From a virus, in the IMG/VR virus record IMGVR_UViG_3300050821_003884, positions 1-64,000 of that record: a stretch of DNA of 64,000 nt, one strand, 5' to 3'. This document shows, piece by piece, positions 1 through 64,000 of the stretch. The notes under the pieces were generated by a model. That model ran no database searches and was not told the DNA's origin. It saw only the letters and a list, made by a program, of their open reading frames with translations. The translations under genes and the position numbers were made by a program. Within the stretch, counting starts at the first letter, position 1; each line of letters begins with the position of its first letter.

Positions 1-133
1 GGCGTCGATTGAGGCGGGTAGCCCGCGCTCAAAGGCAATATCGGGAGTGGCCATGGGGAGTCCTTTTCCTCCCCAAGCTGACATTCAGCCTTGGTGGCTG
101 ACGTTCTCGCCCCGAGAATCAAAAACCCCAGCG

Positions 134-386
134 CTGGCCAGAGTTTGGCCAGAGCGCTGAGGTTGATTTTCTTGTAAGTTATTGATTCTATGGAGCGGGA
201 GAAGGGGTTCGAACCCTCGACATTCAGCTTGGGAAACTGACTAGATTGTTGTCTTTCGTTGGAGTTAGATGGAAATGGTGTACTTGGACGTACCTGTAGA
301 ATCAATAGTTTACGACCCCTCAAAAATCGCTGGCCAGAGTTTGGCCAGAGTTCAATCTGGAAAGTTTGGCCAAAGTCTGGCCAAAG
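134..386. other. attP: attP region with integrase arm-type repeats and IHF-consensus sites
   Basis: Tandem TGGCCA(G/A)AG repeats at 134-154, 330-350, 365-386. WATCAANNNNTTR matches at 175-187 (minus) and 300-312 (plus), one on each side of the tRNA fragment. Confidence 0.75.
191..240 (-). tRNA. 3' half of tRNA-Gly(CCC); attP core, not a complete tRNA gene
   Basis: Minus strand reads TCAGT-TTCCCAA-GCTGA (anticodon arm, CCC) ... GGTTCGAACC (T-loop) ... CTCCCGCTCCA (acceptor stem 3' side + CCA). No D-arm or 5' acceptor strand upstream. Lies just downstream of the integrase. Confidence 0.85.
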
Positions 387-394
387 ATTACGCA

Positions 395-1630
395 TTAGTT
401 AACCCTTCCCATGAGTATCTCTACGACCTCTGTATGCACGGCGCGGGCTTGGTCTAGGACGGGCTGAGCTGACTTTCCATAGCGGTCGTTGGTGGCCTTG
501 TCGCCATGGCGCAGCAGTTGCATTTGAATCGCCTTGACCTCTGCTGAGGTTTTGGAAACCTTACCGACGAGCGCATTGTAAGCATGGCGGTAGGTGTGAA
601 AGCCGGTGCCTTTAGGTATGCCTCTGAGTTTGAATTTCGCCGCCATGCGCCACAAGGCCGGGAGATGATAATCCCGTTGTATCTCACTGCCTGAGAGTGG
701 TCGTCCCGTCTGCGCGGAGCCGAACAGCCATCCGTTGACGGAAGGGTACGCTTCTTTGTAGTACAGAAGCGCCGCAGCCACCCTGTCACACATCGGAACC
801 GGGGCCTTGGAGTGTTCGGTCTTGGTGTTTTCCCGGATGTGCTTACCAACCACGCTGCGCACGATTTTGATCTTCGGTTCCGGTCCATCGAAGTCGATCT
901 CGTCCCACTTCAGGGCCATAAACTCGCTCTGGCGCATTCCGGTAGTGTAGGCAATTTGCTGCATCATTTTCACATGGCTGGGTGTCTCCGGGTCGCCCTG
1001 CATCCATTGGTACTGCTCTGGAGTGATAAAGAACTCGCTGCGGTCTACGGGCGGCGTTCCCGCCTTCTTCACCGCGAGTGTGGTGCCAGCGAGAGGATTA
1101 TAGGGCAAGTAATGCTTACTCTTCGCATACTTCATCATCGCCACGAGTATGGTGCGCAGATGCCTGCGTAACCCCCGCGAGGCTTGCTGACTGGGATTAG
1201 CACGCTTAGGTAGATCGCCCTGAAGCCAGTTATTGATGTCGTACTCTTTCTGGACGAGCTGATCGAGGCGCATCTCGCCCCACTTGTCCTCCAGATATTT
1301 CAAGTGGCCCATGGCTGTGTCTTGGCCATGCGGTGTTCGTTTCGGAATCTCGTCTACAATGAAAAGGCGAGTAAGATCGCGGAAGGTTACCACCGCCTGA
1401 GAGCCATTGATTCGGTCGAGGAAATCTTTAAATTTCGGACTCTTTCTCAGCGATGCCTCTGTAGGGAACTCATCCTGATCGCCAAGGGTTTCAACTGGTC
1501 TTTCCACGGTTCCGTCTGGTAGATAGCGACGATACCGCACCTTCCAGATTTGCTTTCCCCTGTACGGGAATAGTTGTGGGCTTGGATTTTGGTACGACTC
1601 AATGCGGTCAAGCTTTCCTGTTTTGCTCAT
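395..1630 (-). CDS. int: Phage tyrosine integrase
   Basis: TGMRQSE (catalytic R), FHTYRH (HxxR), LLRH and DRYG (catalytic Y); 411 aa; adjacent to att site. Confidence 0.95.
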   Translation of the reverse strand: MSKTGKLDRIESYQNPSPQLFPYRGKQIWKVRYRRYLPDGTVERPVETLGDQDEFPTEASLRKSPKFKDFLDRINGSQAVVTFRDLTRLFIVDEIPKRTPHGQDTAMGHLKYLEDKWGEMRLDQLVQKEYDINNWLQGDLPKRANPSQQASRGLRRHLRTILVAMMKYAKSKHYLPYNPLAGTTLAVKKAGTPPVDRSEFFITPEQYQWMQGDPETPSHVKMMQQIAYTTGMRQSEFMALKWDEIDFDGPEPKIKIVRSVVGKHIRENTKTEHSKAPVPMCDRVAAALLYYKEAYPSVNGWLFGSAQTGRPLSGSEIQRDYHLPALWRMAAKFKLRGIPKGTGFHTYRHAYNALVGKVSKTSAEVKAIQMQLLRHGDKATNDRYGKSAQPVLDQARAVHTEVVEILMGRVN

Positions 1631-2283
1631 ACTGTCTTTACTTCCTCCCGGATACTAGGTTCAGGTATTTCTTCCGATAATTCGGCCCATTCCACATATG
1701 CTTCTATGTCTAAAAGCCCCATCTCGCGCCTGAATTCTATCGACCGATATTCCTCTAGGCGCTGATATACCTCTAGACACTCTTTGGCTTCTTCTAAATA
1801 CTCGCTCCGAATACCGCTCACGAGGCGCTTGATTCTGTTCTCCCGCTCATCGCAGTTGAGTGGTTTAAGCGTTATGCCACCTAGATCAATACGGCGACCG
1901 TTAATGAGGAGGTCTGGATGGAAAAAGTCGTAGTTAAAAACTGCTACGCTGCCGTTCTTCGCCGCGTATTGCGCTGTCCACGAATGCTTCATGCGGTTGA
2001 AGTATTTTCTACTGGAATGATCTGTAAGCTCCACGGGACGTTCTGTTACGTTGCCGCTTTTGTCTAACTCGATCACCATATAGCTGGGAGTTAGGTCGGG
2101 GTCACCGGGGGAGTATGGGTTGCTATCAACCTTTACTCTTTGCATGTAGTCAAACATAGCGCTATCTTCCCGCCGAAAGCGCAGAATCTGAGAACAGGAC
2201 CGCATGAGGTCTTCAAGGTCATCAACTGTAGCCACAGCCAACACGTCCAAACTCACTAGCTTGTTAGGTTTAATTGTGCTCAT
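1627..2283 (-). CDS. Hypothetical protein
   Basis: 218-aa ORF overlapping int start; no recognised motif. Confidence 0.65.
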   Translation of the reverse strand: MSTIKPNKLVSLDVLAVATVDDLEDLMRSCSQILRFRREDSAMFDYMQRVKVDSNPYSPGDPDLTPSYMVIELDKSGNVTERPVELTDHSSRKYFNRMKHSWTAQYAAKNGSVAVFNYDFFHPDLLINGRRIDLGGITLKPLNCDERENRIKRLVSGIRSEYLEEAKECLEVYQRLEEYRSIEFRREMGLLDIEAYVEWAELSEEIPEPSIREEVKTV

Positions 2284-2755
2284 GCTGTTTTTTCCCCTCC
2301 CGGATAATTCTGCTCTCTACTTCTTCAAAGCCCCGCACGAGTGATTTCCCCCGGCGTTCGAGACGGCGCTTCATAGGTGTAAAATCTTTCCGACGAATAT
2401 CCATACAAAAAACAAAATCTTTATCGAAATAGTCTCGCATTGCGGTGACAGCCGCCTTATCATTACCTGCATCAAGCAGTTGTACTATTTTTTTAAACGT
2501 GCGATCTTGCTTGTCCTGCTCCTGTAGGCGAGTCAGCATAAGCCGGTTATACCTTGCTTCCCACGACAGCTTTTCCCAATCTCTAAGTTCATCTATTTGC
2601 TCTGGAGTGAACTCGGGAATGCTGGGTTTTCGCTCCTTATTCCAGTACGGCGATTTACATTCTGGGCATCTCTTTGGTGGTTCTGCGATGCGCGGGTTCC
2701 ATTCATGACCGCAGCGTTTACAGGCGAGTTGAGGTAGTACAAGTGTTGTTTCCAT
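2270..2755 (-). CDS. Zn-ribbon domain protein (paralog family)
   Basis: CKRCGHEWNPR...PKRCPECKSPYW N-terminal motif. Confidence 0.7.
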   Translation of the reverse strand: METTLVLPQLACKRCGHEWNPRIAEPPKRCPECKSPYWNKERKPSIPEFTPEQIDELRDWEKLSWEARYNRLMLTRLQEQDKQDRTFKKIVQLLDAGNDKAAVTAMRDYFDKDFVFCMDIRRKDFTPMKRRLERRGKSLVRGFEEVESRIIREGKKQHEHN

Positions 2756-2787
2756 GTATTAATCATCATGGTAGCAGTGTGTATAAG

Positions 2788-3072
2788 TCAAGCCTTTTTA
2801 CGACTCTCCGGTTCCCGAATAATCACTGGCGTCGCAGGCTTCGGCGTGGTAGATAATTCCACCCCATGGGCAAGTGCGGCCTTCACTTCGTCTGGATCAA
2901 ATCGCCGGTAGACTTTTGCGCCGTTACGTATGCCGTGCCAAGGAATCTTGCCTGCCATGGCCATCTCCCGGACCCACTTCGAACTGAAGCCGATCAGCGC
3001 GGCCATCGCCGTCGCATCGACGAGGTTCGTGTTGCCGATCTGGATCACGTTGCATGCATTTTTTCTAGGCAT
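2788..3072 (-). CDS. Excisionase-like/MerR-type HTH DNA-binding protein
   Basis: Small, LVDATAMAALIGFSSKWVREMAMAGKIP...YRRFDPDEV; near int. Confidence 0.7.
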   Translation of the reverse strand: MPRKNACNVIQIGNTNLVDATAMAALIGFSSKWVREMAMAGKIPWHGIRNGAKVYRRFDPDEVKAALAHGVELSTTPKPATPVIIREPESRKKA

Positions 3073-3074
3073 AA

Positions 3075-4007
3075 TTAAATTCCTTCCTTCGCCTTTTTAA
3101 TTTCTGCGATCTGCTCTGCCAGCGACTGCGGCCCCTTCGACGACGTGGGGACGATCAGGGGCTGCGGCGATGCTCTGCCGTTGGGTAATCCCGTGAATGG
3201 CTTGCCGAAGCGATCCAGTGGCCCAGCCGCAAAGCTGGTGACGTTTCGAATCCAGAGCGACGGACGCTCAGCGTGGTTCACGTCGGATTTGTAGCGGTGC
3301 CGCAGATAATTTTTAAATTGCTCGATGCTGGTCTTGGGAGAAGCGGCAAGCCACATGGCCAGAGCTTTTCCTTCTGCGCCATCCCACGGCATCTCCGCGT
3401 CCGGGTTTTTCGATTTCCAGTACTCCCCGATGGCAGCCTTGTGCTCTGCGTGGCGGTGCTCAACAAGTTCCGTCTTAGTCGGCCCCTCGCGCTTCTTAGC
3501 GCGAGAAGGTTTCCCTGCTGAGAGCGCGTCGAGTACTTCTGGCGGTGGGTGTCCATTCAAACCCGCCGCATCGTCGGCGGAAGGTTTTAGTTCTTTATTC
3601 CTTGATCCCTTCCTTGATCCTTGATCCTTGATCCTAGCCGAACTTTCTCGACTGTTTCTCGAATCCTCGCGAATCTTCTCGAATTGCGGTAACTTACTTT
3701 TTGAAGGATGATCTATCTTCTGTTCTAGCAACCAGTTAGTAATTTCAATATAGTGGCGGCTATCTACCTCGTAGCGAAAGATACACTTCTCACGCTCTAA
3801 CTCCGTCAACCATCCGTCGATTAGTCCCGGAACGTCGGTATCGTAGGGGAAAAGAAGGCTCGCGAGCATTCGCGAGGAACCCCGGAGTCGCCCTTCGTCG
3901 TCAGCTTGAGTCCAGAGCAGAATGAAGCACAGGCGGGCGTCACGGGATACATTCCCCATACTCTCCGACTGGGGAAACTCCGGCTTGATCGTGCGTATCC
4001 TAGCCAC
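3075..4007 (-). CDS. Phage replication initiator/replisome organiser
   Basis: N-terminus MARIRTIKPEF...ARLCFILLWTQADDEGR typical of phage Rep N-terminal wHTH; low-complexity linker; C-terminal domain. Confidence 0.75.
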   Translation of the reverse strand: MARIRTIKPEFPQSESMGNVSRDARLCFILLWTQADDEGRLRGSSRMLASLLFPYDTDVPGLIDGWLTELEREKCIFRYEVDSRHYIEITNWLLEQKIDHPSKSKLPQFEKIREDSRNSRESSARIKDQGSRKGSRNKELKPSADDAAGLNGHPPPEVLDALSAGKPSRAKKREGPTKTELVEHRHAEHKAAIGEYWKSKNPDAEMPWDGAEGKALAMWLAASPKTSIEQFKNYLRHRYKSDVNHAERPSLWIRNVTSFAAGPLDRFGKPFTGLPNGRASPQPLIVPTSSKGPQSLAEQIAEIKKAKEGI

Positions 4008-4287
4008 CGGCGTACTCCGTTTTCGTCATGCTTCCTCCCGGACACACGGATTTGCGTTCGCACACAATGTGCGCCCCACTTTCTCTTTCAAGTAACAGGG
4101 TTAGCTCGCTTCCAGTCAGCCTTAGCTTCGAAGTGAAAGGGGCCAGTTTGGAATCTGGCCCGCATTTCTTGGAAGCGATAAGGCGGGCATCCGGTCATGA
4201 CCCGGATTCGGCCAATCTACTCTTGGCCCGGAAACACGTCAAGGAGAAAAATTTAGGGCGGATAATATATCCACGAAGGCTATTTAA

Positions 4288-4305
4288 TGATGATGATCAT
4301 CATCA
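4288..4305. promoter_or_regulatory. Palindromic operator-like site A (copy 1)
   Basis: Perfect palindrome TGATGATGATCATCATCA in the divergent intergenic region. Confidence 0.7.
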
Positions 4306-4429
4306 TTTTTCTAATAACACACTAAAACTTCCTGTTATTTGCCGCTTCCAAACGTTGGCGACAAGTGGCAAATAAATTTTATTTAACTTATCTTTCAACA
4401 CGATATCCATTGATTAATTCCATACAGGC

Positions 4430-4458
4430 TTGACAAGAAAAACACCTCGTACTATGGT
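4430..4458 (+). promoter_or_regulatory. Sigma70-type promoter of rightward operon
   Basis: TTGACA-17 nt-TATGGT. Confidence 0.55.
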
Positions 4459-4510
4459 GCCGCTAGTTAGATCGGCTGAATAAGTGATCTACAGAACATG
4501 AATTAAATGA

Positions 4511-4528
4511 TGATGATGATCATCATCA
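4511..4528. promoter_or_regulatory. Palindromic operator-like site A (copy 2)
   Basis: TGATGATGATCATCATCA downstream of the putative promoter. Confidence 0.7.
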
Positions 4529-4581
4529 ATTCATACTCTTCGTACACGCCACCACGGTGTTCTTTAAAAGGGATAAATCAG

Positions 4582-5787
4582 ATGCCAGAACTCCTCGTTC
4601 CCGACATGGAAGTTGAACAGAATGAAGTAGATCAGATATCGCCTACGGCGCTGGCGCAGCTTAATCGGGGCGATCACGCGGCCATGGTGTATACGGCCAA
4701 CTTACCCGGCAACCGCCGCAGGCTGGTGGAATTCGATTCCAGACTCAGGTCTTACGCCAACCACTCCCAGCCGATTGCGCTTTCGATGTTCTACTCCCTG
4801 CCTCGCGCCGGGAAGCAGATCATCGGCCCCAGCATCCGCTTCGCCGAGATCGTCGGTCCATGCTGGAAGAATTGCCGGACAGATTCACGAGCCTTGGGTG
4901 ATGACGGGAACACGGTCACAGGGCAGGGTCTTTTCTTCGATTACGAGAACAACTACTGCAACGTCGCCTCGATGCCGCGCCGGATCACAGACAAGAACGG
5001 ACAGCGCTACAACGACGACATGATTGTCACCACACTCAATGCCGCCATGGCGGTAGCGAAGCGAAATGCCGTGCTTAGCGGTGTACCTCGGGCGCTCTGG
5101 ACTCCGGCTTACGAAGACGCGCAATTAACCGCCGTGGGCAAGGCCGCGTCGCATGCCCAGCGCGTGGCCGACGCCATGGAATATTTACACAAACTAGGCA
5201 TCACTGAATGGCAAATCCTGAACTCTGTCGGTGTGCCCAGCACCAAGGAACTGGAGACGGAGCATCTGGTCACACTGCGTGTCCTGTGTTCGGAACTCAA
5301 GCGCGGCGACAAGACGGTGGAAGAAGTATTCGGCTCTCCCTACGACAAGGAAATTACTTCGCTCTTCACCCAGCTCAAGATGAACGACGCGCAACAGCGC
5401 ATGCTGCGCCAGTCGTACATGGGAAGAGCTAAAGAGCTGGCTGAGTACCTGAACGGGCGACTAGGGCCATCACGGCCAGCGCCAGCTAAGACTCAGCCAG
5501 CACCACCTGCTGCGGTTGCGGGGGAGGAACCGAGGCCGCAGCAGGACGCAGAGTGGCCGCAACAGGATGTGGAGCCTATGCCGCAGGCCGCCCCGGAGAC
5601 GATCACAGAGGCTCCGGAGACGGTTGCCGTAGAGCTGACAGCGACGGACTTCGGCTTCGGCGAAAACGCGCCGCCCGAGGAATATACAGCGCCGCCGAAA
5701 CAGCGTGGACGGCCCAGAAAGCCCCCGCAGAGCGTTCCGGTAGAGCCGGAGCAGGGCGACACAAGGGATGACGCATTCGCATTTTAA
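4582..5787 (+). CDS. Conserved phage protein, possibly recombination/ssDNA-annealing
   Basis: YSLPRAGKQIIGPSIRFAE motif recalled from phage recombination modules; acidic Pro-rich tail ending DDAFAF like SSB/SSAP tails; start moved to ATG 4582 (track start lies in the operator). Confidence 0.55.
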   Translation: MPELLVPDMEVEQNEVDQISPTALAQLNRGDHAAMVYTANLPGNRRRLVEFDSRLRSYANHSQPIALSMFYSLPRAGKQIIGPSIRFAEIVGPCWKNCRTDSRALGDDGNTVTGQGLFFDYENNYCNVASMPRRITDKNGQRYNDDMIVTTLNAAMAVAKRNAVLSGVPRALWTPAYEDAQLTAVGKAASHAQRVADAMEYLHKLGITEWQILNSVGVPSTKELETEHLVTLRVLCSELKRGDKTVEEVFGSPYDKEITSLFTQLKMNDAQQRMLRQSYMGRAKELAEYLNGRLGPSRPAPAKTQPAPPAAVAGEEPRPQQDAEWPQQDVEPMPQAAPETITEAPETVAVELTATDFGFGENAPPEEYTAPPKQRGRPRKPPQSVPVEPEQGDTRDDAFAF

Positions 5788-5805
5788 GGAAAGGAAGGGA
5801 AGCAA

Positions 5806-5913
5806 ATGACAACGCTCATTCTCACGCTTGTTTTATTCGCAGCAGTAGCAGCAGCCACATGCGGGCCGGGAGGCGGAATCCCGAGTCCGATTGGGATTGG
5901 GCAAGGGGCATAA
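5806..5913 (+). CDS. Small hydrophobic peptide (35 aa), below ORF-track cutoff
   Basis: Purine-rich SD upstream; MTTLILTLVLFAAVAAATCGPGGGIPSPIGIGQGA. Confidence 0.4.
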   Translation: MTTLILTLVLFAAVAAATCGPGGGIPSPIGIGQGA

Positions 5914-5955
5914 GCGCCGGAAACAGGACTGACGCGTTTGAACGGGAGGGTTGAG

Positions 5956-6186
5956 ATGCCATTTCCAAAAACCTACGCCGATTTAATTTCGGCTGGATTT
6001 AAGTTCTCTAAGTTCGGCACCTGCGCTGGCTGCCACGCCCGTGTTGAGTGGTGGCACACGTCGTCAGGAACGCTCATGCCGATGAATGAAATGCCCGACG
6101 GCAATTCCGAAGCTGTCACGCATTTCGCGACGTGCCCGTATGCCAAGAGCTTCAGGAAGAGACAGGCGGCAGGAGTGGCCAAGTGA
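5956..6186 (+). CDS. Small Cys/His Zn-finger-like phage protein
   Basis: GGAGG SD; CAGC...HFATCP. Confidence 0.65.
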   Translation: MPFPKTYADLISAGFKFSKFGTCAGCHARVEWWHTSSGTLMPMNEMPDGNSEAVTHFATCPYAKSFRKRQAAGVAK

Positions 6187-6208
6187 GTGCCGGGGTAACA
6201 GGAGCGAT

Positions 6209-7495
6209 ATGACAGCGACGATGATTAGCCAGCCGAAGACGCGAGAACTGCCACTCGACGCGATCAAATTCCGCAAGGATTTATATCCACGCCTTGAAAC
6301 AAATGCCATGACGGTGCAGAAGTACGCCGAGGACTTGAGCGTGCTCCCACCAATCGAAGTGAATCAGCACAACGAACTGATCGACGGGTGGCACCGATGG
6401 ACAGCGCATAAAAAAGCCGATGCGAAAACAATTCTCACTATAGCCACCGAGACTGCCAGCGACGCAGATTTACTGGAATTGGCAATCGAGCGCAACGCGA
6501 CTCACGGCCTGCAACTTTCGCAGGAAGACAAAAGGGATATGGCGAAGCGCATCTACGAGAGCACGCCAGAGCGCCAGCGTAGCGAGAAGAAGAAACGTCT
6601 CGAATTAATTCTATCCGTCTCGGAGCGGACCATTCGCGAATGGCTTGCGCGAACCGACAAAGATTCAAAGGAGAAGCGAAATAAGCGCATCTTCGACTTG
6701 TGGCTGGCCTGCCACACGCAGGAGGAGATCGCGGAAGAGGTCGGCGTCACCAAAGAGACAGTGAGTGAGATTTGTCAGAAATCGGCAGAGTTGCCGGAAT
6801 CTGACAAACCTGCCGCATCGCACCTCACCGACTTCGAAGTTCCAATTTACAACGTCTGGAAGCAGCAGGAGAAGTCCGCCGGATCAGGCCATTTCGGCAA
6901 CAGCGAAGTCCGCTGGGTTGATAACCTGCTCTACCTCTACACACAGTCATTCGATATCGTCGTTGATCCGTTTGCCGGTGGTGGTTCGACTCTCGATATC
7001 TGCAAGAAACGTTTTCGTCGCTACTGGGCGAGTGATCGGAAGCCGGTGCCGGAGCGTGCTCATCAGATACGCGAACACGATCTTACCAAGGGCCTGCCAC
7101 CGCTGCCGCGCTGGCAGGATGTAAAGCTCGTATATCTTGATCCGCCGTACTGGAAGCAGGCGGAAGGAAAATACAGCGACGATCCTACCGATCTTGCGAA
7201 CATGCCACTCGAACAATTCACCGAAACACTGGCTGGTATCATTCACAGCTTTGCGAAGAAATTAAAAAGCGGTGCCAAGATAGCGCTACTACTTCAGCCC
7301 ACGCAATGGAAGGCACCTGAGCGCGAATATACAGATCACGTCGCCGATATGATTCGCGCCATCAAGCTTCCTATTGATCTCCGCGTGCAGTGTCCATACG
7401 AAAGCCAGCAATGCACCCCGCAGATGGTGGACTGGGCAAAGCAGAATCGCAAGGTGCTCGTAATCTCACGCGAACTGGTGATCTGGAGAGTCTGA
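6209..7495 (+). CDS. ParB/Srx-like domain fused to amino-methyltransferase (N6A/N4C) domain
   Basis: LPPIEV...LIDGWHRW (ParB N-terminal), central HTH, VVDPFAGGGS (SAM motif I), LDPPYW (motif IV). Confidence 0.85.
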   Translation: MTATMISQPKTRELPLDAIKFRKDLYPRLETNAMTVQKYAEDLSVLPPIEVNQHNELIDGWHRWTAHKKADAKTILTIATETASDADLLELAIERNATHGLQLSQEDKRDMAKRIYESTPERQRSEKKKRLELILSVSERTIREWLARTDKDSKEKRNKRIFDLWLACHTQEEIAEEVGVTKETVSEICQKSAELPESDKPAASHLTDFEVPIYNVWKQQEKSAGSGHFGNSEVRWVDNLLYLYTQSFDIVVDPFAGGGSTLDICKKRFRRYWASDRKPVPERAHQIREHDLTKGLPPLPRWQDVKLVYLDPPYWKQAEGKYSDDPTDLANMPLEQFTETLAGIIHSFAKKLKSGAKIALLLQPTQWKAPEREYTDHVADMIRAIKLPIDLRVQCPYESQQCTPQMVDWAKQNRKVLVISRELVIWRV

Positions 7496-8568
7496 TGCAG
7501 GAGGAAAGATACGGGTGTCGCAACCATAGCTATTCCGCGTGGCATCGGCGACATTCGATAGAACGATTTGTCGGCGGCGAAGATGCTCACGTGCTGTCGA
7601 TGATCGATCTTGACGGCGCACTTTTTGTTGAGTGTGACGACGGCACCAAGGAACCACTGGCACTCTTTGAGGTTGCAGTGGACGTTGGTCAGAGCGTAAA
7701 GCCAGCAACTGTTATCCGAAAACTTGCACAGCGATGCCGAGGCGAGATGCCTGCGTATGTTGTGCTCTACACCCTCGGACAAGAGGCGAACCCTGCCGAC
7801 TCATCCGCTTTAGATATCACAAAGTTCCGGAAACGCCGCGTGTGGCCGGACCCAGAAAAAGAATGGGAAGTTCTATCCCCAAAGCAGTATGCGGAGAAAT
7901 TGAAAGAGATTAGAGAGTGGGCTGTGCATAGGCTAGATTCTGTGTCGGGAATCAAATTGGCACCCATTCAAACCGCGATGGCGGGAAGCAACGCGGACAT
8001 CTTTCCCTCGATTGCTAGGCTATACATTCCGCAAGGCGCGAAGGTTTTAGATGCAACGTTCGGAAAAGGTGTGTTCTGGGCAAAACTGAACGGCAGCGCT
8101 ACTTCGTTGAAATTAACAACAAACGACATTGCCGATGGAGCGCAGCATCATCAGGACTTCAGAAAACTGAGCTTTCCAGACGAAACATTCGATGTCGTAG
8201 TGCTCGATCCGCCATATACCTACAGCCCTAAAGGGACTATCAAGCCGTCTATCGCAGATTGCTACGGCCTTAATGACTCTCCCGATATTTCCTGCATGAA
8301 GAAAGTATGGGAGCTTTACCGCGACGGCATCCATGAAGCGCATCGCGTGCTCCGAACCGGGGGGATTTTGATCGTTAAATCGCAGGACTGTATTCAGGCG
8401 GGGAAGCAGTGGTGGACGCACGTCGCAGTGATGAGATCGAAGGGGTTTATCTGCGAAGACCTCTTCGTACTTGTACAGAACGTGACTCCGGCCATGGACC
8501 CAAAATGGAAAACGCAAAGGCATGCAAGAAAGAACCACAGCTTCTTCGCTGTCCTGAAGAAGCAGTAG
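7495..8568 (+). CDS. DNA amino-methyltransferase with extra N-terminal domain
   Basis: VLDATFGKG (motif I variant), VVLDPPY (motif IV), EAHRVLRTGG; TGATG coupling with upstream gene. Confidence 0.8.
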   Translation: MQEERYGCRNHSYSAWHRRHSIERFVGGEDAHVLSMIDLDGALFVECDDGTKEPLALFEVAVDVGQSVKPATVIRKLAQRCRGEMPAYVVLYTLGQEANPADSSALDITKFRKRRVWPDPEKEWEVLSPKQYAEKLKEIREWAVHRLDSVSGIKLAPIQTAMAGSNADIFPSIARLYIPQGAKVLDATFGKGVFWAKLNGSATSLKLTTNDIADGAQHHQDFRKLSFPDETFDVVVLDPPYTYSPKGTIKPSIADCYGLNDSPDISCMKKVWELYRDGIHEAHRVLRTGGILIVKSQDCIQAGKQWWTHVAVMRSKGFICEDLFVLVQNVTPAMDPKWKTQRHARKNHSFFAVLKKQ

Positions 8569-8583
8569 TGTCGGGAGGCAAGT

Positions 8584-8868
8584 ATGACAAAGATGCAAGT
8601 CAACAAAACCAAAGCAAAGCCTTTTAGGGTGCGGGTAACGTGGAGCGAACTTTGCCCCATTGAATACACATTCGCCACTGAGGCCGAACTGGAGGCATTT
8701 TGCTACGGGATTGATCAATACGACATCGAACGCAGCGATGGCCCCTATAACGAAGGGGTGTGCATAAGCAGGCGGAACGCCGATGGCACATATAGTCAAC
8801 GCTGCGCCGCCAGCGATGAGTGGGAAGACGACGAGTTTGAGTGGGACGACAACGTTGTGTATGCGTGA
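8584..8868 (+). CDS. Hypothetical acidic protein
   Basis: GGAGG SD, operon position. Confidence 0.6.
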   Translation: MTKMQVNKTKAKPFRVRVTWSELCPIEYTFATEAELEAFCYGIDQYDIERSDGPYNEGVCISRRNADGTYSQRCAASDEWEDDEFEWDDNVVYA

Positions 8869-8871
8869 GCT

Positions 8872-10161
8872 ATGAACTTAGTCCAAATTAAAATCCCGGC
8901 GTGGCACCAATCGACAGAGTTTCTAACTTCGTGCCCGACTCTCTATGTCGAGTCCGTAATTAAATCCAGCCCGCAACCGGGCGGGATGGACTCTGCACGT
9001 GGGCGGCAGGTGCATGAAGTGGGCGCGAAGTACGTCCACTACTGCGCTCAGGAGCGTGTAGCTTCCGATCTGGCGGCATTTGACAGGTTCGCCGCCGGTG
9101 CCGGTCCCTTGGCGGCCCGCATTCTAGGTGGCATGCGGGATAGTTACAACGTTGACTACGAACATGTGCTGGCGACGGAGCTAACGCTGAGCCTTGACGG
9201 GGACTTCCAGCCTACTGATGTAGTTGAAGCGATTGCCGGAACCTGTGCAGACACAGGCAGGGAAACGAAAGTAGTCGGCACTTTAGACGCGCTGTACGCA
9301 TTCCCGGATATAGCCACGATGCGGATCGATGATTTAAAGACGCATCCGCATCCCTTCGATCCTGCCGACAAGCTGCAATCGAAAACCTATGCGTTGCTGG
9401 TCTTTATGCACTGGGCATGGGTCGAGAAGATTATTTTCCGCCTGATCTTCGTGCGCTACAGGAAGGTAGTTCGCGAAGTTGAATTTACCAGAGACATGAT
9501 CCCGGATTTGATCGCCGCGATCCGCGCAGCCCGCGACCGCCAGATAAAAATTCACACGGACTACGAAGCTGGCAACGAGATCGAAGCGCTGGCCGGGAAC
9601 CACTGTTACTACTGCCCATTGCTTAGTAACGCTAAGTGCCCGATTGCGAAGTACAACGCCAACATGCAGCTCACCATGCAGCAGCGGCTGAATTTTAATT
9701 TGTGGTACGGGCAGTTCAGTCGCGCCAACAACTTGGCCATGAAGACGTTTGTGCAGGAGCGGGGAAGGCCCATCGTGCTCAAAGACTACAACGGCAAAAG
9801 CTATATCTACGGCCCGGTGGAGAAGGAACAGGAAGTCTATCCGGTATTTAAATTCACTACCAACGGCATGGAACTTCGCGATCAGGTAAACCCGGTGCTG
9901 CCGATCATCGACTTACTGATTGACTATGCCGTCGATAACCCCGGCGACTCACTGTGGATGCGCAACGTAGTGATAAGTTCCACCAGCCTGAAGAAGTATC
10001 TCAAGACAAACAAGAGAGCCTTTTTAGATCAGGCCGTCGAAGACACGGTCGAGAAGGTTACCAAAACACCTTTACGTGTGTCGAAGCCGCTCGACGCCGT
10101 GCCGGAAGACGAGTTTGACGATGACGACGAAGGCGACTGGGAAGAGGAGGGTTACCTGTGA
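8872..10161 (+). CDS. PD-(D/E)XK exonuclease, RecB/Cas4-like
   Basis: GRQVHE, GTLDAL, IDDLKT, QxxxY, HCYYCP...C cluster. Confidence 0.8.
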   Translation: MNLVQIKIPAWHQSTEFLTSCPTLYVESVIKSSPQPGGMDSARGRQVHEVGAKYVHYCAQERVASDLAAFDRFAAGAGPLAARILGGMRDSYNVDYEHVLATELTLSLDGDFQPTDVVEAIAGTCADTGRETKVVGTLDALYAFPDIATMRIDDLKTHPHPFDPADKLQSKTYALLVFMHWAWVEKIIFRLIFVRYRKVVREVEFTRDMIPDLIAAIRAARDRQIKIHTDYEAGNEIEALAGNHCYYCPLLSNAKCPIAKYNANMQLTMQQRLNFNLWYGQFSRANNLAMKTFVQERGRPIVLKDYNGKSYIYGPVEKEQEVYPVFKFTTNGMELRDQVNPVLPIIDLLIDYAVDNPGDSLWMRNVVISSTSLKKYLKTNKRAFLDQAVEDTVEKVTKTPLRVSKPLDAVPEDEFDDDDEGDWEEEGYL

Positions 10162-10424
10162 TGACAGATCAGGCGTTTCTGATGCGGGCCACCGAGATCA
10201 CCGCAGAGGCTAGGCGGGCCATGGATATCCATCCCCCTATCAACACGGCGCACGAGGGGTACGCCGTCATCAAGGAAGAGCTGGATGAATTCTGGGAAGA
10301 AGTAAAGCTCAACCCAAACAAGCTGAGCGCAGCCGGACGGGCCGACAGGATTGACAGGATGCGCAAGGAGCTTACCCAGACAGCAGCCATGTGCCTGCGA
10401 ACGATGCTGGACTTAGAGCTTTAA
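10158..10424 (+). CDS. MazG-like NTP pyrophosphohydrolase-fold protein
   Basis: HEGYAVIKEELDEFWEEVK...KELTQTAAM acidic helix pattern. Confidence 0.65.
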   Translation: MMTDQAFLMRATEITAEARRAMDIHPPINTAHEGYAVIKEELDEFWEEVKLNPNKLSAAGRADRIDRMRKELTQTAAMCLRTMLDLEL

Positions 10425-10651
10425 ACCGTCGTAGTTGAGAGTACCAATGCGTGGGAGTGAACCAAAAGGCTGGAGAGTGCCAATAGACGAGAGTGAACCA
10501 TAACTGATGCGAGTACCAGTTCCAAGGTGTGAACCATAGTAGTTGCGAGCGCCAAGATCGGTGAGTGTACGACGAACCAATCCGAGGGAGAGCACCAAAG
10601 CATACGCGTGAACCATTTGAGCGGCGAGTACCAAAACGTGTGAGTGAACCA
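10424..10651 (+). repeat. TIGR-like guide-RNA array block 1 (about 6 units of 36 nt)
   Basis: Alternating GMGTGAACC / GMGAGYRCC with 9-nt variable spacers, e.g. gagagtacc-aatgcgtgg-gagtgaacc-aaaaggctg-gagagtgcc-aatagacga-gagtgaacc. Confidence 0.85.
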
Positions 10652-10685
10652 ATAAAAATCAGGCTTGAAGACTAGGAGAAATGTA

Positions 10686-11429
10686 ATGCAAACCATCACA
10701 AGTAATGGCACGGACGACACAGCCCAGATACAGGCTGCGCTCGATGGTGGCGATTCGGTCATCATCAGCGGTAAATGCCTTGTCACCCAGATCAAACTGC
10801 ACGACAGCCAGCACCTCAACGGGAGCGGCGGCATCCTGCAACAACTGCCTACAGCCAAGGGGCACATGATCACGCTGGCCAAGCCGGAGGCGCGGGACTG
10901 GCACATCCAGAATCTGAAGCTTCAGGGCAACTGGACGGGCGGGGAACCGACTTATACCAGCGCCATCGACCTGAACTTTGGGACGGATGGCAACACGCAT
11001 CGCGGGGTCATCCAGAACGTTATCGTGGATCGCTTTGGTGGCAACGGCATCGTGCTGGACAAGACGCCGGGAACAGGCGGCGCGGGCGACAATCTCATCG
11101 CGTCTTGTCAAGTCTACGGCTGTGCCCTACATGGCTTCGTCATCAACGTGGACGACTGCAACCTGACGCAGTGCATCTCCGGCCAGAACTGCATGGATGG
11201 CTACAAGATTTCCGGCTGGGCCACGCACATCCATAACTCCAAGGCGTACATGGGGCCGGTGGGCTTCGAATTTAAAAACACGCAGGGGAACGTGTGCATC
11301 GGGCTGGAGTTTCAAAAGACAAATGATGGTCCCCATCAGGTCGCCTTCCTCTGGAATGGCGCGGAGACAGACATCCCCACGCTGGAAGCAATGACCACAA
11401 GCAGGTTTGTAGGGCTAGTGAGTCAATGA
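10686..11429 (+). CDS. Right-handed beta-helix (pectate-lyase-like) protein
   Basis: GTDDTAQIQAALD N-terminal motif and repeated NxxI/NGI/HGF beta-helix turns. Confidence 0.75.
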   Translation: MQTITSNGTDDTAQIQAALDGGDSVIISGKCLVTQIKLHDSQHLNGSGGILQQLPTAKGHMITLAKPEARDWHIQNLKLQGNWTGGEPTYTSAIDLNFGTDGNTHRGVIQNVIVDRFGGNGIVLDKTPGTGGAGDNLIASCQVYGCALHGFVINVDDCNLTQCISGQNCMDGYKISGWATHIHNSKAYMGPVGFEFKNTQGNVCIGLEFQKTNDGPHQVAFLWNGAETDIPTLEAMTTSRFVGLVSQ

Positions 11430-11665
11430 CGGGCGGTAGCTGGTTCAGGTGGCGAAGGAGACTCCCATTGAGGACGTATCAGGTGTGCTTAAAAGACGGT
11501 AAGTCGGTAGAGGTTCAGGCCGACGACGTGGACTTGGATGTCGTTGGCGAGAACGGAAGCTCGACATTCTTCTGGAATTTCCAAACCGGGGACGACGACG
11601 ACAACATCACTGTGGCGGCGATCCCGTTCAACAATGTCAACCATATCGTGAGCCGACCGGGATGA
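11426..11665 (+). CDS. Hypothetical protein
   Basis: ATGA-coupled in operon. Confidence 0.55.
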   Translation: MTGGSWFRWRRRLPLRTYQVCLKDGKSVEVQADDVDLDVVGENGSSTFFWNFQTGDDDDNITVAAIPFNNVNHIVSRPG

Positions 11666-11946
11666 GCTTTCGCGACACGCTGGCGGAATTAAATCCGGAC
11701 GCGCTGTTCGCGGACGGGTTCGACGATGCCTACGTCGGCTTCATCGACAATCACTGGGCCGTGGGCCTGCCGGTAGCGGTGTACTCGCGACGCAAGTGCA
11801 TCAAGATTCTCATGCAGGACATGGGCGAAGAAGCGGCTGAAGAGTTCTTTGAGTTCAACGTTGCCGGGGCGTATGTAGGGCCGCATACGCCGCTCTTTCT
11901 CGTGGACAGGTGCGATGACGATGACAGTGACGTATTTCCAAGTTGA
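11662..11946 (+). CDS. Conserved phage hypothetical protein
   Basis: ADGFDDAYVG...AVYS...EEFFEFNVAGAYVGPHTP, a widespread small phage family from recall. Confidence 0.7.
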   Translation: MSFRDTLAELNPDALFADGFDDAYVGFIDNHWAVGLPVAVYSRRKCIKILMQDMGEEAAEEFFEFNVAGAYVGPHTPLFLVDRCDDDDSDVFPS

Positions 11947-12130
11947 ATTTTATTCCAAGCTGGATAACCGCTGGGTGCCGCTCGGCGGCAGGGAGAAGAC
12001 GGAGGCCGAAGCATGGGAGATGTACGAGACGCTGCGCCCAGCTCATCGGCGACGCATCGTCAAGGTGACGCAGACGACGGAGGTGATTATGCAGATGAGC
12101 GAAGCAGGAGTCGAAGCATGGCCGCGATGA
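11915..12130 (+). CDS. Hypothetical protein
   Basis: Fills operon gap, coupled to next gene. Confidence 0.5.
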   Translation: MTMTVTYFQVEFYSKLDNRWVPLGGREKTEAEAWEMYETLRPAHRRRIVKVTQTTEVIMQMSEAGVEAWPR

Positions 12131-12699
12131 CGCATGGCGAACTGGTAAAACGCGCCGTGCGCTGGCTGACAAGTACACAGCGTTGCGGCGTGGTGCTGGC
12201 CGAGATCAGCACCGTCGCGCATGAGAATCCGGACGCGATTGGCTGGCAGGCGCATAAGTCGATTCTGGTGGAGTGCAAGACCAGCCGCTCCGACTTTCTT
12301 GGGCAACGGGACAAACCCTGCGTCAGGGCCAACTGTCTGGTAGGCAACGAGCGCTACTACCTGTGCGAAGCCTATGTTATCCGGCCTGAAGATGTGGATG
12401 ATACCGGCTTCGGCCTGCTGTGGGTGGACGGCGATTACGTCAGGATACGCTCGAAAGCCCAGTTCCGCTCGCTGTCGCCGTCGGAGTATCAGGACGAGCG
12501 GACCATGCTGGTGTCAGCGCTGCGCCGCATTAAATTACGGGAGTTTCTGGTGATCGCCCCACCAGAGAGTGAACCAATGCAATTGCGAGTACCAGAGCAA
12601 GAGAGTGAACCACGAAATCCGGGAGTACCAAAGGTGGCGAGTGAACCAATTAAGTCTGGGGAGCACCAATCCAAGGGAGTTAACCACGAGTGCCAATGA
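12127..12699 (+). CDS. MmcB-like PD-(D/E)XK nuclease-fold protein; C-terminus encoded by array
   Basis: ENPDAIGW...ILVECKTSRSDFL...GNERYYLC...GLLWV. Confidence 0.7.
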   Translation: MTHGELVKRAVRWLTSTQRCGVVLAEISTVAHENPDAIGWQAHKSILVECKTSRSDFLGQRDKPCVRANCLVGNERYYLCEAYVIRPEDVDDTGFGLLWVDGDYVRIRSKAQFRSLSPSEYQDERTMLVSALRRIKLREFLVIAPPESEPMQLRVPEQESEPRNPGVPKVASEPIKSGEHQSKGVNHECQ

Positions 12700-12780
12700 A
12701 ACGCGTGAACCAAAATGGTAGCGAGTGCCAACTAAGTGCGTGAACCATGAATCTTGTGAGCACCATAGAAGCAGAGTGAA
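12567..12780 (+). repeat. TIGR-like guide-RNA array block 2 (about 6 units)
   Basis: gagtgaacc-aatgcaatt-gcgagtacc-agagcaaga-gagtgaacc-acgaaatcc-gggagtacc...; ends GAGTGAA 5 nt before next ATG. Confidence 0.85.
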
Positions 12781-12785
12781 TAACT

Positions 12786-14726
12786 ATGAAAGTAGCCAAA
12801 TTACACTTGGAAAATTTCCGCATTCACAAGGATTCGGTACTGTCCTTCGGCGACAGCTCGTTCGTGGTGATTCGCGGACGCAACGCTGCCGGTAAGTCCA
12901 CCATCGGGCAGGGACTTTCCATGTGCCTCACGCCATCGACCAGCGGCCTCGATCCGCGAGGCCAAGGATTTATTTCGAAGATCAAGCGCGGCGCATCGAA
13001 GGCCGTTCTCACGGCGGACCTGCAAACCAAGCACCACCTCATCCAGCGCACGGTTACGCTGAACACCAGCGCTTCCGGGCGCACACAGAAAACGGTTTGC
13101 CTGAGTGATCCCACGTGGAAGCCGACGCGCTTCGATCAGGAGCTGGAGAAGCAGCGGGCCGCGCTGACGGTAGTCCTGAATACGGATGCCTTTCTGCGCA
13201 TGGACGAAAAGGAACAGAAGAACCTGCTGGCCTCCCTTGCACTTCCCAGCCGCTACGACTTCGCTCCGCTGGTCGTGGCGGAGGTAGAGACGATATTGGG
13301 GCGGGGAACCGTCAACTTTGAAGGCGAGCCATTCGCTGCGATCAATCAGGCATACAAGAAGCTCTTTGACGAAAGGCAGATCGTCAACCGGCAGGTAAAG
13401 GAATTCGCCATCCCGGATGAGCTGCCGATCCCGCCGGACGTGGACTCCGCTTCGATACAGGATCAGCTCGCATCGCTGCGGGCAAGGCGCAGGGAGCTAC
13501 AGCAGGAGCGCGATCAGGCCGTTGCTGTAGCGAACAAGGAAGAGCTGTCCCGCGTTCGCGCCAAGGAAAGGATCGACGAGGCGCTCAACGCTGAACAGCG
13601 GCGCAGGAAAGCCATCGCGGACAAGCTGCTCAAGGATGGCCAGTTGGAATACCTGCGCAAGGTTGCAGCCGGGAAGCCGGAACTGGACAGGCTGGTGGCT
13701 GAACGTGCGGCCTGTGTACGCACGCGTGAGCACAACGCCACCCAGCTCAAAGGGCTGGAAGGGATACCGTGGGGCGCGAAGGCGTGTCCGACGTGCGAAC
13801 AGCCGGTCGATCCGGAGAAATTAAAAGCGCTGGGCGAAAAGCTGAGGGGCTGGGTCCGAGACACGGAAACATCTCTGGGCATGATGGATCAAAAAATCAA
13901 AGCGCTGGGAGACGTGGCCGGGGCCGTCGAGGCCATCGCCGTCCATGAAGAAGCGCGTAAGAAGCTGGAGGAATTCGACGCGCAGTCGGATCAGCGGCAG
14001 AAGCAGATTGACGAGGCGCGGAAGGATGTGCCGGGGCCGACGCACTTCGATTTCTCGCCCTTCAACGAAAGTATGGGCGACTGCGACGCTGAGATCGAGC
14101 GGCTGTCGAACCTGCTGCGCCCGGTGATCGTGGCCGAAGAGCGCAGGAAGGAAGTCGAGGTCAAGCGCGGCCAGCTCGCGGCCCTCAAAGAAAAAGCCAT
14201 GGTGCTGGACCAGCTCGTGAAGTACTTCGACAAGGACGGAATCAAGGCCAAGCTGCTGGGTGAGTACATCGGCGGCTTTGAGCACAGGCTGAATGAAGTG
14301 CTGAACGCGTGGGGATATTCCTGCGCGTTGTCGATTGAGCCGTACAGCTTCGACGTAACGACGGCCCGTGAAGACGTGATCCCGCTGCGCGAACTCTCCG
14401 GTGCGGAGCGGGTAATGTTCTCGCTGGCCTTCCAGTGCGCGGTGTCAAGGACGGCAAACATCGGCATCGTAGTAATCGACGAAGTGGCAACACTGCTGCC
14501 GGAACTGCGCACGACGATGTACAGGCAGCTCCATGGAATGGTCCGGGACGGCTATCTGGATCAGGTCATCATGCTGGTCGCGGATACCTCGGAAGAACTC
14601 CCCAGCAAGCCGCTGGCGGGTAGCGCGTTCTTTATGGTGGACGGCGGCGCGGTGTACCCACTCTCAAACAGCTTTCCACGAAAGGAGCCTACCAGTGAAC
14701 GAACAGCAGAAAGAAGTATCGCCTGA
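12786..14726 (+). CDS. SbcC/Rad50-like SMC ATPase
   Basis: Walker A GRNAAGKS, long coiled coil with CPTC Zn hook, signature LSGAE, Walker B VVIDE. Confidence 0.9.
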   Translation: MKVAKLHLENFRIHKDSVLSFGDSSFVVIRGRNAAGKSTIGQGLSMCLTPSTSGLDPRGQGFISKIKRGASKAVLTADLQTKHHLIQRTVTLNTSASGRTQKTVCLSDPTWKPTRFDQELEKQRAALTVVLNTDAFLRMDEKEQKNLLASLALPSRYDFAPLVVAEVETILGRGTVNFEGEPFAAINQAYKKLFDERQIVNRQVKEFAIPDELPIPPDVDSASIQDQLASLRARRRELQQERDQAVAVANKEELSRVRAKERIDEALNAEQRRRKAIADKLLKDGQLEYLRKVAAGKPELDRLVAERAACVRTREHNATQLKGLEGIPWGAKACPTCEQPVDPEKLKALGEKLRGWVRDTETSLGMMDQKIKALGDVAGAVEAIAVHEEARKKLEEFDAQSDQRQKQIDEARKDVPGPTHFDFSPFNESMGDCDAEIERLSNLLRPVIVAEERRKEVEVKRGQLAALKEKAMVLDQLVKYFDKDGIKAKLLGEYIGGFEHRLNEVLNAWGYSCALSIEPYSFDVTTAREDVIPLRELSGAERVMFSLAFQCAVSRTANIGIVVIDEVATLLPELRTTMYRQLHGMVRDGYLDQVIMLVADTSEELPSKPLAGSAFFMVDGGAVYPLSNSFPRKEPTSERTAERSIA

Positions 14727-14831
14727 CGAGCCTGTATCGCCAGCAGTGCCAACCCCAACCCCGGAGCCAGCGCCGGAGCCGACACCGACACCAGCCCCGC
14801 AACCGGAACCAGAGAAGACAGTCACCGTCCC

Positions 14832-15098
14832 GTGATCGGCGCAAGCTTCTGGCTTCACCAAAACTGCGCACGCCATCCATCGATCTCGGGTGGCGTCGTA
14901 GTTCTGCTGCGCTACCTGAACGCGTGGCTGGCGGAGCGGAAGCAGGGAAGCTGCACTCTGGAAGAATTCGAAATCGTGCTGGCAGACGTAAACCTGAGCA
15001 TCGTGAACGTGGCCGGGACACTGCTGGTGCCCGGTCTGGGACTCAAGGAAGACGTAAAGTATCTCATGCGGCGAAGCAGGAAAGCGAAGCGGAAATAA
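14832..15098 (+). CDS. Hypothetical protein
   Basis: Operon position. Confidence 0.5.
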   Translation: MIGASFWLHQNCARHPSISGGVVVLLRYLNAWLAERKQGSCTLEEFEIVLADVNLSIVNVAGTLLVPGLGLKEDVKYLMRRSRKAKRK

Positions 15099-15614
15099 GT
15101 GCGGCGCAAACCCATCGGCGCGGGGATTTTATTTCAAGACACGGTTCAATCTGTGTTCACGCGTCTCACCGGGCAAACCTTCGACAATATGCTGGCGCGG
15201 GTGAAGCGCAAAGGATTCTACGGCCTTCCCTTCGACAAGGACCAGTTCAGGGAACACGTGCTCAGCGCCATGGGCGGCACCTACGATGGCTTCTTTCGCT
15301 GCCGGTACTGTAGAGGCTTCTTCGCGCTGGAACAGGTCGCTGTCGATCACGCCATCCCGCTGAGCCGGGGCGGGGGAGTGGAACTGGATAATCTGGAGTA
15401 CCCCTGCAAGGCCGATAACAACAGGAAGGGCAGCCTCACTCCGGAAGAGTACTTCCTGCTGCTGGAGTTTCTTGACAGCCGGATTCCGCTGGCTAAGACG
15501 GACGTGCTGCAACGGCTGGAGATCAGTATCAAGCTGGCGGCGGCGGATCGGCAGCGGAAGGCGATGGAGAAAAAGGCAGCAGCCGTGGTTTCCGGACTGC
15601 CGCCTTCTTTGTGA
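15099..15614 (+). CDS. HNH endonuclease
   Basis: CRYC...VDHAIPLSRGG...NLEYPCKADNNRKG. Confidence 0.85.
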   Translation: MRRKPIGAGILFQDTVQSVFTRLTGQTFDNMLARVKRKGFYGLPFDKDQFREHVLSAMGGTYDGFFRCRYCRGFFALEQVAVDHAIPLSRGGGVELDNLEYPCKADNNRKGSLTPEEYFLLLEFLDSRIPLAKTDVLQRLEISIKLAAADRQRKAMEKKAAAVVSGLPPSL

Positions 15615-15615
15615 T

Positions 15616-16170
15616 CTATTTCGTTGGTGACGGTGTAGGAACAGGGTTCTGCGAAGCTTCCGGTGGCGGGACTTCGATGACTGTGTAGCGCCAGCCCACC
15701 CCGATGATCCAGACAAGGACGGCGGCGGTTCCAGCAGGCACGCTGGGCGGGAGCGGAGGCCAGATGGTTCCGGGCGTCGGAGGATTAGCCGGAAGGTGCC
15801 CTGCTACGGGCGGCAGGGGATTCGGCAGCCCCTGATCCGGGCCGATGGGCAGGTAGATCGGCTGCCCCGGTGCCAGTCCAGCATCTAGACCCCAATCAGG
15901 ATCGACAGGTGTAGGCGGCCAAGGACGCGGGGGCCACGGTAGGGGCGGCCACGGACGTGGGGGCCAATGGATAGGCGGCCATGGACGTGGGGGAAGGCTG
16001 TATATGGGATGGCTGGGATGGCCGGAATGGCCGGGTAGGCTCTGATCGGGTGCGCCGGGTGATCCGGATGGCAGGCCCTGATCGGGGTATTCGGGCTGTC
16101 CGGGCAGGCCCTGATCGGGATACTCGCCCCCGGTTCTGGGATCAATGAATTTAATAACTGCAAGTGGCAT
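15616..16170 (-). CDS. Proline-rich repeat protein
   Basis: GAAGGAG SD; PDQGLP and WPPRP repeats; hydrophobic C-terminal LVWIIGVGWRY. Confidence 0.7.
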   Translation of the reverse strand: MPLAVIKFIDPRTGGEYPDQGLPGQPEYPDQGLPSGSPGAPDQSLPGHSGHPSHPIYSLPPRPWPPIHWPPRPWPPLPWPPRPWPPTPVDPDWGLDAGLAPGQPIYLPIGPDQGLPNPLPPVAGHLPANPPTPGTIWPPLPPSVPAGTAAVLVWIIGVGWRYTVIEVPPPEASQNPVPTPSPTK

Positions 16171-16252
16171 TTGTGTATCTCCTTCCGCCGTTGAGTATAG
16201 CGAGGCAAAAGGACACTTATGTGACTTATCTGTGAATTGCCGGGGAGTTATA

Positions 16253-16270
16253 TGATGATGATCATCATCA
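16253..16270. promoter_or_regulatory. Palindromic operator-like site A (copy 3)
   Basis: TGATGATGATCATCATCA, palindrome extends to 24 bp. Confidence 0.7.
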
Positions 16271-16291
16271 TATGCAAATAAGTTACTGACA

Positions 16292-16319
16292 ATAAAAATA
16301 GGCGGCGTGTTCCGCCGCC
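16292..16319 (-). terminator. Intrinsic terminator ending the leftward early region
   Basis: GGCGGCG-gaaca-CGCCGCC followed by T-rich tract on minus strand. Confidence 0.6.
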
Positions 16320-16360
16320 AATCCATTTACAAATCCAGTGGCTATTCTACTACCTCTGGC

Positions 16361-16558
16361 TCAGTGCTTTTTCTTCATGCTGTCCACTAGGTCGGCAGCC
16401 CGGTTTAACTCTATTGCAAGCTGTCTGGCTGCATCTGTGCCGATAGCCCAGTAGCCTTCTGCATCCTGTCCGATGTCGATGTAAACGCTCGGCTCGTCGC
16501 TGCCCTCATTCCCGCCTACGCTAACGCCGATTGGTAGATTATTCTTGTCCATGGCCAT
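16361..16558 (-). CDS. Hypothetical protein
   Basis: GAGGGGG SD before MAMDK. Confidence 0.5.
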   Translation of the reverse strand: MAMDKNNLPIGVSVGGNEGSDEPSVYIDIGQDAEGYWAIGTDAARQLAIELNRAADLVDSMKKKH

Positions 16559-16919
16559 GCCCCCCTCGATCATGCAGGTACGCCTGATAGCGTGCTGTTC
16601 TCGCTTTAGTTTGATCGTCGATCTCCAAATCGATTGGACCCTCGTACTCTGCAATCCAGTCCGTATGGTAGTCTTTGCCGCGAGTCTCAACTCCGACCGC
16701 GATTATCTTTCGCATCTTGATGCGCTTCATATATTTGCGCAAAAAGACGAAGCCCGGAAAGTATCGGTTGCCGCCGAGTCGGTCCAGCCCGTTTCTGGGA
16801 AGATCGGGGTGCAGCCACTCACGAACCACCAAGCTCTCGTTGCTCTTTAGCTGCTTGTCGAGTTCTTCCGGACTGCTGAGGATTGCTTTATTTAATTCGT
16901 CCCATTCCATTTTTTCCAT
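16539..16919 (-). CDS. Hypothetical protein
   Basis: Follows resolvase in operon. Confidence 0.5.
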   Translation of the reverse strand: MEKMEWDELNKAILSSPEELDKQLKSNESLVVREWLHPDLPRNGLDRLGGNRYFPGFVFLRKYMKRIKMRKIIAVGVETRGKDYHTDWIAEYEGPIDLEIDDQTKARTARYQAYLHDRGGHGHGQE

Positions 16920-16922
16920 TGC

Positions 16923-17585
16923 CTATACCGCCTCCATGCGGCGGATGATTTTCGCGACCGTGGTGCCGCGCCACGGCAAACCGGAGCGGCTCTTGTAGCC
17001 GCAGGCATTCAGGTCTTCTGCGATCTTCTTGGGAGTGGCTCCAGTCCCACGCCATTCACGAATCTGTTCCAGCGTGCTGGCCTCGGACGGCTTCTCTCCA
17101 AAAGCGTGACGACCTTCAGCCTTGCCGTGTTTTAATTTCTTGCGCCCTCGGGCGGCACGCAGCTTCTGCACGATCATGACGCGGTCATACTCGGCGATTG
17201 CGCCCATGATCTGGCGCATCAGCTTGCGGCTGGGATCGTCGCTGCACAGGTCCGGCTCATACACTGAGATCAGCGTAAAGCCGCGCTTGCGCAGGTCGGC
17301 GATGATGGTTTCCTGCACCATCAGGTCACGCGCCAGACGGTCAAGTTTCTCGATCAGGATGGTCTTGATGCCATTCTCTTCCAGAGCCGCCAGCAGGGAT
17401 GCCAGCGCAGGACGGTCATCCAGTTCCTTAGTGCCGGATATGGCCTCTTCGCGAAACACCTCGGCAATCTCAAAGGCGTTGTCCGCAGCGTACTTCTCAC
17501 AGGCGAGTATCTGGCGATCAAATCCATCGCCTTCCACCTGTGCGCGTCCAGATACGCGTAAATATGCAAATGCTTTTACTACCAC
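16923..17585 (-). CDS. Serine recombinase (resolvase/invertase family)
   Basis: AYLRVS (catalytic S), EAISG, RPAL, LDRLAR; C-terminal DNA-binding segment. Confidence 0.92.
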   Translation of the reverse strand: MVVKAFAYLRVSGRAQVEGDGFDRQILACEKYAADNAFEIAEVFREEAISGTKELDDRPALASLLAALEENGIKTILIEKLDRLARDLMVQETIIADLRKRGFTLISVYEPDLCSDDPSRKLMRQIMGAIAEYDRVMIVQKLRAARGRKKLKHGKAEGRHAFGEKPSEASTLEQIREWRGTGATPKKIAEDLNACGYKSRSGLPWRGTTVAKIIRRMEAV

Positions 17586-17616
17586 TTACCCCTCCCGGTA
17601 ATTTAATTTACTGCTG

Positions 17617-18081
17617 CTACTTTCGCCGTCCGCTGACCCTGCGCCGGGGAATAGGTTTTAATCCCGGATCGCTACCGCCCAACAGAGCCAACCTGCGTGA
17701 CGCCTCCCACTCGATTAAGGTCTTTAGAGCCTTACGCACCAAGGCGCTCTTTTCCTGAATACCGGTGTACTCCTGCGCCTGCTTAATTAGTTTGTCGTCT
17801 AATGTCAGTGTCGTTCGCATGTCTCCTCCTGTAAGGTCGTCCTCTGACATCTCTTTCACCATTTCGGAAGTAATGGTCCGACCCGTGGCCTTCATGACAA
17901 GGAAGCCGTACTTGTCCCGTTTCAGTCTGGACGACGCGCTCAGCGGCGGCTCTGGTGCCTGTTCGGCCTTGCGGATCAGCTCGCTGACGGCGCTGCCCAG
18001 CTTGATACCCTTGGCGTCGGCGTAATATGACGCGATCTTCAGGGCGTCGTTGTCGATATGGAGATTCGTTCGTGTTCTCAT
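17617..18081 (-). CDS. vapB: Two RHH antitoxin-like domains in one frame; second VapB-like unit has its own SD/ATG at 17820
   Basis: MRTRTNLHIDNDAL...GSAVSELIR, then AGGAGG-MRTTLTLDDKLIKQAQEYTG...RRLALLGGSDP. Confidence 0.7.
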   Translation of the reverse strand: MRTRTNLHIDNDALKIASYYADAKGIKLGSAVSELIRKAEQAPEPPLSASSRLKRDKYGFLVMKATGRTITSEMVKEMSEDDLTGGDMRTTLTLDDKLIKQAQEYTGIQEKSALVRKALKTLIEWEASRRLALLGGSDPGLKPIPRRRVSGRRK

Positions 18082-18112
18082 ATGTATATTCCCTCCCGGT
18101 AGACGTTCTTTC

Positions 18113-18481
18113 TTATTTCCAAGCAACATGAATGGCAAGCGACTCGGCGATACTGCGCAGAGCCTTGTCTCTAGTCCATAGCTGAGTGGACGGGTTAATA
18201 AGAACGGCGGCAATCAAGTGGGCATCTGTCCAGCCGATGCCCCGGTTGTAAAGCTTCAGGTCTTCGATTAAGCGCCGGATTTCGCTCGATGTTGCCGGAT
18301 AAATCTGCGGTAGACCGTCGAGGCGGGAGATGGTTGTTAATCTTGCTGGCAACGGGCCTAATGCCAATTCGCCAATCACGAATGGATGCATCGTAATCTC
18401 GTCGGCATCAAGTCGCCGCTGCAACTCCAAATCACCGCGATTAAGGTGGTCGATCCAAATCGTTGTATCCGCGAGGATCAT
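18113..18481 (-). CDS. vapC: VapC PIN-domain toxin
   Basis: MILADTTIWIDHL, VIGELALG, DAHLIA, LWTRD PIN acidic residues. Confidence 0.92.
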   Translation of the reverse strand: MILADTTIWIDHLNRGDLELQRRLDADEITMHPFVIGELALGPLPARLTTISRLDGLPQIYPATSSEIRRLIEDLKLYNRGIGWTDAHLIAAVLINPSTQLWTRDKALRSIAESLAIHVAWK

Positions 18482-18690
18482 GCTCTTCGCTTACTTTCCG
18501 GTGCAAACCTGCGGCGCGGAATCTGCGGAAAATCTGGAGCTGACCCGCCAAGCAGCGCTAGACGGCGTGCGCTTTCGCGTTCGATAAGCGCTTTCAATCC
18601 GGCGTTGACCAGTGCTGTTGGCTTGGTCAGTCCCGTCAATTCCTGCGCAGTGTTTAAAAGTTCGTCATCCAGCGCCAATGTTGTTCGCAT
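18478..18690 (-). CDS. vapB: VapB antitoxin
   Basis: MRTTLALDDELL...ALIERESARRLALLGGS; ATGA overlap with vapC. Confidence 0.9.
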   Translation of the reverse strand: MRTTLALDDELLNTAQELTGLTKPTALVNAGLKALIERESARRLALLGGSAPDFPQIPRRRFAPESKRRA

Positions 18691-18748
18691 GGTTCCCCCC
18701 ATGCGTTAATTATAGCATCACATGATGACACAATGCATGCATCGTAGA

Positions 18749-19225
18749 TCAGGGGTATATTACCGTTTGGGCATAAGGCTCGCGGTAGATTTCATGCCGC
18801 GTCTTTGGGTTGTCGAGCACGGTGTTGCCCTGATAGCGGATCGCCTTCTCCGCCACTTCCAGCGGGAACTCGACGCCAAGGTAGGCCAGCCCCGTTTCTT
18901 GCCAAGTGTTGTCGATTAAATTTCCAACGCCGTCGAGGTTCCACGCGTGATGAATCGGAAGAAACGCGCAGCCATCGGCCACTGCGTAGCCTTCCACAAA
19001 TCTGTATTTGCCTGTTCTGGCCAGCTTCAGCGCGTTAGAGAAGCAGCCTCTTGGGATGCCGCGCCGCATACGCTTCGGCAGGGGCCTCGGTTCGTACCAT
19101 GTGCCATGCAGCAACAGGAACTCCCCGATCCCCGCATAGGTGTACCCCTCCGGCATCTGCCCGCGAGTAACTCTGCCAAGTAACGTTAGCCAGTCTGTAA
19201 TAGCTTTCTGTGCATCTGAATTCAT
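18749..19225 (-). CDS. Conserved phage protein, possible Cys-His (transglutaminase/papain-like) fold
   Basis: GCFSNA...VEGYA...HHAWN...IDNTW. Confidence 0.5.
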   Translation of the reverse strand: MNSDAQKAITDWLTLLGRVTRGQMPEGYTYAGIGEFLLLHGTWYEPRPLPKRMRRGIPRGCFSNALKLARTGKYRFVEGYAVADGCAFLPIHHAWNLDGVGNLIDNTWQETGLAYLGVEFPLEVAEKAIRYQGNTVLDNPKTRHEIYREPYAQTVIYP

Positions 19226-19317
19226 AGTTATAATTGTTCTCGCGGGGTGTTATCCTTCCGTCCCCCAGATTGAAGTGAGTAGTACCTCGGGCACCCCGCC
19301 ACTTATCTATCCAGTTT

Positions 19318-19545
19318 TTAAAGGTCGTCGCCAATCAGGGTGATGATTCTCGGCCTGCCGCCTTTGCGGGGGCGCGGCAGCTTGATCTCATCGACGTGCG
19401 ACGGCTGCTTCTTGCCGTTCCACGCCCGCGACCTGCACTTCTTGTTCTGGCAGTTCTGCGGCGGTGTCTTGCCGATGGAAACCCATTTATGGTGGCACTT
19501 GTTGCAGGTGCATTCATTAGCGGCGATAGTGATACTGCGAATCAT
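19318..19545 (-). CDS. Zn-ribbon protein (paralog family)
   Basis: CNKCHHKW...PQNCQNKKCRSRAWN. Confidence 0.65.
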   Translation of the reverse strand: MIRSITIAANECTCNKCHHKWVSIGKTPPQNCQNKKCRSRAWNGKKQPSHVDEIKLPRPRKGGRPRIITLIGDDL

Positions 19546-20030
19546 TCGTTCATCCTTGCCCTTTTCTCCTCGGGTGCTTCGGCCTGACGCCCGGAGTCCC
19601 AGAGGTGATTCCAGATGCGGTTATAGAGTGATGGCTCATGCCACGCCTGAAAGACCGCCACCAGCCCTTCGTGCGACAGCCGTTCCTGATCCTGCGCCCC
19701 GCAGCCGAAAAATGCGCAACCGAAAGGCGATGTCTCCCAAATCTGGCAGCGCCGCTGCACGTAGTAAATGCAGGAGCCGTCAGGCTTGGTCGCCATGACC
19801 AGCGTGGGGATGCGGAAGACTTCTCCATGCTTTGCGACGATGGCTCCGGGTGACGCCAGTAAATTTAATTCAGCCCACTGCAACGGGTCCGCGCCTTCCG
19901 GGATCATGCGATCCAGATCGGATGGGATGAGGAACCCCGGAAGGTACATGCAGTTCCTGCGGCAGGTGCGGCAGGAACAGCCCTCGCCGCGCTCTACGCC
20001 GAATTCCGTTCTTGTAATCACTTCAGTCAT
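19542..20030 (-). CDS. YkgJ-like Cys-cluster (Fe-S/Zn) protein
   Basis: CSCRTCRRNC...CIYY...CQIWETSPFGC. Confidence 0.65.
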   Translation of the reverse strand: MTEVITRTEFGVERGEGCSCRTCRRNCMYLPGFLIPSDLDRMIPEGADPLQWAELNLLASPGAIVAKHGEVFRIPTLVMATKPDGSCIYYVQRRCQIWETSPFGCAFFGCGAQDQERLSHEGLVAVFQAWHEPSLYNRIWNHLWDSGRQAEAPEEKRARMNE

Positions 20031-20422
20031 TGACCGTCCTGTATCTTTTCCTGACGCACAAAAACAAAAGGCGCGTCGAAAAGCTCCTTAATAAATGCCT
20101 CATAGTCGCCGTGGTTGAGAATCTCGTACAGCCTGCCGTTCTCCGATGCCGCCTCTAGCGATCCGCCGGTGCTCCGCAGGGCAAAGATGCAGTAATTGCG
20201 CGCACCGGGAACCTCCGCCCTATACCAGCTTTTTCGGTCCTCCGACTCAAAGGCTTTGTCGTCCTCGTAGTAGCGGAAGCGATAGGTAAGCTCGTACTTA
20301 TCGTCCGGGATCACCTCGCGCAGGCAGGCCATCCAGTCCTGCTTTTCTGTCGTCTTCAGAAACCAGACGCCGACAACCTTGTCGTCGAGCTGGATGCCGT
20401 CAAAGGTCTTCTCATCCGTCAT
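20027..20422 (-). CDS. Hypothetical protein
   Basis: Coupled overlaps on both sides. Confidence 0.6.
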   Translation of the reverse strand: MTDEKTFDGIQLDDKVVGVWFLKTTEKQDWMACLREVIPDDKYELTYRFRYYEDDKAFESEDRKSWYRAEVPGARNYCIFALRSTGGSLEAASENGRLYEILNHGDYEAFIKELFDAPFVFVRQEKIQDGQ

Positions 20423-20628
20423 TGCGCTGTACCTCTCTGCTTGTCGCTGATGGCCATTTCAATTCCGTACTCGCCGACTTCCGTTTCGCAAACCGTGAAA
20501 CTCAGTCTGCGCCCATTGTCGAGAGTCAGCACCGGGTTCGTGGTACGCGGACGGTGCGACAGGCCAGTGCCGAACCATCCCCAGTCAACATCGACAATCG
20601 TGCGACCGATTAAATCAGCTTTTCGCAT
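20419..20628 (-). CDS. Hypothetical protein
   Basis: Coupled overlap, SD. Confidence 0.55.
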   Translation of the reverse strand: MRKADLIGRTIVDVDWGWFGTGLSHRPRTTNPVLTLDNGRRLSFTVCETEVGEYGIEMAISDKQRGTAQ

Positions 20629-20654
20629 TCAGCCAGCTCCGGCTACTTCTCTGT

Positions 20655-21260
20655 TCACTCATAACAGCTCCAAACTTCTTCTAGGTCGAGAACGAATCCC
20701 TGTACTGGATTTATGCCCGTAAGGCTGGAAGCTGAGGACACCTCGCCAATCAGGCCAAACGCATTGTAGATGTAGCAACGTCTGTCCTTCGGATCAATCA
20801 GCCAGCCAAGAGCCGCACCATTTTTCGCCCAGCGCTCCATCTTTTCCTGAGCCTCTTTCAGGGAGTCGCTCGGAGAACGAAGCTCGATGACGAAGTTGGG
20901 GCAGACAGGCGGGTAGCCCTTCAGAGCACCTTTGGGCAGTTGCCCCAAGCGCTCCTCTGTAACGTAAGCAGCGTCTGGGCACATACGGTCACGGCTGGCT
21001 GGGGATGCGGCGTCCGGGAAAATAAATTCCGTGCTGGAATCGAAGCAGCGCCCTCGTCTGTGTGTCTTCCACCAATTACGTAGCTGCGCGGCGATCTCTG
21101 AGTTTGCGTCGCCAGTCTCACCACCTGTTGGCGGATTCATGAAAATTTCTCCTCCTCTAATTTCGATCTGCATAGAGCTGAAGGCGCGACACAACTCGTC
21201 GTATTCCTCGTCAGTAAGTTGCGGGTCAAAGATGACCCTGTGTGCTTGTATGGTTGCCAT
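20655..21260 (-). CDS. Uma2-family (PD-(D/E)XK) endonuclease-like protein
   Basis: MNPPTGGETG, PDAAYV, PNFVIELRSPSD, GWLIDP. Confidence 0.9.
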   Translation of the reverse strand: MATIQAHRVIFDPQLTDEEYDELCRAFSSMQIEIRGGEIFMNPPTGGETGDANSEIAAQLRNWWKTHRRGRCFDSSTEFIFPDAASPASRDRMCPDAAYVTEERLGQLPKGALKGYPPVCPNFVIELRSPSDSLKEAQEKMERWAKNGAALGWLIDPKDRRCYIYNAFGLIGEVSSASSLTGINPVQGFVLDLEEVWSCYE

Positions 21261-21263
21261 GAT

Positions 21264-21689
21264 TCAACTCCTTATTGGTCGTTGCACCGACTTCTCCGTG
21301 TTGGGGACGCTGGGCTTGGGGCCGATACCGTCCCAGATATTGCGGCCCTGCTCCCAGCACAGGCCCATGCGCGTGAAATACGGCACGTCTGAGAGAAAGC
21401 CGAACAGGTGGTACTGATTACTCAGGTCCACCACCTGCGACTCTCGCGGATACATTTCCACCATTTCCGTCTCCGGCCCCAGCAGCTCATTTTTAATTCG
21501 CTGGAAGTCGCGCCAGTCGTGCTTGGCGGTACGCTCGTTGTCCCGGATGGATAGGTGGATGATGTCCGGGCCGCCCTCCTTAGGGTTGGGATACCGGCGC
21601 ATGATGACGTGATACCGGTTGTTGTGAAATAAAACTCCCTGACCGTCGGGCAATTGCTCCATCTGAAACGGCGACCAGCTTCTAGGCAT
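21264..21689 (-). CDS. Conserved phage hypothetical protein
   Basis: HLSIR...DWRDFQRIKNELLG...EMYP...VVD...NQYHL. Confidence 0.7.
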   Translation of the reverse strand: MPRSWSPFQMEQLPDGQGVLFHNNRYHVIMRRYPNPKEGGPDIIHLSIRDNERTAKHDWRDFQRIKNELLGPETEMVEMYPRESQVVDLSNQYHLFGFLSDVPYFTRMGLCWEQGRNIWDGIGPKPSVPNTEKSVQRPIRS

Positions 21690-22116
21690 TCTGCTCCTCT
21701 GGCCCCGTCTCCTTCGTCTTTACCAGATACGTTGTGCGCCTCGGCTGGAGCGCCTTCAGCCTTGCGATCTGCTGGTCGAGGACGAACAAAAACGCCTTCT
21801 CCCTGCAAACACACTCGTTCTTCTTGTGGTCGCACGGGCCGAATCCGACAATCATGTCGTCGATGATGGTTCGCGCCTCGGTGAACACCTCCAGCATCAG
21901 CTCGTAGCTCGGGGCGCGGGGAGCCTCTGTGCCCGTCTCGATCTGCGAAAGAAAAGGGACACTGGCATACGGCTCTGCGAAGCGGTGATCCTCGCCGTTC
22001 CAGCTTCTGATCTTGCACTTTGCGCAGCGATGGGGCTTCGCGTCAGCGTCCCACTCCCAGCCGCAGTGAACACATCTGCAATGGAAGACTGTCTTGGTTT
22101 TAAGGGTGATAGGCAT
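21682..22116 (-). CDS. Zn-ribbon protein (paralog family)
   Basis: CVHCGWEW...PHRCAKCKIRSWN. Confidence 0.65.
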   Translation of the reverse strand: MPITLKTKTVFHCRCVHCGWEWDADAKPHRCAKCKIRSWNGEDHRFAEPYASVPFLSQIETGTEAPRAPSYELMLEVFTEARTIIDDMIVGFGPCDHKKNECVCREKAFLFVLDQQIARLKALQPRRTTYLVKTKETGPEEQNA

Positions 22117-22169
22117 GGGGAAATGCTCTCCTGAAAATTACTTTTGGTGCGTGTCTACTCCAGCCCACT

Positions 22170-22514
22170 TTAATGAGTTGGCTGCCGGTTCTCGCGGAAC
22201 TTGCGATGCAGCTCGGCGATACTCCTGCGGGCTTCGGCCACAGGCAGCCTGTGACCGTACTTCCTGCGAAAGGTTTCAACGCTGCGATCAAGCAACGCAT
22301 CCCAGTTGTTCGCATCGATCAGGCCCGCACAGGTCTTGCACGCCGCCCAGTCGGACTCGGAATTAATGTTCAGCTTGCTGCCGTCCGGCTTGGGTAACTG
22401 CGACACATTAAAATCTCTTGCCGGGTAATCGGCGTAAATGGGGCTATCAGAGCAAAAGTCGCAAATCGGCCCCTCCGGCGGCTCGCTAAGGTAAACTGTC
22501 TCTCCGCTTTTCAT
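22170..22514 (-). CDS. Zn-finger hypothetical protein
   Basis: CDFC...WAACKTC...NNWDALL. Confidence 0.6.
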   Translation of the reverse strand: MKSGETVYLSEPPEGPICDFCSDSPIYADYPARDFNVSQLPKPDGSKLNINSESDWAACKTCAGLIDANNWDALLDRSVETFRRKYGHRLPVAEARRSIAELHRKFRENRQPTH

Positions 22515-22520
22515 TCTGCT

Positions 22521-22868
22521 CTATTCTACCACCGTGGTGTCAACTGCAACCTCGTGTGTCGTTCCATCCGGTATGGGTGGACGGCCAGCCACGGCGCGAA
22601 GCAGCCCCTCCTGTACGTTGCGGCGAACATCGAGGACAGCTTGAAGCGCGACAAGGGAAGTGCGCAGCGAGGCTCGCTCAGTCTCGGTGATGGCCGTCCC
22701 TCGCGCCACCTCCAGCAGGATTATGCGATGCTCATTTAAAAAATCTGCCGCAGCGTTGGCCAGCGCAGCGGTCGCTTCCTCGAACAGCTTTACATGTGCG
22801 TTGACGCGCTCGACGCCTTCTGGGGTCTGCAAGCCTTGGGGTGTGAGGTCAATCTCCTCGATTTCCAT
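22521..22868 (-). CDS. Hypothetical protein
   Basis: GGAGG SD, TAATG coupling. Confidence 0.6.
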   Translation of the reverse strand: MEIEEIDLTPQGLQTPEGVERVNAHVKLFEEATAALANAAADFLNEHRIILLEVARGTAITETERASLRTSLVALQAVLDVRRNVQEGLLRAVAGRPPIPDGTTHEVAVDTTVVE

Positions 22869-23050
22869 TAGTAGTCCTCCGGTTCAATCGGTTCGTCTAC
22901 ATCCGCTTGGGTGTAGTGCGTGAATATTACTGGGCGGTAGCGTGCCAGCTTCTCGGCCTTGCACTTGGCGCAGACGCGGCAGAGCGGGATGCCTCTGCCG
23001 TCTTGCTCCCACCAGCTCTCCAGCCCAGAGCCACAGGAACAGGGGCGCAT
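22868..23050 (-). CDS. Small Cys-rich phage protein
   Basis: MRPCSCGSG...DGRGIPLCRVCAKC; start moved to 23050 (TAATG coupling). Confidence 0.6.
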   Translation of the reverse strand: MRPCSCGSGLESWWEQDGRGIPLCRVCAKCKAEKLARYRPVIFTHYTQADVDEPIEPEDY

Positions 23051-23532
23051 TAGCTTATCTCCTGCGGCGTCTTCCATGCCTGCTGGTTGCGGATTTCTAA
23101 AACCTGCTGAATGGATAGCTTGTCGATATCCCAGCCCTTGGCCTTGCAGTACTGCGCCACGAACTCGCCGCGCATGCGGAGGATGGTGTGCTGTTCCTGT
23201 GTACCGCCTGCGACGGTGACTCCACCGGGCAGTGCGATTTCTGGTACGTGGTTGGCCAGCGCATAGCGGGGCGTGAAGAAGTCTTCCAGCTTTCCGGTGT
23301 CGCGGTTGATGTGCTTGCGGATGCCGTAAATGTCGTGCGATAAGTCCTGCAAGGGGCCTTCCAGCATGCTCTTGAAGTCGAGCGCACAGGCGTTGGCGTG
23401 GCACGCCATAAGGTCCATTACCAGCGTGCGCTTGTCGTCAGGGTAGTGCGTGAACGCGGCCAGTGCGCGGTCAGCGACCTGCACAAGCAAGTCGAATTCC
23501 GGCTTGGAAATTTCCCAGTTGGTGATCGTCAT
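23050..23532 (-). CDS. Conserved phage hypothetical protein
   Basis: MDLMACH...LD...HDIYGIRKHINRDTGKLEDFFTPR. Confidence 0.65.
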   Translation of the reverse strand: MTITNWEISKPEFDLLVQVADRALAAFTHYPDDKRTLVMDLMACHANACALDFKSMLEGPLQDLSHDIYGIRKHINRDTGKLEDFFTPRYALANHVPEIALPGGVTVAGGTQEQHTILRMRGEFVAQYCKAKGWDIDKLSIQQVLEIRNQQAWKTPQEIS

Positions 23533-23867
23533 TTTAAATTTCCTCCAGTCAGGGCGCTGATACATGCCTCAGAGGGCCAGCGGTTGATGTCGCTGCGGCA
23601 GTCGCCGCTGTAGCCCGGTGGATGAGCGCCGTCGCAGCAGCCGCAATCTTCCCAGTCGTCGGGCGGATTTTCGGCGTAGGTAGGGTTCGGTGCCAGCTCC
23701 CATGCCTTGGGGTCTACATAGAAACCCTTCGACTGGGCAACAGGCTGGTTATTGCTGGGTTGGGTCGTCATGTCATTACTCCTACTGAGAAAGGCGAGGA
23801 TACTCTCAACAAAGGTCAGCATCGTTTCCCTCACGCAAATCGGTTTACCTGCGGTTGCGGCGTTCAC
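23529..23867 (-). CDS. Hypothetical Cys-containing protein (start may be 23771)
   Basis: CGCCDGAHPPGYSGDCR. Confidence 0.5.
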   Translation of the reverse strand: MNAATAGKPICVRETMLTFVESILAFLSRSNDMTTQPSNNQPVAQSKGFYVDPKAWELAPNPTYAENPPDDWEDCGCCDGAHPPGYSGDCRSDINRWPSEACISALTGGNLK

Positions 23868-24283
23868 TTCTTACTGCTCCTGTAGGCGTCGATCAGCTCC
23901 TGAATCTGGCCGTCCGCTGCGGACAGCAGGCTCTGAGCCTGATCTTTCACGACATTGCTACCGCTCTGGAAGGCCCATTGCTGAACAAAAAGGTCGCCAT
24001 CGTCGGTCTGCATTGTTAAGGCAACCGCCTGAATACTGGAAGAGTCCTTGGCAAGGGCATCGCTCAGCGTGACCACGTGCAGCCTCCAGCGGGTGCCCGT
24101 GGACGCGGATTCGTAGCGCGGACTGCGGGCAATATCATCGCGCAGGGCGGAGCAAAAACGTCCGCCGACAAAGTCGTCGGCTTCGTTGGTGCAGGTGACT
24201 TCGATAGGCTGCTTGTTGGGCTGTGCATGGCACAGGCTGGCGGTGAAAACTAAGGCAGAGAGTATTACAGTAGTAAGTTTCAT
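23864..24283 (-). CDS. Secreted/exported hypothetical protein
   Basis: Signal-peptide-like MKLTTVILSALVFTASLCHA. Confidence 0.65.
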   Translation of the reverse strand: MKLTTVILSALVFTASLCHAQPNKQPIEVTCTNEADDFVGGRFCSALRDDIARSPRYESASTGTRWRLHVVTLSDALAKDSSSIQAVALTMQTDDGDLFVQQWAFQSGSNVVKDQAQSLLSAADGQIQELIDAYRSSKK

Positions 24284-24322
24284 TTCCCCTCCCGGAAATC
24301 GGTTTATGTGTAGTTGCTGTTT

Positions 24323-24517
24323 TTAATTTGCGTGCTGGTGCAGGTAATCCCAAGCTTCTCGGGCAGTGAAGCTCCCGAGACGCCTTCCAGCCCCGTTGTA
24401 GATGGTCCTGCGCTGATCGTCGTTCTCTTTGCGGTGCGTCCAGCCCCGGCTGGCGATGGCTTCGCTCAGAGTCTGCTCGCCTGCGACGACAGTGTTGACA
24501 TAATGTTCGTGATCCAC
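24323..24517 (-). CDS. Hypothetical protein
   Basis: Preceded by start-associated motif. Confidence 0.55.
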   Translation of the reverse strand: MDHEHYVNTVVAGEQTLSEAIASRGWTHRKENDDQRRTIYNGAGRRLGSFTAREAWDYLHQHAN

Positions 24518-24551
24518 TTTTCCCTCCCGAAAATTGGTTTATATGTGTTGT

Positions 24552-25097
24552 CTATTCCGGCAACCCGACGAAAAAGTCTTCTACCCTGAGCGCTCCCTTG
24601 AGCGGAGCGGGCAGCGTTACATCGTCGGTTGAATCCAGAAGAGCGGACAGCGTTCGCCAGTAGGCGATGACGGTGCGCTGCTTGGGATCGACTACCCACA
24701 CCACATCGACACGCGCATTCAGGTAGATATCCACCTTCTCACTCGCGTCCTGATTCGGCGACAAGATTTCCACCGCCAGCAGGGGAGGAACGTTGACGTA
24801 CGCGTCGTCCTGCATGGCCCGTCTCCACGCTGGCCATGAAACGATGAACAGGTCAGGCGAGGGCATGTCGTAGGGTGTCAGCTTGATGTTGGAGTCGCCG
24901 TTGCAGATGTAGCCGCTGTCCTTACACGCAGCGTCGAGCAGTCTCCGAATGTTCTGCTGCACCTGCTGGTGCAGCGGCTTTGCGTCCGGTGTCATCACTA
25001 TCCTTCCGTTAATCAGTTCGTCGCGAAACCCCGGAACGCCAGCGAACGAATGCTCGTACTGCTCGACCATGATGGGGTGCGTGTTTATGGTTGCCAT
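24552..25097 (-). CDS. Uma2-family endonuclease-like protein (second copy)
   Basis: ELINGRIVMTP, HQ, SPDLFIV, PLLAVEILSP, VWVVDP. Confidence 0.9.
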   Translation of the reverse strand: MATINTHPIMVEQYEHSFAGVPGFRDELINGRIVMTPDAKPLHQQVQQNIRRLLDAACKDSGYICNGDSNIKLTPYDMPSPDLFIVSWPAWRRAMQDDAYVNVPPLLAVEILSPNQDASEKVDIYLNARVDVVWVVDPKQRTVIAYWRTLSALLDSTDDVTLPAPLKGALRVEDFFVGLPE

Positions 25098-25131
25098 CTC
25101 AAATCCCTCCCGGTAAATCTGTTTATGCGTG

Positions 25132-25716
25132 TTACTTGCTTGCGGTTCCCGATTCTTCCAAGTCCTCTACGTCGGCCAAATCACGTCTCCGGCCAGCGGC
25201 TAACTTAGAAGCGATGAGGTCTTGCTTGGAAATAAAAGGTATCTCAAGGTCACCCAGCTTGGCGATAACACGCTGCCTCCAAGCCGAGTCGAAGTCTACC
25301 CCGGAAATCTTTTTAAGTATGTCGATGCGGAATGGCTCAACCCCAATCTGCAAAATCAGATCGTTAGCGAAATCGGCAGGGGCGAATTTGTCCATCGGTG
25401 CCCCAAACTCACTGCACGCGTCGTAGGCGTGCTGGGCGTTCTCGGCAGTTTGGCGTATCCATACGTCGAAGTCTTTGGTGTATCGCCACTGAGCATAAAA
25501 GCTGAAGGCGTGCCCACCAATGATGAGATAGTCAACGCCGTGCTTATTCAATACGCGCAGCATGGCTATGTAATCGGGTGACTCAATATGCAAAGCTTCT
25601 TTCATCTGAAAAATCTCCCTCATCCGCCTGTCTTCGCTCAGACCATGCCATGCGAGATATTCCGACCTTTTCACGTCGGCGAAGTTGGTGTAGCTGGTTA
25701 AGGTAATGTCGCGCAT
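25132..25716 (-). CDS. Nucleotidyltransferase-fold protein
   Basis: YLIIGGHA...RYTKDFDVW...IDIL...LIASKLAAGRRRDLAD. Confidence 0.8.
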   Translation of the reverse strand: MRDITLTSYTNFADVKRSEYLAWHGLSEDRRMREIFQMKEALHIESPDYIAMLRVLNKHGVDYLIIGGHAFSFYAQWRYTKDFDVWIRQTAENAQHAYDACSEFGAPMDKFAPADFANDLILQIGVEPFRIDILKKISGVDFDSAWRQRVIAKLGDLEIPFISKQDLIASKLAAGRRRDLADVEDLEESGTASK

Positions 25717-25717
25717 G

Positions 25718-26080
25718 TTATGCGTCCCCCTCTCGCAGGCCGCAGATTTTAATTCGCAGCGCCCGCCACTCATCCGGCGTCAGCTTATCCAGCGGGTGAT
25801 TGTCGTGCTCCATGGTTTCGATGGATGACCGGATGTCGTCGGCATCCGCGTAGTCAGGACGCGCCCGGAATGCAGCGATGCGGCTGCGCTCCTCGGCCTC
25901 GTCTGCTCGCTTCTTCTGCTCTGCTTTAATTTCGGCCTTGGTCGCGGGGCGGGGAACTGTGTATCCCATGGGCGCGATTTCGCCGTCAGCCCTGATCACA
26001 GTGTGAGTGCCGGAATAGGTCGTGAAGGCTGTCCAGCCCTCCGCTCGCCGTGTCGGTATTACTTTCTTGGCTTTTGCCAT
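25718..26080 (-). CDS. Hypothetical protein
   Basis: GGGAGG SD. Confidence 0.6.
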   Translation of the reverse strand: MAKAKKVIPTRRAEGWTAFTTYSGTHTVIRADGEIAPMGYTVPRPATKAEIKAEQKKRADEAEERSRIAAFRARPDYADADDIRSSIETMEHDNHPLDKLTPDEWRALRIKICGLREGDA

Positions 26081-26111
26081 TTTCCCTCCCGTAAATACAG
26101 TAGATCATAGT

Positions 26112-26128
26112 TAGCACTATGGTGTCAA
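26112..26128 (-). promoter_or_regulatory. -35 box with overlapping palindromic site B (copy 1)
   Basis: Minus strand TTGACACCATAGTGCTA. Confidence 0.55.
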
Positions 26129-26152
26129 GTTAACCCAATTCTTCTCAGTCAC

Positions 26153-27418
26153 TCACTGGCCAAGCCCTCGCGTGTACGGCTCGATCCAGATACGTTTCTT
26201 CTGTTGCAGTTTGCGCTCGCCGAATGGCTGCTCGCGATAGAATCCCCGCACCCAGTGGAAGCGGGGCGACGCGTGGTGGCCGCCCTGATACTCGCTCGCC
26301 TCCCGGCGTATGCGGTAGTCCTCGCCGATGATGCTCGGGGTCCAGAATTCCTTCGCGGCCTTCTTCTCGCTTGCAGGGAAGTGCTTTAAGCGTGTGCCCA
26401 GCTTCACCATGTCCGGACGGGAAGTCATCAGGAGCAGAGTCCCGAAGATGTAGTGAATTAAATCAACCAGCATCAGGTTGTCATCGTCGGTCATCGCTGG
26501 CTGGTAGAACCATCCCGATTCGTGGCGGTCATCGCTGAACCGGGACACCATCTTATCTGCGTCGGGCAGGCTGATACGCTCCCCAAACGCGTCTAAAGGC
26601 ATATTCCAGTGGGTGAGATGTCCGGCCTCGGTGAGCGCCAGCATAGTCAGCGCTCCGTTGACGGAACCATAGGGTCGTCCGGGGATGAGCTTGGAAATCA
26701 ATCTCTCATTTTCCCGGAAGCGGCTATAGGCAATGAATTCTACATTGCCCTCGGTGGGGTGCCGCATGCTCCCCTTCGGCAGCATAAAGATCGCCGCCTC
26801 GAAAGGCAGCGGCATCGCGTACCAGTCGATCTCGCCGGGGGGAGTCGTCTGCCGGATGGCCTCGGCGATGTCTTTCCCCAGCCAGTACATCGGCATCTGG
26901 TAACGGGCAAGCTGGGAGGCTACAAGAAACTCGTATTGTTCGCTGCGCCCTACGGTTCCCTGCATCACCTTCAAGGCGATGGCGGCAAACTGACGCGCTG
27001 GTTCTTTCGGGCTGTAGTAATTTCCGCAGCGCGGCGACTCGGAATAAATTCGCGGATAGCAGATGCGCCACAGTTCGGGATAATTCCTTTCCAGCTCATC
27101 GTAGGTGTCGCGAATCTCCTGCGCGGTAAACTCCATCTTCGGGATATGCCGCCGGACGGCATAGCGATGGAACTCAGAGAGAGACATATCGCCAGCCTGA
27201 TTGAGAAGAACTGGGGAAAGCTTGGCCATCTCCGGGTCTGCCATCATGGCCTTCAGGAGCCGCGCATGGACGGCATCCCAGTTATCAACCTCGATGAACC
27301 CCTCGCATGTCGCGCAAGCCATCCAGCGCCACACCTGCTGATCCTCGCCGCTGCTGGTGCGGCTCGCTGCGTAGACGACGACTGGATCGGGTCCGGCGCA
27401 GAAGTCGCAGCGAGACAC
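26153..27418 (-). CDS. Hypothetical two-module protein
   Basis: N-terminal CDFC...WMACATC module similar to 22170-22514; C-terminal SPRFHWVRGFYREQ...WIEP motif. Confidence 0.65.
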   Translation of the reverse strand: MSRCDFCAGPDPVVVYAASRTSSGEDQQVWRWMACATCEGFIEVDNWDAVHARLLKAMMADPEMAKLSPVLLNQAGDMSLSEFHRYAVRRHIPKMEFTAQEIRDTYDELERNYPELWRICYPRIYSESPRCGNYYSPKEPARQFAAIALKVMQGTVGRSEQYEFLVASQLARYQMPMYWLGKDIAEAIRQTTPPGEIDWYAMPLPFEAAIFMLPKGSMRHPTEGNVEFIAYSRFRENERLISKLIPGRPYGSVNGALTMLALTEAGHLTHWNMPLDAFGERISLPDADKMVSRFSDDRHESGWFYQPAMTDDDNLMLVDLIHYIFGTLLLMTSRPDMVKLGTRLKHFPASEKKAAKEFWTPSIIGEDYRIRREASEYQGGHHASPRFHWVRGFYREQPFGERKLQQKKRIWIEPYTRGLGQ

Positions 27419-27444
27419 CGCCGTGGGTATATATTTCTCATGGT

Positions 27445-27660
27445 TTAGAGATTGCGCACGAGGACTTCGTTGTCGTAGTCCCGCTTGCGTCGCTGGTTAA
27501 CGGCAGCGCTCATGGTTGACTGGTGGAACTTCTCCGCCAGATACCAGCGCAGTTCGATACCATCCCATCCTTCCGGCATGGCAGCGACTTTGCTCAGCGC
27601 CTCACTCTGTACGCTGGCCACAAGCTCACGGATAAACGTCTTTTTCTGTTGTTTCGTCAT
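27445..27660 (-). CDS. Hypothetical protein
   Basis: GGGAGG SD. Confidence 0.6.
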   Translation of the reverse strand: MTKQQKKTFIRELVASVQSEALSKVAAMPEGWDGIELRWYLAEKFHQSTMSAAVNQRRKRDYDNEVLVRNL

Positions 27661-27717
27661 TTAAATTTCCTCCCGGTTTGTGTCCGCCGCTTCTTACATG
27701 GGAAGCGGCGGTTAGTT

Positions 27718-28368
27718 TTACTGCTTTACGGTCCCGGTAGCTGAGTCAATCGCTGCCGGAGCAGCAGCAGCGGTTGCGCCGCCGCAGAGTTGGGCCTCAA
27801 CTTCCGGCTTCAGCTTTCTGGCACCGCAGAGGGAAGCGCTTGCTTGCTGCGTGTTGCTGCCATCGCCGCTGATGAACGGCGTGAAGTCTCCAATCGTCGC
27901 ATATTCGTGATCGGTGCTGTCCGGATCAGGGAAGTAGAACGTGCAGCGAACGGTTTCGTGCGGATGTTTCTTGCTCGGGCTGGCGCAGTCCGATGCAAAC
28001 AGAACTTTCGTGCCAGACTGGACACCATCCAAAAACCACTTGTTGTGAATCGTCTTAGCGTCGTAGGGACGCTCCGCCATGCCAGCCGCCAGCGCAAGGG
28101 CGAACGTTCTTCCCTTGTTGACGGGAGCTTCCACCCGGTAATTCCCGGCGTCGGTATACAGCAGGTGTATCCCTTGTCCTCCGTCGTCCAGCTTGGCGTC
28201 CGTCTGCGTCTTGCCCAGAGTTACGTCAGAACCGGTTGTGATGCGAAAGCTTTTATCAAGCGTGCCCATCTGGTACTGAGCAGCATGCCTATACGTCTTG
28301 GTGTCCTTGGCAAAACTAAATGTGGTCGAGAGCGCCACGGCAAAAATGCTACAAATTACTTTCTTCAC
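27718..28368 (-). CDS. Secreted hypothetical protein
   Basis: Signal-peptide-like MKKVICSIFAVALSTTFSFA. Confidence 0.65.
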   Translation of the reverse strand: MKKVICSIFAVALSTTFSFAKDTKTYRHAAQYQMGTLDKSFRITTGSDVTLGKTQTDAKLDDGGQGIHLLYTDAGNYRVEAPVNKGRTFALALAAGMAERPYDAKTIHNKWFLDGVQSGTKVLFASDCASPSKKHPHETVRCTFYFPDPDSTDHEYATIGDFTPFISGDGSNTQQASASLCGARKLKPEVEAQLCGGATAAAAPAAIDSATGTVKQ

Positions 28369-28421
28369 TTACTTCTCCTGTAATTTTATTTACTGCAACT
28401 CCGCAGTCGGTTAGGGGGGGG

Positions 28422-28634
28422 TTAAGTAATCTCTACAAGGGTGAGCCGCTTGTCGCCCTCGTCCGCAGGAATCTCGGGGTAGTATTCGACAAACAGGGAA
28501 CCGCACTCCCATTCATTGAACAACTCCTGCTTGATCTCGCGAATCCGGTAGTGGCCGTCGCTGGTCGCCTTCACAACCTCCATTTCCGGCGGCATCTTTG
28601 CCAATGCCTCGATAAGTTCTTTTACGGTCATCAC
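28422..28634 (-). CDS. Hypothetical phage protein
   Basis: MTVKELIEALAKMPPEMEV, a common small phage N-terminus. Confidence 0.65.
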   Translation of the reverse strand: MMTVKELIEALAKMPPEMEVVKATSDGHYRIREIKQELFNEWECGSLFVEYYPEIPADEGDKRLTLVEIT

Positions 28635-28834
28635 GCCTCCTCAAACTCTGCCTTGCGGCTCAGGAATCCCGGCTCATGGGTGCTGTTGTACTGGTGGCAA
28701 ATCTCCCGCGCATCGGCGTAGGTGACGTGCTTGCGCAGGTAAGTCTTAGGCCCCGCTCCCGGCTCCCGGCCACCCGGCCAGTCTTTATTTCGCTTCCACC
28801 AGTTGCGTACAAATACGTTGTAGTAAGTTTCCAT
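28631..28834 (-). CDS. Hypothetical protein
   Basis: Start-associated motif upstream. Confidence 0.6.
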   Translation of the reverse strand: METYYNVFVRNWWKRNKDWPGGREPGAGPKTYLRKHVTYADAREICHQYNSTHEPGFLSRKAEFEEA

Positions 28835-28870
28835 TCGATTGAATCCCTCCCGGTTCGTTTTAAATTTTGT

Positions 28871-29152
28871 TTACTCTCCCGATTCCGCTGCCGCTTGCCA
28901 GACAGTTGTTCCGGCTTGCTCAGCCCAGAACTGGTCTTTACATGGCTCCCACTTCAGGCCGCTCCAGTCGGGCTTCGTCTTGGACACGGTGAAGTATTCT
29001 TGGCCGACTGCATAGATGGCCAGCTTGCCCGTGTGTCCGTACTGGTAGCGGTAGTCTTTAATGTCTGCCGCATCGAAGCCGATAGTCCCGGCAATGATGG
29101 CTGCGGCGTTGACGCGAACTTTTTTCGTTGTCGTTACCTTGCTCACTGTCAT
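28871..29152 (-). CDS. Hypothetical protein
   Basis: Coupled overlap. Confidence 0.55.
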   Translation of the reverse strand: MTVSKVTTTKKVRVNAAAIIAGTIGFDAADIKDYRYQYGHTGKLAIYAVGQEYFTVSKTKPDWSGLKWEPCKDQFWAEQAGTTVWQAAAESGE

Positions 29153-29631
29153 CGCACGCCTCCAGCCGTCGCTCTTTCCTGCTCGGCCACGCTAAGCAGA
29201 AGGTCTTCCTCTCTCCACTTCCGTAGTTTCAGCGAATCTTGAATGTCGTTCAGGATTCCCAACTCTTCACGCTCCAGCTTCTGGCTGACCTCGGCGCTGT
29301 TTAGGGTATTTGCCCTCCGCACCGCTACATCGTAGGAGTTCAGCTCCTCCAGCCTCATCATCTTGTCGAACATCATGTCGTCAGCCAGCGACTTCGATTG
29401 TTTTTTCGCCGCGTCCCGCCACTCGTCTACAGCACGCCAGTCCATATCGAAGGGATACGAACTCGCAATCATCTGCGTTGCTACCTGCCGGAACCCCGGA
29501 CTCAGCGTGAACATTCTGTAGATCACCTTGCCCCCGCTCCACAGAAGAAGCCCAACAAACCCTAAAAATATCCTCAGTGCCACGTTCTTTTGTATGCTTG
29601 GCGCAGTCGTTGTCGTTGTCATCTCTCCCAA
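29149..29631 (-). CDS. Membrane-anchored hypothetical protein
   Basis: N-terminal hydrophobic helix VALRIFLGFVGLLLW. Confidence 0.55.
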   Translation of the reverse strand: MGEMTTTTTAPSIQKNVALRIFLGFVGLLLWSGGKVIYRMFTLSPGFRQVATQMIASSYPFDMDWRAVDEWRDAAKKQSKSLADDMMFDKMMRLEELNSYDVAVRRANTLNSAEVSQKLEREELGILNDIQDSLKLRKWREEDLLLSVAEQERATAGGVR

Positions 29632-29738
29632 ACTCCTTTTCCTGTAATTGTGAAATTTAAATCTCAGTGGCCGCGCTACCGGGAGGTGAACGCGGCCACT
29701 CTCGCACCCAGCTATACTCCTCGCTGTAAGTGCGAAAC

Positions 29739-30002
29739 TTAAACCTCGTCGCCGAAGTTCGGACCCCAGCCGCCGTAGCAGGCGTCAGAGTGGTATCCGG
29801 TTCCTATGCATCCGGGGCAATCTGGCGTTGGGGCTTCCACTGCCCACCATCTTGCGCATCCGCACTTCTCGCCATTCGCCATAACCACGTCGCATGGGAT
29901 AGGTGCCCCTTTCGGGGGATTAGGCTTGCCGTCCGCATTGAGCGGGGAAGTAGCCAGCGTGTGGTGGGTACACCAGTCGTGCCCACAGTATTTGCATCTC
30001 AT
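29739..30002 (-). CDS. Cys-rich hypothetical protein
   Basis: MRCKYCGH...CPGC; start-associated motif upstream. Confidence 0.55.
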   Translation of the reverse strand: MRCKYCGHDWCTHHTLATSPLNADGKPNPPKGAPIPCDVVMANGEKCGCARWWAVEAPTPDCPGCIGTGYHSDACYGGWGPNFGDEV

Positions 30003-30054
30003 AATCGAACCCTCCCGGTTTCTTCTGTAAATCGTTTTAGGTGTGAACCTGCTG

Positions 30055-30393
30055 TTAGAAACCAGCGCGTTTTTTAATTGTTTCCCAGCCGTTGTCGAGT
30101 GTCTGCACTTCGTGGCCATCAGGGAAGACGGCGTCGGACTTAATAAGTCCTGTCAAGCCGTAGCCCAGATACTTCTTGGCCGAAGCCCACCTGCCAAACG
30201 GTCTGACAATCATGTCCCCCACGATCAATTCGTGCGCGTAGCCCTCAGTGACAAGCCGGGTTGGCGTTGAGATGAGCGCCGCCGCCAGAGTGAGGCTGTG
30301 GCCTCGCTCGATTCCCATGTCCTGCATGAGGAGCTGAACCGGGGTGTGTAGAGCATGAATCCCAAACATTGCCTTGATGTAAACGTCGTCCAT
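30055..30393 (-). CDS. Hypothetical protein
   Basis: Start-associated motif upstream. Confidence 0.6.
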   Translation of the reverse strand: MDDVYIKAMFGIHALHTPVQLLMQDMGIERGHSLTLAAALISTPTRLVTEGYAHELIVGDMIVRPFGRWASAKKYLGYGLTGLIKSDAVFPDGHEVQTLDNGWETIKKRAGF

Positions 30394-30426
30394 CGGAACC
30401 CTCCCGGTTCTTTCTATAAAAGCTGT

Positions 30427-30798
30427 TTACGTGTGAGTGTAGCCGTCCGGCTCGATGCCCACGAACATACCGCACCATTTGATCCCGGCGAAGCGGTCGG
30501 AGCCGATGCCGCACTCCTGTATCCGGGTGAAGAACTCCCGGCGATCCTTTGAGCCGTCATGGCTGCGACGGTAGAGCTTGTTGATGGCCTCGACCTGTGC
30601 CGGGGTCATCCAGCCGGGGATAACAACGTGCCCCTCGCCCTCGGCCAGACGCTTGTCGCGATCCTCTGAACCTGCGACGTAGCCGTCGAAGTACGCCTCG
30701 CGGTTGAAGACTCCCCGCGTGTTCGGCTGCTCGGAGTCGGAGCCGTGGCGGTATCCCGTGGAATAGTCGCTGTTCGTGTTTGTCTCTTCTGTGCTCAT
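30427..30798 (-). CDS. Hypothetical protein
   Basis: C-terminal WCGMFVGIEPDGYTH motif; start-associated motif. Confidence 0.65.
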   Translation of the reverse strand: MSTEETNTNSDYSTGYRHGSDSEQPNTRGVFNREAYFDGYVAGSEDRDKRLAEGEGHVVIPGWMTPAQVEAINKLYRRSHDGSKDRREFFTRIQECGIGSDRFAGIKWCGMFVGIEPDGYTHT

Positions 30799-31454
30799 GG
30801 CTGCTCCTGTAAATCGGTTTCGTCGTCATCCTGCGATGCGTGGCTATCCCGGATGTCTCCAGCGGCCAGCCAGAGGATGCGGGTAAGGTTCTGGTTGTGG
30901 TCGGATAGTTCCTCTGCGTCCCACGTCCCATAGTCCTCCAATTCCCGGCGTAGCGCTTCCGGCTTGATCTTCGCCAACTGCTCGGCAATAACCGGGTCGG
31001 CTTGCAGGGCTTGCACGTCGGCTTCGCAGTCTCCGGCATGGGAAGCGGACTCGGCCTGTTCCAGTGTCATCTCGAACTCAACGCCATAGTTGCCGCTGAA
31101 CCAATATTTCTTTTCGCTGGTATCCTCGGCATACGCAAACGTCGCCAGAGGGTAATCCTGCGCTACCTGCCGCTGCGCGTCCTGAAACGATGCGGCTCGC
31201 TTGTAAATGTCGATCTGGTTGTCTACGCCATCCGGACAGTAGGCGCGGTAAATGTGTTCGCCTTTGGTTGCTCCCCAGTAGGCTCCGCCGTCGTCGTAAT
31301 CGCCGTCTACCCACCTGAGGCGAATCAGCAGGAAGGCTACGGGCCGGGACTTGGAGCCGTCGTCGTGTACGTCGCTGCGGCCCATGCTTGCACCGTACCG
31401 TGAATACGCTTTCGTTAACGCTGGAACCTGTGCCATTTTAAAATTATTCCTCAC
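30795..31454 (-). CDS. Hypothetical two-module protein
   Basis: YGASMGR...DGDYDDGGAYWG module plus ELEDYGTWD...RILWLAA module. Confidence 0.65.
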   Translation of the reverse strand: MRNNFKMAQVPALTKAYSRYGASMGRSDVHDDGSKSRPVAFLLIRLRWVDGDYDDGGAYWGATKGEHIYRAYCPDGVDNQIDIYKRAASFQDAQRQVAQDYPLATFAYAEDTSEKKYWFSGNYGVEFEMTLEQAESASHAGDCEADVQALQADPVIAEQLAKIKPEALRRELEDYGTWDAEELSDHNQNLTRILWLAAGDIRDSHASQDDDETDLQEQP

Positions 31455-31514
31455 TGGTAAATCTGTTTTTGGGTGTGGTCGCGGCTTGCTTGGCTGCGAC
31501 CACTTGGAAGGGAA

Positions 31515-32402
31515 CTACGCTGTCTTACGCTTGGGTACGAGCGTACGGTACGCCTTGTGCGCGGAGATGAGCTTCTTCTCTGCCGCGTCCGTGGCATCTT
31601 CCAGCCAGTGATCCACTGCGTGAGCCAGAGCCTCGGCTGCTTCATAGACGGAGCTGGTCACCTTGGGTGCTGGCGCTGGCTTCGCTGTTCCGTGGGCCTT
31701 CGCGTCCTTCGTCTTACCCTTGGCGGCGATCACGTTGCTGACCTTGACGCGGGTCTTGCCCTTCAACGTGTTCTTGGTTTCCGCGATGACCTCCTTCTGC
31801 TTGTCCTTGCTCAGCTTGGTAAGCTGGACGGCAGCGGTGATCTTCACCTTCCCGTCACGAACGGCTTGTGCGGCTTCAGGAGCCAATTCCACCAGTGCGG
31901 CACGGTCTTTCACCCACTTCACCGCAGTCGCCTTCTCTTCGGGCTTCTTCGCCTCAGGAAAATAGATTTCAGCAATCTCTTCCAGAGACTTCTTGAAGCG
32001 CTTCTGCCAGATGCCGATGTTGTGTGTGTCGTCCATCGGCGTGGTGTCCTTGCGGAAACGGTTCTCGGCAATGGCTGCGGCGAAGGCTTCTTCGTCGGTC
32101 AGCGTCTCGTAGGTCGCCTCAAGCTTGATGAGCGGCTCGCCCTTCTTGGCTAGGCGGCTGTTCAGCAGCTTGACGGCACGCCAGCGGCGGTGGCCGTAGA
32201 CGAGCACGGGTTGACCAGCGTCATTCTTGCGCACCAGTACGGGTGTGCGCTGGCCGTTCTTTTCAATATCTGCGGCCAAGTCATCGACATCGGTGTTCTC
32301 GATGCGCCCGTTAAGCTGCGGATCGAGCAGGATGTTCTCAGGGTAATCAGCGACCAGAGTGCTGGTGCGCTTCGTTGTTTCGTTTGCGAATACTACAGCC
32401 AT
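31515..32402 (-). CDS. ParB/Spo0J-like protein
   Basis: LAADIEKNGQRTPVLV...LVYGHRRWRA...ENRFRKD, then HTH and Lys-rich tail. Confidence 0.85.
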   Translation of the reverse strand: MAVVFANETTKRTSTLVADYPENILLDPQLNGRIENTDVDDLAADIEKNGQRTPVLVRKNDAGQPVLVYGHRRWRAVKLLNSRLAKKGEPLIKLEATYETLTDEEAFAAAIAENRFRKDTTPMDDTHNIGIWQKRFKKSLEEIAEIYFPEAKKPEEKATAVKWVKDRAALVELAPEAAQAVRDGKVKITAAVQLTKLSKDKQKEVIAETKNTLKGKTRVKVSNVIAAKGKTKDAKAHGTAKPAPAPKVTSSVYEAAEALAHAVDHWLEDATDAAEKKLISAHKAYRTLVPKRKTA

Positions 32403-32501
32403 TTTATTTTCTCCCGGTATTTGGTTTGAGTTAAGGTTCTGGCACCCAATCCTCGTTCGGATGCGGTGTGCCGCGTTCTGTACTGCCGTTCTGTTATTGT
32501 T

Positions 32502-32530
32502 AGATTATATACATAGCACCATGGTGTCAA
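32502..32530 (-). promoter_or_regulatory. Sigma70 promoter with palindromic site B (copy 2)
   Basis: TTGACACCATGGTGCTATGTATA-TAATCT. Confidence 0.65.
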
Positions 32531-32686
32531 GCACTATTTTAAATTATTTCTGCCTTACCTATAACACTCTAAAAGAGTTACGTAGGTAACCGTTGATCAC
32601 TGCTAAACGTGTTTAGGTATAAAGCGGGGGAGTCTTGCTCGGGTCAAAGGCGCAGGGTAGGCGCAATTGCTGCTGCCATGTTCTTT

Positions 32687-32884
32687 TTAATTTTCCCGGC
32701 GCACGGCAACCAATTTGCCGCTGGCATCCCGGATGAGATGGCGCGGTCTGACTGGCTGCGGGGGCTTGCGCTCAGGAAGCTGAAAGCGGGGACTCTCAGG
32801 CAGGAAGCGGCATTCGTTGTCGGGGTTGTGGTCTTCGTTGCAGTAGGGGCAACCGGGCAGGATATGGGCTGGCTTGGTTCTCAT
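32687..32884 (-). CDS. Hypothetical protein
   Basis: CPYC motif, operon position. Confidence 0.45.
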   Translation of the reverse strand: MRTKPAHILPGCPYCNEDHNPDNECRFLPESPRFQLPERKPPQPVRPRHLIRDASGKLVAVRREN

Positions 32885-32888
32885 GGGT

Positions 32889-33122
32889 TTAATTCCCGCC
32901 AGCCAAAATAGCTATTACTAGGCAGGCTGCGACGAAGAGAGTGAAGATGACCCAGTTGCGCCTTGAATCCCTCTGAGCCTTCTTCTGTTCCTCGGTAAGG
33001 ACTGGCTTCTCGGGGCGGTGGTAGGTCTTCCGCTCTTCAAGGTAGCTCCCAAAGGCGCATATCAGCCACCAGCATCCCACAGCAAGGGCGACAATAAAAA
33101 TAAATGCAATCATTTCGATCAC
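32889..33122 (-). CDS. Small two-TM membrane protein
   Basis: Two hydrophobic helices. Confidence 0.6.
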   Translation of the reverse strand: MIEMIAFIFIVALAVGCWWLICAFGSYLEERKTYHRPEKPVLTEEQKKAQRDSRRNWVIFTLFVAACLVIAILAGGN

Positions 33123-33138
33123 TCCTGTAAATCTGTTT

Positions 33139-33348
33139 CTACCTGTTGCAGGGCACCCAGAACGAATGGGTGTCCGTACTCTTGGTTTTCTGGTTGTAGT
33201 GCGTGTGCTGGTAGTTGCACTCCTCGCCGCCGTCCGTCATCCTGCTCCCGGTGAAGTAAGCCGTCTCGCCATCCGTGGGGCAGGATGCGGTCAGGTCGTA
33301 GACGGCCATGCCCAGCAGGGCCAAAGCAATTAAAAGTGTACGCTTCAA
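33139..33348 (-). CDS. Small secreted Cys-containing protein
   Basis: Signal-peptide-like N-terminus. Confidence 0.55.
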   Translation of the reverse strand: MKRTLLIALALLGMAVYDLTASCPTDGETAYFTGSRMTDGGEECNYQHTHYNQKTKSTDTHSFWVPCNR

Positions 33349-33809
33349 GCGGTTACCTCTCTTTGCTCTGCGGCAAGGTAATCAAGCAGCGGCACCTGTG
33401 ACTCAGGCTTCAGGATGACGGCCTCTTGTGTGCTGTAGTCGAAGACGAAATACGCGCCCTCGCCAGCCTTGGCGACTGCGGCCCGGATGCGGCGCGAAGC
33501 CCCGTCCGTGCATTTAATTTGCAGCCCCTGACTGCCCGTGCGCAGGGCAACGTGGAAGCGCTTCACCTCAACGTCTTTCGAGATGAGCACCTCGTCAGGG
33601 TCGGTGATGATGCACTCAGGCTTGCTGCCTACCCACCATGTTGGCTTTGGGCTAGGCTCGCCCTCAGACGTGTTTACAGGCGTGGTCAGGCTCTGACCAG
33701 CGCGGCTGAAGTCGATGGCCGTCCAGATAGCGATGCCGCCTCTGTCCCGGAGCCAGCCAGCAATCTTCTCGGCATTGTCCGGTGTCGTGATGTACGGTTT
33801 TAAATTCAT
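33345..33809 (-). CDS. Hypothetical protein
   Basis: Start-associated motif upstream. Confidence 0.65.
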   Translation of the reverse strand: MNLKPYITTPDNAEKIAGWLRDRGGIAIWTAIDFSRAGQSLTTPVNTSEGEPSPKPTWWVGSKPECIITDPDEVLISKDVEVKRFHVALRTGSQGLQIKCTDGASRRIRAAVAKAGEGAYFVFDYSTQEAVILKPESQVPLLDYLAAEQREVTA

Positions 33810-33848
33810 GCTTACCCTCCCGGTAAAGCGGTTTACAGGTGTTCAGGG

Positions 33849-34394
33849 TTACGAGCGCCAGTCGGTGACGCGGGTCGCGTAGAGCCGGTCGAACTCGGCG
33901 CGATCTTCGGCAGTCAACTCTTTCCGGTACTCGGCTAGGTTTCTGTCAAGGTCGTCGGCGCTGCCGATGAATGCTCCGCCGCCGTCTGAAGCCGTAGAGC
34001 CAGCGGTGACATAGCCGTCTGACGTGATGGACAGGCTGTAGAGCCGTCCGCCGCGCCCGTCACGTGCGCCATAGTCGTGACCGATAATCGCGCCCACGAT
34101 GGCTACCAGCTTGGGGCTGAAGTTAAAGTGGCTGGGGTCGATGCGCTCTGCGAACTCGTCCACCTTCGGCGCTTCTGTCGCTGCGACCTTTTCGGCAATC
34201 ACGACGGATGTGCGAACGCCCGTCTGGTACTTCTTGCCGTCAGGTGCCTTGTACGATCTGGATGTGACTTTGGTCATAGTCTGGTCGCTGCTGGGGAACT
34301 TAAACTCCTGTCCCACGGTCAGGTACTTGAAGATTGAATTGCCTTGGCCTTGTGTCAGTGCTGCTAAATCTCGAAACTCTGTGTCGTTGCTCAT
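33849..34394 (-). CDS. Hypothetical protein
   Basis: Start-associated motif upstream. Confidence 0.65.
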   Translation of the reverse strand: MSNDTEFRDLAALTQGQGNSIFKYLTVGQEFKFPSSDQTMTKVTSRSYKAPDGKKYQTGVRTSVVIAEKVAATEAPKVDEFAERIDPSHFNFSPKLVAIVGAIIGHDYGARDGRGGRLYSLSITSDGYVTAGSTASDGGGAFIGSADDLDRNLAEYRKELTAEDRAEFDRLYATRVTDWRS

Positions 34395-34439
34395 AGTCCC
34401 TCCCGGTGACTTGCTGTAAAGATGTTTTAGCGTATGTGG

Positions 34440-34667
34440 CTATGCTTGTTCCGGTGCCTCGGCCTTCACTGCCACCAGCCCAGCCGTGGATGACCATGTG
34501 TAGTTGACTGGCTCGTCGGACTCGACTACCTGATACGCCTCGGCCAGCGTCCACGCCGCAATCTTGTTGCGGCCATAGGCTTCTGCCTCTTCGCGGGTCG
34601 CCAGTGCGACGCCGTTCAGGTAAAACTTGGGGTCGTCGTAGGTTTTAATTTCTGCTTTGAAGCTCAT
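34440..34667 (-). CDS. Hypothetical phage protein
   Basis: NGVALATREEAEAY...ESDEPVNY. Confidence 0.65.
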   Translation of the reverse strand: MSFKAEIKTYDDPKFYLNGVALATREEAEAYGRNKIAAWTLAEAYQVVESDEPVNYTWSSTAGLVAVKAEAPEQA

Positions 34668-34706
34668 GCGCTTTCCCTCCCGGTGAAAGACTTGTGTAAA
34701 GCGGTT

Positions 34707-35177
34707 TTAGCGTGACATGTGGCGGCGGCGTATCTCGGTTGCGTTCGCCGGGATGCGCTTTCGCACGTCCAAGTGATAGTGATAGGGTGCGGACTCAAGC
34801 TCTCGCTTCAGGTCTGCGTACTCTTCAGGCTTCGCCAGCTTGGTACGGTAGATGATGTCTAGGTTCGCTGCGCCATGCTGCCCGATGTGCTGATAGCTGT
34901 CGCAGTCGTACTCGCTGGTGCCGGGGTCGCAGGGGAACAAGGCGATTACATCGCCACCCTCGGACTTCGGCCACTTGCGAAAGATCACTGGCGTTTTGCA
35001 CATCGCGAACCAGTGGCCAGTCGGCCCGATGACTACGGTGTGATTCGCCTCATCCTGTTGGCACTCGCCGCAGTAGTTAAACTCAAACGTTTGCCGTAAA
35101 AACTCTTTTACGGTGATGCCGCTCGCGTCTTTCTTCGGCGGCACAGGTGCGAATCGGTTGCCAGCGGCTTGTGTCAT
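34707..35177 (-). CDS. Hypothetical phage protein
   Basis: VIFRK...VIALFP...SYQHIGQHGAA...PEEYADLKRELES motif. Confidence 0.7.
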   Translation of the reverse strand: MTQAAGNRFAPVPPKKDASGITVKEFLRQTFEFNYCGECQQDEANHTVVIGPTGHWFAMCKTPVIFRKWPKSEGGDVIALFPCDPGTSEYDCDSYQHIGQHGAANLDIIYRTKLAKPEEYADLKRELESAPYHYHLDVRKRIPANATEIRRRHMSR

Positions 35178-35356
35178 TGCGCGGCCTCCGTTTTCGCCTT
35201 GCAGCCTTCGCAGTAGTACGCGTTGGCGCTGAATGGCCTTGCCGTAACGTCGGCATAGACGGCTTCACGATCATCCTGCAATGCCTTGCCGCACCCAGCG
35301 CAGCGGTACTGTAATGTTGCCGCGTGGTTCTTGTTTACTTTCACGAACTTGTGCAT
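35174..35356 (-). CDS. Small Zn-finger protein
   Basis: CAGC...YCEGC. Confidence 0.55.
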   Translation of the reverse strand: MHKFVKVNKNHAATLQYRCAGCGKALQDDREAVYADVTARPFSANAYYCEGCKAKTEAAQ

Positions 35357-35388
35357 TTACCCCTCCCGGTAAAACGCGTACTGTCCTC

Positions 35389-35417
35389 ATCCTACATAGG
35401 TGACACCATGGTGTCAA
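35389..35417 (-). promoter_or_regulatory. Sigma70 promoter with perfect palindromic site B (copy 3)
   Basis: TTGACA-17-TAGGAT; TGACACCATGGTGTCA palindrome covers the -35. Confidence 0.7.
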
Positions 35418-35462
35418 GTATGCGCAGGTTTCAGGGTGATGGTGGGGCCGTAGCCCCACGGG

Positions 35463-35786
35463 TTAGCTTCGGCTAAGGTAGGGAGTGGCTGGCCCTTCCA
35501 TGAGCACCTGAAGGACCGTCTGCCCGTCAAGGGTCGTGAATGACCAGTGGGGCTTCGGCAGGTAGACGTGGAACCGCGCTACCCAGTCCTTTGTTTTGCT
35601 GCCCTCGCTCTGTACGTGCGCAAGGCGCTCCTCAAAGTCCTCGCGCTCTTCCTCGGGCAGGGTATAGCGCAGCGCCTCGATAGCTTGCTCCAGCGCTTTG
35701 GGGTCGTGCTGCTTCAGGTGGGTGTGGATGTGCGGGGTCAGTATCAGCACCTGTAATGCGTTGCCTGTTCTGGTTCCTTTTATCAT
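35463..35786 (-). CDS. Hypothetical protein
   Basis: Start-associated motif upstream. Confidence 0.6.
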   Translation of the reverse strand: MIKGTRTGNALQVLILTPHIHTHLKQHDPKALEQAIEALRYTLPEEEREDFEERLAHVQSEGSKTKDWVARFHVYLPKPHWSFTTLDGQTVLQVLMEGPATPYLSRS

Positions 35787-35835
35787 TTAGCTCTCTCCTG
35801 TAAATAAGTTCTGGTGAGTGGTTGCGGTTTAGCTG

Positions 35836-36099
35836 CTACCTGCCCTCTTGGGTTGCTATCACTTTCTGCGCGTTGTGGATGCCAGCGGTTAACTTCTGGA
35901 TCAGCTTCTCAGCCTCAAAGACAGTCATGCGGACATTCAACTGTAGGGGATTGTCGGTGTCGTGCCTCTGAAGGATCAGCACCAGCAGGGGTGTGCCTTC
36001 CGGCGTGGTGACGTTCAAAAGCTCCGGGTCAATGTTCGCCATGTTGGACGGGTAATGAGACTGCCCGTGTGACGTTGCAAATCTTCTGCTTACTTTCAT
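35836..36099 (-). CDS. Hypothetical protein
   Basis: Start-associated motif upstream. Confidence 0.55.
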   Translation of the reverse strand: MKVSRRFATSHGQSHYPSNMANIDPELLNVTTPEGTPLLVLILQRHDTDNPLQLNVRMTVFEAEKLIQKLTAGIHNAQKVIATQEGR

Positions 36100-36138
36100 T
36101 GCTTCTCCTGTAAATCGGTTTCCGTGTGTTGATCTTGC

Positions 36139-36462
36139 TCAGTCCAGCGGCGGGAATTTTAATCCCGCCTTGTAACCAGCCTTCGTATAGAAAGCCTTGA
36201 TCGGTGCCAGCGTCTTCTTAAGCTCTGCCTCAGTCGGCTCGGGCAGTCGCGGATATGCGCCCATGCCAGCGAACATGTAGCCATACAGCAGGGTCATCAG
36301 CTTGTCGGCTGCTTTCGCTGGCAGCTTCCAGTAGGGCCAGCCGTCGCTGTGCTCGTTGACTTCGTTCTTGAACGCGTCCAGAAACCTCGCGTACTTGCCC
36401 AGAACAGGATGCGACTGGAACCTCTGCGCTGCCTCTTCAACTTCCCATTGATTCATCCACAT
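36139..36462 (-). CDS. Hypothetical phage protein
   Basis: NEHSDGWPYWKLPAKAADKLM...LAPIKAF. Confidence 0.65.
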   Translation of the reverse strand: MWMNQWEVEEAAQRFQSHPVLGKYARFLDAFKNEVNEHSDGWPYWKLPAKAADKLMTLLYGYMFAGMGAYPRLPEPTEAELKKTLAPIKAFYTKAGYKAGLKFPPLD

Positions 36463-36641
36463 ATTTCTATTCCTCCCGGTTGTATAAATTTGTTTTCAGG
36501 TGATTGGGCTTTGCAGTACCCACCATTAACCATGTCTGCATGCGGTTGGATAATTCCACTCTTACTGACGACTTCACGCTTGCAGATGGGACAAAGGACA
36601 ATGCTAATTTTGGCGAGTTGCTTTCTCTGCTTTGGTGTCAT
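36453..36641 (-). CDS. Hypothetical protein
   Basis: CPIC motif, coupled overlap. Confidence 0.45.
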   Translation of the reverse strand: MTPKQRKQLAKISIVLCPICKREVVSKSGIIQPHADMVNGGYCKAQSPENKFIQPGGIEICG

Positions 36642-37117
36642 GGCTTGACTCTCAGCGCGGCAATCTCCAGCTTGATCGTGGTGATCTTGCCCTCAAGGTC
36701 GGCGATTTCTTTCTCGCGCTTCTCGATCTCGCGGCGCGTGTCGTCCTGCTGCGCCTCGACCAGCGCGGCCTGATTGTCTTTCAGCCAGCGCTCGACCTCG
36801 GCAGTCAGAAGCTCTGCGACCGCAACCCGTGCAGTGTGGCTGATATCGCTCTTTACGTTGCTGCCACGGCGCGAAATGTACATGTTATGGTAGAACTTCG
36901 CAGACGGGGCTTCGCCCTCTTTGCCCAGCGTCCACGTGCCTGTCGGCGACTTGTAGAAATGGGCACTGACGCCATAGGTGATGCCGCGCACGGTGATGAA
37001 AAATCCGCCCTCGAATCTGGATGCGCTGCCCGTGTTGCAGTCGAAGAAAATATGCTCGCCGCTCGTCGGGGTAATCTCGCCCCGGAGTTGCTTTGTCTCT
37101 ACTTTGAAAGATGCCAT
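36638..37117 (-). CDS. Hypothetical protein with C-terminal coiled coil
   Basis: Start-associated motif upstream. Confidence 0.6.
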   Translation of the reverse strand: MASFKVETKQLRGEITPTSGEHIFFDCNTGSASRFEGGFFITVRGITYGVSAHFYKSPTGTWTLGKEGEAPSAKFYHNMYISRRGSNVKSDISHTARVAVAELLTAEVERWLKDNQAALVEAQQDDTRREIEKREKEIADLEGKITTIKLEIAALRVKP

Positions 37118-37146
37118 GTCTTACCCTCCCGGTAAAAGCAGTTATC

Positions 37147-37176
37147 AGGTTATTGTATGTGACACCGTGGTGTCAA
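37147..37176 (-). promoter_or_regulatory. Sigma70 promoter with palindromic site B (copy 4)
   Basis: TTGACACCACGGTGTCA...TAACCT. Confidence 0.6.
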
Positions 37177-37409
37177 GTATTCTGCAACTCAATCGTGACG
37201 GGGAACAGGAAGTAATACGGGCCGATAACGCGCACGATCTCATCTAGTGCGGCCTTGGCCTCTTCCTCGTCCTCCCATATCTCCAGCAAGTATCCGGAGA
37301 TACGCTTCGCAGCGAACGGTGCAGCATCCAGAAGGCCCGGACACGCTACCTTGTGCCAGCCGGGGAATGATCCATCCGTCCGCCTCTGCGAGATAATGAA
37401 GCCCTTCAT
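37173..37409 (-). CDS. Hypothetical protein
   Basis: Start-associated motif upstream. Confidence 0.55.
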   Translation of the reverse strand: MKGFIISQRRTDGSFPGWHKVACPGLLDAAPFAAKRISGYLLEIWEDEEEAKAALDEIVRVIGPYYFLFPVTIELQNT

Positions 37410-37433
37410 GTTTGTAATCCTCTCTCCTGTAAA

Positions 37434-37625
37434 TCAGTTTGCGTGTGACGTACTTGCAAGCCCTGCGGCTCTAAGGTGCGCTGTCGCCTGTTGCGGGGTG
37501 TAGAGCAAACCATAGGGGCTGCCGGGTCGCTGTTGCGCTTCCACGCTGCCATCGGCTCTAAACTTCAGACGATAATGCGGGTAGTGTCGCCTGATTGCCG
37601 TTTTCTGCTTGGCGGTGTACTTCAT
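37434..37625 (-). CDS. Hypothetical protein
   Basis: Start MKYTAK after TTTACAGGAGAG. Confidence 0.55.
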   Translation of the reverse strand: MKYTAKQKTAIRRHYPHYRLKFRADGSVEAQQRPGSPYGLLYTPQQATAHLRAAGLASTSHAN

Positions 37626-37723
37626 AACTCTCTCCTGTAAATCAATTTTGGCGTGATGCGCCAATTCAGGCCCACGCATATGGGCTTGAATCAGCGCACG
37701 GGGCAGGGGATGCCCCATGCGGG

Positions 37724-38494
37724 TTAGTTCTGCGTCTTTAGCTTGTCGGCTTCCTCGATCACTGCGACGGCTTGGATCAGCAGGTCGTGTGGACTGTTAG
37801 CGTCGCGTGGTGACGTGTGCTCACGCGCCCAGTCTGTCAGCGCTCGCAGTGCTTCCAGCAATCGCGTGTTGACTGGCTCACCTGTAGACGTGTTTTCAGG
37901 TGATGCTGTTCCCAGTTCCGCCTGAGACAACTCTTTGACGCCCACGATGGCCTCGGCCTCGGCCCATGTCAGGTCTACGGTAAAGCCGGGGGTGTCCAGA
38001 AAGACGCTCTCGCTATTGGTTGCCGTGGCTTTCGGATTCGATCTCACGGCATAAGCGGTGCGCTTGTCGGTAACAAATGTCACACGGGCATAGCCATTCG
38101 CTGCGGGGATATTGTCGGCATCGAAGTCTACATATTCCTCATGCGTCTGTACCCAGTGATACGTTTCCCGTGCAGACACTGCGGCGTTGACAGTGACAGG
38201 CTCGGCGTTGCGCGTCGCGCCTGTTGCTCTGTCTGTCCATGGACGCGACTCGTTCGCGGCTGTCGTGATCGCGCTCTCGTGCTGCCACGAAGTAAGCACA
38301 GCGCAAGGCTCGGGCTGTCGCGGCCAGACGGTCTGCACAACACCGTAGCTCTGGCCCAAGTCAATCGCGATAGGCTCGCGGCCTTTGGCGATGGTGGACG
38401 CGTAGGAGTCAGCCTCGCTGCGCGTGTCAAACTGGCGACGGGTCGCCTGTACATAGTCGCCGCTGTCGTCGCGGCAGATAACGATGAAGCTCAT
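37724..38494 (-). CDS. Hypothetical multi-module protein
   Basis: Start-associated motif upstream. Confidence 0.65.
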   Translation of the reverse strand: MSFIVICRDDSGDYVQATRRQFDTRSEADSYASTIAKGREPIAIDLGQSYGVVQTVWPRQPEPCAVLTSWQHESAITTAANESRPWTDRATGATRNAEPVTVNAAVSARETYHWVQTHEEYVDFDADNIPAANGYARVTFVTDKRTAYAVRSNPKATATNSESVFLDTPGFTVDLTWAEAEAIVGVKELSQAELGTASPENTSTGEPVNTRLLEALRALTDWAREHTSPRDANSPHDLLIQAVAVIEEADKLKTQN

Positions 38495-38535
38495 TTTTAA
38501 TTCCTCCCGGTTGTGTAAATTGGTTTTAGTGTGAA

Positions 38536-38841
38536 TTACAGGATGCCCCCGTAGATGTTCGGGCCGAAGTCGTCTTCCGGCGGGAAGCGTACCTCGATGC
38601 TCCAGCCATACACGAAGTCAATGTCGATCCCGTCGCCGTAAAGCTCTTCAGTCTCTTCGCTGGCGATTTTGCCGCGCAATGCGTCGGCTGTTTCTTTGGG
38701 CATGTAACTGTCGAACAGGGCAGGGTCGGGAATCAGTAGGCTCGGCTTCGTGTCAAATGTTTGCCAGTCGCCGTCTACCTCGATTTCCAGATGGAGCACG
38801 CCGCTCGCGTCTTTCCATGCGTTATAACTTCCCGGTGTCAT
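38536..38841 (-). CDS. Hypothetical acidic protein
   Basis: Start-associated motif upstream. Confidence 0.6.
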   Translation of the reverse strand: MTPGSYNAWKDASGVLHLEIEVDGDWQTFDTKPSLLIPDPALFDSYMPKETADALRGKIASEETEELYGDGIDIDFVYGWSIEVRFPPEDDFGPNIYGGIL

Positions 38842-38881
38842 GATGCGTTCTCCTGTAAATGTGTTTGTGTGTGATGGGTGT

Positions 38882-39085
38882 TTACGGCAGTTGCCGGATA
38901 TCGCGATGCGTCCAGCCTGAGCCTATGCTCGGCATCAGGCCAAGGACGTAATCTCTGGAGTAGGGTGTGGCGACGTGGACGTGTGCTGTGCCCTCAATGG
39001 TGACGGTGATATCTTCCTTCTGGCGTAGCTTCTCAGCTACCCACTGCACCAGCGTCGGCCCAGTGTAGATGGCGAAGCGGTTCAT
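38882..39085 (-). CDS. Hypothetical protein
   Basis: Start MNRFAI after TTTACAGGAG. Confidence 0.55.
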   Translation of the reverse strand: MNRFAIYTGPTLVQWVAEKLRQKEDITVTIEGTAHVHVATPYSRDYVLGLMPSIGSGWTHRDIRQLP

Positions 39086-39120
39086 GTTGCTATCTCCTGT
39101 AAACAAGTTTGTGTGTTGGT

Positions 39121-39381
39121 TTAAAGGATCGACTGAATAGCTCGCCGCATACTGGCGACTTCTTCGGCTGTGCTCTTCGGCTTCTCCGTGGCCGGGACAG
39201 TCACGCGCTCCAGTTCCACCCATTGCTGGCCCGTGCTGTTGCGGCTGTCAGGCGTGATAAGCAGACGCGGCTTGCCCCATGAGTTCTTGACGTTCAGAAC
39301 AGTGCAGAGAATTTGTAGTTGTTCAAAGCGGACTAGGACTGTCGCGCCAATTGCGGGGATCATCTCAAGTGCGGTTGTCAT
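39121..39381 (-). CDS. Hypothetical protein
   Basis: KNSWGKPRLLITP...QQWV; start-associated motif. Confidence 0.6.
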   Translation of the reverse strand: MTTALEMIPAIGATVLVRFEQLQILCTVLNVKNSWGKPRLLITPDSRNSTGQQWVELERVTVPATEKPKSTAEEVASMRRAIQSIL

Positions 39382-39418
39382 TTGGCTCTCTCCTGTAAAT
39401 AAGTTTGTGTGTGATGGC

Positions 39419-39583
39419 TTAGTCTTCGTACTCTGCGGTCAGCTTCTTGCTGGCCTTGCGTGCTCGCCTGTTGAAGCGTGCCTTGATCTTCTTGCGCGTT
39501 CCTGCGCGGAACCCGTAGTACTTCTTTGCCGTGGTAAGTGCGTCGTACTCGTCGCCGCCCTTGAGTGGAATCTCGCGTCTCAT
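39419..39583 (-). CDS. Small basic phage protein
   Basis: MRREIPLKGGDEYDALT...KIKARFNRRARK. Confidence 0.6.
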   Translation of the reverse strand: MRREIPLKGGDEYDALTTAKKYYGFRAGTRKKIKARFNRRARKASKKLTAEYED

Positions 39584-39698
39584 TGCCGTGTGCTCCTGTA
39601 AATGTGTTTGTGTGTGACGCAATGCGCCAGCGCAAGCCTCTGTGCAGGGGCTTGAGTTGGCGCATGGGGCTTGTTGCGCCCCATGCGGTTGTTGTTGG

Positions 39699-41036
39699 TT
39701 AGTCGGCGACGTATACCGTCTCGCCGAAGGGTGCGACCAGTGGCTGCCCTCTGTAGTCGCGCTCTTTAGTCGCAAGCCATAGGACGGGAACCTCCGGCGC
39801 TACCAGCGGGAAGGTGCCCTCAAGGTCAGTGATGCAGATGCAGCAGACAGGCTGTGACTCATCCTGTTCTATCGCTTCCAGCGCGGGAATGAAGTTCGTT
39901 CCGCCGCCGCCTTTTGGTTCCCACGTCAGCGGCTCGCCGCGTTCCAGCCGTACAATGCTGCACACTCGCGCATCCGCCATGTACAGCGTTACGCCCGAGG
40001 GGTCGCATTCATCTAGTACGCTCTGCACGATCTGGCGAGCGAAGTCCAGCGCCACATCGTCAATGCTGCCCGATGTGTCTACCATGATCGCCACCTCGCC
40101 CATGCGGTGAGCATAGAGCGCGGGAAGGTACGTACCCTGCGCAAGGTAACGCGTGTTTGGACGCGTCCAGCTATAGTCGCTCGCTGTCCGTTCCTGCATC
40201 CAGCGCAGTACCAGACTGCGCACGTCTACGCGGGGCTTCAGCGCGTCGGCAATCACACGCGCCAGACCGCCGGGTAACTCGCCCTGCGACTTGGCCAGCG
40301 CTGCCGCTGTTGCGACCGCCTCCTTCCACTCCTGCTCGCTCGGGGCTTCGTCGCCGTCTGCATCCGGGCCAACCGGAGCATCTCTGACTTCGCCCTGACT
40401 GTTGCCGCTGCCTTGCTGCTCGCCGCCGCCTTCGCCGTCGCTGCCTTCGCTCTGGCCTTCGCCGTTGCCGTCACCATCCGACTCGCCGCCTTGCTCGCCG
40501 TCACCGTCGCCGGTGCCGTCGCCTTCGTCGTCAGCGTCTCCGGGTTGGCCGGGGTCGCCGTTGTCGTCGGGCTGCTCTTCGTTCTCCTCATCTTCGTCGG
40601 GCTGCGGTTCAGGTTCCGGCTTAGGTTCCGGCTCCTGCTCTTGCTGGTGGCCGTGAATCCATTCCGCCGACTTGCCAATCTCCTCGCCCTCTGCATAGTA
40701 CGCATCCGGCGGGAGGGTAAAGCCAGACGTTTGCAGTTCCGTATTGATCGCCTTGTCGCAAGCGATATTCCACGGCTTCATACTGCGACCGCCACGCCGC
40801 CACGGATGGCCCAGCGCGACGTGCAGTACCTCATGCGCTACCAGTCCGACAAGCTCGCCGTGGCTCAGTGAATCGACAAACGCCGGATTGTAGCCCAGCG
40901 TTCGCCCGTCTACCCATGCGGTTTCGCATGTTGGGTCGGCTTGCACCTTCAGACGCAGCGCAAGCGAACCGAAGAACGGCTGCTCTAAGATCAGCGAAGT
41001 GCGAGCCGCAATAAATTTACCGTGTGCTGTACTCAT
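39699..41036 (-). CDS. Metallopeptidase-like (HExxH) plus vWA domain protein (DUF2201-type)
   Basis: PFFGSL, TAWVDG, AHEVLH, acidic linker, MIDAS VDTSGSI, GGGGTNF, ITDLEG. Confidence 0.88.
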   Translation of the reverse strand: MSTAHGKFIAARTSLILEQPFFGSLALRLKVQADPTCETAWVDGRTLGYNPAFVDSLSHGELVGLVAHEVLHVALGHPWRRGGRSMKPWNIACDKAINTELQTSGFTLPPDAYYAEGEEIGKSAEWIHGHQQEQEPEPKPEPEPQPDEDEENEEQPDDNGDPGQPGDADDEGDGTGDGDGEQGGESDGDGNGEGQSEGSDGEGGGEQQGSGNSQGEVRDAPVGPDADGDEAPSEQEWKEAVATAAALAKSQGELPGGLARVIADALKPRVDVRSLVLRWMQERTASDYSWTRPNTRYLAQGTYLPALYAHRMGEVAIMVDTSGSIDDVALDFARQIVQSVLDECDPSGVTLYMADARVCSIVRLERGEPLTWEPKGGGGTNFIPALEAIEQDESQPVCCICITDLEGTFPLVAPEVPVLWLATKERDYRGQPLVAPFGETVYVAD

Positions 41037-41971
41037 TAGCTAAACAACCCCTTCCCAAACGTTTTCTGCATGTCGTCTAAAATGCTCTGTGCTCGTGCTG
41101 CCGTTTCTGCGCGGACTGCCGGAACCTTGCGCAGCGTCTCCGGTTCACTCATGGCGAGCAATTCCGTTTCGCGCCTGTACTTCTCCAACCGTGGATCGCC
41201 TGTGACGTTCAAGCGTTCCAACACGTCGCAGAGGTCACGCGCATTACCAATCAAGGTGTCGCGAAAGATCGCATCCGGTGAAGACAGTGCGGAAACAATC
41301 TTCTCGACTCGCTCGTATAAGCGGCCAATCGCTTCTTTCTGCGCGGCTTCAAACTGTGCCTTGACGCGGTTTTCAGCGCTTGACGCAATCGCCTGAATCT
41401 CAGCGTCGGACAGTGCAACCCGGAAGTCGCCGCCACTCGGAACAGGATTAAATTCAATCCCGAATGAGAAGCGCTTCGCCATGTCCGAAGGGTAATCGCC
41501 ATGCTCAAACATGCCGTTCAGGATCGTTTTTGCCGCCTCGCGCAGTGCCGGATAGTCGTGCAGGAATTCAGCCAGCAAGCGATTAAATTCATGCTGCCGT
41601 TCACGGATGCCATCCGTGTACGCTTGGTAATTCTTGATCGGTAGCAACTGCCAGCCATCCGACCATTTGAGCGTTTGCTCGTAATGCCAGACGCGAACCG
41701 CCGCGATGTGTGCCGTTAGCGCCTTGTGACTGTTGGCGTGTTGCACCTGCTTCAGCGCTTGCATGTTCTTGACACTGAAGCGTGTTTCGTCGTGAATGCT
41801 CAGCTTGGACGGAAGCAGGTCTTTGTTGAAACGTCCCGCCCCTTCGCTTGCGCCTTGCGCTGCCAGTGTTTCGCGGGTCACTCGCTTGTCGAACTTCTTG
41901 CCGCTCCAGCTTGAAATGCTGAGCGATACCAGAATTGCGCGTGCGTGTAAGTCTTGCTTCGTGTTGCTCAT
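41036..41971 (-). CDS. Conserved protein of the AAA/vWA module (DUF3150-like)
   Basis: Helical 311 aa; TAATG coupling to vWA gene. Confidence 0.6.
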   Translation of the reverse strand: MSNTKQDLHARAILVSLSISSWSGKKFDKRVTRETLAAQGASEGAGRFNKDLLPSKLSIHDETRFSVKNMQALKQVQHANSHKALTAHIAAVRVWHYEQTLKWSDGWQLLPIKNYQAYTDGIRERQHEFNRLLAEFLHDYPALREAAKTILNGMFEHGDYPSDMAKRFSFGIEFNPVPSGGDFRVALSDAEIQAIASSAENRVKAQFEAAQKEAIGRLYERVEKIVSALSSPDAIFRDTLIGNARDLCDVLERLNVTGDPRLEKYRRETELLAMSEPETLRKVPAVRAETAARAQSILDDMQKTFGKGLFS

Positions 41972-42042
41972 CTCTTTTACCCTCCCGGTAAACGTGTTTG
42001 TGTGTGTTCGTGGCGAGCGTTCCCACGCGCTCGCCAGTGAAT

Positions 42043-43107
42043 TTAATTGCTGCCGCTGATTAGCTTGCCGAATTCCGTAGTCTGCAAACGAACATACGCG
42101 TCACTGTAAATAAGCTTGTCGTTTTTGTCGGTCGCAGAGCGGACAGTCAGCACAGCGAACTCGCCGAAACCCGCTTCAGCCCAGCGCTTGGCATAGGTGC
42201 ATATCCGGTTGAAGTTCTGCTCGGTAGCTCTGCCAGCAAGCGCGATGGCGACCGCGTAGCGCTCATTCGGTGACGTTGGCAACGGTGCCTTGTCGGGATT
42301 CAACAGGATCGCGTCCACGTTGACCAAAGACTTGTACATCCGGCGGAATACCTGATATTCGGTCGCTGCCGCTTCGCCCACTGCGCCAGCCAGCGCAACC
42401 GACTCGACTTCTGCGGACAGGTCCAAGTCTTCAATCTGCGCGGCGTGTTGCCAAGTACGCGGCGAAGGACTGTTGGTTAGATCAGCGCTTGCCTCAAACT
42501 TGGAAAGCAGCTCCGGGCGATAGCGCAGAAACGCTATCAGCATCGGACTGATACCCGCGTCAAATGCCCAGCGTGCCCATGCATCTATGTCTGTGTGCAG
42601 TTCCACGATAGTGGCAAAGCGCGACTTGACAGGTTCCAGCAAGCCCCGTGCCCCGGCTCTGTGCTGCCGTCCATTGGTCGCAGCAACAAAGGTTACGCAG
42701 TCGGGAAGGATGTGCTCGCCTACACGCCGCGCTAAAAACAACTGCATACATGCGGCTTGGACTGACTCCGGCGCTTGCGCCAAGTCATCAAAAAACCATA
42801 CGGTCGGCATCGTCGCCAGCAGTGCAGCGGCGAACTCGCCAATAGGCCGGAAGTCTGCGACTTTCGACTTCGCGTCAAACCACGGCAACCCCTTAAAATC
42901 CGTGGGATCACTGACAGCAGGGTGCGAAACGATCAGGTTAAAGCCCAGCGCTTGCGCAGTCTGCTCAACTAGTTGCGTCTTGCCGATACCCGGCGCACCT
43001 GCTACCAGAACAGGACGGCGCTTGGGAATTGCCTTCGTGAGTAATTCAATCAAGCCTTGCGGCTTCAGTGCGGGTAAAACCTGCGGTGTTTGTGTTGCGG
43101 TTGCCAT
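42043..43107 (-). CDS. MoxR/dynein-related AAA+ ATPase
   Basis: Walker A GAPGIGKT, DFKGLP, Walker B FFDD, AATN, SRF, SPRTW. Confidence 0.9.
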   Translation of the reverse strand: MATATQTPQVLPALKPQGLIELLTKAIPKRRPVLVAGAPGIGKTQLVEQTAQALGFNLIVSHPAVSDPTDFKGLPWFDAKSKVADFRPIGEFAAALLATMPTVWFFDDLAQAPESVQAACMQLFLARRVGEHILPDCVTFVAATNGRQHRAGARGLLEPVKSRFATIVELHTDIDAWARWAFDAGISPMLIAFLRYRPELLSKFEASADLTNSPSPRTWQHAAQIEDLDLSAEVESVALAGAVGEAAATEYQVFRRMYKSLVNVDAILLNPDKAPLPTSPNERYAVAIALAGRATEQNFNRICTYAKRWAEAGFGEFAVLTVRSATDKNDKLIYSDAYVRLQTTEFGKLISGSN

Positions 43108-43189
43108 GTTGTTTTAATTCCTCCCGGTAAATGTTTTGAAAGTTAAGCTTTCAATTCTGCTCACTGCGAGAGTGAGCAGACATCAAAGC

Positions 43190-43327
43190 TTAGTAACCTA
43201 GTGACTTCATAAGCTCGCAGAACTTCTGTAAAAGCTCATCGGCTTGCGCCTTGCGGATGTCGTTTTCTACTTCATCCATCGTCGTGCGGTACTGCTCGGC
43301 AATTGCCGCGATGATTAGCTCTTTCAT
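43190..43327 (-). CDS. Small helical protein (45 aa), below track cutoff
   Basis: CCGGGAGG SD; MKELIIAAIAEQYRTT...LGY*. Confidence 0.5.
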   Translation of the reverse strand: MKELIIAAIAEQYRTTMDEVENDIRKAQADELLQKFCELMKSLGY

Positions 43328-43332
43328 GTTTT

Positions 43333-43680
43333 TTAATTCCTCCCGGTTGTTGGTTCAAAAGTAGTGCCGTGCGGGTTTAGCCTGTAGAGCTTGCTGCCCG
43401 TTTCGCTGTTAATCTCAAGGTTAAAAGTCAGCGTCAAAGCGTGAACTATATCAACCTGTTCTGGCTTGATTCCTGCGGCTTTCGTCATCCTGACGATGCG
43501 CTTTAGTTCCTTCTGTAACTCGCCGAGTGTTGCTGCGCGATAGGTGTTTATCTTGACCACCTTGCGGTTGTGCGTCTGATGAGCGATTGAAGCGGCGTAA
43601 CTCTCTATGCGTTGCGCCATTGTCGGCTCTGCATTGTCGGTATACTGCGCGTCAGTGCGGGGTTCAGGTGTTTTCTTCAT
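43333..43680 (-). CDS. Hypothetical protein
   Basis: SD and start-associated motif. Confidence 0.55.
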   Translation of the reverse strand: MKKTPEPRTDAQYTDNAEPTMAQRIESYAASIAHQTHNRKVVKINTYRAATLGELQKELKRIVRMTKAAGIKPEQVDIVHALTLTFNLEINSETGSKLYRLNPHGTTFEPTTGRN

Positions 43681-43750
43681 TGTTTCCTTCCGGTAATTTC
43701 AGGCGTGCGCCTGTTGCTTGCCTCACGCATGAGGCAAGGCACAGAAGCAC

Positions 43751-43924
43751 TTACCGGATGTAAGCATTAAGCCCGATAATCACAGGCTTGCCGTCTACGG
43801 TGGCGGTTGTTGCCACGTTGCCGCCGGAACTGGCAACGATCAAAGTCTTGCCCGTTTTTGACGGGGTTGGCGACTGCATCGGAATGCGGATTACTAGCTC
43901 ATTTTTCTCAATTACTACTTTCAT
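43751..43924 (-). CDS. Small conserved protein, first gene of leftward early region
   Basis: PSKTGKTLIVASSGGN...IGLNAY. Confidence 0.7.
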   Translation of the reverse strand: MKVVIEKNELVIRIPMQSPTPSKTGKTLIVASSGGNVATTATVDGKPVIIGLNAYIR

Positions 43925-44302
43925 TGTGTTTCCTCCCGGTACGCTGGATGCGCCCATGTAAGTCCCATTGAATGAAGCTTGCATGGACGCATAGGAACCT
44001 CATAAATCCCTATGCGACCGAATCTTTTTGTTGTGTCTCATGTATCTCTGTTTGCGCTTTGCTTTGCGCTTGTCGTACTTGCGACCGGAGAGCCTTTGCC
44101 CTCATCGTTCCTGATCCACCGTTAGTGCAGGGCCGTTAACCCCTGCCTAGTACCTCCGAATCCGCCTGTTACCGTCAACTTTCGCTGCTCCCATCCTGCC
44201 TCGCGCCTTCGCGCCTACGTTGCCAGATGTTTAGGTAACCCGTTCGTTTTCTTCAGCATCCCGTGTTCTTAAATCAGGTATCGCTTTCAGAACTTATGCA
44301 AT

Positions 44303-44335
44303 TGTCAAAGATCAGTACGGTTACCGAAGTAACCG
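44303..44335 (-). promoter_or_regulatory. boxB-like hairpin plus boxA-like antitermination element
   Basis: CGGTTAC-TTCG-GTAACCG then TGATCTTTGACA on the minus strand, in the leader of the long early operon. Confidence 0.55.
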
Positions 44336-44836
44336 CCGCGCCTTAGCGCCGAACTCACTAAAACCACTATACACGCAATGTGTCCTTAACACACATATAT
44401 TTCAACTATTTTATAACCTTTACAATCAATCACTTGGAACGTTTTCCACAGAGAGTTATATTTAACACTCCGGTGCTAGTCGCAACCGTATATATAGGTG
44501 TGAACGCGTACGGATGCCGGGACAGGATACGGACACCTTATATAGAGCAGGGAATCCAGCGCGGGAGCACTGCCGGGGTTTCCCGGCTCCTGCCGGGAAT
44601 TAAATCCAGCGGAAACCGCCGCATTTCTGATCGCTTTATCTTCGCCCCTAATACACAAAAAGCCAGTGAATGTGTGCATCTGTATGATTACAAAGGCATT
44701 GCAGCGCCTGTTTTCAAAACGCGTTCGTTTTAAGCGTGTATTAGGGCACAGGTAAGGGTGCAGGCTCACTTTTTTACCCGGTGCCTAGAAGGTGCCTCAG
44801 AGCGCGATTAAAGGGCATCCTAGCGAAGGCCAAAAA

Positions 44837-44869
44837 TGTGGAAAAGCCTGTGGAAAAGCCTGTGGATAA
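44837..44869. promoter_or_regulatory. Three tandem DnaA-box-like 9-mers
   Basis: TGTGGAAAA, TGTGGAAAA, TGTGGATAA at 12-bp period; another TTTTCCACA at 44442-44450. Confidence 0.55.
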
Positions 44870-45908
44870 CTTTTGCACCCAGTGTTTACGCGGCTGAAAT
44901 AAACTGCACACGCGTGTTTCCCTTTGTTTGCGCGTCGGACATGCGTCTGTCCCTTTGTTTATGCGGGTGTTAGCTGCTGTTGCCTTAATACACGTTTCCA
45001 TGCTTGCGTTTTCGCCCCGGAACGGTGGCCGGGACAGGATGCCTGTACTCTCCTGCTAAAACACCTGACTCTCTGCCGGGAGTGCCTCCCGGCGGGTGCT
45101 CCCGCCGCGTAGGCGCATCCGCTGTGCATCCGCTGCAAACGCCGCAAGCTTCGCCATGGCAAACGCCACGCCAACGCGCTACAACCGCCGCCAGACGCCA
45201 GCAAACGCCACGCCACGAATCGCCAGCACTGCCGCCACGGAACGCCGCCGCCGCTGCCGTGTGTTCGCGCATGGATGGCAGGGTTTGGCCGATGCTGGAA
45301 ACGATCTCGCCAATTTTCGCCGCGCATTTTATTCCGCGCAATGTCCTGTAAACGCGTTTGTCCGCATTGTCCTTTTTTCCGTCCACGTGGCGCAAACCCG
45401 CATGGATACAGGGGTTTTAGCGCCTCAGAGTCTCATTCTGTACAATCGGACTTCAGCCCCGGCCTCGCCTCAGCCCCGGCCTCGCCGGACACCTGTAAAC
45501 GCGTTTGCGCACCTCGAAGTCCTCGAAGTCCTCGCCGGAGGTTGTCCCGCACCCCCACCTGCTGCTACAGCTATAACTCATTTTCCGCCTCTTGCCTTCT
45601 TCCTTCTCCAGCCGAAGGCGCAGCTTTTCGCCACCGTACGGGGCTGAAGGCGCAGCTTTACCCTGAAAAATTCACAGCGGTGGAAAATAAAAATTTTCGG
45701 CAGCCGGATAATTCCATACGTGGCGATGATAAGTTGAATGGCAACAATATATTGCCGCGATCTTGGCTCTGTACTTACCGGGTAAAAGCGCAGCTTAGGC
45801 GCAGCATGTGTATGGAATTATGGGGGTTACGGGTAGAAATTGCTGGAAAAATATGCACGAACGGTGTACATAACTAGTGGACACAATTGGTGCTCACGAT
45901 TGGTGCTT

Positions 45909-46415
45909 ATGGATATCAATCATTGTTTGCGTTGCGGGCGGGACTGGTGCTACCGGGGTGAAGGCAGGGCGCTGCGCTGCGGCAAATGCAAGAGTCCGTA
46001 CTGGGACCGGCCCATGGGAAACGCAATACAGCCAGTGTTGGTGAGTGTGCCAGACAGTGTGAGCGAAGTGCCGCGCAAGCCGGTGCAGTCGGCGGCGGAG
46101 CCGTCCATGGATATCTTGCGGGAGATGGCGGCGGGCCGGATTCCGGCGGAATATCGGGAACCAGCGAAGAATGCCGGGACTTCTATACGTCAGACCGCCT
46201 ACCCGGTGGAAAAGGGCGAAGCGCTGTTCTTTCTGGATCGGCAGGCGTCTCCGGGAAACGGCTTTATGAATGATGAGGCGGGGCCGGAAGCTGAGATGTG
46301 CCCGATCCGGGGCCGGGACGACCAGCGTGGTGAGTGGATACTGTGTGCCCTGCCCAAGCATGATCCGCGCAAGGTGAAATGCGTGCCGGGGGAAAGGGTG
46401 CCGTATGACGAGTGA
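45909..46415 (+). CDS. Zn-ribbon protein (paralog family)
   Basis: CLRCGRDW...ALRCGKCKSPYWD. Confidence 0.65.
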   Translation: MDINHCLRCGRDWCYRGEGRALRCGKCKSPYWDRPMGNAIQPVLVSVPDSVSEVPRKPVQSAAEPSMDILREMAAGRIPAEYREPAKNAGTSIRQTAYPVEKGEALFFLDRQASPGNGFMNDEAGPEAEMCPIRGRDDQRGEWILCALPKHDPRKVKCVPGERVPYDE

Positions 46416-46430
46416 GTATGTGGAGGTAGC

Positions 46431-46688
46431 ATGAGATTTCTTCCGATCTACGTGGGGGAAGTAATGGTGGGCTTCGAAGCACAGGCGGAGAGTGAGGACG
46501 ACATCGCGGTGTTGTTCTGTCTGGCGGGATTGAAGCCGCGAGTCTACGGCGACGGGGATAGATTGCCCGCAGTACTGAGGCTGTGCCCGGAGCTGCCTTA
46601 CAAGCTGTGCCCGATAGAGCCGATGATGAACTTGAACCCGGTACGGAAGTTGCCGAAAGATTATGCCGGTCCTGCGAAAAAGAGCTGA
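46431..46688 (+). CDS. Hypothetical protein
   Basis: GGAGG SD. Confidence 0.55.
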   Translation: MRFLPIYVGEVMVGFEAQAESEDDIAVLFCLAGLKPRVYGDGDRLPAVLRLCPELPYKLCPIEPMMNLNPVRKLPKDYAGPAKKS

Positions 46689-46734
46689 AGCTAACAGGGA
46701 GAGCATTAAGGGAACTTAAGGACGGGAGGGGAAT

Positions 46735-47058
46735 ATGGCGGAACAACCGTTGCGGGAACTTTACCAGCGTCTAAACCATTTGCTGTACGACGCCTCGCTG
46801 ACTATCGACCACTTCGAAGCCAGCCCGGAACTGGACAGGCTGCCCAACGTGGCCGACATGGGAGCGCGTCGGGTGGGTTACCCGGAAACGGAGAAGTACT
46901 GCCGGTTCAAGGTGGACCAGATGATCGCGCATGCCGAAGCCATCCACGACGAAATGGACAGGGTGGCAAAGGTACTGGAAAGGCTGGCGGCTGAAGTGCA
47001 GCCTTCCGTGGCGGAAACGGGTCCGTGGCGCGAGCTTTTACGTTTTAATAAAAAGTAA
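46735..47058 (+). CDS. Hypothetical protein
   Basis: GGGAGGGG SD; array starts right after its stop. Confidence 0.6.
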   Translation: MAEQPLRELYQRLNHLLYDASLTIDHFEASPELDRLPNVADMGARRVGYPETEKYCRFKVDQMIAHAEAIHDEMDRVAKVLERLAAEVQPSVAETGPWRELLRFNKK

Positions 47059-49147
47059 GCGCCATCAGAAGTAGAGCGTCAAGCCAAAGAAATCGTGCGT
47101 GCCAAGTAATTTGCGTGAGCCAACTGATACGCGAGCGCCATGAAGGGAGAGTGAGCCGCTATGCTGGAGAGCGCCAAATGAAGGGAGCGGTACACTGGGG
47201 CGTCCGAATCATGGCCGATGAGAGTACCACAGTGTCAGAGTGAACCAAACGAGTGATATAAGGGGTTTTTGTACATTAACCATTGTCTAGGCGAGCACCA
47301 CGAACAGCGAGTGAATCATGGGACATGAGAGTGCCAAGAGGCGGGAGTGAATCAAGCAAATTGAGAGTACCGGGAAAAGGGAGTGGCGAGCCATTTGCGG
47401 ATGCGAGTGCCAAAGCAAGCGTGCGAGCCAGCCTAAGTGAGCGACAGCCGTTCTTGATACGAGCGCCATGGAGTGGGAGCGAACCATATCTTGAGTGAGC
47501 GCCAAAATGGTGGTGTGAACCACCGAAATTGCGAGTACCAAAGTAAATGCGTGAACCGGAAAGCTATGAGAGCACCAGAATCAGGGAGTGAGCCAAAGAT
47601 CGTGAGAGCGCCAAAGGCCGAGGAGCGAACCATCATTGCTGCGAGCACCATTAAAGTTGCGTGAATCAGTAATCATGCGAGCACCAAAAGAGGTGAGTGA
47701 ATCAGACATGACGAGAGCGCCAAGATCAGCGAGTGAACCAGTAATTATGCGAGCACCAGAATAATAGCGTGAACCAATCTAGCAGCGAGCACCAAGACGA
47801 TAGAGTGAATCATGCAAACTGCGAGTGCCACGCCCGGAGAGTGAACCAAAGTATGAGCGGGTGCCAAACCAAATGCGTGAATAAACGAATGATACAGGTG
47901 GCTTTTATAATTTTAATTTCAGCCAAAATTACTTGCGAGCGCCATCGTAAGAGTGAACCAAGTCTTTGGCGAGTGCCGGGAATCCCGCGTGAGCCAATAG
48001 GTAGTGCGAGCGCCAAAGTGACAGTGCGAACCGAAAGACGCGAGATGCGCCAAAGAAAATGCGTGAACCGTAATGAAAGTGAGCGCCAAGTTCAGAGCGT
48101 GAACCAAGTTGATTGCGAGCACCATTAACGGCGAGTGAACCAACATGGATGTGCGTGCCAAGCGCATGGAGTGAAATGAGTGATACCGGGGCTTTTGCTT
48201 TTCAAACCATTACATCGGCGGGTGCCAATAAACGAGCGTGAAATTAACCAGTTCAAATGCGCAGTACCAAATAATCCGCGTGAACCACAAAGTAGTGCGA
48301 GCACCACAACACCGGCGTGAACCATATGCACCGCGTGTGCCATAGTAAAAGCAAAAGCCCCGGTATCGCTCGTTTAACCAACCTTACGGCGAGCGCCAAG
48401 TTGGAAGCGTGGAACCGGAATCAGAGTGAGCGCCAAATACGCTGAGTGAAACCATGGGTGTTGCGAGCACCAGTAAGACTGCGTGAACCAAGATCAGGGA
48501 GAGTGCCAATCGATGAGAGTGAACCAAGTACACCGGGAGTTACCAAAGGAGTTGAGTGAACCAAAGAGTGTTGCGAGTGCCATAACTGCGGAGTAACCAA
48601 CCCACAAGCGAGTACCAAAGATTACGCGTGAACTAATTCATTTGCGAGCGCCAAGGAATCGGAGTGAACCAATCAGCAGGGGAGGAGGACCGTGAAAACT
48701 TACACCGTGCTGCTCAGGGACCGCAGTTATCACGAAATTAAAGCCATGAACGAAAACAGCGCTTACAACAAGGCCCTGCGCCGCTTCGGAATCCATAGCG
48801 TCTTTGCCGTCTGGCGGACCCGATCAGCGCCCGGAGTCTTTAAGGATTAAGGGAACAACAGCCAGTGTAGATGCGAGCGCCAAGATACCAGTGTGAGCCG
48901 ATGTACAGCGAAAGCCATCTTTGACGGGAGTACCGGAAGGATTGAGTGAACCAATGTCGAAGGTGAGCACCACGGTATAGGAGTGAACCAATAGATGCGA
49001 GAGCGCCACAGCCATAGCGTGAACCAGCTTGATAGTGAGTGCCAGATATAGGGAGTGAACCAGAACCCTAGAGAGCGCCAAGATTGAGGAGTGAATTTGA
49101 AAGAAGTTACCCCGGATCGCGTGCGAGTGCCGAATCCAAGGAGTGAA
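47059..49147 (+). repeat. TIGR-like guide-RNA array block 3 (roughly 45-50 units, interrupted)
   Basis: Continuous 36-nt periodicity of GMGTGAACC-N9-GMGAGYRCC-N9; ends GAGTGAA 9 nt before the tas ATG. Confidence 0.9.
48692..48850 (+). CDS. Small basic protein (52 aa) embedded in the array
   Basis: GGAGGAGG SD, GTG start, MKTYTVLLRDRSYHEIKAMNENSAYNKALRRFG...KD*; non-repetitive island within the array. Confidence 0.6.
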   Translation: MKTYTVLLRDRSYHEIKAMNENSAYNKALRRFGIHSVFAVWRTRSAPGVFKD

Positions 49148-49156
49148 TTTTAATTT

Positions 49157-50173
49157 ATGAGCACCATCGCACCCATCGCTGAAGTCATGGAGCCGCTCAA
49201 GCGGCTTACGCGGGATTTAGCCAAAGCCGCCGTCACCCTGTCCGCGCACGAGGCGCGGTTTCTGGTGGACGCCTACTACATGATGCAGAAGAACCGCATC
49301 GCCGCCGCGCATCAGATTCGTACCCTGAGCGCGGGCAACGAACCCCACACCGTGCTGGACTGGCTGGAAACCCAGAGCGAGATGCTGGAATCGCAGATCA
49401 AACGCGCTCTGGACAAGTGGACGGACGCGAACCCGGTCGGCATCTGGGCAAAGAGTATCACCGGCATCGGCCCCGTCATCGCGGCGGGATTACTGGCGCA
49501 TATCGACATCACCCACTCGGAGACGGCGGGGCATATCTGGTCCTTCGCCGGACTCAATCCCGAGATGGTGTGGAAGAAAGGAGAGAAGCGGCCTTTCAAC
49601 GCGTCGCTCAAAACCCTGTGCGCCTTCAAACTGGGCGAGTCGTTCGTGAAGGTGCAGGCGAATGAAAACGACATCTACGGCAGGGTCTTCGCCATGCGCA
49701 AGAAGCAGGAAGCGGAATACAATGTGGCGGGCAGGTTTGCCCAGATAGCCGCGACGAAGGCGGCGATGGTTGGCAAGTCCACCGACGCGTACAAGGCGTA
49801 CAGCGCCAACCTGCTGCCCCCGGCGCACATCCATGCGCGGGCCAGACGCTACGCGGTAAAACTGTTTTTAGCCCATTACCACATGGTGGCTTATTTCCAG
49901 CACCACCAGCGGCTGCCGCCCTTTCCCTACGCCTTCTCCCATCTGGAAGGGCACATCCACTTCATCGAGCCGCCGCATGCGGATTTGATTCCGGGCCTGC
50001 CTGCGGCGCTGAATATCTACCAGTTAGAGATGCGCAACCGGCCAAGGAATTTTAATCCACGACAACCAAAAGCTATGAGCGCACCAATGCAGATGAGTGA
50101 ACCAGTGTCGCCGGGTGTACCAAGAAACGAGAGTGAACCGAAGCCGAAAGGCAAAAGGAAGCGCAAGGCGTAA
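49157..50173 (+). CDS. tasA: TIGR-associated Nop-domain RNA-binding protein without nuclease (TasA-like; IS110/Nop56-related)
   Basis: Coiled-coil N-terminus, SITGIGPVIAAGLLAHID...GHIWSFAGLNP...FNASLKT...YGRVF...HIHARARRYAVKLFL; no N-terminal RuvC/DEDD and no IS110 catalytic SG after GLxP; arrays on both sides. Confidence 0.85.
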   Translation: MSTIAPIAEVMEPLKRLTRDLAKAAVTLSAHEARFLVDAYYMMQKNRIAAAHQIRTLSAGNEPHTVLDWLETQSEMLESQIKRALDKWTDANPVGIWAKSITGIGPVIAAGLLAHIDITHSETAGHIWSFAGLNPEMVWKKGEKRPFNASLKTLCAFKLGESFVKVQANENDIYGRVFAMRKKQEAEYNVAGRFAQIAATKAAMVGKSTDAYKAYSANLLPPAHIHARARRYAVKLFLAHYHMVAYFQHHQRLPPFPYAFSHLEGHIHFIEPPHADLIPGLPAALNIYQLEMRNRPRNFNPRQPKAMSAPMQMSEPVSPGVPRNESEPKPKGKRKRKA

Positions 50174-50950
50174 ACCACAGTACTTGCGAGCACCAAGCAG
50201 TCGGAGTGAACCAGAGAATCGGAGAGCACCAAGCCAAGGGAGTGAACCAGCACACGAGAGAGCACCAAGGAGCGCGAGTGAACCAGTAAGTTAGCGAGTA
50301 CCAAGAACCGCGAGTGAACCATTAGCAGTTGCGAGCACCAGAACTAGGGAGTGAACCAGTAGCCACGTGAGCACCAATATCGGTGAGTGAACCATCATGG
50401 TTGTGAGCACCAGAGGAAACACGTGAACCAAGATTTCCGTGAGCGCCAATGGACGAGAGTAAACCGGAAAGCGGGAGAGCACCAAGCGGATAGAGTGAAC
50501 CAAACCAGCAATACCGGGGCTTTTGTACTTTGAACTAATTCATCAGGGAGCGCCAAAAAGAATGCGTGAACCATGGGCCATGCGGGTGCCAAAGCACGAG
50601 AGTGAAAACCATTCCGCGTGAGCGTACCAAAAATGTCGCGTGAACCAGAGTCGTTGTGAGTGCCATACAAAGGGAGTGAGCGGGTTTTGTACTTAACCGA
50701 TTATCAGGCGAGCGCCAGCGTCGAGGAGTGAACCACGAGCCGCGAGAGCACCAATGCTGCGGAGTGAACCAGAAGGAGATGAGAGCGCCAAGGCAGGGAA
50801 GTGAACCAGTGTACCAGTGAGCACCAAAATGAGTGAGTGAACCATTAGATTAAGGGAGCACCAATAGTACGGCGTGAACCAAAAAGCGAGAGAGCGCCAA
50901 GTTGGAAGTGTGAACCAAAGGACATGAGAGTGCCAGACAAAGGGAGTGAA
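50064..50950 (+). repeat. TIGR-like guide-RNA array block 4 (roughly 22 units)
   Basis: Starts inside the 3' end of tas; e.g. gcgagcacc-aagcagtcg-gagtgaacc-agagaatcg-gagagcacc-aagccaagg-gagtgaacc. Confidence 0.9.
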
Positions 50951-51148
50951 ATTAAATTCAGCTCCGGCGTGCGTGGCAAGTACGCCGGGAAGCTGCCGCT
51001 GGTGGCCGACGTGAGTATTAGCATCACCTGCCCCAAGTGCGGGATGACGAGTTACAACCCGAACGACGTAAGCCAGCGTTACTGCGGCAACTGCCATGCA
51101 TTTCACGACGACATGAAAGAGGGGTTTGAACGTGGCCCTAGAAGCTGA
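50924..51148 (+). CDS. Small Zn-finger protein
   Basis: ITCPKCGMTSYNPND...YCGNCH; start uncertain. Confidence 0.55.
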   Translation: MRVPDKGSEIKFSSGVRGKYAGKLPLVADVSISITCPKCGMTSYNPNDVSQRYCGNCHAFHDDMKEGFERGPRS

Positions 51149-51626
51149 GATCGAGCGCGGCTGGGCGCTGCTGGAACTGGATGTGCCTGCCTTAGAGGGC
51201 GGCGTCGCCATGAAGTTTGTCGTCGAAAACGATACCGAATCGACTATCGTCTTCGTGCCCGAACCGGAAGTGATCAACGATCCCGATCTGAAAAGCGCCG
51301 TTGCCCAGAAGGTGCGTAAGCTGGTGCGGGAGATGGACGCGCACACCGTCTATCACATCTCCGATGCATGGACCGGCCACGTGCCCGACGCCAAGAACAG
51401 GCCGGAGCTGATGCGACTGGTGCAGGAGGTCGGGATAAAGAAGGCTTCCGAAATGGGCCTTGCCACCGTGCGCGAAGCTCTGATGTGCCAGATTACCAAG
51501 CGCAATGAGGCCGCCCTGCTGCGCTGGTTCTATCGCCGCGAGGGCACGGAAGAAAAGATCGTCATGGAGGAGCGCGATAAAATCAACGGACTGGCGCAGG
51601 GAAGATTCTCCAAGCTCTTTACCTGA
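51126..51626 (+). CDS. Hypothetical protein
   Basis: GAGGGG SD, TTG start. Confidence 0.55.
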   Translation: MNVALEAEIERGWALLELDVPALEGGVAMKFVVENDTESTIVFVPEPEVINDPDLKSAVAQKVRKLVREMDAHTVYHISDAWTGHVPDAKNRPELMRLVQEVGIKKASEMGLATVREALMCQITKRNEAALLRWFYRREGTEEKIVMEERDKINGLAQGRFSKLFT

Positions 51627-51650
51627 AAATAAATTCTGGAGGGAAGTTAC

Positions 51651-52211
51651 ATGAGCTGCCCACGCGACGGAAGGCAGAGCCACCCCCTGTTCCAAACGTG
51701 GCGTTCCATGGTGCGTCGGTGCCACGATCCAAAGTTTAGGCACTATAAGAATTACGGCGCACGTGGCATTCGCGTCTGCGATGTATGGCGACGGTCATTC
51801 TGGCAGTTCGTGACTGACGTAGGCCAGCGGCCAGCGGGCCGTAGCTTAGACCGGGAGGATAATAACGGTCCTTATTCTCCCGGCAATGTTAAATGGGCTA
51901 CACGCGAGGAACAGGGTCGAAACACGCGCTTCAATCGTCTGCTTACGGTCAACGGTGTTACGAAAACATTGCAGGAGTGGAGCAATGAAACGGGTCGCCC
52001 GAAGAGCACTCTTTTTAATCGCATCCGACGCGGCTGGACGGGCGAGGAGGCTGTGCTCACCCCCGTGCGCGGAGAAAGCGTCTTGAGCGTGTGCCATGAG
52101 CTTGGGTTGAACCCTAATACGGTAGCGGGCAGACTACGCCGTGGCTGGACATGGGAGCAAGCGATTGCTAAACCTGTTCAGGTCCATCGAAGGAGAGATT
52201 ATGTCCACTAA
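51651..52211 (+). CDS. HNH (homing-type) endonuclease with two C-terminal DNA-binding repeats
   Basis: WRSMVRRC, YGARGIRVC, SLDREDNNGPYSPGNVKWAT...QGRN; RIRRGW/RLRRGW repeats. Confidence 0.88.
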   Translation: MSCPRDGRQSHPLFQTWRSMVRRCHDPKFRHYKNYGARGIRVCDVWRRSFWQFVTDVGQRPAGRSLDREDNNGPYSPGNVKWATREEQGRNTRFNRLLTVNGVTKTLQEWSNETGRPKSTLFNRIRRGWTGEEAVLTPVRGESVLSVCHELGLNPNTVAGRLRRGWTWEQAIAKPVQVHRRRDYVH

Positions 52212-52869
52212 ATGCCCCGTTGAACACACTCTGAGGCCGGATTTGCCACCCTTGCCGGAAAATATGAAGCATTTGCCTATCTTTCGTTCTTACCCCGTGC
52301 CCGCCTTCGTCCACTGGCTGGAAAACGGCGAACCCGAGTTCCGCATCCTTGAGCCGGGTTACTTCGTCAAAGCCATCCGCCAGTCCCTGTGCTGGGTCTG
52401 CGGCCTGCCTTTTACCAACCGCCGCAGAGCCTTCGTCATTGGGCCGATGTGCGCCATCAACCGCATCTCCGCCGAGCCACCCTGCCATGTGGAATGCGCC
52501 CGCTTCTCCGCCATCGGCTGCCCCTTCATGAGCCGTCCTCACATGGTCCGGCGCGAGGACAACCTGCCCGATGGCATCCACGTGCAGGAAGGCCACGTCG
52601 AGCATAATCCCACCGTGGCGCTGGTCTACCACACGCGAAAGTTCAAGGTCTTCAACACCAAGACCGGCCCGCTGGTTGAAATGGATGAGCCATACGACGT
52701 GGAGTGGTATTACCAAGGGCGCAGGGCCACGCGGGACGAGGTTCTGGGGGCGCTGGTGAAGGGCATCGCGCAACTGCGCGATGAAGCTCTCACGCACGGC
52801 CCGGAGGCGGTCACGGAGATGGAGAAGCAGATCGCCTACGTGCTCGACAATCTGGTGCCGGTACGATGA
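52201..52869 (+). CDS. Conserved Cys-rich hypothetical protein
   Basis: YPVP.FV...CWVCG...FVIGPMC...EPPCHVECA...CPFM. Confidence 0.7.
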   Translation: MSTKCPVEHTLRPDLPPLPENMKHLPIFRSYPVPAFVHWLENGEPEFRILEPGYFVKAIRQSLCWVCGLPFTNRRRAFVIGPMCAINRISAEPPCHVECARFSAIGCPFMSRPHMVRREDNLPDGIHVQEGHVEHNPTVALVYHTRKFKVFNTKTGPLVEMDEPYDVEWYYQGRRATRDEVLGALVKGIAQLRDEALTHGPEAVTEMEKQIAYVLDNLVPVR

Positions 52870-53144
52870 GCGGCGACATGAAAGTAAAGTTCATCCCTTC
52901 GGGCCGGGGCAAGGCGCAGTGTCCGCCCGATCCGGAGTTTCCCAAAGGCGTGCATATCCGCGCTCCCGCAGGCGTTGTCCACACTTGCAGGGTGGAGCTG
53001 CCCTATCCCGCCCCGGAGTGCGGCATGTTCAGCATCGCGTGCGAGCGCTGCGGCCTTACGGTGATGATTACGGCGGCGGGGCGGGTAGACGATCCGGTCA
53101 GCGTGGAGCTGCCCTGCGCGTGGACGGCAGGCAGAAAGGGATAA
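52866..53144 (+). CDS. Cys-rich hypothetical protein
   Basis: Coupled overlap. Confidence 0.6.
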   Translation: MSGDMKVKFIPSGRGKAQCPPDPEFPKGVHIRAPAGVVHTCRVELPYPAPECGMFSIACERCGLTVMITAAGRVDDPVSVELPCAWTAGRKG

Positions 53145-53149
53145 AGCGG

Positions 53150-53335
53150 ATGAAAAGCGAACAGGAGGTACGCACCCGACTTGAAGCCATCTACGACGAG
53201 CTGGTGCGCCTGCGTCACCAGCCCAAGCCATGGGCGCTCCAGACGCGGCAGGATATCGACCGCGCCCACGGACGCATCGACGCGCTGGAATGGGTGCTGG
53301 AACTGGGGATATACGGGGCCGAGGCCAAGCGATGA
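53150..53335 (+). CDS. Hypothetical protein
   Basis: MKSEQEV...RIDALEWVL. Confidence 0.6.
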   Translation: MKSEQEVRTRLEAIYDELVRLRHQPKPWALQTRQDIDRAHGRIDALEWVLELGIYGAEAKR

Positions 53336-53568
53336 AGGCGGCGAGCGAACTGGCGGCGCTGAGGGCGGAAAACGAGCGGCTGAAGCAGGTGCTCGCGACG
53401 ATACAGGAGGAGTGCAACAACTTTGTCGAAGCGTACTCCTTCGCCAAGCCGTATCCGAAGGGGTATATCTACACGCTGGCGGAGTCCCGCGCCGGGATGG
53501 TCTTTGCCCACGGACGCTTTCAGGTGATGGCCAAGAAGATCGCCGAGGCTATAAGTGGGGTATCTTAA
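53332..53568 (+). CDS. Hypothetical protein
   Basis: Coupled overlap. Confidence 0.5.
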   Translation: MKAASELAALRAENERLKQVLATIQEECNNFVEAYSFAKPYPKGYIYTLAESRAGMVFAHGRFQVMAKKIAEAISGVS

Positions 53569-53695
53569 GCAAGGGTTAAGTTATAAACCAAGAGCCATTT
53601 TATATAATCAGGTTAGTAAGTTAAGTTATTCCCCCTGTAAGGGATGCAGACCTTAGTAACATCGGAAATAAATTGTTGTTTTTGTCGCCGAATGC

Positions 53696-53723
53696 CTTGA
53701 CAAATTGATGATGATCATCAGAT
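53696..53723 (+). promoter_or_regulatory. TTGACA followed by degenerate site A (copy 4)
   Basis: TTGACA-aat-TGATGATGATCATCA (15 of 18). Confidence 0.55.
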
Positions 53724-53989
53724 ATTTGTGATCAACGTCAGGCGGGATATTTAGCCTCCCCCGTTGCCCGTAACACAGTACGGGCGCACAAAGGTTTCTG
53801 TCGCACGCCGCCACGTGAAGGGGAAATCTTCCCCGCAACCCAGCAATGGGAAATTAAAATTTTCGCCGCTACTTCGCTGAATTGCGACAGCGGCGAGTTG
53901 CGTTTTTAGGGTTGATTGCTGTTTCGCCGACTTACGGACTTGCAAAGAATTGCGCCTTTTACCGCTGAGCTATTGCTGGGAGGCTGAAA

Positions 53990-54175
53990 TTGGCTACACA
54001 AAGTACCTTCGAAACATCTATGCAGCGTGCCTGTTTACGCTGCGGGCATGAGTGGATTCAGCGCAAGATTTCCGATGACAAACCGGCCCAGTGTCCGGCG
54101 TGCAAAAGTCCGAAGTGGAACATTAAATCCACTCGGGCGCGGGCGGGAAAGCGAAAAAGCGACAACCCAAATTAA
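53990..54175 (+). CDS. Zn-ribbon protein (paralog family)
   Basis: GGGAGG SD; CLRCGHEWIQR...PAQCPACKSPKWN. Confidence 0.7.
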   Translation: MATQSTFETSMQRACLRCGHEWIQRKISDDKPAQCPACKSPKWNIKSTRARAGKRKSDNPN

Positions 54176-54224
54176 AACCGGGGAGGGGGCTGAGCCATGC
54201 CCGGAAACCGGGCGGAGGAGCGGC

Positions 54225-54755
54225 ATGAGCTTCCACGAGCAGGCCAATGACGAAACCAATCGCCTCTGGGCTTATCGCGAGGGTGAGAACGCGTTCGACA
54301 ACGACCAGCGCAAGTGGGTATATGCCCGCGATAACCGCGAGCATGTGCTGAGGCTGGAAGAGGCCGTGCGCGATCTGGAAGAGCTGCCGAAAGGCACGCC
54401 GATTCCCCTCGCCGATCTCGACGCCCTGCTCACGCGTACCGATGGCGAGCGTGCGCGGCTGAGGAAGGAGAACGACTACCTGCGCGGCGTGGTGGGCAAC
54501 GGAAATTACGCCTGCGTCTACTGCGGGCTGTCGCGGGAAGACATGGCCAAGTGCCCCAGCGGCTTTCCCGGCTGCGCCCGCGCCGACGACATCCTGTGCG
54601 CTCCGCCCTGCGCGGGCTGCATCCGCCTCGCCGAGGTGCGCAGAGAGACGCTGGCCAAGGCGCGGGACTGGCTACAGGAAAATAACGGAGCGCTGGCGGC
54701 CTATGCCGAAGAGATGTATCGGGCGCTGGCTCCGAAAGTTACGGAGGACACATGA
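54225..54755 (+). CDS. Hypothetical protein
   Basis: GGAGGAG SD; CVYCG...CPSGFPGC. Confidence 0.6.
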   Translation: MSFHEQANDETNRLWAYREGENAFDNDQRKWVYARDNREHVLRLEEAVRDLEELPKGTPIPLADLDALLTRTDGERARLRKENDYLRGVVGNGNYACVYCGLSREDMAKCPSGFPGCARADDILCAPPCAGCIRLAEVRRETLAKARDWLQENNGALAAYAEEMYRALAPKVTEDT

Positions 54756-55054
54756 GCGGGGACGGGAAGCAGCTCCGGATAGAGGAGCTGCCGCTGATAC
54801 GGGACGACTTCATCATTCGCGCCGGGTTTCATTCAGAATTCCGCGCCGGAAGCGCATCCGCCGACGTAGCCGGAACCTTTACCGAGGAAGACGCCGAGGA
54901 TGTGATCGCCATGCTGGAGATTACCATCCGCTCTGTAAAACGGCAGATGCGGGCACCGGGCGAGCAGGAATTAGAGCCGCTGCCCATCGTCGATGACCGC
55001 AATCAGAATCCCGCCTACGCCTGCTGGGAAGGCATCGGGGAACAGGAGAAATAA
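54752..55054 (+). CDS. Hypothetical protein
   Basis: GGAGG SD, coupled. Confidence 0.55.
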   Translation: MSGDGKQLRIEELPLIRDDFIIRAGFHSEFRAGSASADVAGTFTEEDAEDVIAMLEITIRSVKRQMRAPGEQELEPLPIVDDRNQNPAYACWEGIGEQEK

Positions 55055-55055
55055 A

Positions 55056-55364
55056 TTGGCAAGCATCATGATCAACGGCATCGTGTCGCATCGCGACAAG
55101 CAGCCATACATCCAGATCAGCAATGAAAACGGCATCCTCGCCCAGCTCTCGATGGCACAGGCCAGAAACGTGGCCATGGATATTTTACAAATGAGCGCAA
55201 GAACGGAATGCGACGCCATGATCCGGAAATTCTTCGACACCAACGAGTTTCCTGAAGGCGCTGCGGACGCGCTGGTCATCAGCTTCCGCGACTACCGCGC
55301 CCAGCTCGACGACGAGGAAATCAAAACCAGCCGCAGCGACCCGGATACCGGAGAAAGACACTAA
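55056..55364 (+). CDS. Hypothetical protein
   Basis: AGGAG SD, TTG start. Confidence 0.55.
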   Translation: MASIMINGIVSHRDKQPYIQISNENGILAQLSMAQARNVAMDILQMSARTECDAMIRKFFDTNEFPEGAADALVISFRDYRAQLDDEEIKTSRSDPDTGERH

Positions 55365-55382
55365 GAGAAAGGACAACCCTCT

Positions 55383-55601
55383 ATGGCCTATCTGAAGGAA
55401 CGCATGAACGGAACCGTCGTTACCCAGCCCCACAAAATGCGGGTGATGCTGAGAGGTAAAATTTCCAACCTGCTTACGCAGTACACCCTTGATGAAGTGC
55501 TGGGCGAGATTGCCGCGCAGCGGCCCACATTCGACATCCATCTCGTAGTGGCCGGACGCAAAGCGGCCAACGGACAGGAAGCGCTCAGCGACCAGCAGTA
55601 A
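55383..55601 (+). CDS. Hypothetical protein
   Basis: SD, operon position. Confidence 0.55.
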   Translation: MAYLKERMNGTVVTQPHKMRVMLRGKISNLLTQYTLDEVLGEIAAQRPTFDIHLVVAGRKAANGQEALSDQQ

Positions 55602-55628
55602 GTTTTTTCGGAGTTCGGAGGTGACGTA

Positions 55629-55868
55629 ATGCCCGCCATCCGGGAACCAGAAACAGCCTTTTCTATCGGCGTCTGTTCTTTCAACCTGCGCCTGATGTCG
55701 GACGAACTGCGCCGGGAAGTGGAGCGAAGACTCTCCGGCCTGCCGATTGAGTATTCCCGCCTAACCGTGCGCTCCCGCGATGGCCAGACGCGCAGGCAGA
55801 TCGTGTGGCACCTGCGCGGCGAAGACTCACCCACTTACACGCAAAGCGATTTACAAGTGATTGAATGA
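55629..55868 (+). CDS. Hypothetical protein
   Basis: GGAGGTG SD. Confidence 0.55.
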   Translation: MPAIREPETAFSIGVCSFNLRLMSDELRREVERRLSGLPIEYSRLTVRSRDGQTRRQIVWHLRGEDSPTYTQSDLQVIE

Positions 55869-56128
55869 CAAACAACGCCAAATGGCGCGACAAGGTGCGC
55901 GAGGAATTAAAAAAGGGCGGCAGCGAGGCTCCCTGCCCCTTTTGCGGCGTTCCCCGCGTCCAGCGCAGCGACTACATTCGCTGCTGCCGCTGCGGCGTCA
56001 ACTGGCTGAAAGGCGAAGCGCTCGACTGTGACCCGCGCAGGGAACGCCAGCGCAGGCATCAGGAGCTGGCTGCGGCCACGCTGTCGGGAAATAAGGCAGG
56101 GAAGAAGGAAGAGCATGCCGGACGATAA
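55865..56128 (+). CDS. Zn-finger hypothetical protein
   Basis: CPFCG...CCRCG. Confidence 0.55.
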   Translation: MTNNAKWRDKVREELKKGGSEAPCPFCGVPRVQRSDYIRCCRCGVNWLKGEALDCDPRRERQRRHQELAAATLSGNKAGKKEEHAGR

Positions 56129-56306
56129 CATCACGTTCACCATCACGGGCAATGAATATATGCAGCTGCTGCTCATGATGGGCTACGCCACGGGCGCGGC
56201 CAGCAGGGAAGAAGATCAGCCCCTGTTGCGCAGCTTTCTGCGGCTGGCCAACAGCATCAACAAGGACAATCCCAAGTGGATACCTTACGAAGTGCCGGAA
56301 GAATAA
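56115..56306 (+). CDS. Hypothetical protein
   Basis: AAGGA SD. Confidence 0.55.
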   Translation: MPDDNITFTITGNEYMQLLLMMGYATGAASREEDQPLLRSFLRLANSINKDNPKWIPYEVPEE

Positions 56307-56333
56307 AAATTATTCCAAGGAGAATTAAAACTC

Positions 56334-56558
56334 ATGCGCTGTAGGAGACACCGCCGTTTCAACTGCATCGTTTGTACGCCCCAGCCCGCCGCTGCGGCCA
56401 CAAGCGACGACTCTTCCTCATCCACGTTGCTGAATCTCGCAGTCGCCGAAAGCGTTGTCGAGACATTCAGCTCCGCGCCCGACTCACAGCCTGACAGCAA
56501 CCCCTTCTCCGGCAGCGACGGCATGACCGGTGGCGGCGGCGCAGGCGGAGACTTCTGA
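56334..56558 (+). CDS. Hypothetical protein with Gly-rich tail
   Basis: AAGGAG SD; GGGGAGGDF end. Confidence 0.5.
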   Translation: MRCRRHRRFNCIVCTPQPAAAATSDDSSSSTLLNLAVAESVVETFSSAPDSQPDSNPFSGSDGMTGGGGAGGDF

Positions 56559-56567
56559 GGTGTTCTG

Positions 56568-57200
56568 ATGAAAGTCGAAGTGACCAACGAATTAAAACTG
56601 CGCTGGCCGGAAGGCTGGATTCGTACCCTGATCGAGCTGCGCAAGCACGACGCGCACTGGAAGAAGCCGCTCAGCTATTACGAGCAGCAGACAGTCAGGG
56701 AGCTGACGCTCATGGGCGCGACGGCGGTGCTGATTACCCATGGAACGTTCGACAAGGAGCGCATGGACCCCGGCGTTTCTGTCTGGTTCTCGCTCACCAA
56801 GGAAGACTACTCGTGGCAGACGCTGCTGGGCCTGCCGCCCGCACCCACGCTGGACGAGATCGATACGAACTATCGTGAGCGGGTCAAGCCCATCCACCCT
56901 GACCGCGAAGGCGGCGACATCGAACTGTTCAAGCGCTATGGAGAAGCCCGCAAACGCGCCCGCGACTGGGTTCTGGGCACGCATGCGGATCGCCACGAGT
57001 ACGTGATGGCGCTGGATCGCTACACCACGATTCGTGCGAATCTGGCCGGACTCTCCAGTGCCTTCCGCAGCTTCCGCTCCCTGCAAAAACTGGGCATGCC
57101 CACGATTCTCGAACGGGTGCTGGACAAGGCTTTCAAGGCTGCACTACCTATGAACGCATCGGGAGACGCCCATGAGCCTCGTGCTGAACGCACTGCCTGA
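56568..57200 (+). CDS. Phage protein with inserted DnaJ (J) domain
   Basis: LRWPEGWIRT...DPGVSVWF; WQTLLG...YRERVKPIHPDREGGD (HPD motif). Confidence 0.75.
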   Translation: MKVEVTNELKLRWPEGWIRTLIELRKHDAHWKKPLSYYEQQTVRELTLMGATAVLITHGTFDKERMDPGVSVWFSLTKEDYSWQTLLGLPPAPTLDEIDTNYRERVKPIHPDREGGDIELFKRYGEARKRARDWVLGTHADRHEYVMALDRYTTIRANLAGLSSAFRSFRSLQKLGMPTILERVLDKAFKAALPMNASGDAHEPRAERTA

Positions 57201-57639
57201 TCTGCACTCCGAAATCGCCTCTCTCCGGCGTGAGCTGGAGAAGAAGAATCTGCGCCTCGCGGAAGTGGAAGAAGAGCTGACGCGGGAGCGAAATAAAAAC
57301 CGCACCATCGAGGCCGGGGCGGAGAAACTGCGCAACATTCTCGATCCGCTGGTGAACGCTCTGGCCGCCATCTACGGGCGTATGGAGGCCATCGGCATCG
57401 ATGGCTCCGCGCCCGCCAACGACTCCAAGCGGGAAGTCTGGGAGTCGTGGAAGCAGAAGCTGGGCGGCCTGACGGCCAAGGCGATTGATGTGCTCATGCT
57501 GCACGGCCCCATGAATCAGACGCAGCTACGCATTCAGTTAGCCTGCGCCTCACGCTCCGTAACCAACATCGTCGGCGCACTCAACAAGGCTGGACTGATC
57601 AACAAAGTGGACGGGAAGATCGCGCTCAAGGAGCTGTAG
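57172..57639 (+). CDS. Coiled-coil plus winged-HTH protein
   Basis: N-terminal heptads; GPMNQTQL...LNKAGLI wHTH-like C-terminus. Confidence 0.65.
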   Translation: MSLVLNALPDLHSEIASLRRELEKKNLRLAEVEEELTRERNKNRTIEAGAEKLRNILDPLVNALAAIYGRMEAIGIDGSAPANDSKREVWESWKQKLGGLTAKAIDVLMLHGPMNQTQLRIQLACASRSVTNIVGALNKAGLINKVDGKIALKEL

Positions 57640-57861
57640 CGATGATTATCATCCTGAATGTACCGACCCCGACACCCATCTCCGTGTGGCACTCCGCAAT
57701 CTATCTTCACCAAGACAGAGCGCTGGCCTACCGGCATGCCGGATTTCTGGAAGCGATGACCGGCGACCGTTGCCGGGTCGTAAAACACGGGCTGATGGGG
57801 TATCGCGTGGCCCGCTTCGATCCCGGCGGCGGGGAAGCGGAATAATTCCAACTCGGTTCAT

Positions 57862-58068
57862 CTAGAACCCCCAGATCGATTCCGGCTCTTTGCTGTGCGC
57901 TGCCAGTACGCGATTGCGATGCGGCGCGGGCAGGAAGACCTTGCCGCCCATGCCGCCGGGTTTGTCGGCAAGGCAGCGGGCTGTGATCGCCGCACGGCAG
58001 TCCGGACAGACGATGCTCAGCGTCTGCTCGTCGTAGTCGTCGAAGCCTGTCTCTACTTTATGGATCAT
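57862..58068 (-). CDS. Hypothetical protein
   Basis: CPDC motif; divergent from operator copy 5. Confidence 0.45.
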   Translation of the reverse strand: MIHKVETGFDDYDEQTLSIVCPDCRAAITARCLADKPGGMGGKVFLPAPHRNRVLAAHSKEPESIWGF

Positions 58069-58087
58069 ATCTACCCCGACTAATAAA

Positions 58088-58105
58088 TGATGATGATCAT
58101 CATCA
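58088..58105. promoter_or_regulatory. Palindromic operator-like site A (copy 5)
   Basis: TGATGATGATCATCATCA in a divergent intergenic region. Confidence 0.7.
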
Positions 58106-58196
58106 TAACTATAGACTTATTAACATCCATGCTTGACTTAGGCGCATGATAGGCGCATGTTATCACCTTGTGATGGCGCATTTGTTGGAGAAATAT

Positions 58197-58376
58197 ATGA
58201 TGAACAATCAAGGGAGGATAATCGACCTGCTGGTGCGCTACTGGGGGCTGGGGAAAGAACTGGACGAGGACGAGAGGGCAGTGCTGCTTACGGCTCTCGA
58301 CGAGGAGAATAAGCTGCTGCGCGGGCCGATCCACCAGCGGGCGCTGGAGCGCCTGAAGGAGAAGGGAATTGAGTAA
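58197..58376 (+). CDS. Hypothetical protein
   Basis: GGAG SD. Confidence 0.5.
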   Translation: MMNNQGRIIDLLVRYWGLGKELDEDERAVLLTALDEENKLLRGPIHQRALERLKEKGIE

Positions 58377-58539
58377 TGGACGATCCCCTCTGCGGCTACT
58401 GCCACATGCCGCTCAGCCTGCACTGCAAAGGCCACCAGTCGCATTCGGACGGACGCCATGGAACCTGTATATGCGTGAGCCGCCACTGTCTCGCGCCGCT
58501 GTGCGACTGTCTTGATTTCCGGCCACCAGAGGAGAAGCC

Positions 58540-58776
58540 ATGCCCCGCCCCAAACCCACCAGCAAGGCGCTGTACGAGCGCAAGGACCGCGCTCAGGAAT
58601 GGAAAGTGTTCCGCAGAAACAACCTGCTCACCCAGAAGCGGCTGGCGCATATCATGGGCGTCTCCCGCCGCACCATCCAGTTGGTCGAAGGCGCATATAT
58701 TACCCCGCATCCGAAAACCCTGCGCCTCTTCAGCCAGTTTAAAAACAAGTACGATAGCCGCGTAAATACTGCATGA
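58540..58776 (+). CDS. XRE/Cro-type HTH transcriptional regulator
   Basis: FRRNNLLTQKRLAHIMGVSRRTIQLVEGA...P. Confidence 0.85.
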   Translation: MPRPKPTSKALYERKDRAQEWKVFRRNNLLTQKRLAHIMGVSRRTIQLVEGAYITPHPKTLRLFSQFKNKYDSRVNTA

Positions 58777-58798
58777 TTTAAAAACAAAGGAGAAATTT

Positions 58799-59185
58799 AT
58801 GACTGATACTGTTGATTTCGTCGAAGCGCTTTCGGGCGAGGAAATCGTTATCGATCTGTGCTCGCAACTGGCCGAGAAGCTGCGCAAGGACTGCAACCTG
58901 AGAGAGTCGGACAGCTATCAGGGCGGCTACATGGCCAAGATCACGGTGCATCTGGAAGCTTACGGCATGGACACCGCCACTGTGGATGCCACGGTTGCGA
59001 CCGGCACCGAGCAGGATCATCCGGATGAGCTGCTGGACGCCGAGTACGAGATTCCCGTTGAACCTTTGCTGAATGTGGTGCGCGAGCGCTCCGAGCAGCC
59101 GGTGCCCACGCTGGCGGAAGAAGGCGGGCAGCCGGTAGTGAAGTCGCGCCGTTACGTGCGCCGCGAGCAGAAGGTTTCAGTGTAA
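58799..59185 (+). CDS. Hypothetical protein
   Basis: AAGGAG SD. Confidence 0.6.
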   Translation: MTDTVDFVEALSGEEIVIDLCSQLAEKLRKDCNLRESDSYQGGYMAKITVHLEAYGMDTATVDATVATGTEQDHPDELLDAEYEIPVEPLLNVVRERSEQPVPTLAEEGGQPVVKSRRYVRREQKVSV

Positions 59186-59284
59186 GAAACAGAGCGTCAT
59201 CCTCCGCTTAGAAATTAAATTTCAGGCGGGGATGCGGGGTGCGGCGGACTTCTTGGGGGAGGCTGCCGCACGTTATCTCGCGAG

Positions 59285-59677
59285 ATGGAGAAACCCGCCA
59301 ACCGAGTGAGCGGCATGCCGATGACAGACGATCAACTGAATTCCTTCGCAGAACGATTCGTACTATCATTCGAGAAATTAGCGTTAGCTCTGGAGGGCTT
59401 GAATGAAACCTACCGACGACAGTACGCCAGCCAGTACCCGGAACGCAGGGAAGTCAGGGAAGCCGTCGTCACGCGGATCCAGTCCGAAGAAGACAGAATC
59501 CGCGAAGCGCAGGGCGCAAGCAGCAGGCCCCTCTCCGCGTGGCTCAGCGAAGTCGAAGACGAGGAAGAAGAGGCAGAATTTATTGGAGTTCGTGAGCGCG
59601 AATGGCTCGACGCCCAAAGAACCCCCGCCACCGCTCAAGGACGTGAAGGCGATCACACGGAAGAGGGAGAATCCTAA
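59285..59677 (+). CDS. Hypothetical acidic protein
   Basis: Open frame overlapping next gene. Confidence 0.45.
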   Translation: MEKPANRVSGMPMTDDQLNSFAERFVLSFEKLALALEGLNETYRRQYASQYPERREVREAVVTRIQSEEDRIREAQGASSRPLSAWLSEVEDEEEEAEFIGVREREWLDAQRTPATAQGREGDHTEEGES

Positions 59678-60302
59678 GCGCACCCTCACCGCGCTCAAGC
59701 GCCTTGGCGTCTCCGCGAAAGAGCTGGCGCTCGCTCCCCAGATCACGCCTTTGCTCAAGCGGGCCGAGGGTGGCGTCGAACAGGTTATAGCCGCCATGCG
59801 CTTTGCTCCCGACGAAGTAATTGCCGCATTTCTGGAAAAATATGACTCCATCCGCGCCGGAGATCGCGAGCGCCTGAGCATTGAAGCTGTTGCGCTGGCC
59901 GCGCAGATCAACATTGCCCACCTACTCGGATCGATCCAGTTGGCGCTTCAGCAGCAGTCGGTAAACACGGTAAAAATTATCGCGGTAACCAATCACCATA
60001 AGATCACCGAAGCCAGAGTCGCTTACGGCATGTTGCCGCTGGGTGAAAGAGATCGTACCGCGCTCGATACCGCCATGGGATTTTTACCTTCGCCTAAAGG
60101 GCCGACCTTCATCAACAAAGCAATATTCGGATCAGGCAAGAATGTGATGGACCAGCAGCGGAGCGGCGACGATGACGAGGAAGGCGAGCTGGTCAATAGC
60201 GACGATATCGACTTAGACCGTTTGTTCCCACCTGCAAATCTCATGCAGGAACGGCTTCAGGCAATCAGGCAGCGCCAGTTACCGTCGGGGACGAAGCCCT
60301 GA
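59403..60302 (+). CDS. Hypothetical protein, candidate terminase small subunit
   Basis: GGAGG SD; basic N-terminus, helical core; two genes upstream of terL (positional inference only). Confidence 0.45.
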   Translation: MKPTDDSTPASTRNAGKSGKPSSRGSSPKKTESAKRRAQAAGPSPRGSAKSKTRKKRQNLLEFVSANGSTPKEPPPPLKDVKAITRKRENPKRTLTALKRLGVSAKELALAPQITPLLKRAEGGVEQVIAAMRFAPDEVIAAFLEKYDSIRAGDRERLSIEAVALAAQINIAHLLGSIQLALQQQSVNTVKIIAVTNHHKITEARVAYGMLPLGERDRTALDTAMGFLPSPKGPTFINKAIFGSGKNVMDQQRSGDDDEEGELVNSDDIDLDRLFPPANLMQERLQAIRQRQLPSGTKP

Positions 60303-60321
60303 GCGTGAAAGGAAACAGATT

Positions 60322-61182
60322 ATGGTGTCCGATTCTTATAAAGCGCAATATCCTCCTCTGACTCTGTCGAGTTCATACGAACAGGAAGCCATGAATTGCG
60401 TGCTTACCGGCACCGCTGCGGCCTCCCACTCGACCGGGGACGGGGTCATAATTTACACCGTGCCGCCGCCGTCCCCGGAACCTCCGGTAGAACCGCTTCC
60501 AGAGGGGCCGCCATCGGAACTGGCCACGCTGCACATGGACATGAATGACTCGACGGACAACATCGTGGCCTTGGAAAACAAGGCGTTCACGCCGGTTGTC
60601 GGCAGCATTCTCCAGATCGATGCTGAGTACATGGCCGTCACCGATGCGGCCAACCGCAATAATCTGCAAGTGAGCCGTGCGGCCTGCGGTTCCGACATCG
60701 GCACGCACACGGCGGGAGTCGAGGTAACGATCTGGGGAGCGTCGCCGCCGACTGATTTGGCCAGCGGGACAGGCGTACTCCACATGCCCATGAACGATTC
60801 CACCGACAGCATCGTGGCCCTTGAAGACAAGGCGTCATCGGTGGCTGCTGGCAGTGTTCTCGGGATTGACGCCGAGTACATGATGGTTACCGACGCCACC
60901 AATCTCAACAACCTTGCCGTCACCCGTGCGACTTGCGGCTCCGCTATTGGCCCGCACGCGGAAGGGGCGCAGGTGACGATGTGGGGAAATGGATCATCTG
61001 CCCAGACGGCGACGAAGACGAAGGGTACGCACCACAATAAAGCTGCTGCTGCGTCAGGCGGCGAGGCCAGCGCTCACAAGACATCGAAACAAATCCGCCC
61101 TGAGACTGCGGCTGAGGAACGGCGGCGCGAAGACGCGGAAGATGACAAAGCTGGCGAGGTACACGCCAAGAAGAAGAAGTAA
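60322..61182 (+). CDS. Protein with duplicated beta-domain, probably virion-associated
   Basis: Two copies of LHMxMNDSTDxIVALE...IDAEYMxVTDA...VxRAxCGS...H..G..VT.WG. Confidence 0.6.
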   Translation: MVSDSYKAQYPPLTLSSSYEQEAMNCVLTGTAAASHSTGDGVIIYTVPPPSPEPPVEPLPEGPPSELATLHMDMNDSTDNIVALENKAFTPVVGSILQIDAEYMAVTDAANRNNLQVSRAACGSDIGTHTAGVEVTIWGASPPTDLASGTGVLHMPMNDSTDSIVALEDKASSVAAGSVLGIDAEYMMVTDATNLNNLAVTRATCGSAIGPHAEGAQVTMWGNGSSAQTATKTKGTHHNKAAAASGGEASAHKTSKQIRPETAAEERRREDAEDDKAGEVHAKKKK

Positions 61183-61258
61183 AGCTCTTGACGCTAAGTA
61201 ATAACACGAATTAGTTTTAGTTCCATCGGAGATACAGGCCACCCGCACGGGACAGGTC

Positions 61259-61290
61259 ATGGCTCTGGCACTTATGCCAGAGCCATTTTT
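61259..61290 (+). terminator. Intrinsic terminator-like hairpin just before terL
   Basis: ATGGCTCTGGCA-CTTA-TGCCAGAGCCAT-TTTT, perfect 12-bp stem. Confidence 0.7.
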
Positions 61291-61304
61291 ATTTGCGGAG
61301 GGAA

Positions 61305-63455
61305 ATGTACAGCGATAAAACCATCTTCCGTAATCTGGACGACTTTGCCGCCAAGGAAGGGTGGCTGCCCCAATACCACTCTTACGACGAAGTACGCGAA
61401 TTCAGCGCCTACATCGACTCGCTTACCAAGATCGAATCGAACTCCAAGTCCAGCTACATTTCCGTAGTCAAGCGCATCACCGCCAAGCGGCAGAAGGACG
61501 TGGCCCGCTGGATTGAAAACGAGCAGGTTTTGTGCGGCTTCGACAGTGGTTACTGGGAAAGAAATTACGCGTGGGTCTGTGACGAGAAGGGACAGATATT
61601 TAAATTCGCGAACCGCACATCGCAGGTGGTCTTCGATTCGATCATCGCCGGTTTCGATGAGCGCGAGGTGTCGATTGAGCTGCTGATCCTGAAGGCGCGG
61701 CAGGTAGGCATCTCCACCAAGACGGCGCTGAAATTTATTCACCGGCTGATGTTCATTCCCCACACGCAGGCGGTGATGGCGTCGGTGATGAAGGAAAAGT
61801 CGGAACTGATCGGACGCATCCTCGATACCGCGTACAACCGCTCGCCATGGTGGCTGGTGCCCCGGCGCATGCCCAAGCGCTCCTTCGACAACGGCTCCAT
61901 TCTGTCGATCCAGTCGGGCATGCAGGCTACGGGATTGGCTCAGGGGTGGACGCCAACCTGCGTGCATGTATCCGAGCTGGCTGATGTTCCGAATCCTAAG
62001 ACCACCATCGAAGAAGGCTTGTTCCGCGCCGCGCATTCATCCAAAAACCTCTTTATGGTTCTTGAAGGCACAGGCGGCGGCAATACCGGGTGGCTGGCGG
62101 ATACGTGGAGAGCTTCGAAAGAAGACTGGCCCAAGGGGCTGGCCCGCCTGTGTCCGGTGTTCATCCCTTGGGCCATGTGCCCGGACATTTACCCGGAGCC
62201 GGACTGGGTGAAAAAGTTTCCCGTGCCCGAAGACTTTGCGTCGCGGATGCACGAGGTAACCCGCAAGCACGTCATCAAGTGCGAATCGTACATCCGCAAC
62301 ACGCCCTATCTGGCCAAGATCGCGGGCGCTGACTGGCGTATGCCGATTGAGCAGAAGTGGTTCTGGCAGTTCAACTACGATGCGGCCTGCAAGAACCACA
62401 CGCAGAAGACATGGGCCGCGCAGATGCCCGCCGACGACTACGAAGCGCTGACCGGAATTCACGACAGCGTCTTCGATCCCGAGGTGCTGGCGGAAGTCGA
62501 GGACCGCATCTACGAGGTCCATACGGATTCGAACAGGCGGGAGCGCAGGAAGCCGGTTGAGGTCTACGCCATCACCGGCCATGACGTAGATGAAATCTTT
62601 CATCCGCCGGACGAGCGCATCGACTGGACGAAGGACGTGGTGCGCGTCGAGTGGGATTCATATCGCGGCCAGCATTACGAGTGGAAGATGATTCCGCTGC
62701 TCGCGCTGGACGAGGACAGCGAACGCAACACTATGGATTATCTGCTGATCTACGAGTGGCCGAAGAATGGGCAGCGCTACTCCTGCGGGATCGACACGGC
62801 GGACGGCTTGGGCAAGGAAGACGAAGAGCGGTCTTGCCTGTCGATTGCCAAGAACAGGTATTCCGGTGATTGCGATCAGCAGGTGGCCGAGCTGACATCG
62901 AACCGCATCAACTCCGCGCAGATCGTCCCCTTTGCGGCCTGCATGGGGGCGCTGTACGGTCCCGCGTGCCCCGACGCCCGTGGCATGAAGTTCTGCATCG
63001 AGCAGATTCAGGGGCCGGGAGATACCTGCCAGCACCAGTTGAAGATGATGGGCTTCTTCAACCACCACATCCCGCGCCGCTACGACTCGAAAAAGATCAA
63101 GGACGATTCTTCCAAAAAGGAAGGCTGGTACTCCAGCACGTGGTCCGTCCCGATTCTCACCACCCGCTTTGTCGAGGCGGTCAACGGCGGCTGGTACGAG
63201 CCGAGATCGAGATGGCTGATCGAGGAGCTGCGCACGCTGGAGCGCCACGAGACGGGCAGCAGGTCCAAGATGGAGCACCGCAGCGGTAAGTTCGACGACC
63301 GCTTCCGGGCGGCGGCGCAGTCGTACTTCACCGCGCACGACATGGATGTGCTGACGGAGCGGGCGCAGAAGCGCTATGCCCTGCCAGCCCGCAAGGCGGT
63401 GGTTTCCCGTACAGCCTGTACGGCGAATCAGGTATCGGTAGGGAGTTGGGGATGA
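61305..63455 (+). CDS. terL: Terminase large subunit
   Basis: ILKARQVGIST (Walker A variant), VHVSELA (Walker B), LEGTGGG (motif C), FIPW, CGIDTADG (nuclease Asp), KFDDR. Confidence 0.9.
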   Translation: MYSDKTIFRNLDDFAAKEGWLPQYHSYDEVREFSAYIDSLTKIESNSKSSYISVVKRITAKRQKDVARWIENEQVLCGFDSGYWERNYAWVCDEKGQIFKFANRTSQVVFDSIIAGFDEREVSIELLILKARQVGISTKTALKFIHRLMFIPHTQAVMASVMKEKSELIGRILDTAYNRSPWWLVPRRMPKRSFDNGSILSIQSGMQATGLAQGWTPTCVHVSELADVPNPKTTIEEGLFRAAHSSKNLFMVLEGTGGGNTGWLADTWRASKEDWPKGLARLCPVFIPWAMCPDIYPEPDWVKKFPVPEDFASRMHEVTRKHVIKCESYIRNTPYLAKIAGADWRMPIEQKWFWQFNYDAACKNHTQKTWAAQMPADDYEALTGIHDSVFDPEVLAEVEDRIYEVHTDSNRRERRKPVEVYAITGHDVDEIFHPPDERIDWTKDVVRVEWDSYRGQHYEWKMIPLLALDEDSERNTMDYLLIYEWPKNGQRYSCGIDTADGLGKEDEERSCLSIAKNRYSGDCDQQVAELTSNRINSAQIVPFAACMGALYGPACPDARGMKFCIEQIQGPGDTCQHQLKMMGFFNHHIPRRYDSKKIKDDSSKKEGWYSSTWSVPILTTRFVEAVNGGWYEPRSRWLIEELRTLERHETGSRSKMEHRSGKFDDRFRAAAQSYFTAHDMDVLTERAQKRYALPARKAVVSRTACTANQVSVGSWG

Positions 63456-63841
63456 ACAGGCAGCTACAGACAAAAATTATCTACTACTACAACGGCGTGA
63501 CCGGCGCAATCACCATGGGACTCCCGGAGCAGTACAGCGCACCCTATGGCTGGCAGAAGATCGTCTGCCACACAGCGCATGAGGCCGAAGTATGGTCTGC
63601 GCGGATGCGGCGCTGGGAAGCCTTCAAGCAGCAGATGGAAGACGAGCAGCGGGAGCTTATCGAGGGGCCGATCCGGGATAACCTGCGCAGGCATATCCAG
63701 CATCTGGCCGCCAATGCCCGTAATAACATGAACCGCGATTTTCTACTTATGCATTTGAATAACTACGACAAGCGTCCGGACCTAACTAGGACCGAACGGA
63801 TAAGTTATCTACATGCGGAAGCCCACGAAAGCGGGCATTAG
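63452..63841 (+). CDS. Hypothetical protein
   Basis: ATGA coupling to terL. Confidence 0.6.
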   Translation: MNRQLQTKIIYYYNGVTGAITMGLPEQYSAPYGWQKIVCHTAHEAEVWSARMRRWEAFKQQMEDEQRELIEGPIRDNLRRHIQHLAANARNNMNRDFLLMHLNNYDKRPDLTRTERISYLHAEAHESGH

Positions 63842-64000
63842 TAAAAATTAAATTGCATGCGGACGGATGTCGTTGTAGGTTAGGCAAAGTTACCCCGTTT
63901 GTGGGAGCGGGTTCCGGGAGAGAAACTGGAAACGCCTGAGTGCCGGTTCTCGTCGATAGCGTTCAGCAGGCCGTCACGTCCACGGGGCGCACCTCGTGGG

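What the first reader, a model, noticed from the sequence alone, without database searches (positions are those of the whole stretch)
10424..12780. Orphan guide arrays about 37 kb from the tas gene, bracketing five cargo genes
Seen: two further blocks of the same repeat pair (10424-10651 and 12567-12780, about 6 units each) sit in the recombination operon with no tas gene nearby. They enclose a beta-helix protein, three small genes and an MmcB-like nuclease-fold gene. Inference: guides are supplied in trans from a separately regulated transcript, so different guides could appear at different infection stages. Alternatively, one array was split by a 1.9-kb gene insertion with the repeats acting as recombination points. 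Searches limited to tas neighbourhoods would miss such arrays.
Basis: partly seen in the sequence, partly recalled or inferred. Interest (0 to 1): 0.75.

Follow-up and report, generated by a model that had tools for sequence, protein, structure and literature searches.

The report
Detached TIGR guide arrays bracketing genes
A soil phage keeps twelve extra guide RNAs of the TIGR-Tas system in two small arrays 36-39 kb from the only gene for the protein that uses them. The arrays wrap around five unrelated genes inside a DNA-repair operon, so published surveys limited to the effector's neighbourhood would miss them.

Summary
Window 10424-10651 and 12567-12781 are genuine dual-repeat TIGR arrays. 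Each has 6 units of 36 nt (edge GAGTGAACCA, loop GNGAGYRCCA, spacers 8+8), on the + strand only.

- **Membership:** the repeats are identical to the arrays flanking the single TasA gene (49157-50173). All 12 spacer pairs are unique.
- **Transcription:** the arrays lie in a different transcription unit from tas, a + operon running from a promoter at 4430 to about 16.3 kb. A 28-kb block of opposite-strand genes separates them from tas.
- **Relatives:** two related 121-kb phages have no array and none of the five genes at this slot. They carry their own tas-less array elsewhere.
- **Strain variation:** a 95-98% identical strain from another soil study keeps the cargo and the second array, and differs in the 5' units of the first.
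- **Array ends:** the outer ends are canonical truncated edges and the inner ends are full edges, as if one array hosts an inserted five-gene cassette.

Use in trans by TasA is inferred, not shown. It is supported by repeats with no mismatches and by complete relatives whose arrays lie 15-40 kb from tas.

Caveats: the record is about 78% complete, there are no RNA data, and the targets are unknown. This scan has noted detached TIGR arrays in at least 17 other genomes. No paper in the library describes them.

The parts
10424..10651 (+). Orphan TIGR array A1. It has 6 units of 36 nt. It begins with a 5'-truncated edge on the stop codon of the upstream gene and ends with a full edge. The edge of unit 4 is split by a 7-nt insertion.
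10686..11429 (+). Cargo gene 1, a 247-aa right-handed beta-helix-like protein. RBS AGGAGA lies at 10673-10678.
   Evidence: Pfam Beta_helix E 0.005, below cut-off. An 89% identical copy sits in a different gene context in L089.
11426..11665 (+). Cargo gene 2, 79 aa, no family match. Its start overlaps the previous stop (ATGA).
11662..11946 (+). Cargo gene 3, 94 aa, phrog_13182 (function unknown).
   Evidence: E 4.7e-21
11915..12130 (+). Cargo gene 4, 71 aa, no family match.
12127..12699 (+). Cargo gene 5, an MmcB-like PD-(D/E)XK protein. The conserved domain ends near 12555. The last ~46 codons are read from array A2.
   Evidence: homolog ends 12 aa after REFL[VI]I; 3dnx E 5.7e-8, TM 0.69
12567..12781 (+). 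Orphan TIGR array A2. It has 6 units, starts with a full edge and ends with a 3'-truncated edge, GAGTGAAT, 5 nt before the SbcC-like ATG. Unit 4 lacks spacer A.
   Evidence: Conserved in strain X2.
8872..10424 (+). Upstream operon genes: an exonuclease (8872-10161, phrog_69) and an 88-aa protein (10158-10424). Both are conserved in the related phages.
12786..14726 (+). Downstream operon gene, an SbcC-like ATPase. It is 68% identical in the related phages.
4287..4528 (+). Probable promoter of the operon that contains A1 and A2. TTGACA-17 nt-TATGGT at 4430-4458 lies between two copies of the palindrome ATGATGATGATCATCATCAT.
   Evidence: read from the sequence; note e1-6082146
16253..16319 (.). 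End of the + operon: a third palindrome copy and the GC hairpin 16302-16319. Minus-strand genes converge here.
49157..50173 (+). The only tas gene in the record. It is TasA type, with a Nop domain and no nuclease domain.
   Evidence: PF02371; TasR 9mty_A E 8.7e-13, TasH E 5e-8
47070..50950 (+). Main TIGR arrays on both sides of tas, with the same edge and loop repeats.

Best explanation
A1 and A2 are bona fide dual-repeat TIGR guide arrays, cognate to the phage's single TasA, placed far from it.

**Origin.** Together they behave as one array locus with a five-gene cassette embedded at an edge repeat. The locus sits between the exonuclease and SbcC-like genes of an operator-flanked + strand operon (about 4.4-16.3 kb).

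**Likely mechanism (inferred).**
- The arrays have no promoter or terminator of their own and are read as part of the polycistronic operon transcript.
- TasA is made from a separate transcription unit at 49 kb. It binds the repeats and releases 36-nt tigRNAs by cutting in the edge repeats.
- The 10 canonical units then add unique 8+8-nt guides to the roughly 60 units (56 weight-matrix windows, 37 fully parsed) encoded beside tas.
- TasA has no nuclease domain, so the complexes should bind DNA and block transcription or replication of a target.
- The target is still unknown. It is not the phage itself and not its two relatives.

**Shown:** sequence identity of the repeats, their integrity, the genomic layout, conservation and unit turnover between strains, and the recurrence of detached arrays in related phages.

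**Inferred:** transcription, processing, loading and repression.
For: - **Same repeat pair and register as the tas-adjacent arrays.** The weight matrix scores the orphan units at 26-56 bits, and nothing else in the genome matches.
- **No decay.** Nine parsed orphan units have 0 mismatches at 17 fixed repeat positions, against 0.40-0.64 per unit beside tas (Mann-Whitney p = 0.009).
- **Unique guides.** All 12 spacer pairs are unique, so this is not a recent copy of the main array.
- **Conserved in a second strain.** A 95-98% identical strain from a different study keeps the cargo and A2. Its three changes inside A2 fall in a spacer, in the over-long spacer (1-nt deletion) and at the degenerate Y position of a loop; a fourth, at 12561, lies 6 nt upstream of the first edge. 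Its A1 has 65 nt of 5' units replaced by about 101 nt, a difference of one 36-nt unit.
- **Separate transcription unit from tas**.
- **Detached arrays recur in phages with this repeat family.** G001 and G002 have 13 units about 60 kb from tas. G003 is a complete 111-kb genome with no array within 6 kb of tas and arrays 20-40 kb away, interleaved with small genes. G016 has 16 units about 15 kb away. G024 has 3 units 8.5 kb away.
- **Tas-less arrays turn over like tas-adjacent ones.** G001 and G002 differ in their first five units while repeats and flanks are conserved. About half of the units differ in both kinds of array.
- **Trans supply works experimentally in other systems.** Arrays driven from their own promoters load Tas (Xu 2026; PMC13421893). 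SpTasH processes pre-tigRNA by itself through Y289/H296. Our TasA aligns H266 to H296, with Y258 next to Y289.
- **TasA proteins repress transcription** (Xu 2026).
Against: - There are no RNA data of any kind for this locus.
- No consensus promoter or terminator was found next to the arrays, so transcription rests on operon read-through.
- Two of the 12 units are defective and one has a 1-2 nt over-long spacer.
- No target was found in the phage or in two relatives above the shuffled-pair control. 16-nt guides cannot be matched reliably in large databases.
- The arrays are absent from the syntenic slot of the nearest relatives, so they are evolutionarily young or dispensable.
- The record is about 78% complete, so another tas may exist.
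Confidence: 0.6

Rival explanations
1. The arrays are by-products of recombination, not working guides. TIGR repeats act as short portable homologies at which gene cassettes are inserted, lost or exchanged between co-infecting phages. On this reading A1 and A2 are the two halves of an array that merely mark a cassette junction.
For: - The outer ends are canonical truncated edges and the inner ends are full edges. Deleting 10652-12576 restores a regular 12-unit array.
- The whole 2.36-kb block replaces three unrelated small genes in G001 and G002.
- The cargo is mosaic. The beta-helix gene is 89% identical in a different context. The MmcB-like gene is 68% identical in array-less contigs.
- A lineage-specific 52-aa ORF sits between loop repeats in the main array.
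- G003 arrays are interleaved with genes, with truncated edges at the junctions.
- The edge of A1 unit 4 is split in its middle by 7 nt.
- In X2, A1 appears to carry a 27-nt piece of A2.
Against: This reading explains origin, not maintenance, and is compatible with the arrays also being used. Relics should decay, yet the orphan repeats are cleaner than those beside tas and are kept in a second strain. No relative with an unsplit array at this slot was found.
Confidence: 0.2
2. The arrays act in cis on the operon RNA. TasA binds and cuts at the edge repeats, splitting the polycistronic transcript into an exonuclease part, a cargo part and an SbcC part. This would occlude the SbcC ribosome site and the 3' end of the MmcB-like gene, so that TasA level tunes expression of the repair genes and the cargo.
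For: - A1 starts on a stop codon, and A2 supplies the last ~46 codons of the MmcB-like ORF and the bases just upstream of the SbcC-like ATG.
- The tas gene shows the same overlap with its own arrays (note e1-6082152).
- Tas-dependent cleavage inside edge repeats is established for dual-repeat systems.
Against: This is pure inference and no expression data exist. The related phages run the same operon without arrays. Unique, fast-changing spacers are not needed for a cis punctuation role.
Confidence: 0.1
3. The arrays serve a second Tas protein encoded in the roughly 22% of the genome that the record lacks, or a Tas made by another element in the same cell.
For: - The record is linear and CheckV estimates 78% completeness.
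- In G001 and G002 the tas locus lies in a region with no counterpart in this record.
- A Terriglobales MAG carries mini-arrays of this repeat type, with no Tas found using this query.
Against: The repeats are identical to those beside the resident tas, so no other partner is needed. The resident tas locus looks like the relocated ortholog of the relatives' locus (71-77% identity). It occupies the slot of their tas-less array.
Confidence: 0.1

Closest known systems
Dual-repeat TIGR-TasA systems (Faure et al. 2025, PMC12045711; Xu et al. 2026 preprint, 10.64898/2026.09.09.750476)
   Same: Alternating 10-nt edge and loop repeats that both end in CCA. Short paired spacers in 36-nt units. Truncated edges at the array ends. 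A Nop-only Tas protein in the same phage. Arrays that can overlap coding sequence.
   Different: These arrays are 36-39 kb from tas, in another transcription unit. They have no terminator, sit inside a protein-coding operon and wrap a five-gene cassette. Published surveys describe arrays upstream of, downstream of or inside tas, and searched only 5-10 kb around it.
Orphan CRISPR arrays and virus-borne mini-CRISPR arrays that use Cas proteins encoded elsewhere (own knowledge)
   Same: Guide arrays detached from the effector genes, assumed to be used in trans. Spacer turnover is biased to one end, as seen in the tas-less arrays of G001 and G002.
   Different: The repeat architecture, guide geometry (two spacers reading opposite strands) and effector family differ, and no adaptation genes are known. 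Here the effector is in the same phage genome.
Box C/D snoRNA genes dispersed in genomes and processed from host-gene or polycistronic transcripts (discussed in Faure 2025)
   Same: Nop-domain partner. Box C/D-like motifs frame the guides. Guide genes are scattered and released from longer transcripts that also carry coding sequence.
   Different: snoRNAs guide RNA methylation, whereas tigRNAs guide DNA binding. This is an analogy of layout only.
Other detached TIGR arrays noted by this scan (e1-5976433, e1-5650759, e1-5459912, e1-5735939, e1-5813700)
   Same: Phage TIGR arrays 10-90 kb from a single nuclease-less TasA.
   Different: Those are AI notes that I did not test. The present case adds the gene-bracketing layout, absence at the syntenic slot in relatives, and variation between strains.

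Membership tests
Dual-repeat TIGR array | Two different short repeats (8-12 nt) alternate with short spacers in a unit of about 36 nt | tested here: met
   Edge GAGTGAACCA, loop GNGAGYRCCA, spacers 8+8, period 36. 10 of 12 units are canonical.
Dual-repeat TIGR array | Edge and loop repeats share box D-like start and box C (CCA) end motifs that covary | tested here: met
   Both repeats read G-N-G...CCA. There are 0 mismatches at 17 fixed positions in nine parsed orphan units. The motif definition is from Faure 2025.
Dual-repeat TIGR array | The array begins with a 5'-truncated edge and ends with a 3'-truncated edge | tested here: met
   This holds for the outer ends of A1 plus A2 taken together. 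The inner ends, which face the cargo, are full edges.
Dual-repeat TIGR array | A rho-independent terminator follows the array | tested here: not met
   No terminator-like site follows A1 or A2. A gene start follows each.
Dual-repeat TIGR array | The array lies next to a tas gene, upstream, downstream or inside it | tested here: not met
   The nearest tas is 36.4 kb away across a 28-kb opposite-strand block.
Dual-repeat TIGR array | A cognate Tas (Nop domain) protein is in the same genome and has arrays with the same repeats | tested here: met
   TasA at 49157-50173 is flanked by arrays with identical repeats.
Dual-repeat TIGR array | The array is transcribed and processed into 36-nt tigRNAs bound by Tas | not testable with these tools
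   No RNA run holds the locus.
TasA (nuclease-less Tas) | A Nop domain homologous to solved Tas proteins, with no RuvC or HNH domain | tested here: met
   phmmer gives TasR 9mty_A E 8.7e-13 and TasH E 5e-8. The aligned region starts at residues 43-78 of 338, which leaves no room for a nuclease domain. Only PF02371 is found in Pfam.
TasA (nuclease-less Tas) | A C-terminal Tyr/His processing loop, as in dual-repeat systems | tested here: inconclusive
   Pairwise alignment puts H266 opposite SpTasH H296 and Y258 one position from Y289. No structure or assay is available.

The most novel reading that the evidence does not exclude
In this phage clade, TIGR arrays are not appendages of tas. They are dispersed loci that host gene cassettes.
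- The repeats serve as recombination or landing sites that move small gene cassettes in and out of operons.
- Spacer turnover proceeds without tas nearby.
- TasA cleavage at edge repeats both makes guides and cuts the surrounding polycistronic mRNA, tying guide supply to expression of the bracketed genes.
- Detached arrays would also explain part of the many tas loci for which no array has been found.
Probability: 0.2. Interest if true: 0.8.

Novelty: new variant of a known kind. Interest (0 to 1): 0.6.

Why it matters
- **Survey coverage.** Published surveys looked only 5-10 kb around tas and found arrays at 6,685 of 20,096 tas loci. Here, and in several complete related phages, some or all guides lie 15-60 kb from tas. 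Guide repertoires are therefore under-counted, and some tas loci without a detected array may simply keep their arrays elsewhere.
- **Regulation.** Guides in a different operon from the effector allow guide sets to follow different expression programmes.
- **Array growth.** Tas-less arrays change units as fast as tas-adjacent ones, which bears on the open question of how TIGR arrays grow.
- **Mobile genes.** The array-genes-array layout hints that the repeats also shape where mobile genes land.

Tried and rejected
- **Self-targeting.** 16-mer and 18-mer targets were built in both possible geometries from all parsed units and searched in the phage and in G001 and G002. Hits were no better than shuffled spacer pairs.
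- **Spacer sharing.** No spacers are shared between the orphan arrays and the main arrays or the relatives.
- **Promoters and terminators.** Consensus scans around the arrays found nothing convincing.
- **RNA families.** Rfam and tRNA scans gave no match.
- **Phage GenBank collection.** The region has no DNA match.
- **RNA evidence.** No RNA holder is listed.
- **Cargo genes as TIGR partners.** MmcB-like homologs in 28 viral contigs have no arrays. The other cargo genes are absent from all TIGR-bearing loci fetched.
- **Structure of the MmcB-like protein.** The single-sequence fold failed (pLDDT 36). The fold from an alignment worked.
- **Close Tas relatives in the species-genome collection.** None were found.
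- **Array pattern in the species-genome collection.** It gave 12 hits, which is about the chance expectation. Only three loci, in two Acidobacteriota MAGs, hold arrays.
- **Unsplit array or empty site at this slot in other strains.** None was seen. The one 'joint' in X2 is a repeat-level alignment, not a deletion of the cargo.
- **Base composition.** It does not mark the cargo as foreign.
Full report
**What is there**

The window is the first 64 kb of a linear 80,897-bp virus record, which CheckV rates at 78% complete. It comes from soil metagenomes.

At 10424-10651 (A1) and 12567-12781 (A2) the + strand carries alternating copies of two repeats with a 36-nt period. Aligning all units of this genome and two relatives shows that both repeats are 10 nt long. 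The edge is GAGTGAACCA and the loop is GNGAGYRCCA. Both start G-N-G and end CCA, and they are separated by 8-nt spacers. This is the dual-repeat TIGR architecture of Faure et al. 2025 (PMC12045711).

The core GTGAACCA occurs 45 times on the + strand and once on the - strand. All + strand copies lie in A1, A2 and the two large arrays at 47.07-49.15 and 50.09-50.95 kb. There are none in 64-81 kb.

A weight matrix trained only on 88 tas-adjacent units from three genomes scores nine orphan units at 26-56 bits. Nothing else in the record exceeds 10 bits, and the - strand maximum is -6.

Each orphan array has six units, and ten of the twelve are canonical. In A1, the edge of unit 4 is split by 7 nt. 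In A2, unit 4 lacks spacer A and unit 3 has an over-long spacer.

**The effector**

The 338-aa protein at 49157-50173 is the only Tas-like gene in the record. It matches the solved TasR (9mty_A, E 8.7e-13) and TasH (E 5e-8) over the Nop domain only. It has no room for a nuclease domain, so it is a TasA.

Its C-terminal segment aligns H266 with the catalytic H296 of SpTasH, and Y258 lies next to Y289. Self-processing of precursors is therefore plausible but untested.

**Setting**

- A1 begins on the stop codon of an 88-aa gene that follows an exonuclease (phrog_69).
- A2 ends 5 nt before the ATG of an SbcC-like ATPase (phrog_77).
- Between the arrays lie five tightly coupled genes. They are a beta-helix-like protein, three small proteins, and a PD-(D/E)XK protein whose model matches 3dnx (E 5.7e-8, TM 0.69).
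- The PD-(D/E)XK ORF reads about 46 codons into A2. A homolog in a related phage stops 12 residues after the last conserved motif.

A TTGACA-17-TATGGT promoter at 4430-4458 lies between two copies of a 20-bp palindrome. A third palindrome copy and a GC hairpin lie at 16.25-16.32 kb. Genes conserved with relatives are on the + strand from 4.5 to 15.6 kb, on the - strand from 16.9 to 44 kb, and on the + strand again from about 45 kb. A1 and A2 therefore cannot be co-transcribed with tas. No promoter or terminator was found beside the arrays, so read-through of the operon is the simplest assumption.

**Comparison with relatives**

Two phages of 121 and 122 kb (G001, G002) share the Tas (71-77% identity) and the SbcC-like protein (68%).

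- At the syntenic slot they have three unrelated small genes, with no arrays and no cargo.
- Each has its own 13-unit array about 60 kb from tas.
- That tas-less array sits where this phage has its tas locus. The tas module has therefore moved in one lineage.
- The tas-less arrays of G001 and G002 have nearly identical flanks and identical 3' units. Their first five units have unrelated spacers, and there are whole-unit indels.
- About half of the units differ between the two phages in both the tas-less and the tas-adjacent arrays.

A pattern search found this repeat family in about 30 viral contigs, and 20 of the 22 longer records examined have a tas match.

- G003 is a complete 111-kb genome. 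Its TasA has no array within 6 kb, and five arrays lie 20-40 kb away, interleaved with small genes.
- G016 has 16 units about 15 kb from tas across the genome ends.
- G024 has 3 units 8.5 kb from tas.

**Variation between strains**

Contigs of a soil run from another study (X2, about 95-98% identity) cover the whole region.

- The cargo and A2 are kept.
- The differences inside A2 are one spacer substitution, a 1-nt deletion in the over-long spacer, and a C>T change at the degenerate loop position. A fourth change, at 12561, lies 6 nt upstream of the first edge.
- In A1, 65 nt of the 5' units are replaced by about 101 nt, which is one 36-nt unit more. That replacement includes 27 nt that match the unit 1/2 junction of A2.

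**Integrity**

The nine parsed orphan units have no mismatch at 17 fixed repeat positions. Units beside tas average 0.40-0.64 mismatches (p = 0.009). All 12 orphan spacer pairs are unique.

**Origin**

A1 has a canonical truncated start and a full edge at its end. A2 has a full edge at its start and a canonical truncated end. Removing 10652-12576 would give one regular 12-unit array.

The main array also contains a 52-aa ORF (48692-48850) between loop repeats, and that ORF has no homolog in the relatives. The G003 arrays flank gene groups with truncated edges at the junctions. The cargo is mosaic.

I read the locus as one array hosting an inserted cassette. No unsplit form was found.

**Function**

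Nothing here shows transcription, processing or loading. The case for use in trans rests on four points:
- the integrity of the repeats;
- their conservation and unit turnover;
- the existence of complete relatives whose arrays lie 15-40 kb from tas;
- published experiments in which arrays expressed from separate promoters load Tas, and in which TasA represses transcription.

No target was found in the phage or its relatives. Mini-arrays of this repeat type occur in a Terriglobales MAG, and a related phage contig is binned with a Pyrinomonadaceae MAG. This points to Acidobacteriota hosts.

**Novelty**

No paper in the library mentions orphan or distant TIGR arrays. Published surveys stopped at 5-10 kb from tas. 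This scan's own notes list detached TIGR arrays in at least 17 other genomes. I did not test those notes.

Noticed in passing
window 46700-51150, compared with G001:51400-57300: The tas gene and its arrays occupy the slot where the two related phages have only a tas-less 13-unit array. In those phages tas sits about 60 kb away. The whole tas module has apparently moved between lineages.
   Followed up: partly
L093 (G003:62000-78000) and L092 (G003:38000-52000): G003 is a complete 111-kb phage whose single TasA (44.16-45.06 kb) has no detectable array within 6 kb. Its arrays lie at 65.7-68.7, 76.4 and 85.2 kb, interleaved with small genes.
   Followed up: partly
L005:6140-6625 compared with L006:6165-6650: These tas-less arrays come from two near-identical phages. 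Their 3' units are identical. Their first five units have unrelated spacers with intact repeats, and there are 36-39-nt indels. Turnover is biased to the 5' end.
   Followed up: partly
window 48692-48850: A 52-aa ORF with a GGAGGAGG ribosome site sits inside the main array between loop repeats. It has no homolog in any related locus fetched.
   Followed up: partly
window 48180-48210 and 48345-48375; also 47255, 47880, 50510 and 50685: An element of about 30 nt (core ATACCGGGGCTTTTG) breaks the main arrays into blocks. One copy is inverted, giving a long inverted repeat around about four units.
   Followed up: no
window 45840-46415 and 50924-51148; L005:6589-7218: Zinc-ribbon proteins lie directly beside arrays in this phage, in G001 and G002 (immediately downstream of the tas-less array) and in G018 and G011. 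They may be a recurrent neighbour of these arrays.
   Followed up: no
L100:4160-4300 and L107:3309-3352 (Terriglobales MAG contig CAVPBA010000001.1, 820.2 kb + and 795.3 kb -): Mini-arrays of the same repeat type lie in a bacterial chromosome contig, 25 kb apart on opposite strands. No Tas was found in that MAG with this Tas as query, and there is no PF02371 hit within 100 kb.
   Followed up: partly
window 10560-10580: The edge repeat of A1 unit 4 is split exactly in its middle by 7 nt (GAGTG-TACGACG-AACCA). It looks like an array end joined to an array start, perhaps the scar of a lost insert.
   Followed up: no
window 12556-12699 and 50070-50173: The MmcB-like ORF and the tas ORF both run into array units in the same frame, which gives repeated SEP...VP/AP peptide tails. 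In the third frame every edge repeat supplies a TGA stop.
   Followed up: partly
window 4287-4528: A strong sigma-70-like promoter (TTGACA-17-TATGGT) lies between two copies of a 20-bp ATG/CAT palindrome. The second copy overlaps the start codon of the first operon gene.
   Followed up: partly
window 6086-7495: A ParB-like/DNA methyltransferase fusion protein lies 3 kb upstream of A1. ParB-like genes are reported next to some tasA genes (Faure 2025). I did not test for any link here.
   Followed up: no

Follow-up and report, generated by a model that had tools for sequence, protein, structure and literature searches.

A probable dual-repeat TIGR-TasA system with a large guide array divided into blocks in a temperate soil phage

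Organization of the locus

The window, a 64,000-nucleotide stretch, belongs to an 80.9-kb soil phage contig, recorded as a virus in IMG/VR, whose closest genome relatives lie in Acidobacteriota. The phage genes include those for an integrase, an exonuclease, an SbcC-like ATPase, HNH endonucleases, and a terminase. Positions 47057–50950 of the plus strand are occupied by about 70 units of 36 nt, which surround the 338-aa gene tasA (Table 1). The initial annotation had reported a periodic array at 47059–50950 with roughly 70 units around a gene for a 338-aa protein; the array is present at those coordinates, and the gene is an open frame of 338 codons. Rfam searches identified no family in the window, and no tRNAs were found.

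The array of the main locus is divided into nine blocks, B0–B8. An orphan 52-aa ORF located among them has no family match, no homologue in 114 related loci, and only a self-match among 5.8 billion proteins. Two satellite arrays are positioned approximately 37 kb from tasA (38.5 kb for satellite array 1), within an early recombination-gene cluster, and enclose a four-gene cassette. The locus thus shows that guides can lie far from tas and that arrays can consist of many short blocks.

Table 1. Coordinates of the array blocks, genes, and border elements
Feature	Coordinates	Strand	Description
ParB-like protein gene	6086–7495		
Satellite array 1	10424–10660	+	~6.5 units, same repeats; between 88-aa ORF and beta-helix protein gene
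ORF	12013–12699		Tail formed by first units of satellite array 2
Satellite array 2	12560–12785	+	~6 units; truncated edge at end, 5 nt before SbcC-like ATPase gene start
Block B0	47057–47257	+	~5 degenerate units
Block B1	47280–47886	+	~17 units; 5'-truncated edge (TTAACC) at start
Block B2	47924–48177	+	~7 units
Block B3	48204–48344	+	~4 units, between inverted pair of border element
Block B4	48375–48673	+	~8 units; extends into ribosome-binding site of 52-aa ORF
52-aa ORF	48692–48850	+	Between B4 and B5; orphan
Block B5	48857–49150	+	~8 units; 3'-truncated edge at end, 8 nt before tasA start codon
tasA	49157–50173	+	Open 338-codon frame; nuclease-free Tas protein
Block B6	50060–50504	+	~12 units; first ~3 (50060–50173) inside tasA 3' end
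Block B7	50533–50683	+	~4 units
Block B8	50695–50947	+	~7 units; truncated edge GAGTGAA at end
Border element, best copy	48171–48208	+	Truncated edge GAGTGA, then TACCGGGGCTTTTG.., then AACC
Border element, further direct copies	~47254–47285, 47887–47927, 50502–50537, 50678–50700		
Border element, inverted copy	48347–48378	-	Pairs with 48171–48202; 32-nt arms, 91% complementary
HNH endonuclease gene	51651–52211	+	phrog_3377, E 2.8e-58; 1.5 kb downstream, same strand as tasA

Anatomy and size of the array

The composition of the repeating unit was determined by column counts over 29 perfectly phased units. Each unit is formed of an edge repeat, a spacer, a loop repeat, and a second spacer with lengths of 10+8+10+8 nt. 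The edge repeat reads GMGTGAACCA, with the initial G present in 27 of the 29 units, and the loop repeat GNGAGYRCCA, whereas every position of the two spacers is variable. Both repeats share the pattern G-x-G....C-C-A, in which G3, C8/C9, and A10 are at least 93% conserved, so that edge and loop repeats alike open with box D and close with box C (CCA). The repeats had been described as 9 nt long and the spacers as about 9 nt long and starting with A; the column count shows 10-nt repeats and 8-nt spacers, and the A in question closes the conserved CCA.

A relaxed chain count yields 141 half-units, equivalent to approximately 70 units, at the main locus, and the whole genome contains ~83 unit equivalents, 13 of them outside the main locus. 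The array is strictly polar: at 8/10 matches with 17–19-nt chaining, the 80.9-kb genome has 147 chained half-units on the plus strand versus eight on the minus strand, and there are 43 exact edge repeats on the plus strand versus none on the minus strand. The periodicity of the array is not due to chance.

Published dual-repeat TIGR arrays most often contain 5 to 15 units, and the published mean is approximately 16 per array (65,635 tigRNAs in 4,126 arrays). The guide repertoire had been called unusually large. It does belong to the top end of the size range, but it is not unique, as the two closest phage relatives carry approximately 71–72 units each.

Structure and relationships of TasA

The AlphaFold model of TasA (pLDDT 80.6) is all helical and contains no strands. 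It is organized into a coiled-coil hairpin (residues ~30–90), a Nop domain extending to residue ~295, and a disordered tail (residues 301–338). The tail, with the motifs SAP, SEP, GVP, and SEP, consists of the array units at the 3' end of the gene read in frame, and its pLDDT is below 50. Among solved structures in the PDB, phmmer matches TasA to TasR (9mty; E 8.7e-13) and TasH (E 5e-8), and Foldseek assigns both a probability of 1.00. VIA-align superimposes residues 28–278 of the model on residues 66–309 of TasH (218 residues, Z 17.7) and residues 29–276 on residues 112–322 of TasR (193 residues, Z 16.8). Since the alignments start at residue 66 of TasH and residue 112 of TasR, the N-terminal nuclease domains of these proteins have no counterpart in TasA, and no Pfam nuclease family matches TasA at E-values up to 1. 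As judged from the sequence and the predicted fold, the homology of TasA to TasH and TasR is restricted to their coiled-coil and Nop parts, and TasA has no nuclease domain. The initial description of a Nop/IS110-related protein without a nuclease, for which an AlphaFold comparison had been proposed, agrees with these results.

In SpTasH, the residues Y289 and H296 mature the guides. H266 of TasA, which is invariant among 26 relatives, aligns exactly with H296. Y258 shows at least 90% conservation in the same set and aligns with Y289 with an offset of one residue. The two residues are located in a loop (251–274) that is unstructured in the model.

An alternative reading is that TasA contributes only guide binding to a two-part nuclease and recruits a separately encoded partner, such as the downstream HNH endonuclease, to cut targets. 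The position of the HNH gene 1.5 kb downstream and on the same strand agrees with such an arrangement, and TasH demonstrates that a fused HNH and Nop protein works. However, phages often carry stand-alone HNH genes, two unrelated ORFs separate this one from the array, and a homologue of this HNH is present in only one of the 114 related loci, on the opposite strand and ~6 kb from tasA. We consider a two-part nuclease very unlikely.

Pfam and PHROGs label TasA as a transposase, and the IS110 recombinases IS621 (8wt6) and ISCro4 (9t56) are among its weaker structural matches. The protein could accordingly be regarded as the transposase remnant of a decaying IS110-family element accompanied by unrelated satellite DNA. 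The resemblance is nevertheless limited to the RNA-binding Nop-like domain: the Pfam family Transposase_20 matches only residues 99–136 of TasA, corresponding to positions 5–43 of the 87-position profile, and IS621 aligns only to residues 36–138. The DEDD (RuvC-like) catalytic domain, the Ser-containing C-terminal catalytic part, and any strand-containing domain are missing, and there are no inverted ends with a bridge RNA. The Z-scores are 17–18 for TasH and TasR versus 11.7 for the IS110 recombinases, and more than 5000 TasA relatives of similar size are conserved. Moreover, the locus contains many small array guides, in contrast to the one bridge RNA of the IS110 family. The locus is not a transposon, and its origin as an IS110 remnant is extremely improbable.

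Comparison with known TIGR-Tas systems

The best explanation of the locus is that a temperate soil phage carries a dual-repeat TIGR-TasA system, to which we assign a probability of about 85%. The proposal of a TIGR-Tas system with TasA in the initial annotation is borne out by the 36-nt dual-repeat anatomy (Faure et al. 2025) in combination with a TasH/TasR-like protein that has no nuclease.

The best structural match is SpTIGR-TasH from Salicola phage CGphi29 (9w03, 9w04, 21kl; PMC13421893). SpTIGR and the locus share the repeat grammar of a conserved base, xG box D, four bases, CCA box C, and N8, the Y289/H296 pair has equivalents here, and the 5+5 cut of the SpTIGR edge has a predicted counterpart. 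In contrast to TasA, TasH cuts DNA by means of an HNH nuclease at its N-terminus. The four inner repeat bases are UGAA and AGYR in the locus, and CGAG and ACAA in SpTIGR. TaTIGR-TasR (9mty) resembles the system in its coiled-coil and Nop fold, CCA box C, and model of dual-strand targeting, but differs in its RuvC domain, UG box D, 9-nt repeats, and 9-nt spacers. According to its description, FpTIGR of Flavonifractor plautii (Faure et al. 2025, PMC12045711; Xu et al. 2026, preprint 10.64898/2026.09.09.750476) also employs a solo Nop-domain Tas protein. Dual-repeat TasA systems of the FpTIGR type are phage-borne, have the Y/H processing loop, and have arrays on both sides of tas that are partly inside its 3' end, as is the case here. 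FpTIGR is described with 9-nt spacers, whereas the locus has 8-nt spacers and 10-nt repeats.

The G(A/C)G motif had been taken as a sign of an undescribed subtype. This is not supported, as an AG box D with N8 spacers has already been described for SpTIGR, and all 17 of 17 related loci contain GAG....CCA repeats with 8-nt spacers. Members of this TasA family as a rule combine an AG-type box D with repeats of 10 nt and spacers of 8 nt. Systems of the TIGR-TasA kind were published in 2025–2026; the locus is therefore a large and well-formed new example rather than a new kind. It is useful to builders of array finders and for studies of guide turnover, and leaves the known picture of the system unchanged.

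Two other RNA-guided systems were compared with the locus. CRISPR-Cas was rejected, as had been argued initially: there are two alternating 10-nt repeats with 8-nt spacers instead of one 25–40-nt repeat, and PHROGs searches of 20 ORFs (those flanking the array and the ten largest of the window) gave no Cas-like matches. The 50 best VIA-align rows and the Foldseek matches listed include no Nop5 chain of a box C/D sRNP, although some similarity may exist; the repeats contain neither RUGAUGA (K-turn box C) nor CUGA (box D).

Proposed mechanism and targets

In the proposed mechanism, the arrays would be transcribed on the plus strand, and a TasA dimer would recognize the xG box D and CCA box C of the edge and loop repeats. 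The Tyr258/His266 pair may cut the precursor in the middle of the edge repeat, which would produce 36-nt tigRNAs of the form AACCA-N8-GNGAGYRCCA-N8-GMGUG. [quoted passage not shown] Because TasA does not have a nuclease, the expected outcome is binding and DNA bending, which would most probably prevent the target from being transcribed or replicated. Published work on other Tas proteins is the basis for proposing guide processing, the 36-nt product, the targeting of both strands, and repression. TasA ribonucleoproteins have been reported to bind 36-nt RNAs, and guide-dependent repression of transcription was shown for MbTasA, a distant TasA from a stem-loop system of another clade.

TIGR-Tas systems were discovered recently, and what they naturally target and how their arrays gain guides are open questions in the field. 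All guides with 8–9-nt spacers were used in target searches, in two geometries (spacer A joined to reverse-complemented spacer B, and reverse-complemented spacer A joined to spacer B), with gaps of 0–2 bp and re-paired decoys as a control. The phage genome, with arrays masked or unmasked, contains no target at 0–1 mismatch, and 15 matches at two mismatches versus 16.7 for decoys. No guide is directed at an array junction. The related loci amount to 114, with a total length of ~1.5 Mb. Eighty of them contain five one-mismatch matches versus 9.2 for decoys, and no exact match; the 34 further loci gave matches at decoy level, as did 236 guides of relatives searched against this phage. The paired-spacer search thus identified no target above decoys in either set, and indicates that the phage does not target itself. 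Since targets are absent from its own 80.9 kb, the guides are probably directed at host genes or at competing mobile elements. The spacers are A-rich and C-poor relative to the genome; the same bias occurs in most relatives, and therefore says nothing specific about targets.

Relatives and guide turnover

TasA relatives are encoded by 489 viral contigs, and arrays of the GAG....CCA/N8 type accompany TasA relatives in viral contigs. One protein (P0001) is 96% identical to TasA. Little or no sharing of guides is seen between close relatives: the related loci L002 and L003 have 11 of ~44 guides in common, and neither shares any with this phage. A soil variant identified in soil DNA contigs differs from the locus by indels of 36, 72, and 108 nt, so the repeats do recombine. 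After adjoining double counts were removed, there was no excess of near-duplicate spacers, and array growth by duplication was rejected. With its ~83 unit equivalents, the locus adds a large example. The phage contig that carries it is fairly long and can be compared to related phages and to the soil variant.

The indels of the soil variant are also compatible with repeats that act as DNA, either as centromere- or iteron-like binding sites or as recombination substrates that shuffle gene cassettes. The phage encodes a ParB-like protein, and arrays flank tasA, the 52-aa ORF, and the four-gene cassette between the satellites. However, a distance of 43 kb separates the ParB-like gene from tasA, and the two do not form an operon. 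The strict polarity of the half-units, the exact match to tigRNA anatomy including box C/D and half-edge borders, and the Tas protein with conserved RNA-processing residues in the middle of the array also argue against a role at the level of DNA, which we regard as highly improbable.

Block borders

The blocks begin and end with truncated edge repeats, AACC at the starts and GAGTGA(A) at the ends. These borders match the truncated edges that are the rule in published arrays (Faure et al. 2025; PMC12045711) and a half-edge construct in which the SpTasH edge is divided 5+5 (Faure et al. 2025). Edge repeats at block borders are split by an insert of ~19 nt, one copy of which is inverted. The border element is confined to this locus, and the separation of nine blocks by a locus-specific insert distinguishes it from published dual-repeat TIGR-TasA systems. 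The insert splits the edge repeat near the predicted processing site.

The nine insert-delimited blocks, a stem-locked block, and the distant satellite arrays may indicate that the guides form a modular, differently expressed set, an interpretation that we offer tentatively and consider rather unlikely. If it is true, separate sets of guides would be produced at distinct stages of infection or swapped as cassettes. A layout with insert-delimited blocks and distant arrays is undescribed in published surveys, where the arrays annotated are those in the vicinity of tas genes. Scans around the blocks revealed no consensus sigma-70 promoter that stands out and no convincing rho-independent terminators (below the shuffled expectation), and both were at or below chance level.

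The border elements alone fold no better than shuffled sequences (z = -0.6 to +1.4), and the segment 48165–48395, comprising the inverted pair and B3, has a fold z-score of -5.0. It is possible that the four-guide block B3 sits inside a 32-bp RNA stem made by the inverted border copy.

Array anatomy

The virus record spans 80,897 bp and is estimated to be 78% complete; its first 64 kb encode an integrase, a ParB-like/methyltransferase protein, an exonuclease, an SbcC-like ATPase, HNH endonucleases, and the large terminase. The main locus has a 36-nt periodicity on the plus strand and surrounds an open frame of 338 codons (tasA). According to column counts over 29 perfectly phased units, each unit is composed of two 10-nt repeats, edge and loop, and two fully variable stretches of eight positions. 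The initial annotation recognized this pattern but gave 9 nt for both repeats and spacers, with A as the first spacer base, because the A of CCA was assigned to the spacer. The consensus of the edge repeat is G-M-G-T-G-A-A-C-C-A and that of the loop repeat G-N-G-A-G-Y-R-C-C-A. In seven to eight of the blocks forming the array, AACC opens the block after unrelated bases and GAGTGA(A) closes it; the edge is therefore the GAGTGAACCA repeat.

A relaxed chain count resolves the main locus into nine blocks with 141 half-units (one repeat plus spacer), or about 70 units; including two satellite arrays, the phage contains about 83 unit equivalents. The array signal is far beyond chance: the whole 80.9-kb genome contains 147 chained half-units on the plus strand versus 8 on the minus strand, and 43 versus 0 exact edge repeats. 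The spacers contain more A (35% versus 22%) and less C (17% versus 28%) than the genome, and spacer B is rich in purines. Most relatives show the A-rich/C-poor bias too, which suggests that the system imposes it.

Features of the TIGR-TasA locus and satellite arrays
Feature	Position	Strand	Description
Main array	47057-50950	+	36-nt periodicity, surrounds tasA
tasA	49157-50173	+	338 codons
Satellite array 1	10424-10660	+	same repeats as main locus, ~6 units
Satellite array 2	12560-12785	+	same repeats as main locus, ~6 units
Unannotated ORF	12013-12699		runs into satellite 2
Border element, direct copies	47254-47285, 47887-47927, 48171-48208, 50502-50537, 50678-50700	+	between blocks
Border element, inverted copy	48347-48378	-	pairs with 48171-48202
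52-aa ORF	48692-48850	+	between blocks B4 and B5, strong ribosome-binding site
Cys-rich protein gene	50924-51148		CxxC...CxxC
HNH endonuclease gene	51651-52211	+	stand-alone, phrog_3377

TasA protein and comparison with published systems

Sequence annotation places TasA among transposases: Pfam gives only a short Transposase_20 match (residues 99-136, E 1e-5), and the PHROGs label is 'transposase' (phrog_4285, E 1.3e-47). Among solved structures, the best sequence matches are the RuvC-bearing TasR (9mty, E 8.7e-13) and the HNH-bearing SpTasH (E 5e-8), with the IS621 recombinase far behind (E 2e-3). The AlphaFold model, built with 26 relatives, is all helical (mean pLDDT 80.6, pTM 0.78); residues 30-90 form a long helical hairpin, and the tail is disordered from residue 301. 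Foldseek ranks TasH and TasR chains on top with a probability of 1.00, followed by IS110-family recombinases. In a structural search against representatives, TasH scored Z 17.7 (218 residues, rmsd 3.5, model 28-278 on TasH 66-309), TasR Z 16.8 (model 29-276 on TasR 112-322), and ISCro4 Z 11.7; the other matches are confined to the coiled-coil hairpin. The aligned ranges indicate that the N-terminal HNH domain of TasH and the RuvC domain of TasR have no counterpart here. The modeling proposed by the initial annotation returned the Nop-bearing TasH and TasR as top fold matches, and the lack of a nuclease domain makes the protein a TasA. Across the family alignment, all sequences keep H266 and at least 90% keep Y258. 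In SpTasH, metal-independent maturation of pre-tigRNA is catalyzed by the pair H296 and Y289; H266 aligns exactly with the former, and Y258 with the latter at an offset of one residue.

TIGR arrays are defined by two alternating 8-12-nt repeats and short spacers (Faure et al. 2025, PMC12045711). The solo nuclease-free Tas fold and the dual-repeat 36-nt array bear out the original TIGR-TasA assignment, and the locus belongs to the phage TIGR-TasA family, a known kind of system, in which it is a large member with its array divided into blocks and partly dispersed. An undescribed subtype had been proposed from the G(A/C)G motif. However, an 'AG box D' and N8 spacers are published for SpTIGR (Faure et al. 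2025, PMC12045711), and GAG....CCA repeats with eight variable bases occur in 17/17 related loci; G(A/C)G is therefore the family norm. We infer the biochemical mechanism from characterized relatives. By analogy with the SpTasH half-edge construct, in which the 10-nt edge is split 5+5 (Table S3; Faure et al. 2025, PMC12045711), the mature guide would be AACCA-N8-loop-N8-GMGUG, 36 nt in length.

Relatives, host and array size

TasA has more than 5000 matches in a large protein collection, mostly of 265-300 aa, and relatives are encoded on 489 contigs of the viral collection. The closest genome-borne relatives are from Acidobacteriota MAGs and one isolate, Acidobacteriaceae KBS 96, and the locus sequence is present in soil metagenomes; the host is therefore likely a soil acidobacterium. 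In a repeat-independent count, the locus ranks 4th of 114 distinct loci, most of them with no more than about 10-20 units in the flanks fetched. The guide repertoire is thus large, as originally suggested, but not unique to this phage: 142 and 144 half-units surround tasA in the two nearest phages (71-77% identity, on contigs 121-122 kb long), which makes the large array a trait of a small clade. These two phages have 11 of about 44 cleanly parsed guides in common, in the same order, and further units with only one spacer in common; no complete guide of either recurs in this phage. Unlike all other related loci, IMGVR_UViG_3300010376_000006 contains array-like half-units on both strands (61 plus, 51 minus).

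In contigs from a 2025 soil run, the arrays of a variant show skips of 36, 72, and 108 nt and a replaced stretch. The differences hint at unit-wise turnover, tentatively, because the contigs were assembled across repeats.

Satellite arrays and border elements

The satellites are positioned 37-38 kb from tasA, among genes of the exonuclease/SbcC-like cluster, and bracket a cassette of four genes, one for a beta-helix protein and three small ORFs. The start codon of the ATPase gene follows 5 nt after the end of satellite 2. About three array units encode the TasA tail (SAP, SEP, GVP, SEP, then a basic end), and in a relative (P0039) the tail built in this way reaches about 170 aa; array units inside the 3' end of tas have already been reported for TIGR systems. 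Of the three reading frames across the array, one is stopped by a TGA at each edge repeat and two run through, so repeat-encoded tails are expected wherever a gene runs into an array. Satellite 2 units supply the C-terminal ~46 aa of the unannotated ORF, read in the SEP frame that the TasA tail also uses, probably by accidental read-through.

In the border element, about 19 nt (TACCGGGGCTTTTGTAC..) interrupt an edge repeat between GAGTGA and AACC. The element is confined to the main locus within this genome and absent from the two nearest phages. The element alone has no significant fold, and no promoter or terminator consensus stands out around it. The inverted pair has 32-nt arms that are 91% complementary and encloses the four guides of block B3; this 231-nt stretch folds with z = -5.0.

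Target searches

Under the published rule, the two spacers bind opposite strands: spacer A base-pairs with one, spacer B with the neighboring segment of the other, and the two sites may be up to 2 bp apart. Searches in both possible spacer orders found no targets above the level of re-paired decoys in the phage's own genome, the 114 related loci, or the arrays themselves. Regulation of its own genes through well-matched sites (at most 1 mismatch over 16 bp) within the available 81 kb is therefore unlikely. Sixteen bases are too few for a meaningful search of large collections, as the family's authors also state.

Embedded and neighboring genes

The 52-aa ORF has no homologues in the 114 related loci or in a collection of 5.8 billion proteins. 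The stretch containing it, block B5, and the tasA start (48662-49400) is ~99% identical in the soil variant, whose remaining tasA (49460-50232) is ~94% identical. The HNH endonuclease gene follows tasA at a distance of 1.5 kb and in the same orientation; this arrangement next to tasA is not conserved in relatives. The gene for the small Cys-rich protein starts inside the last array unit, and six related loci encode homologues (~49% identity) no more than 10 kb from tasA, in most cases on the opposite strand.
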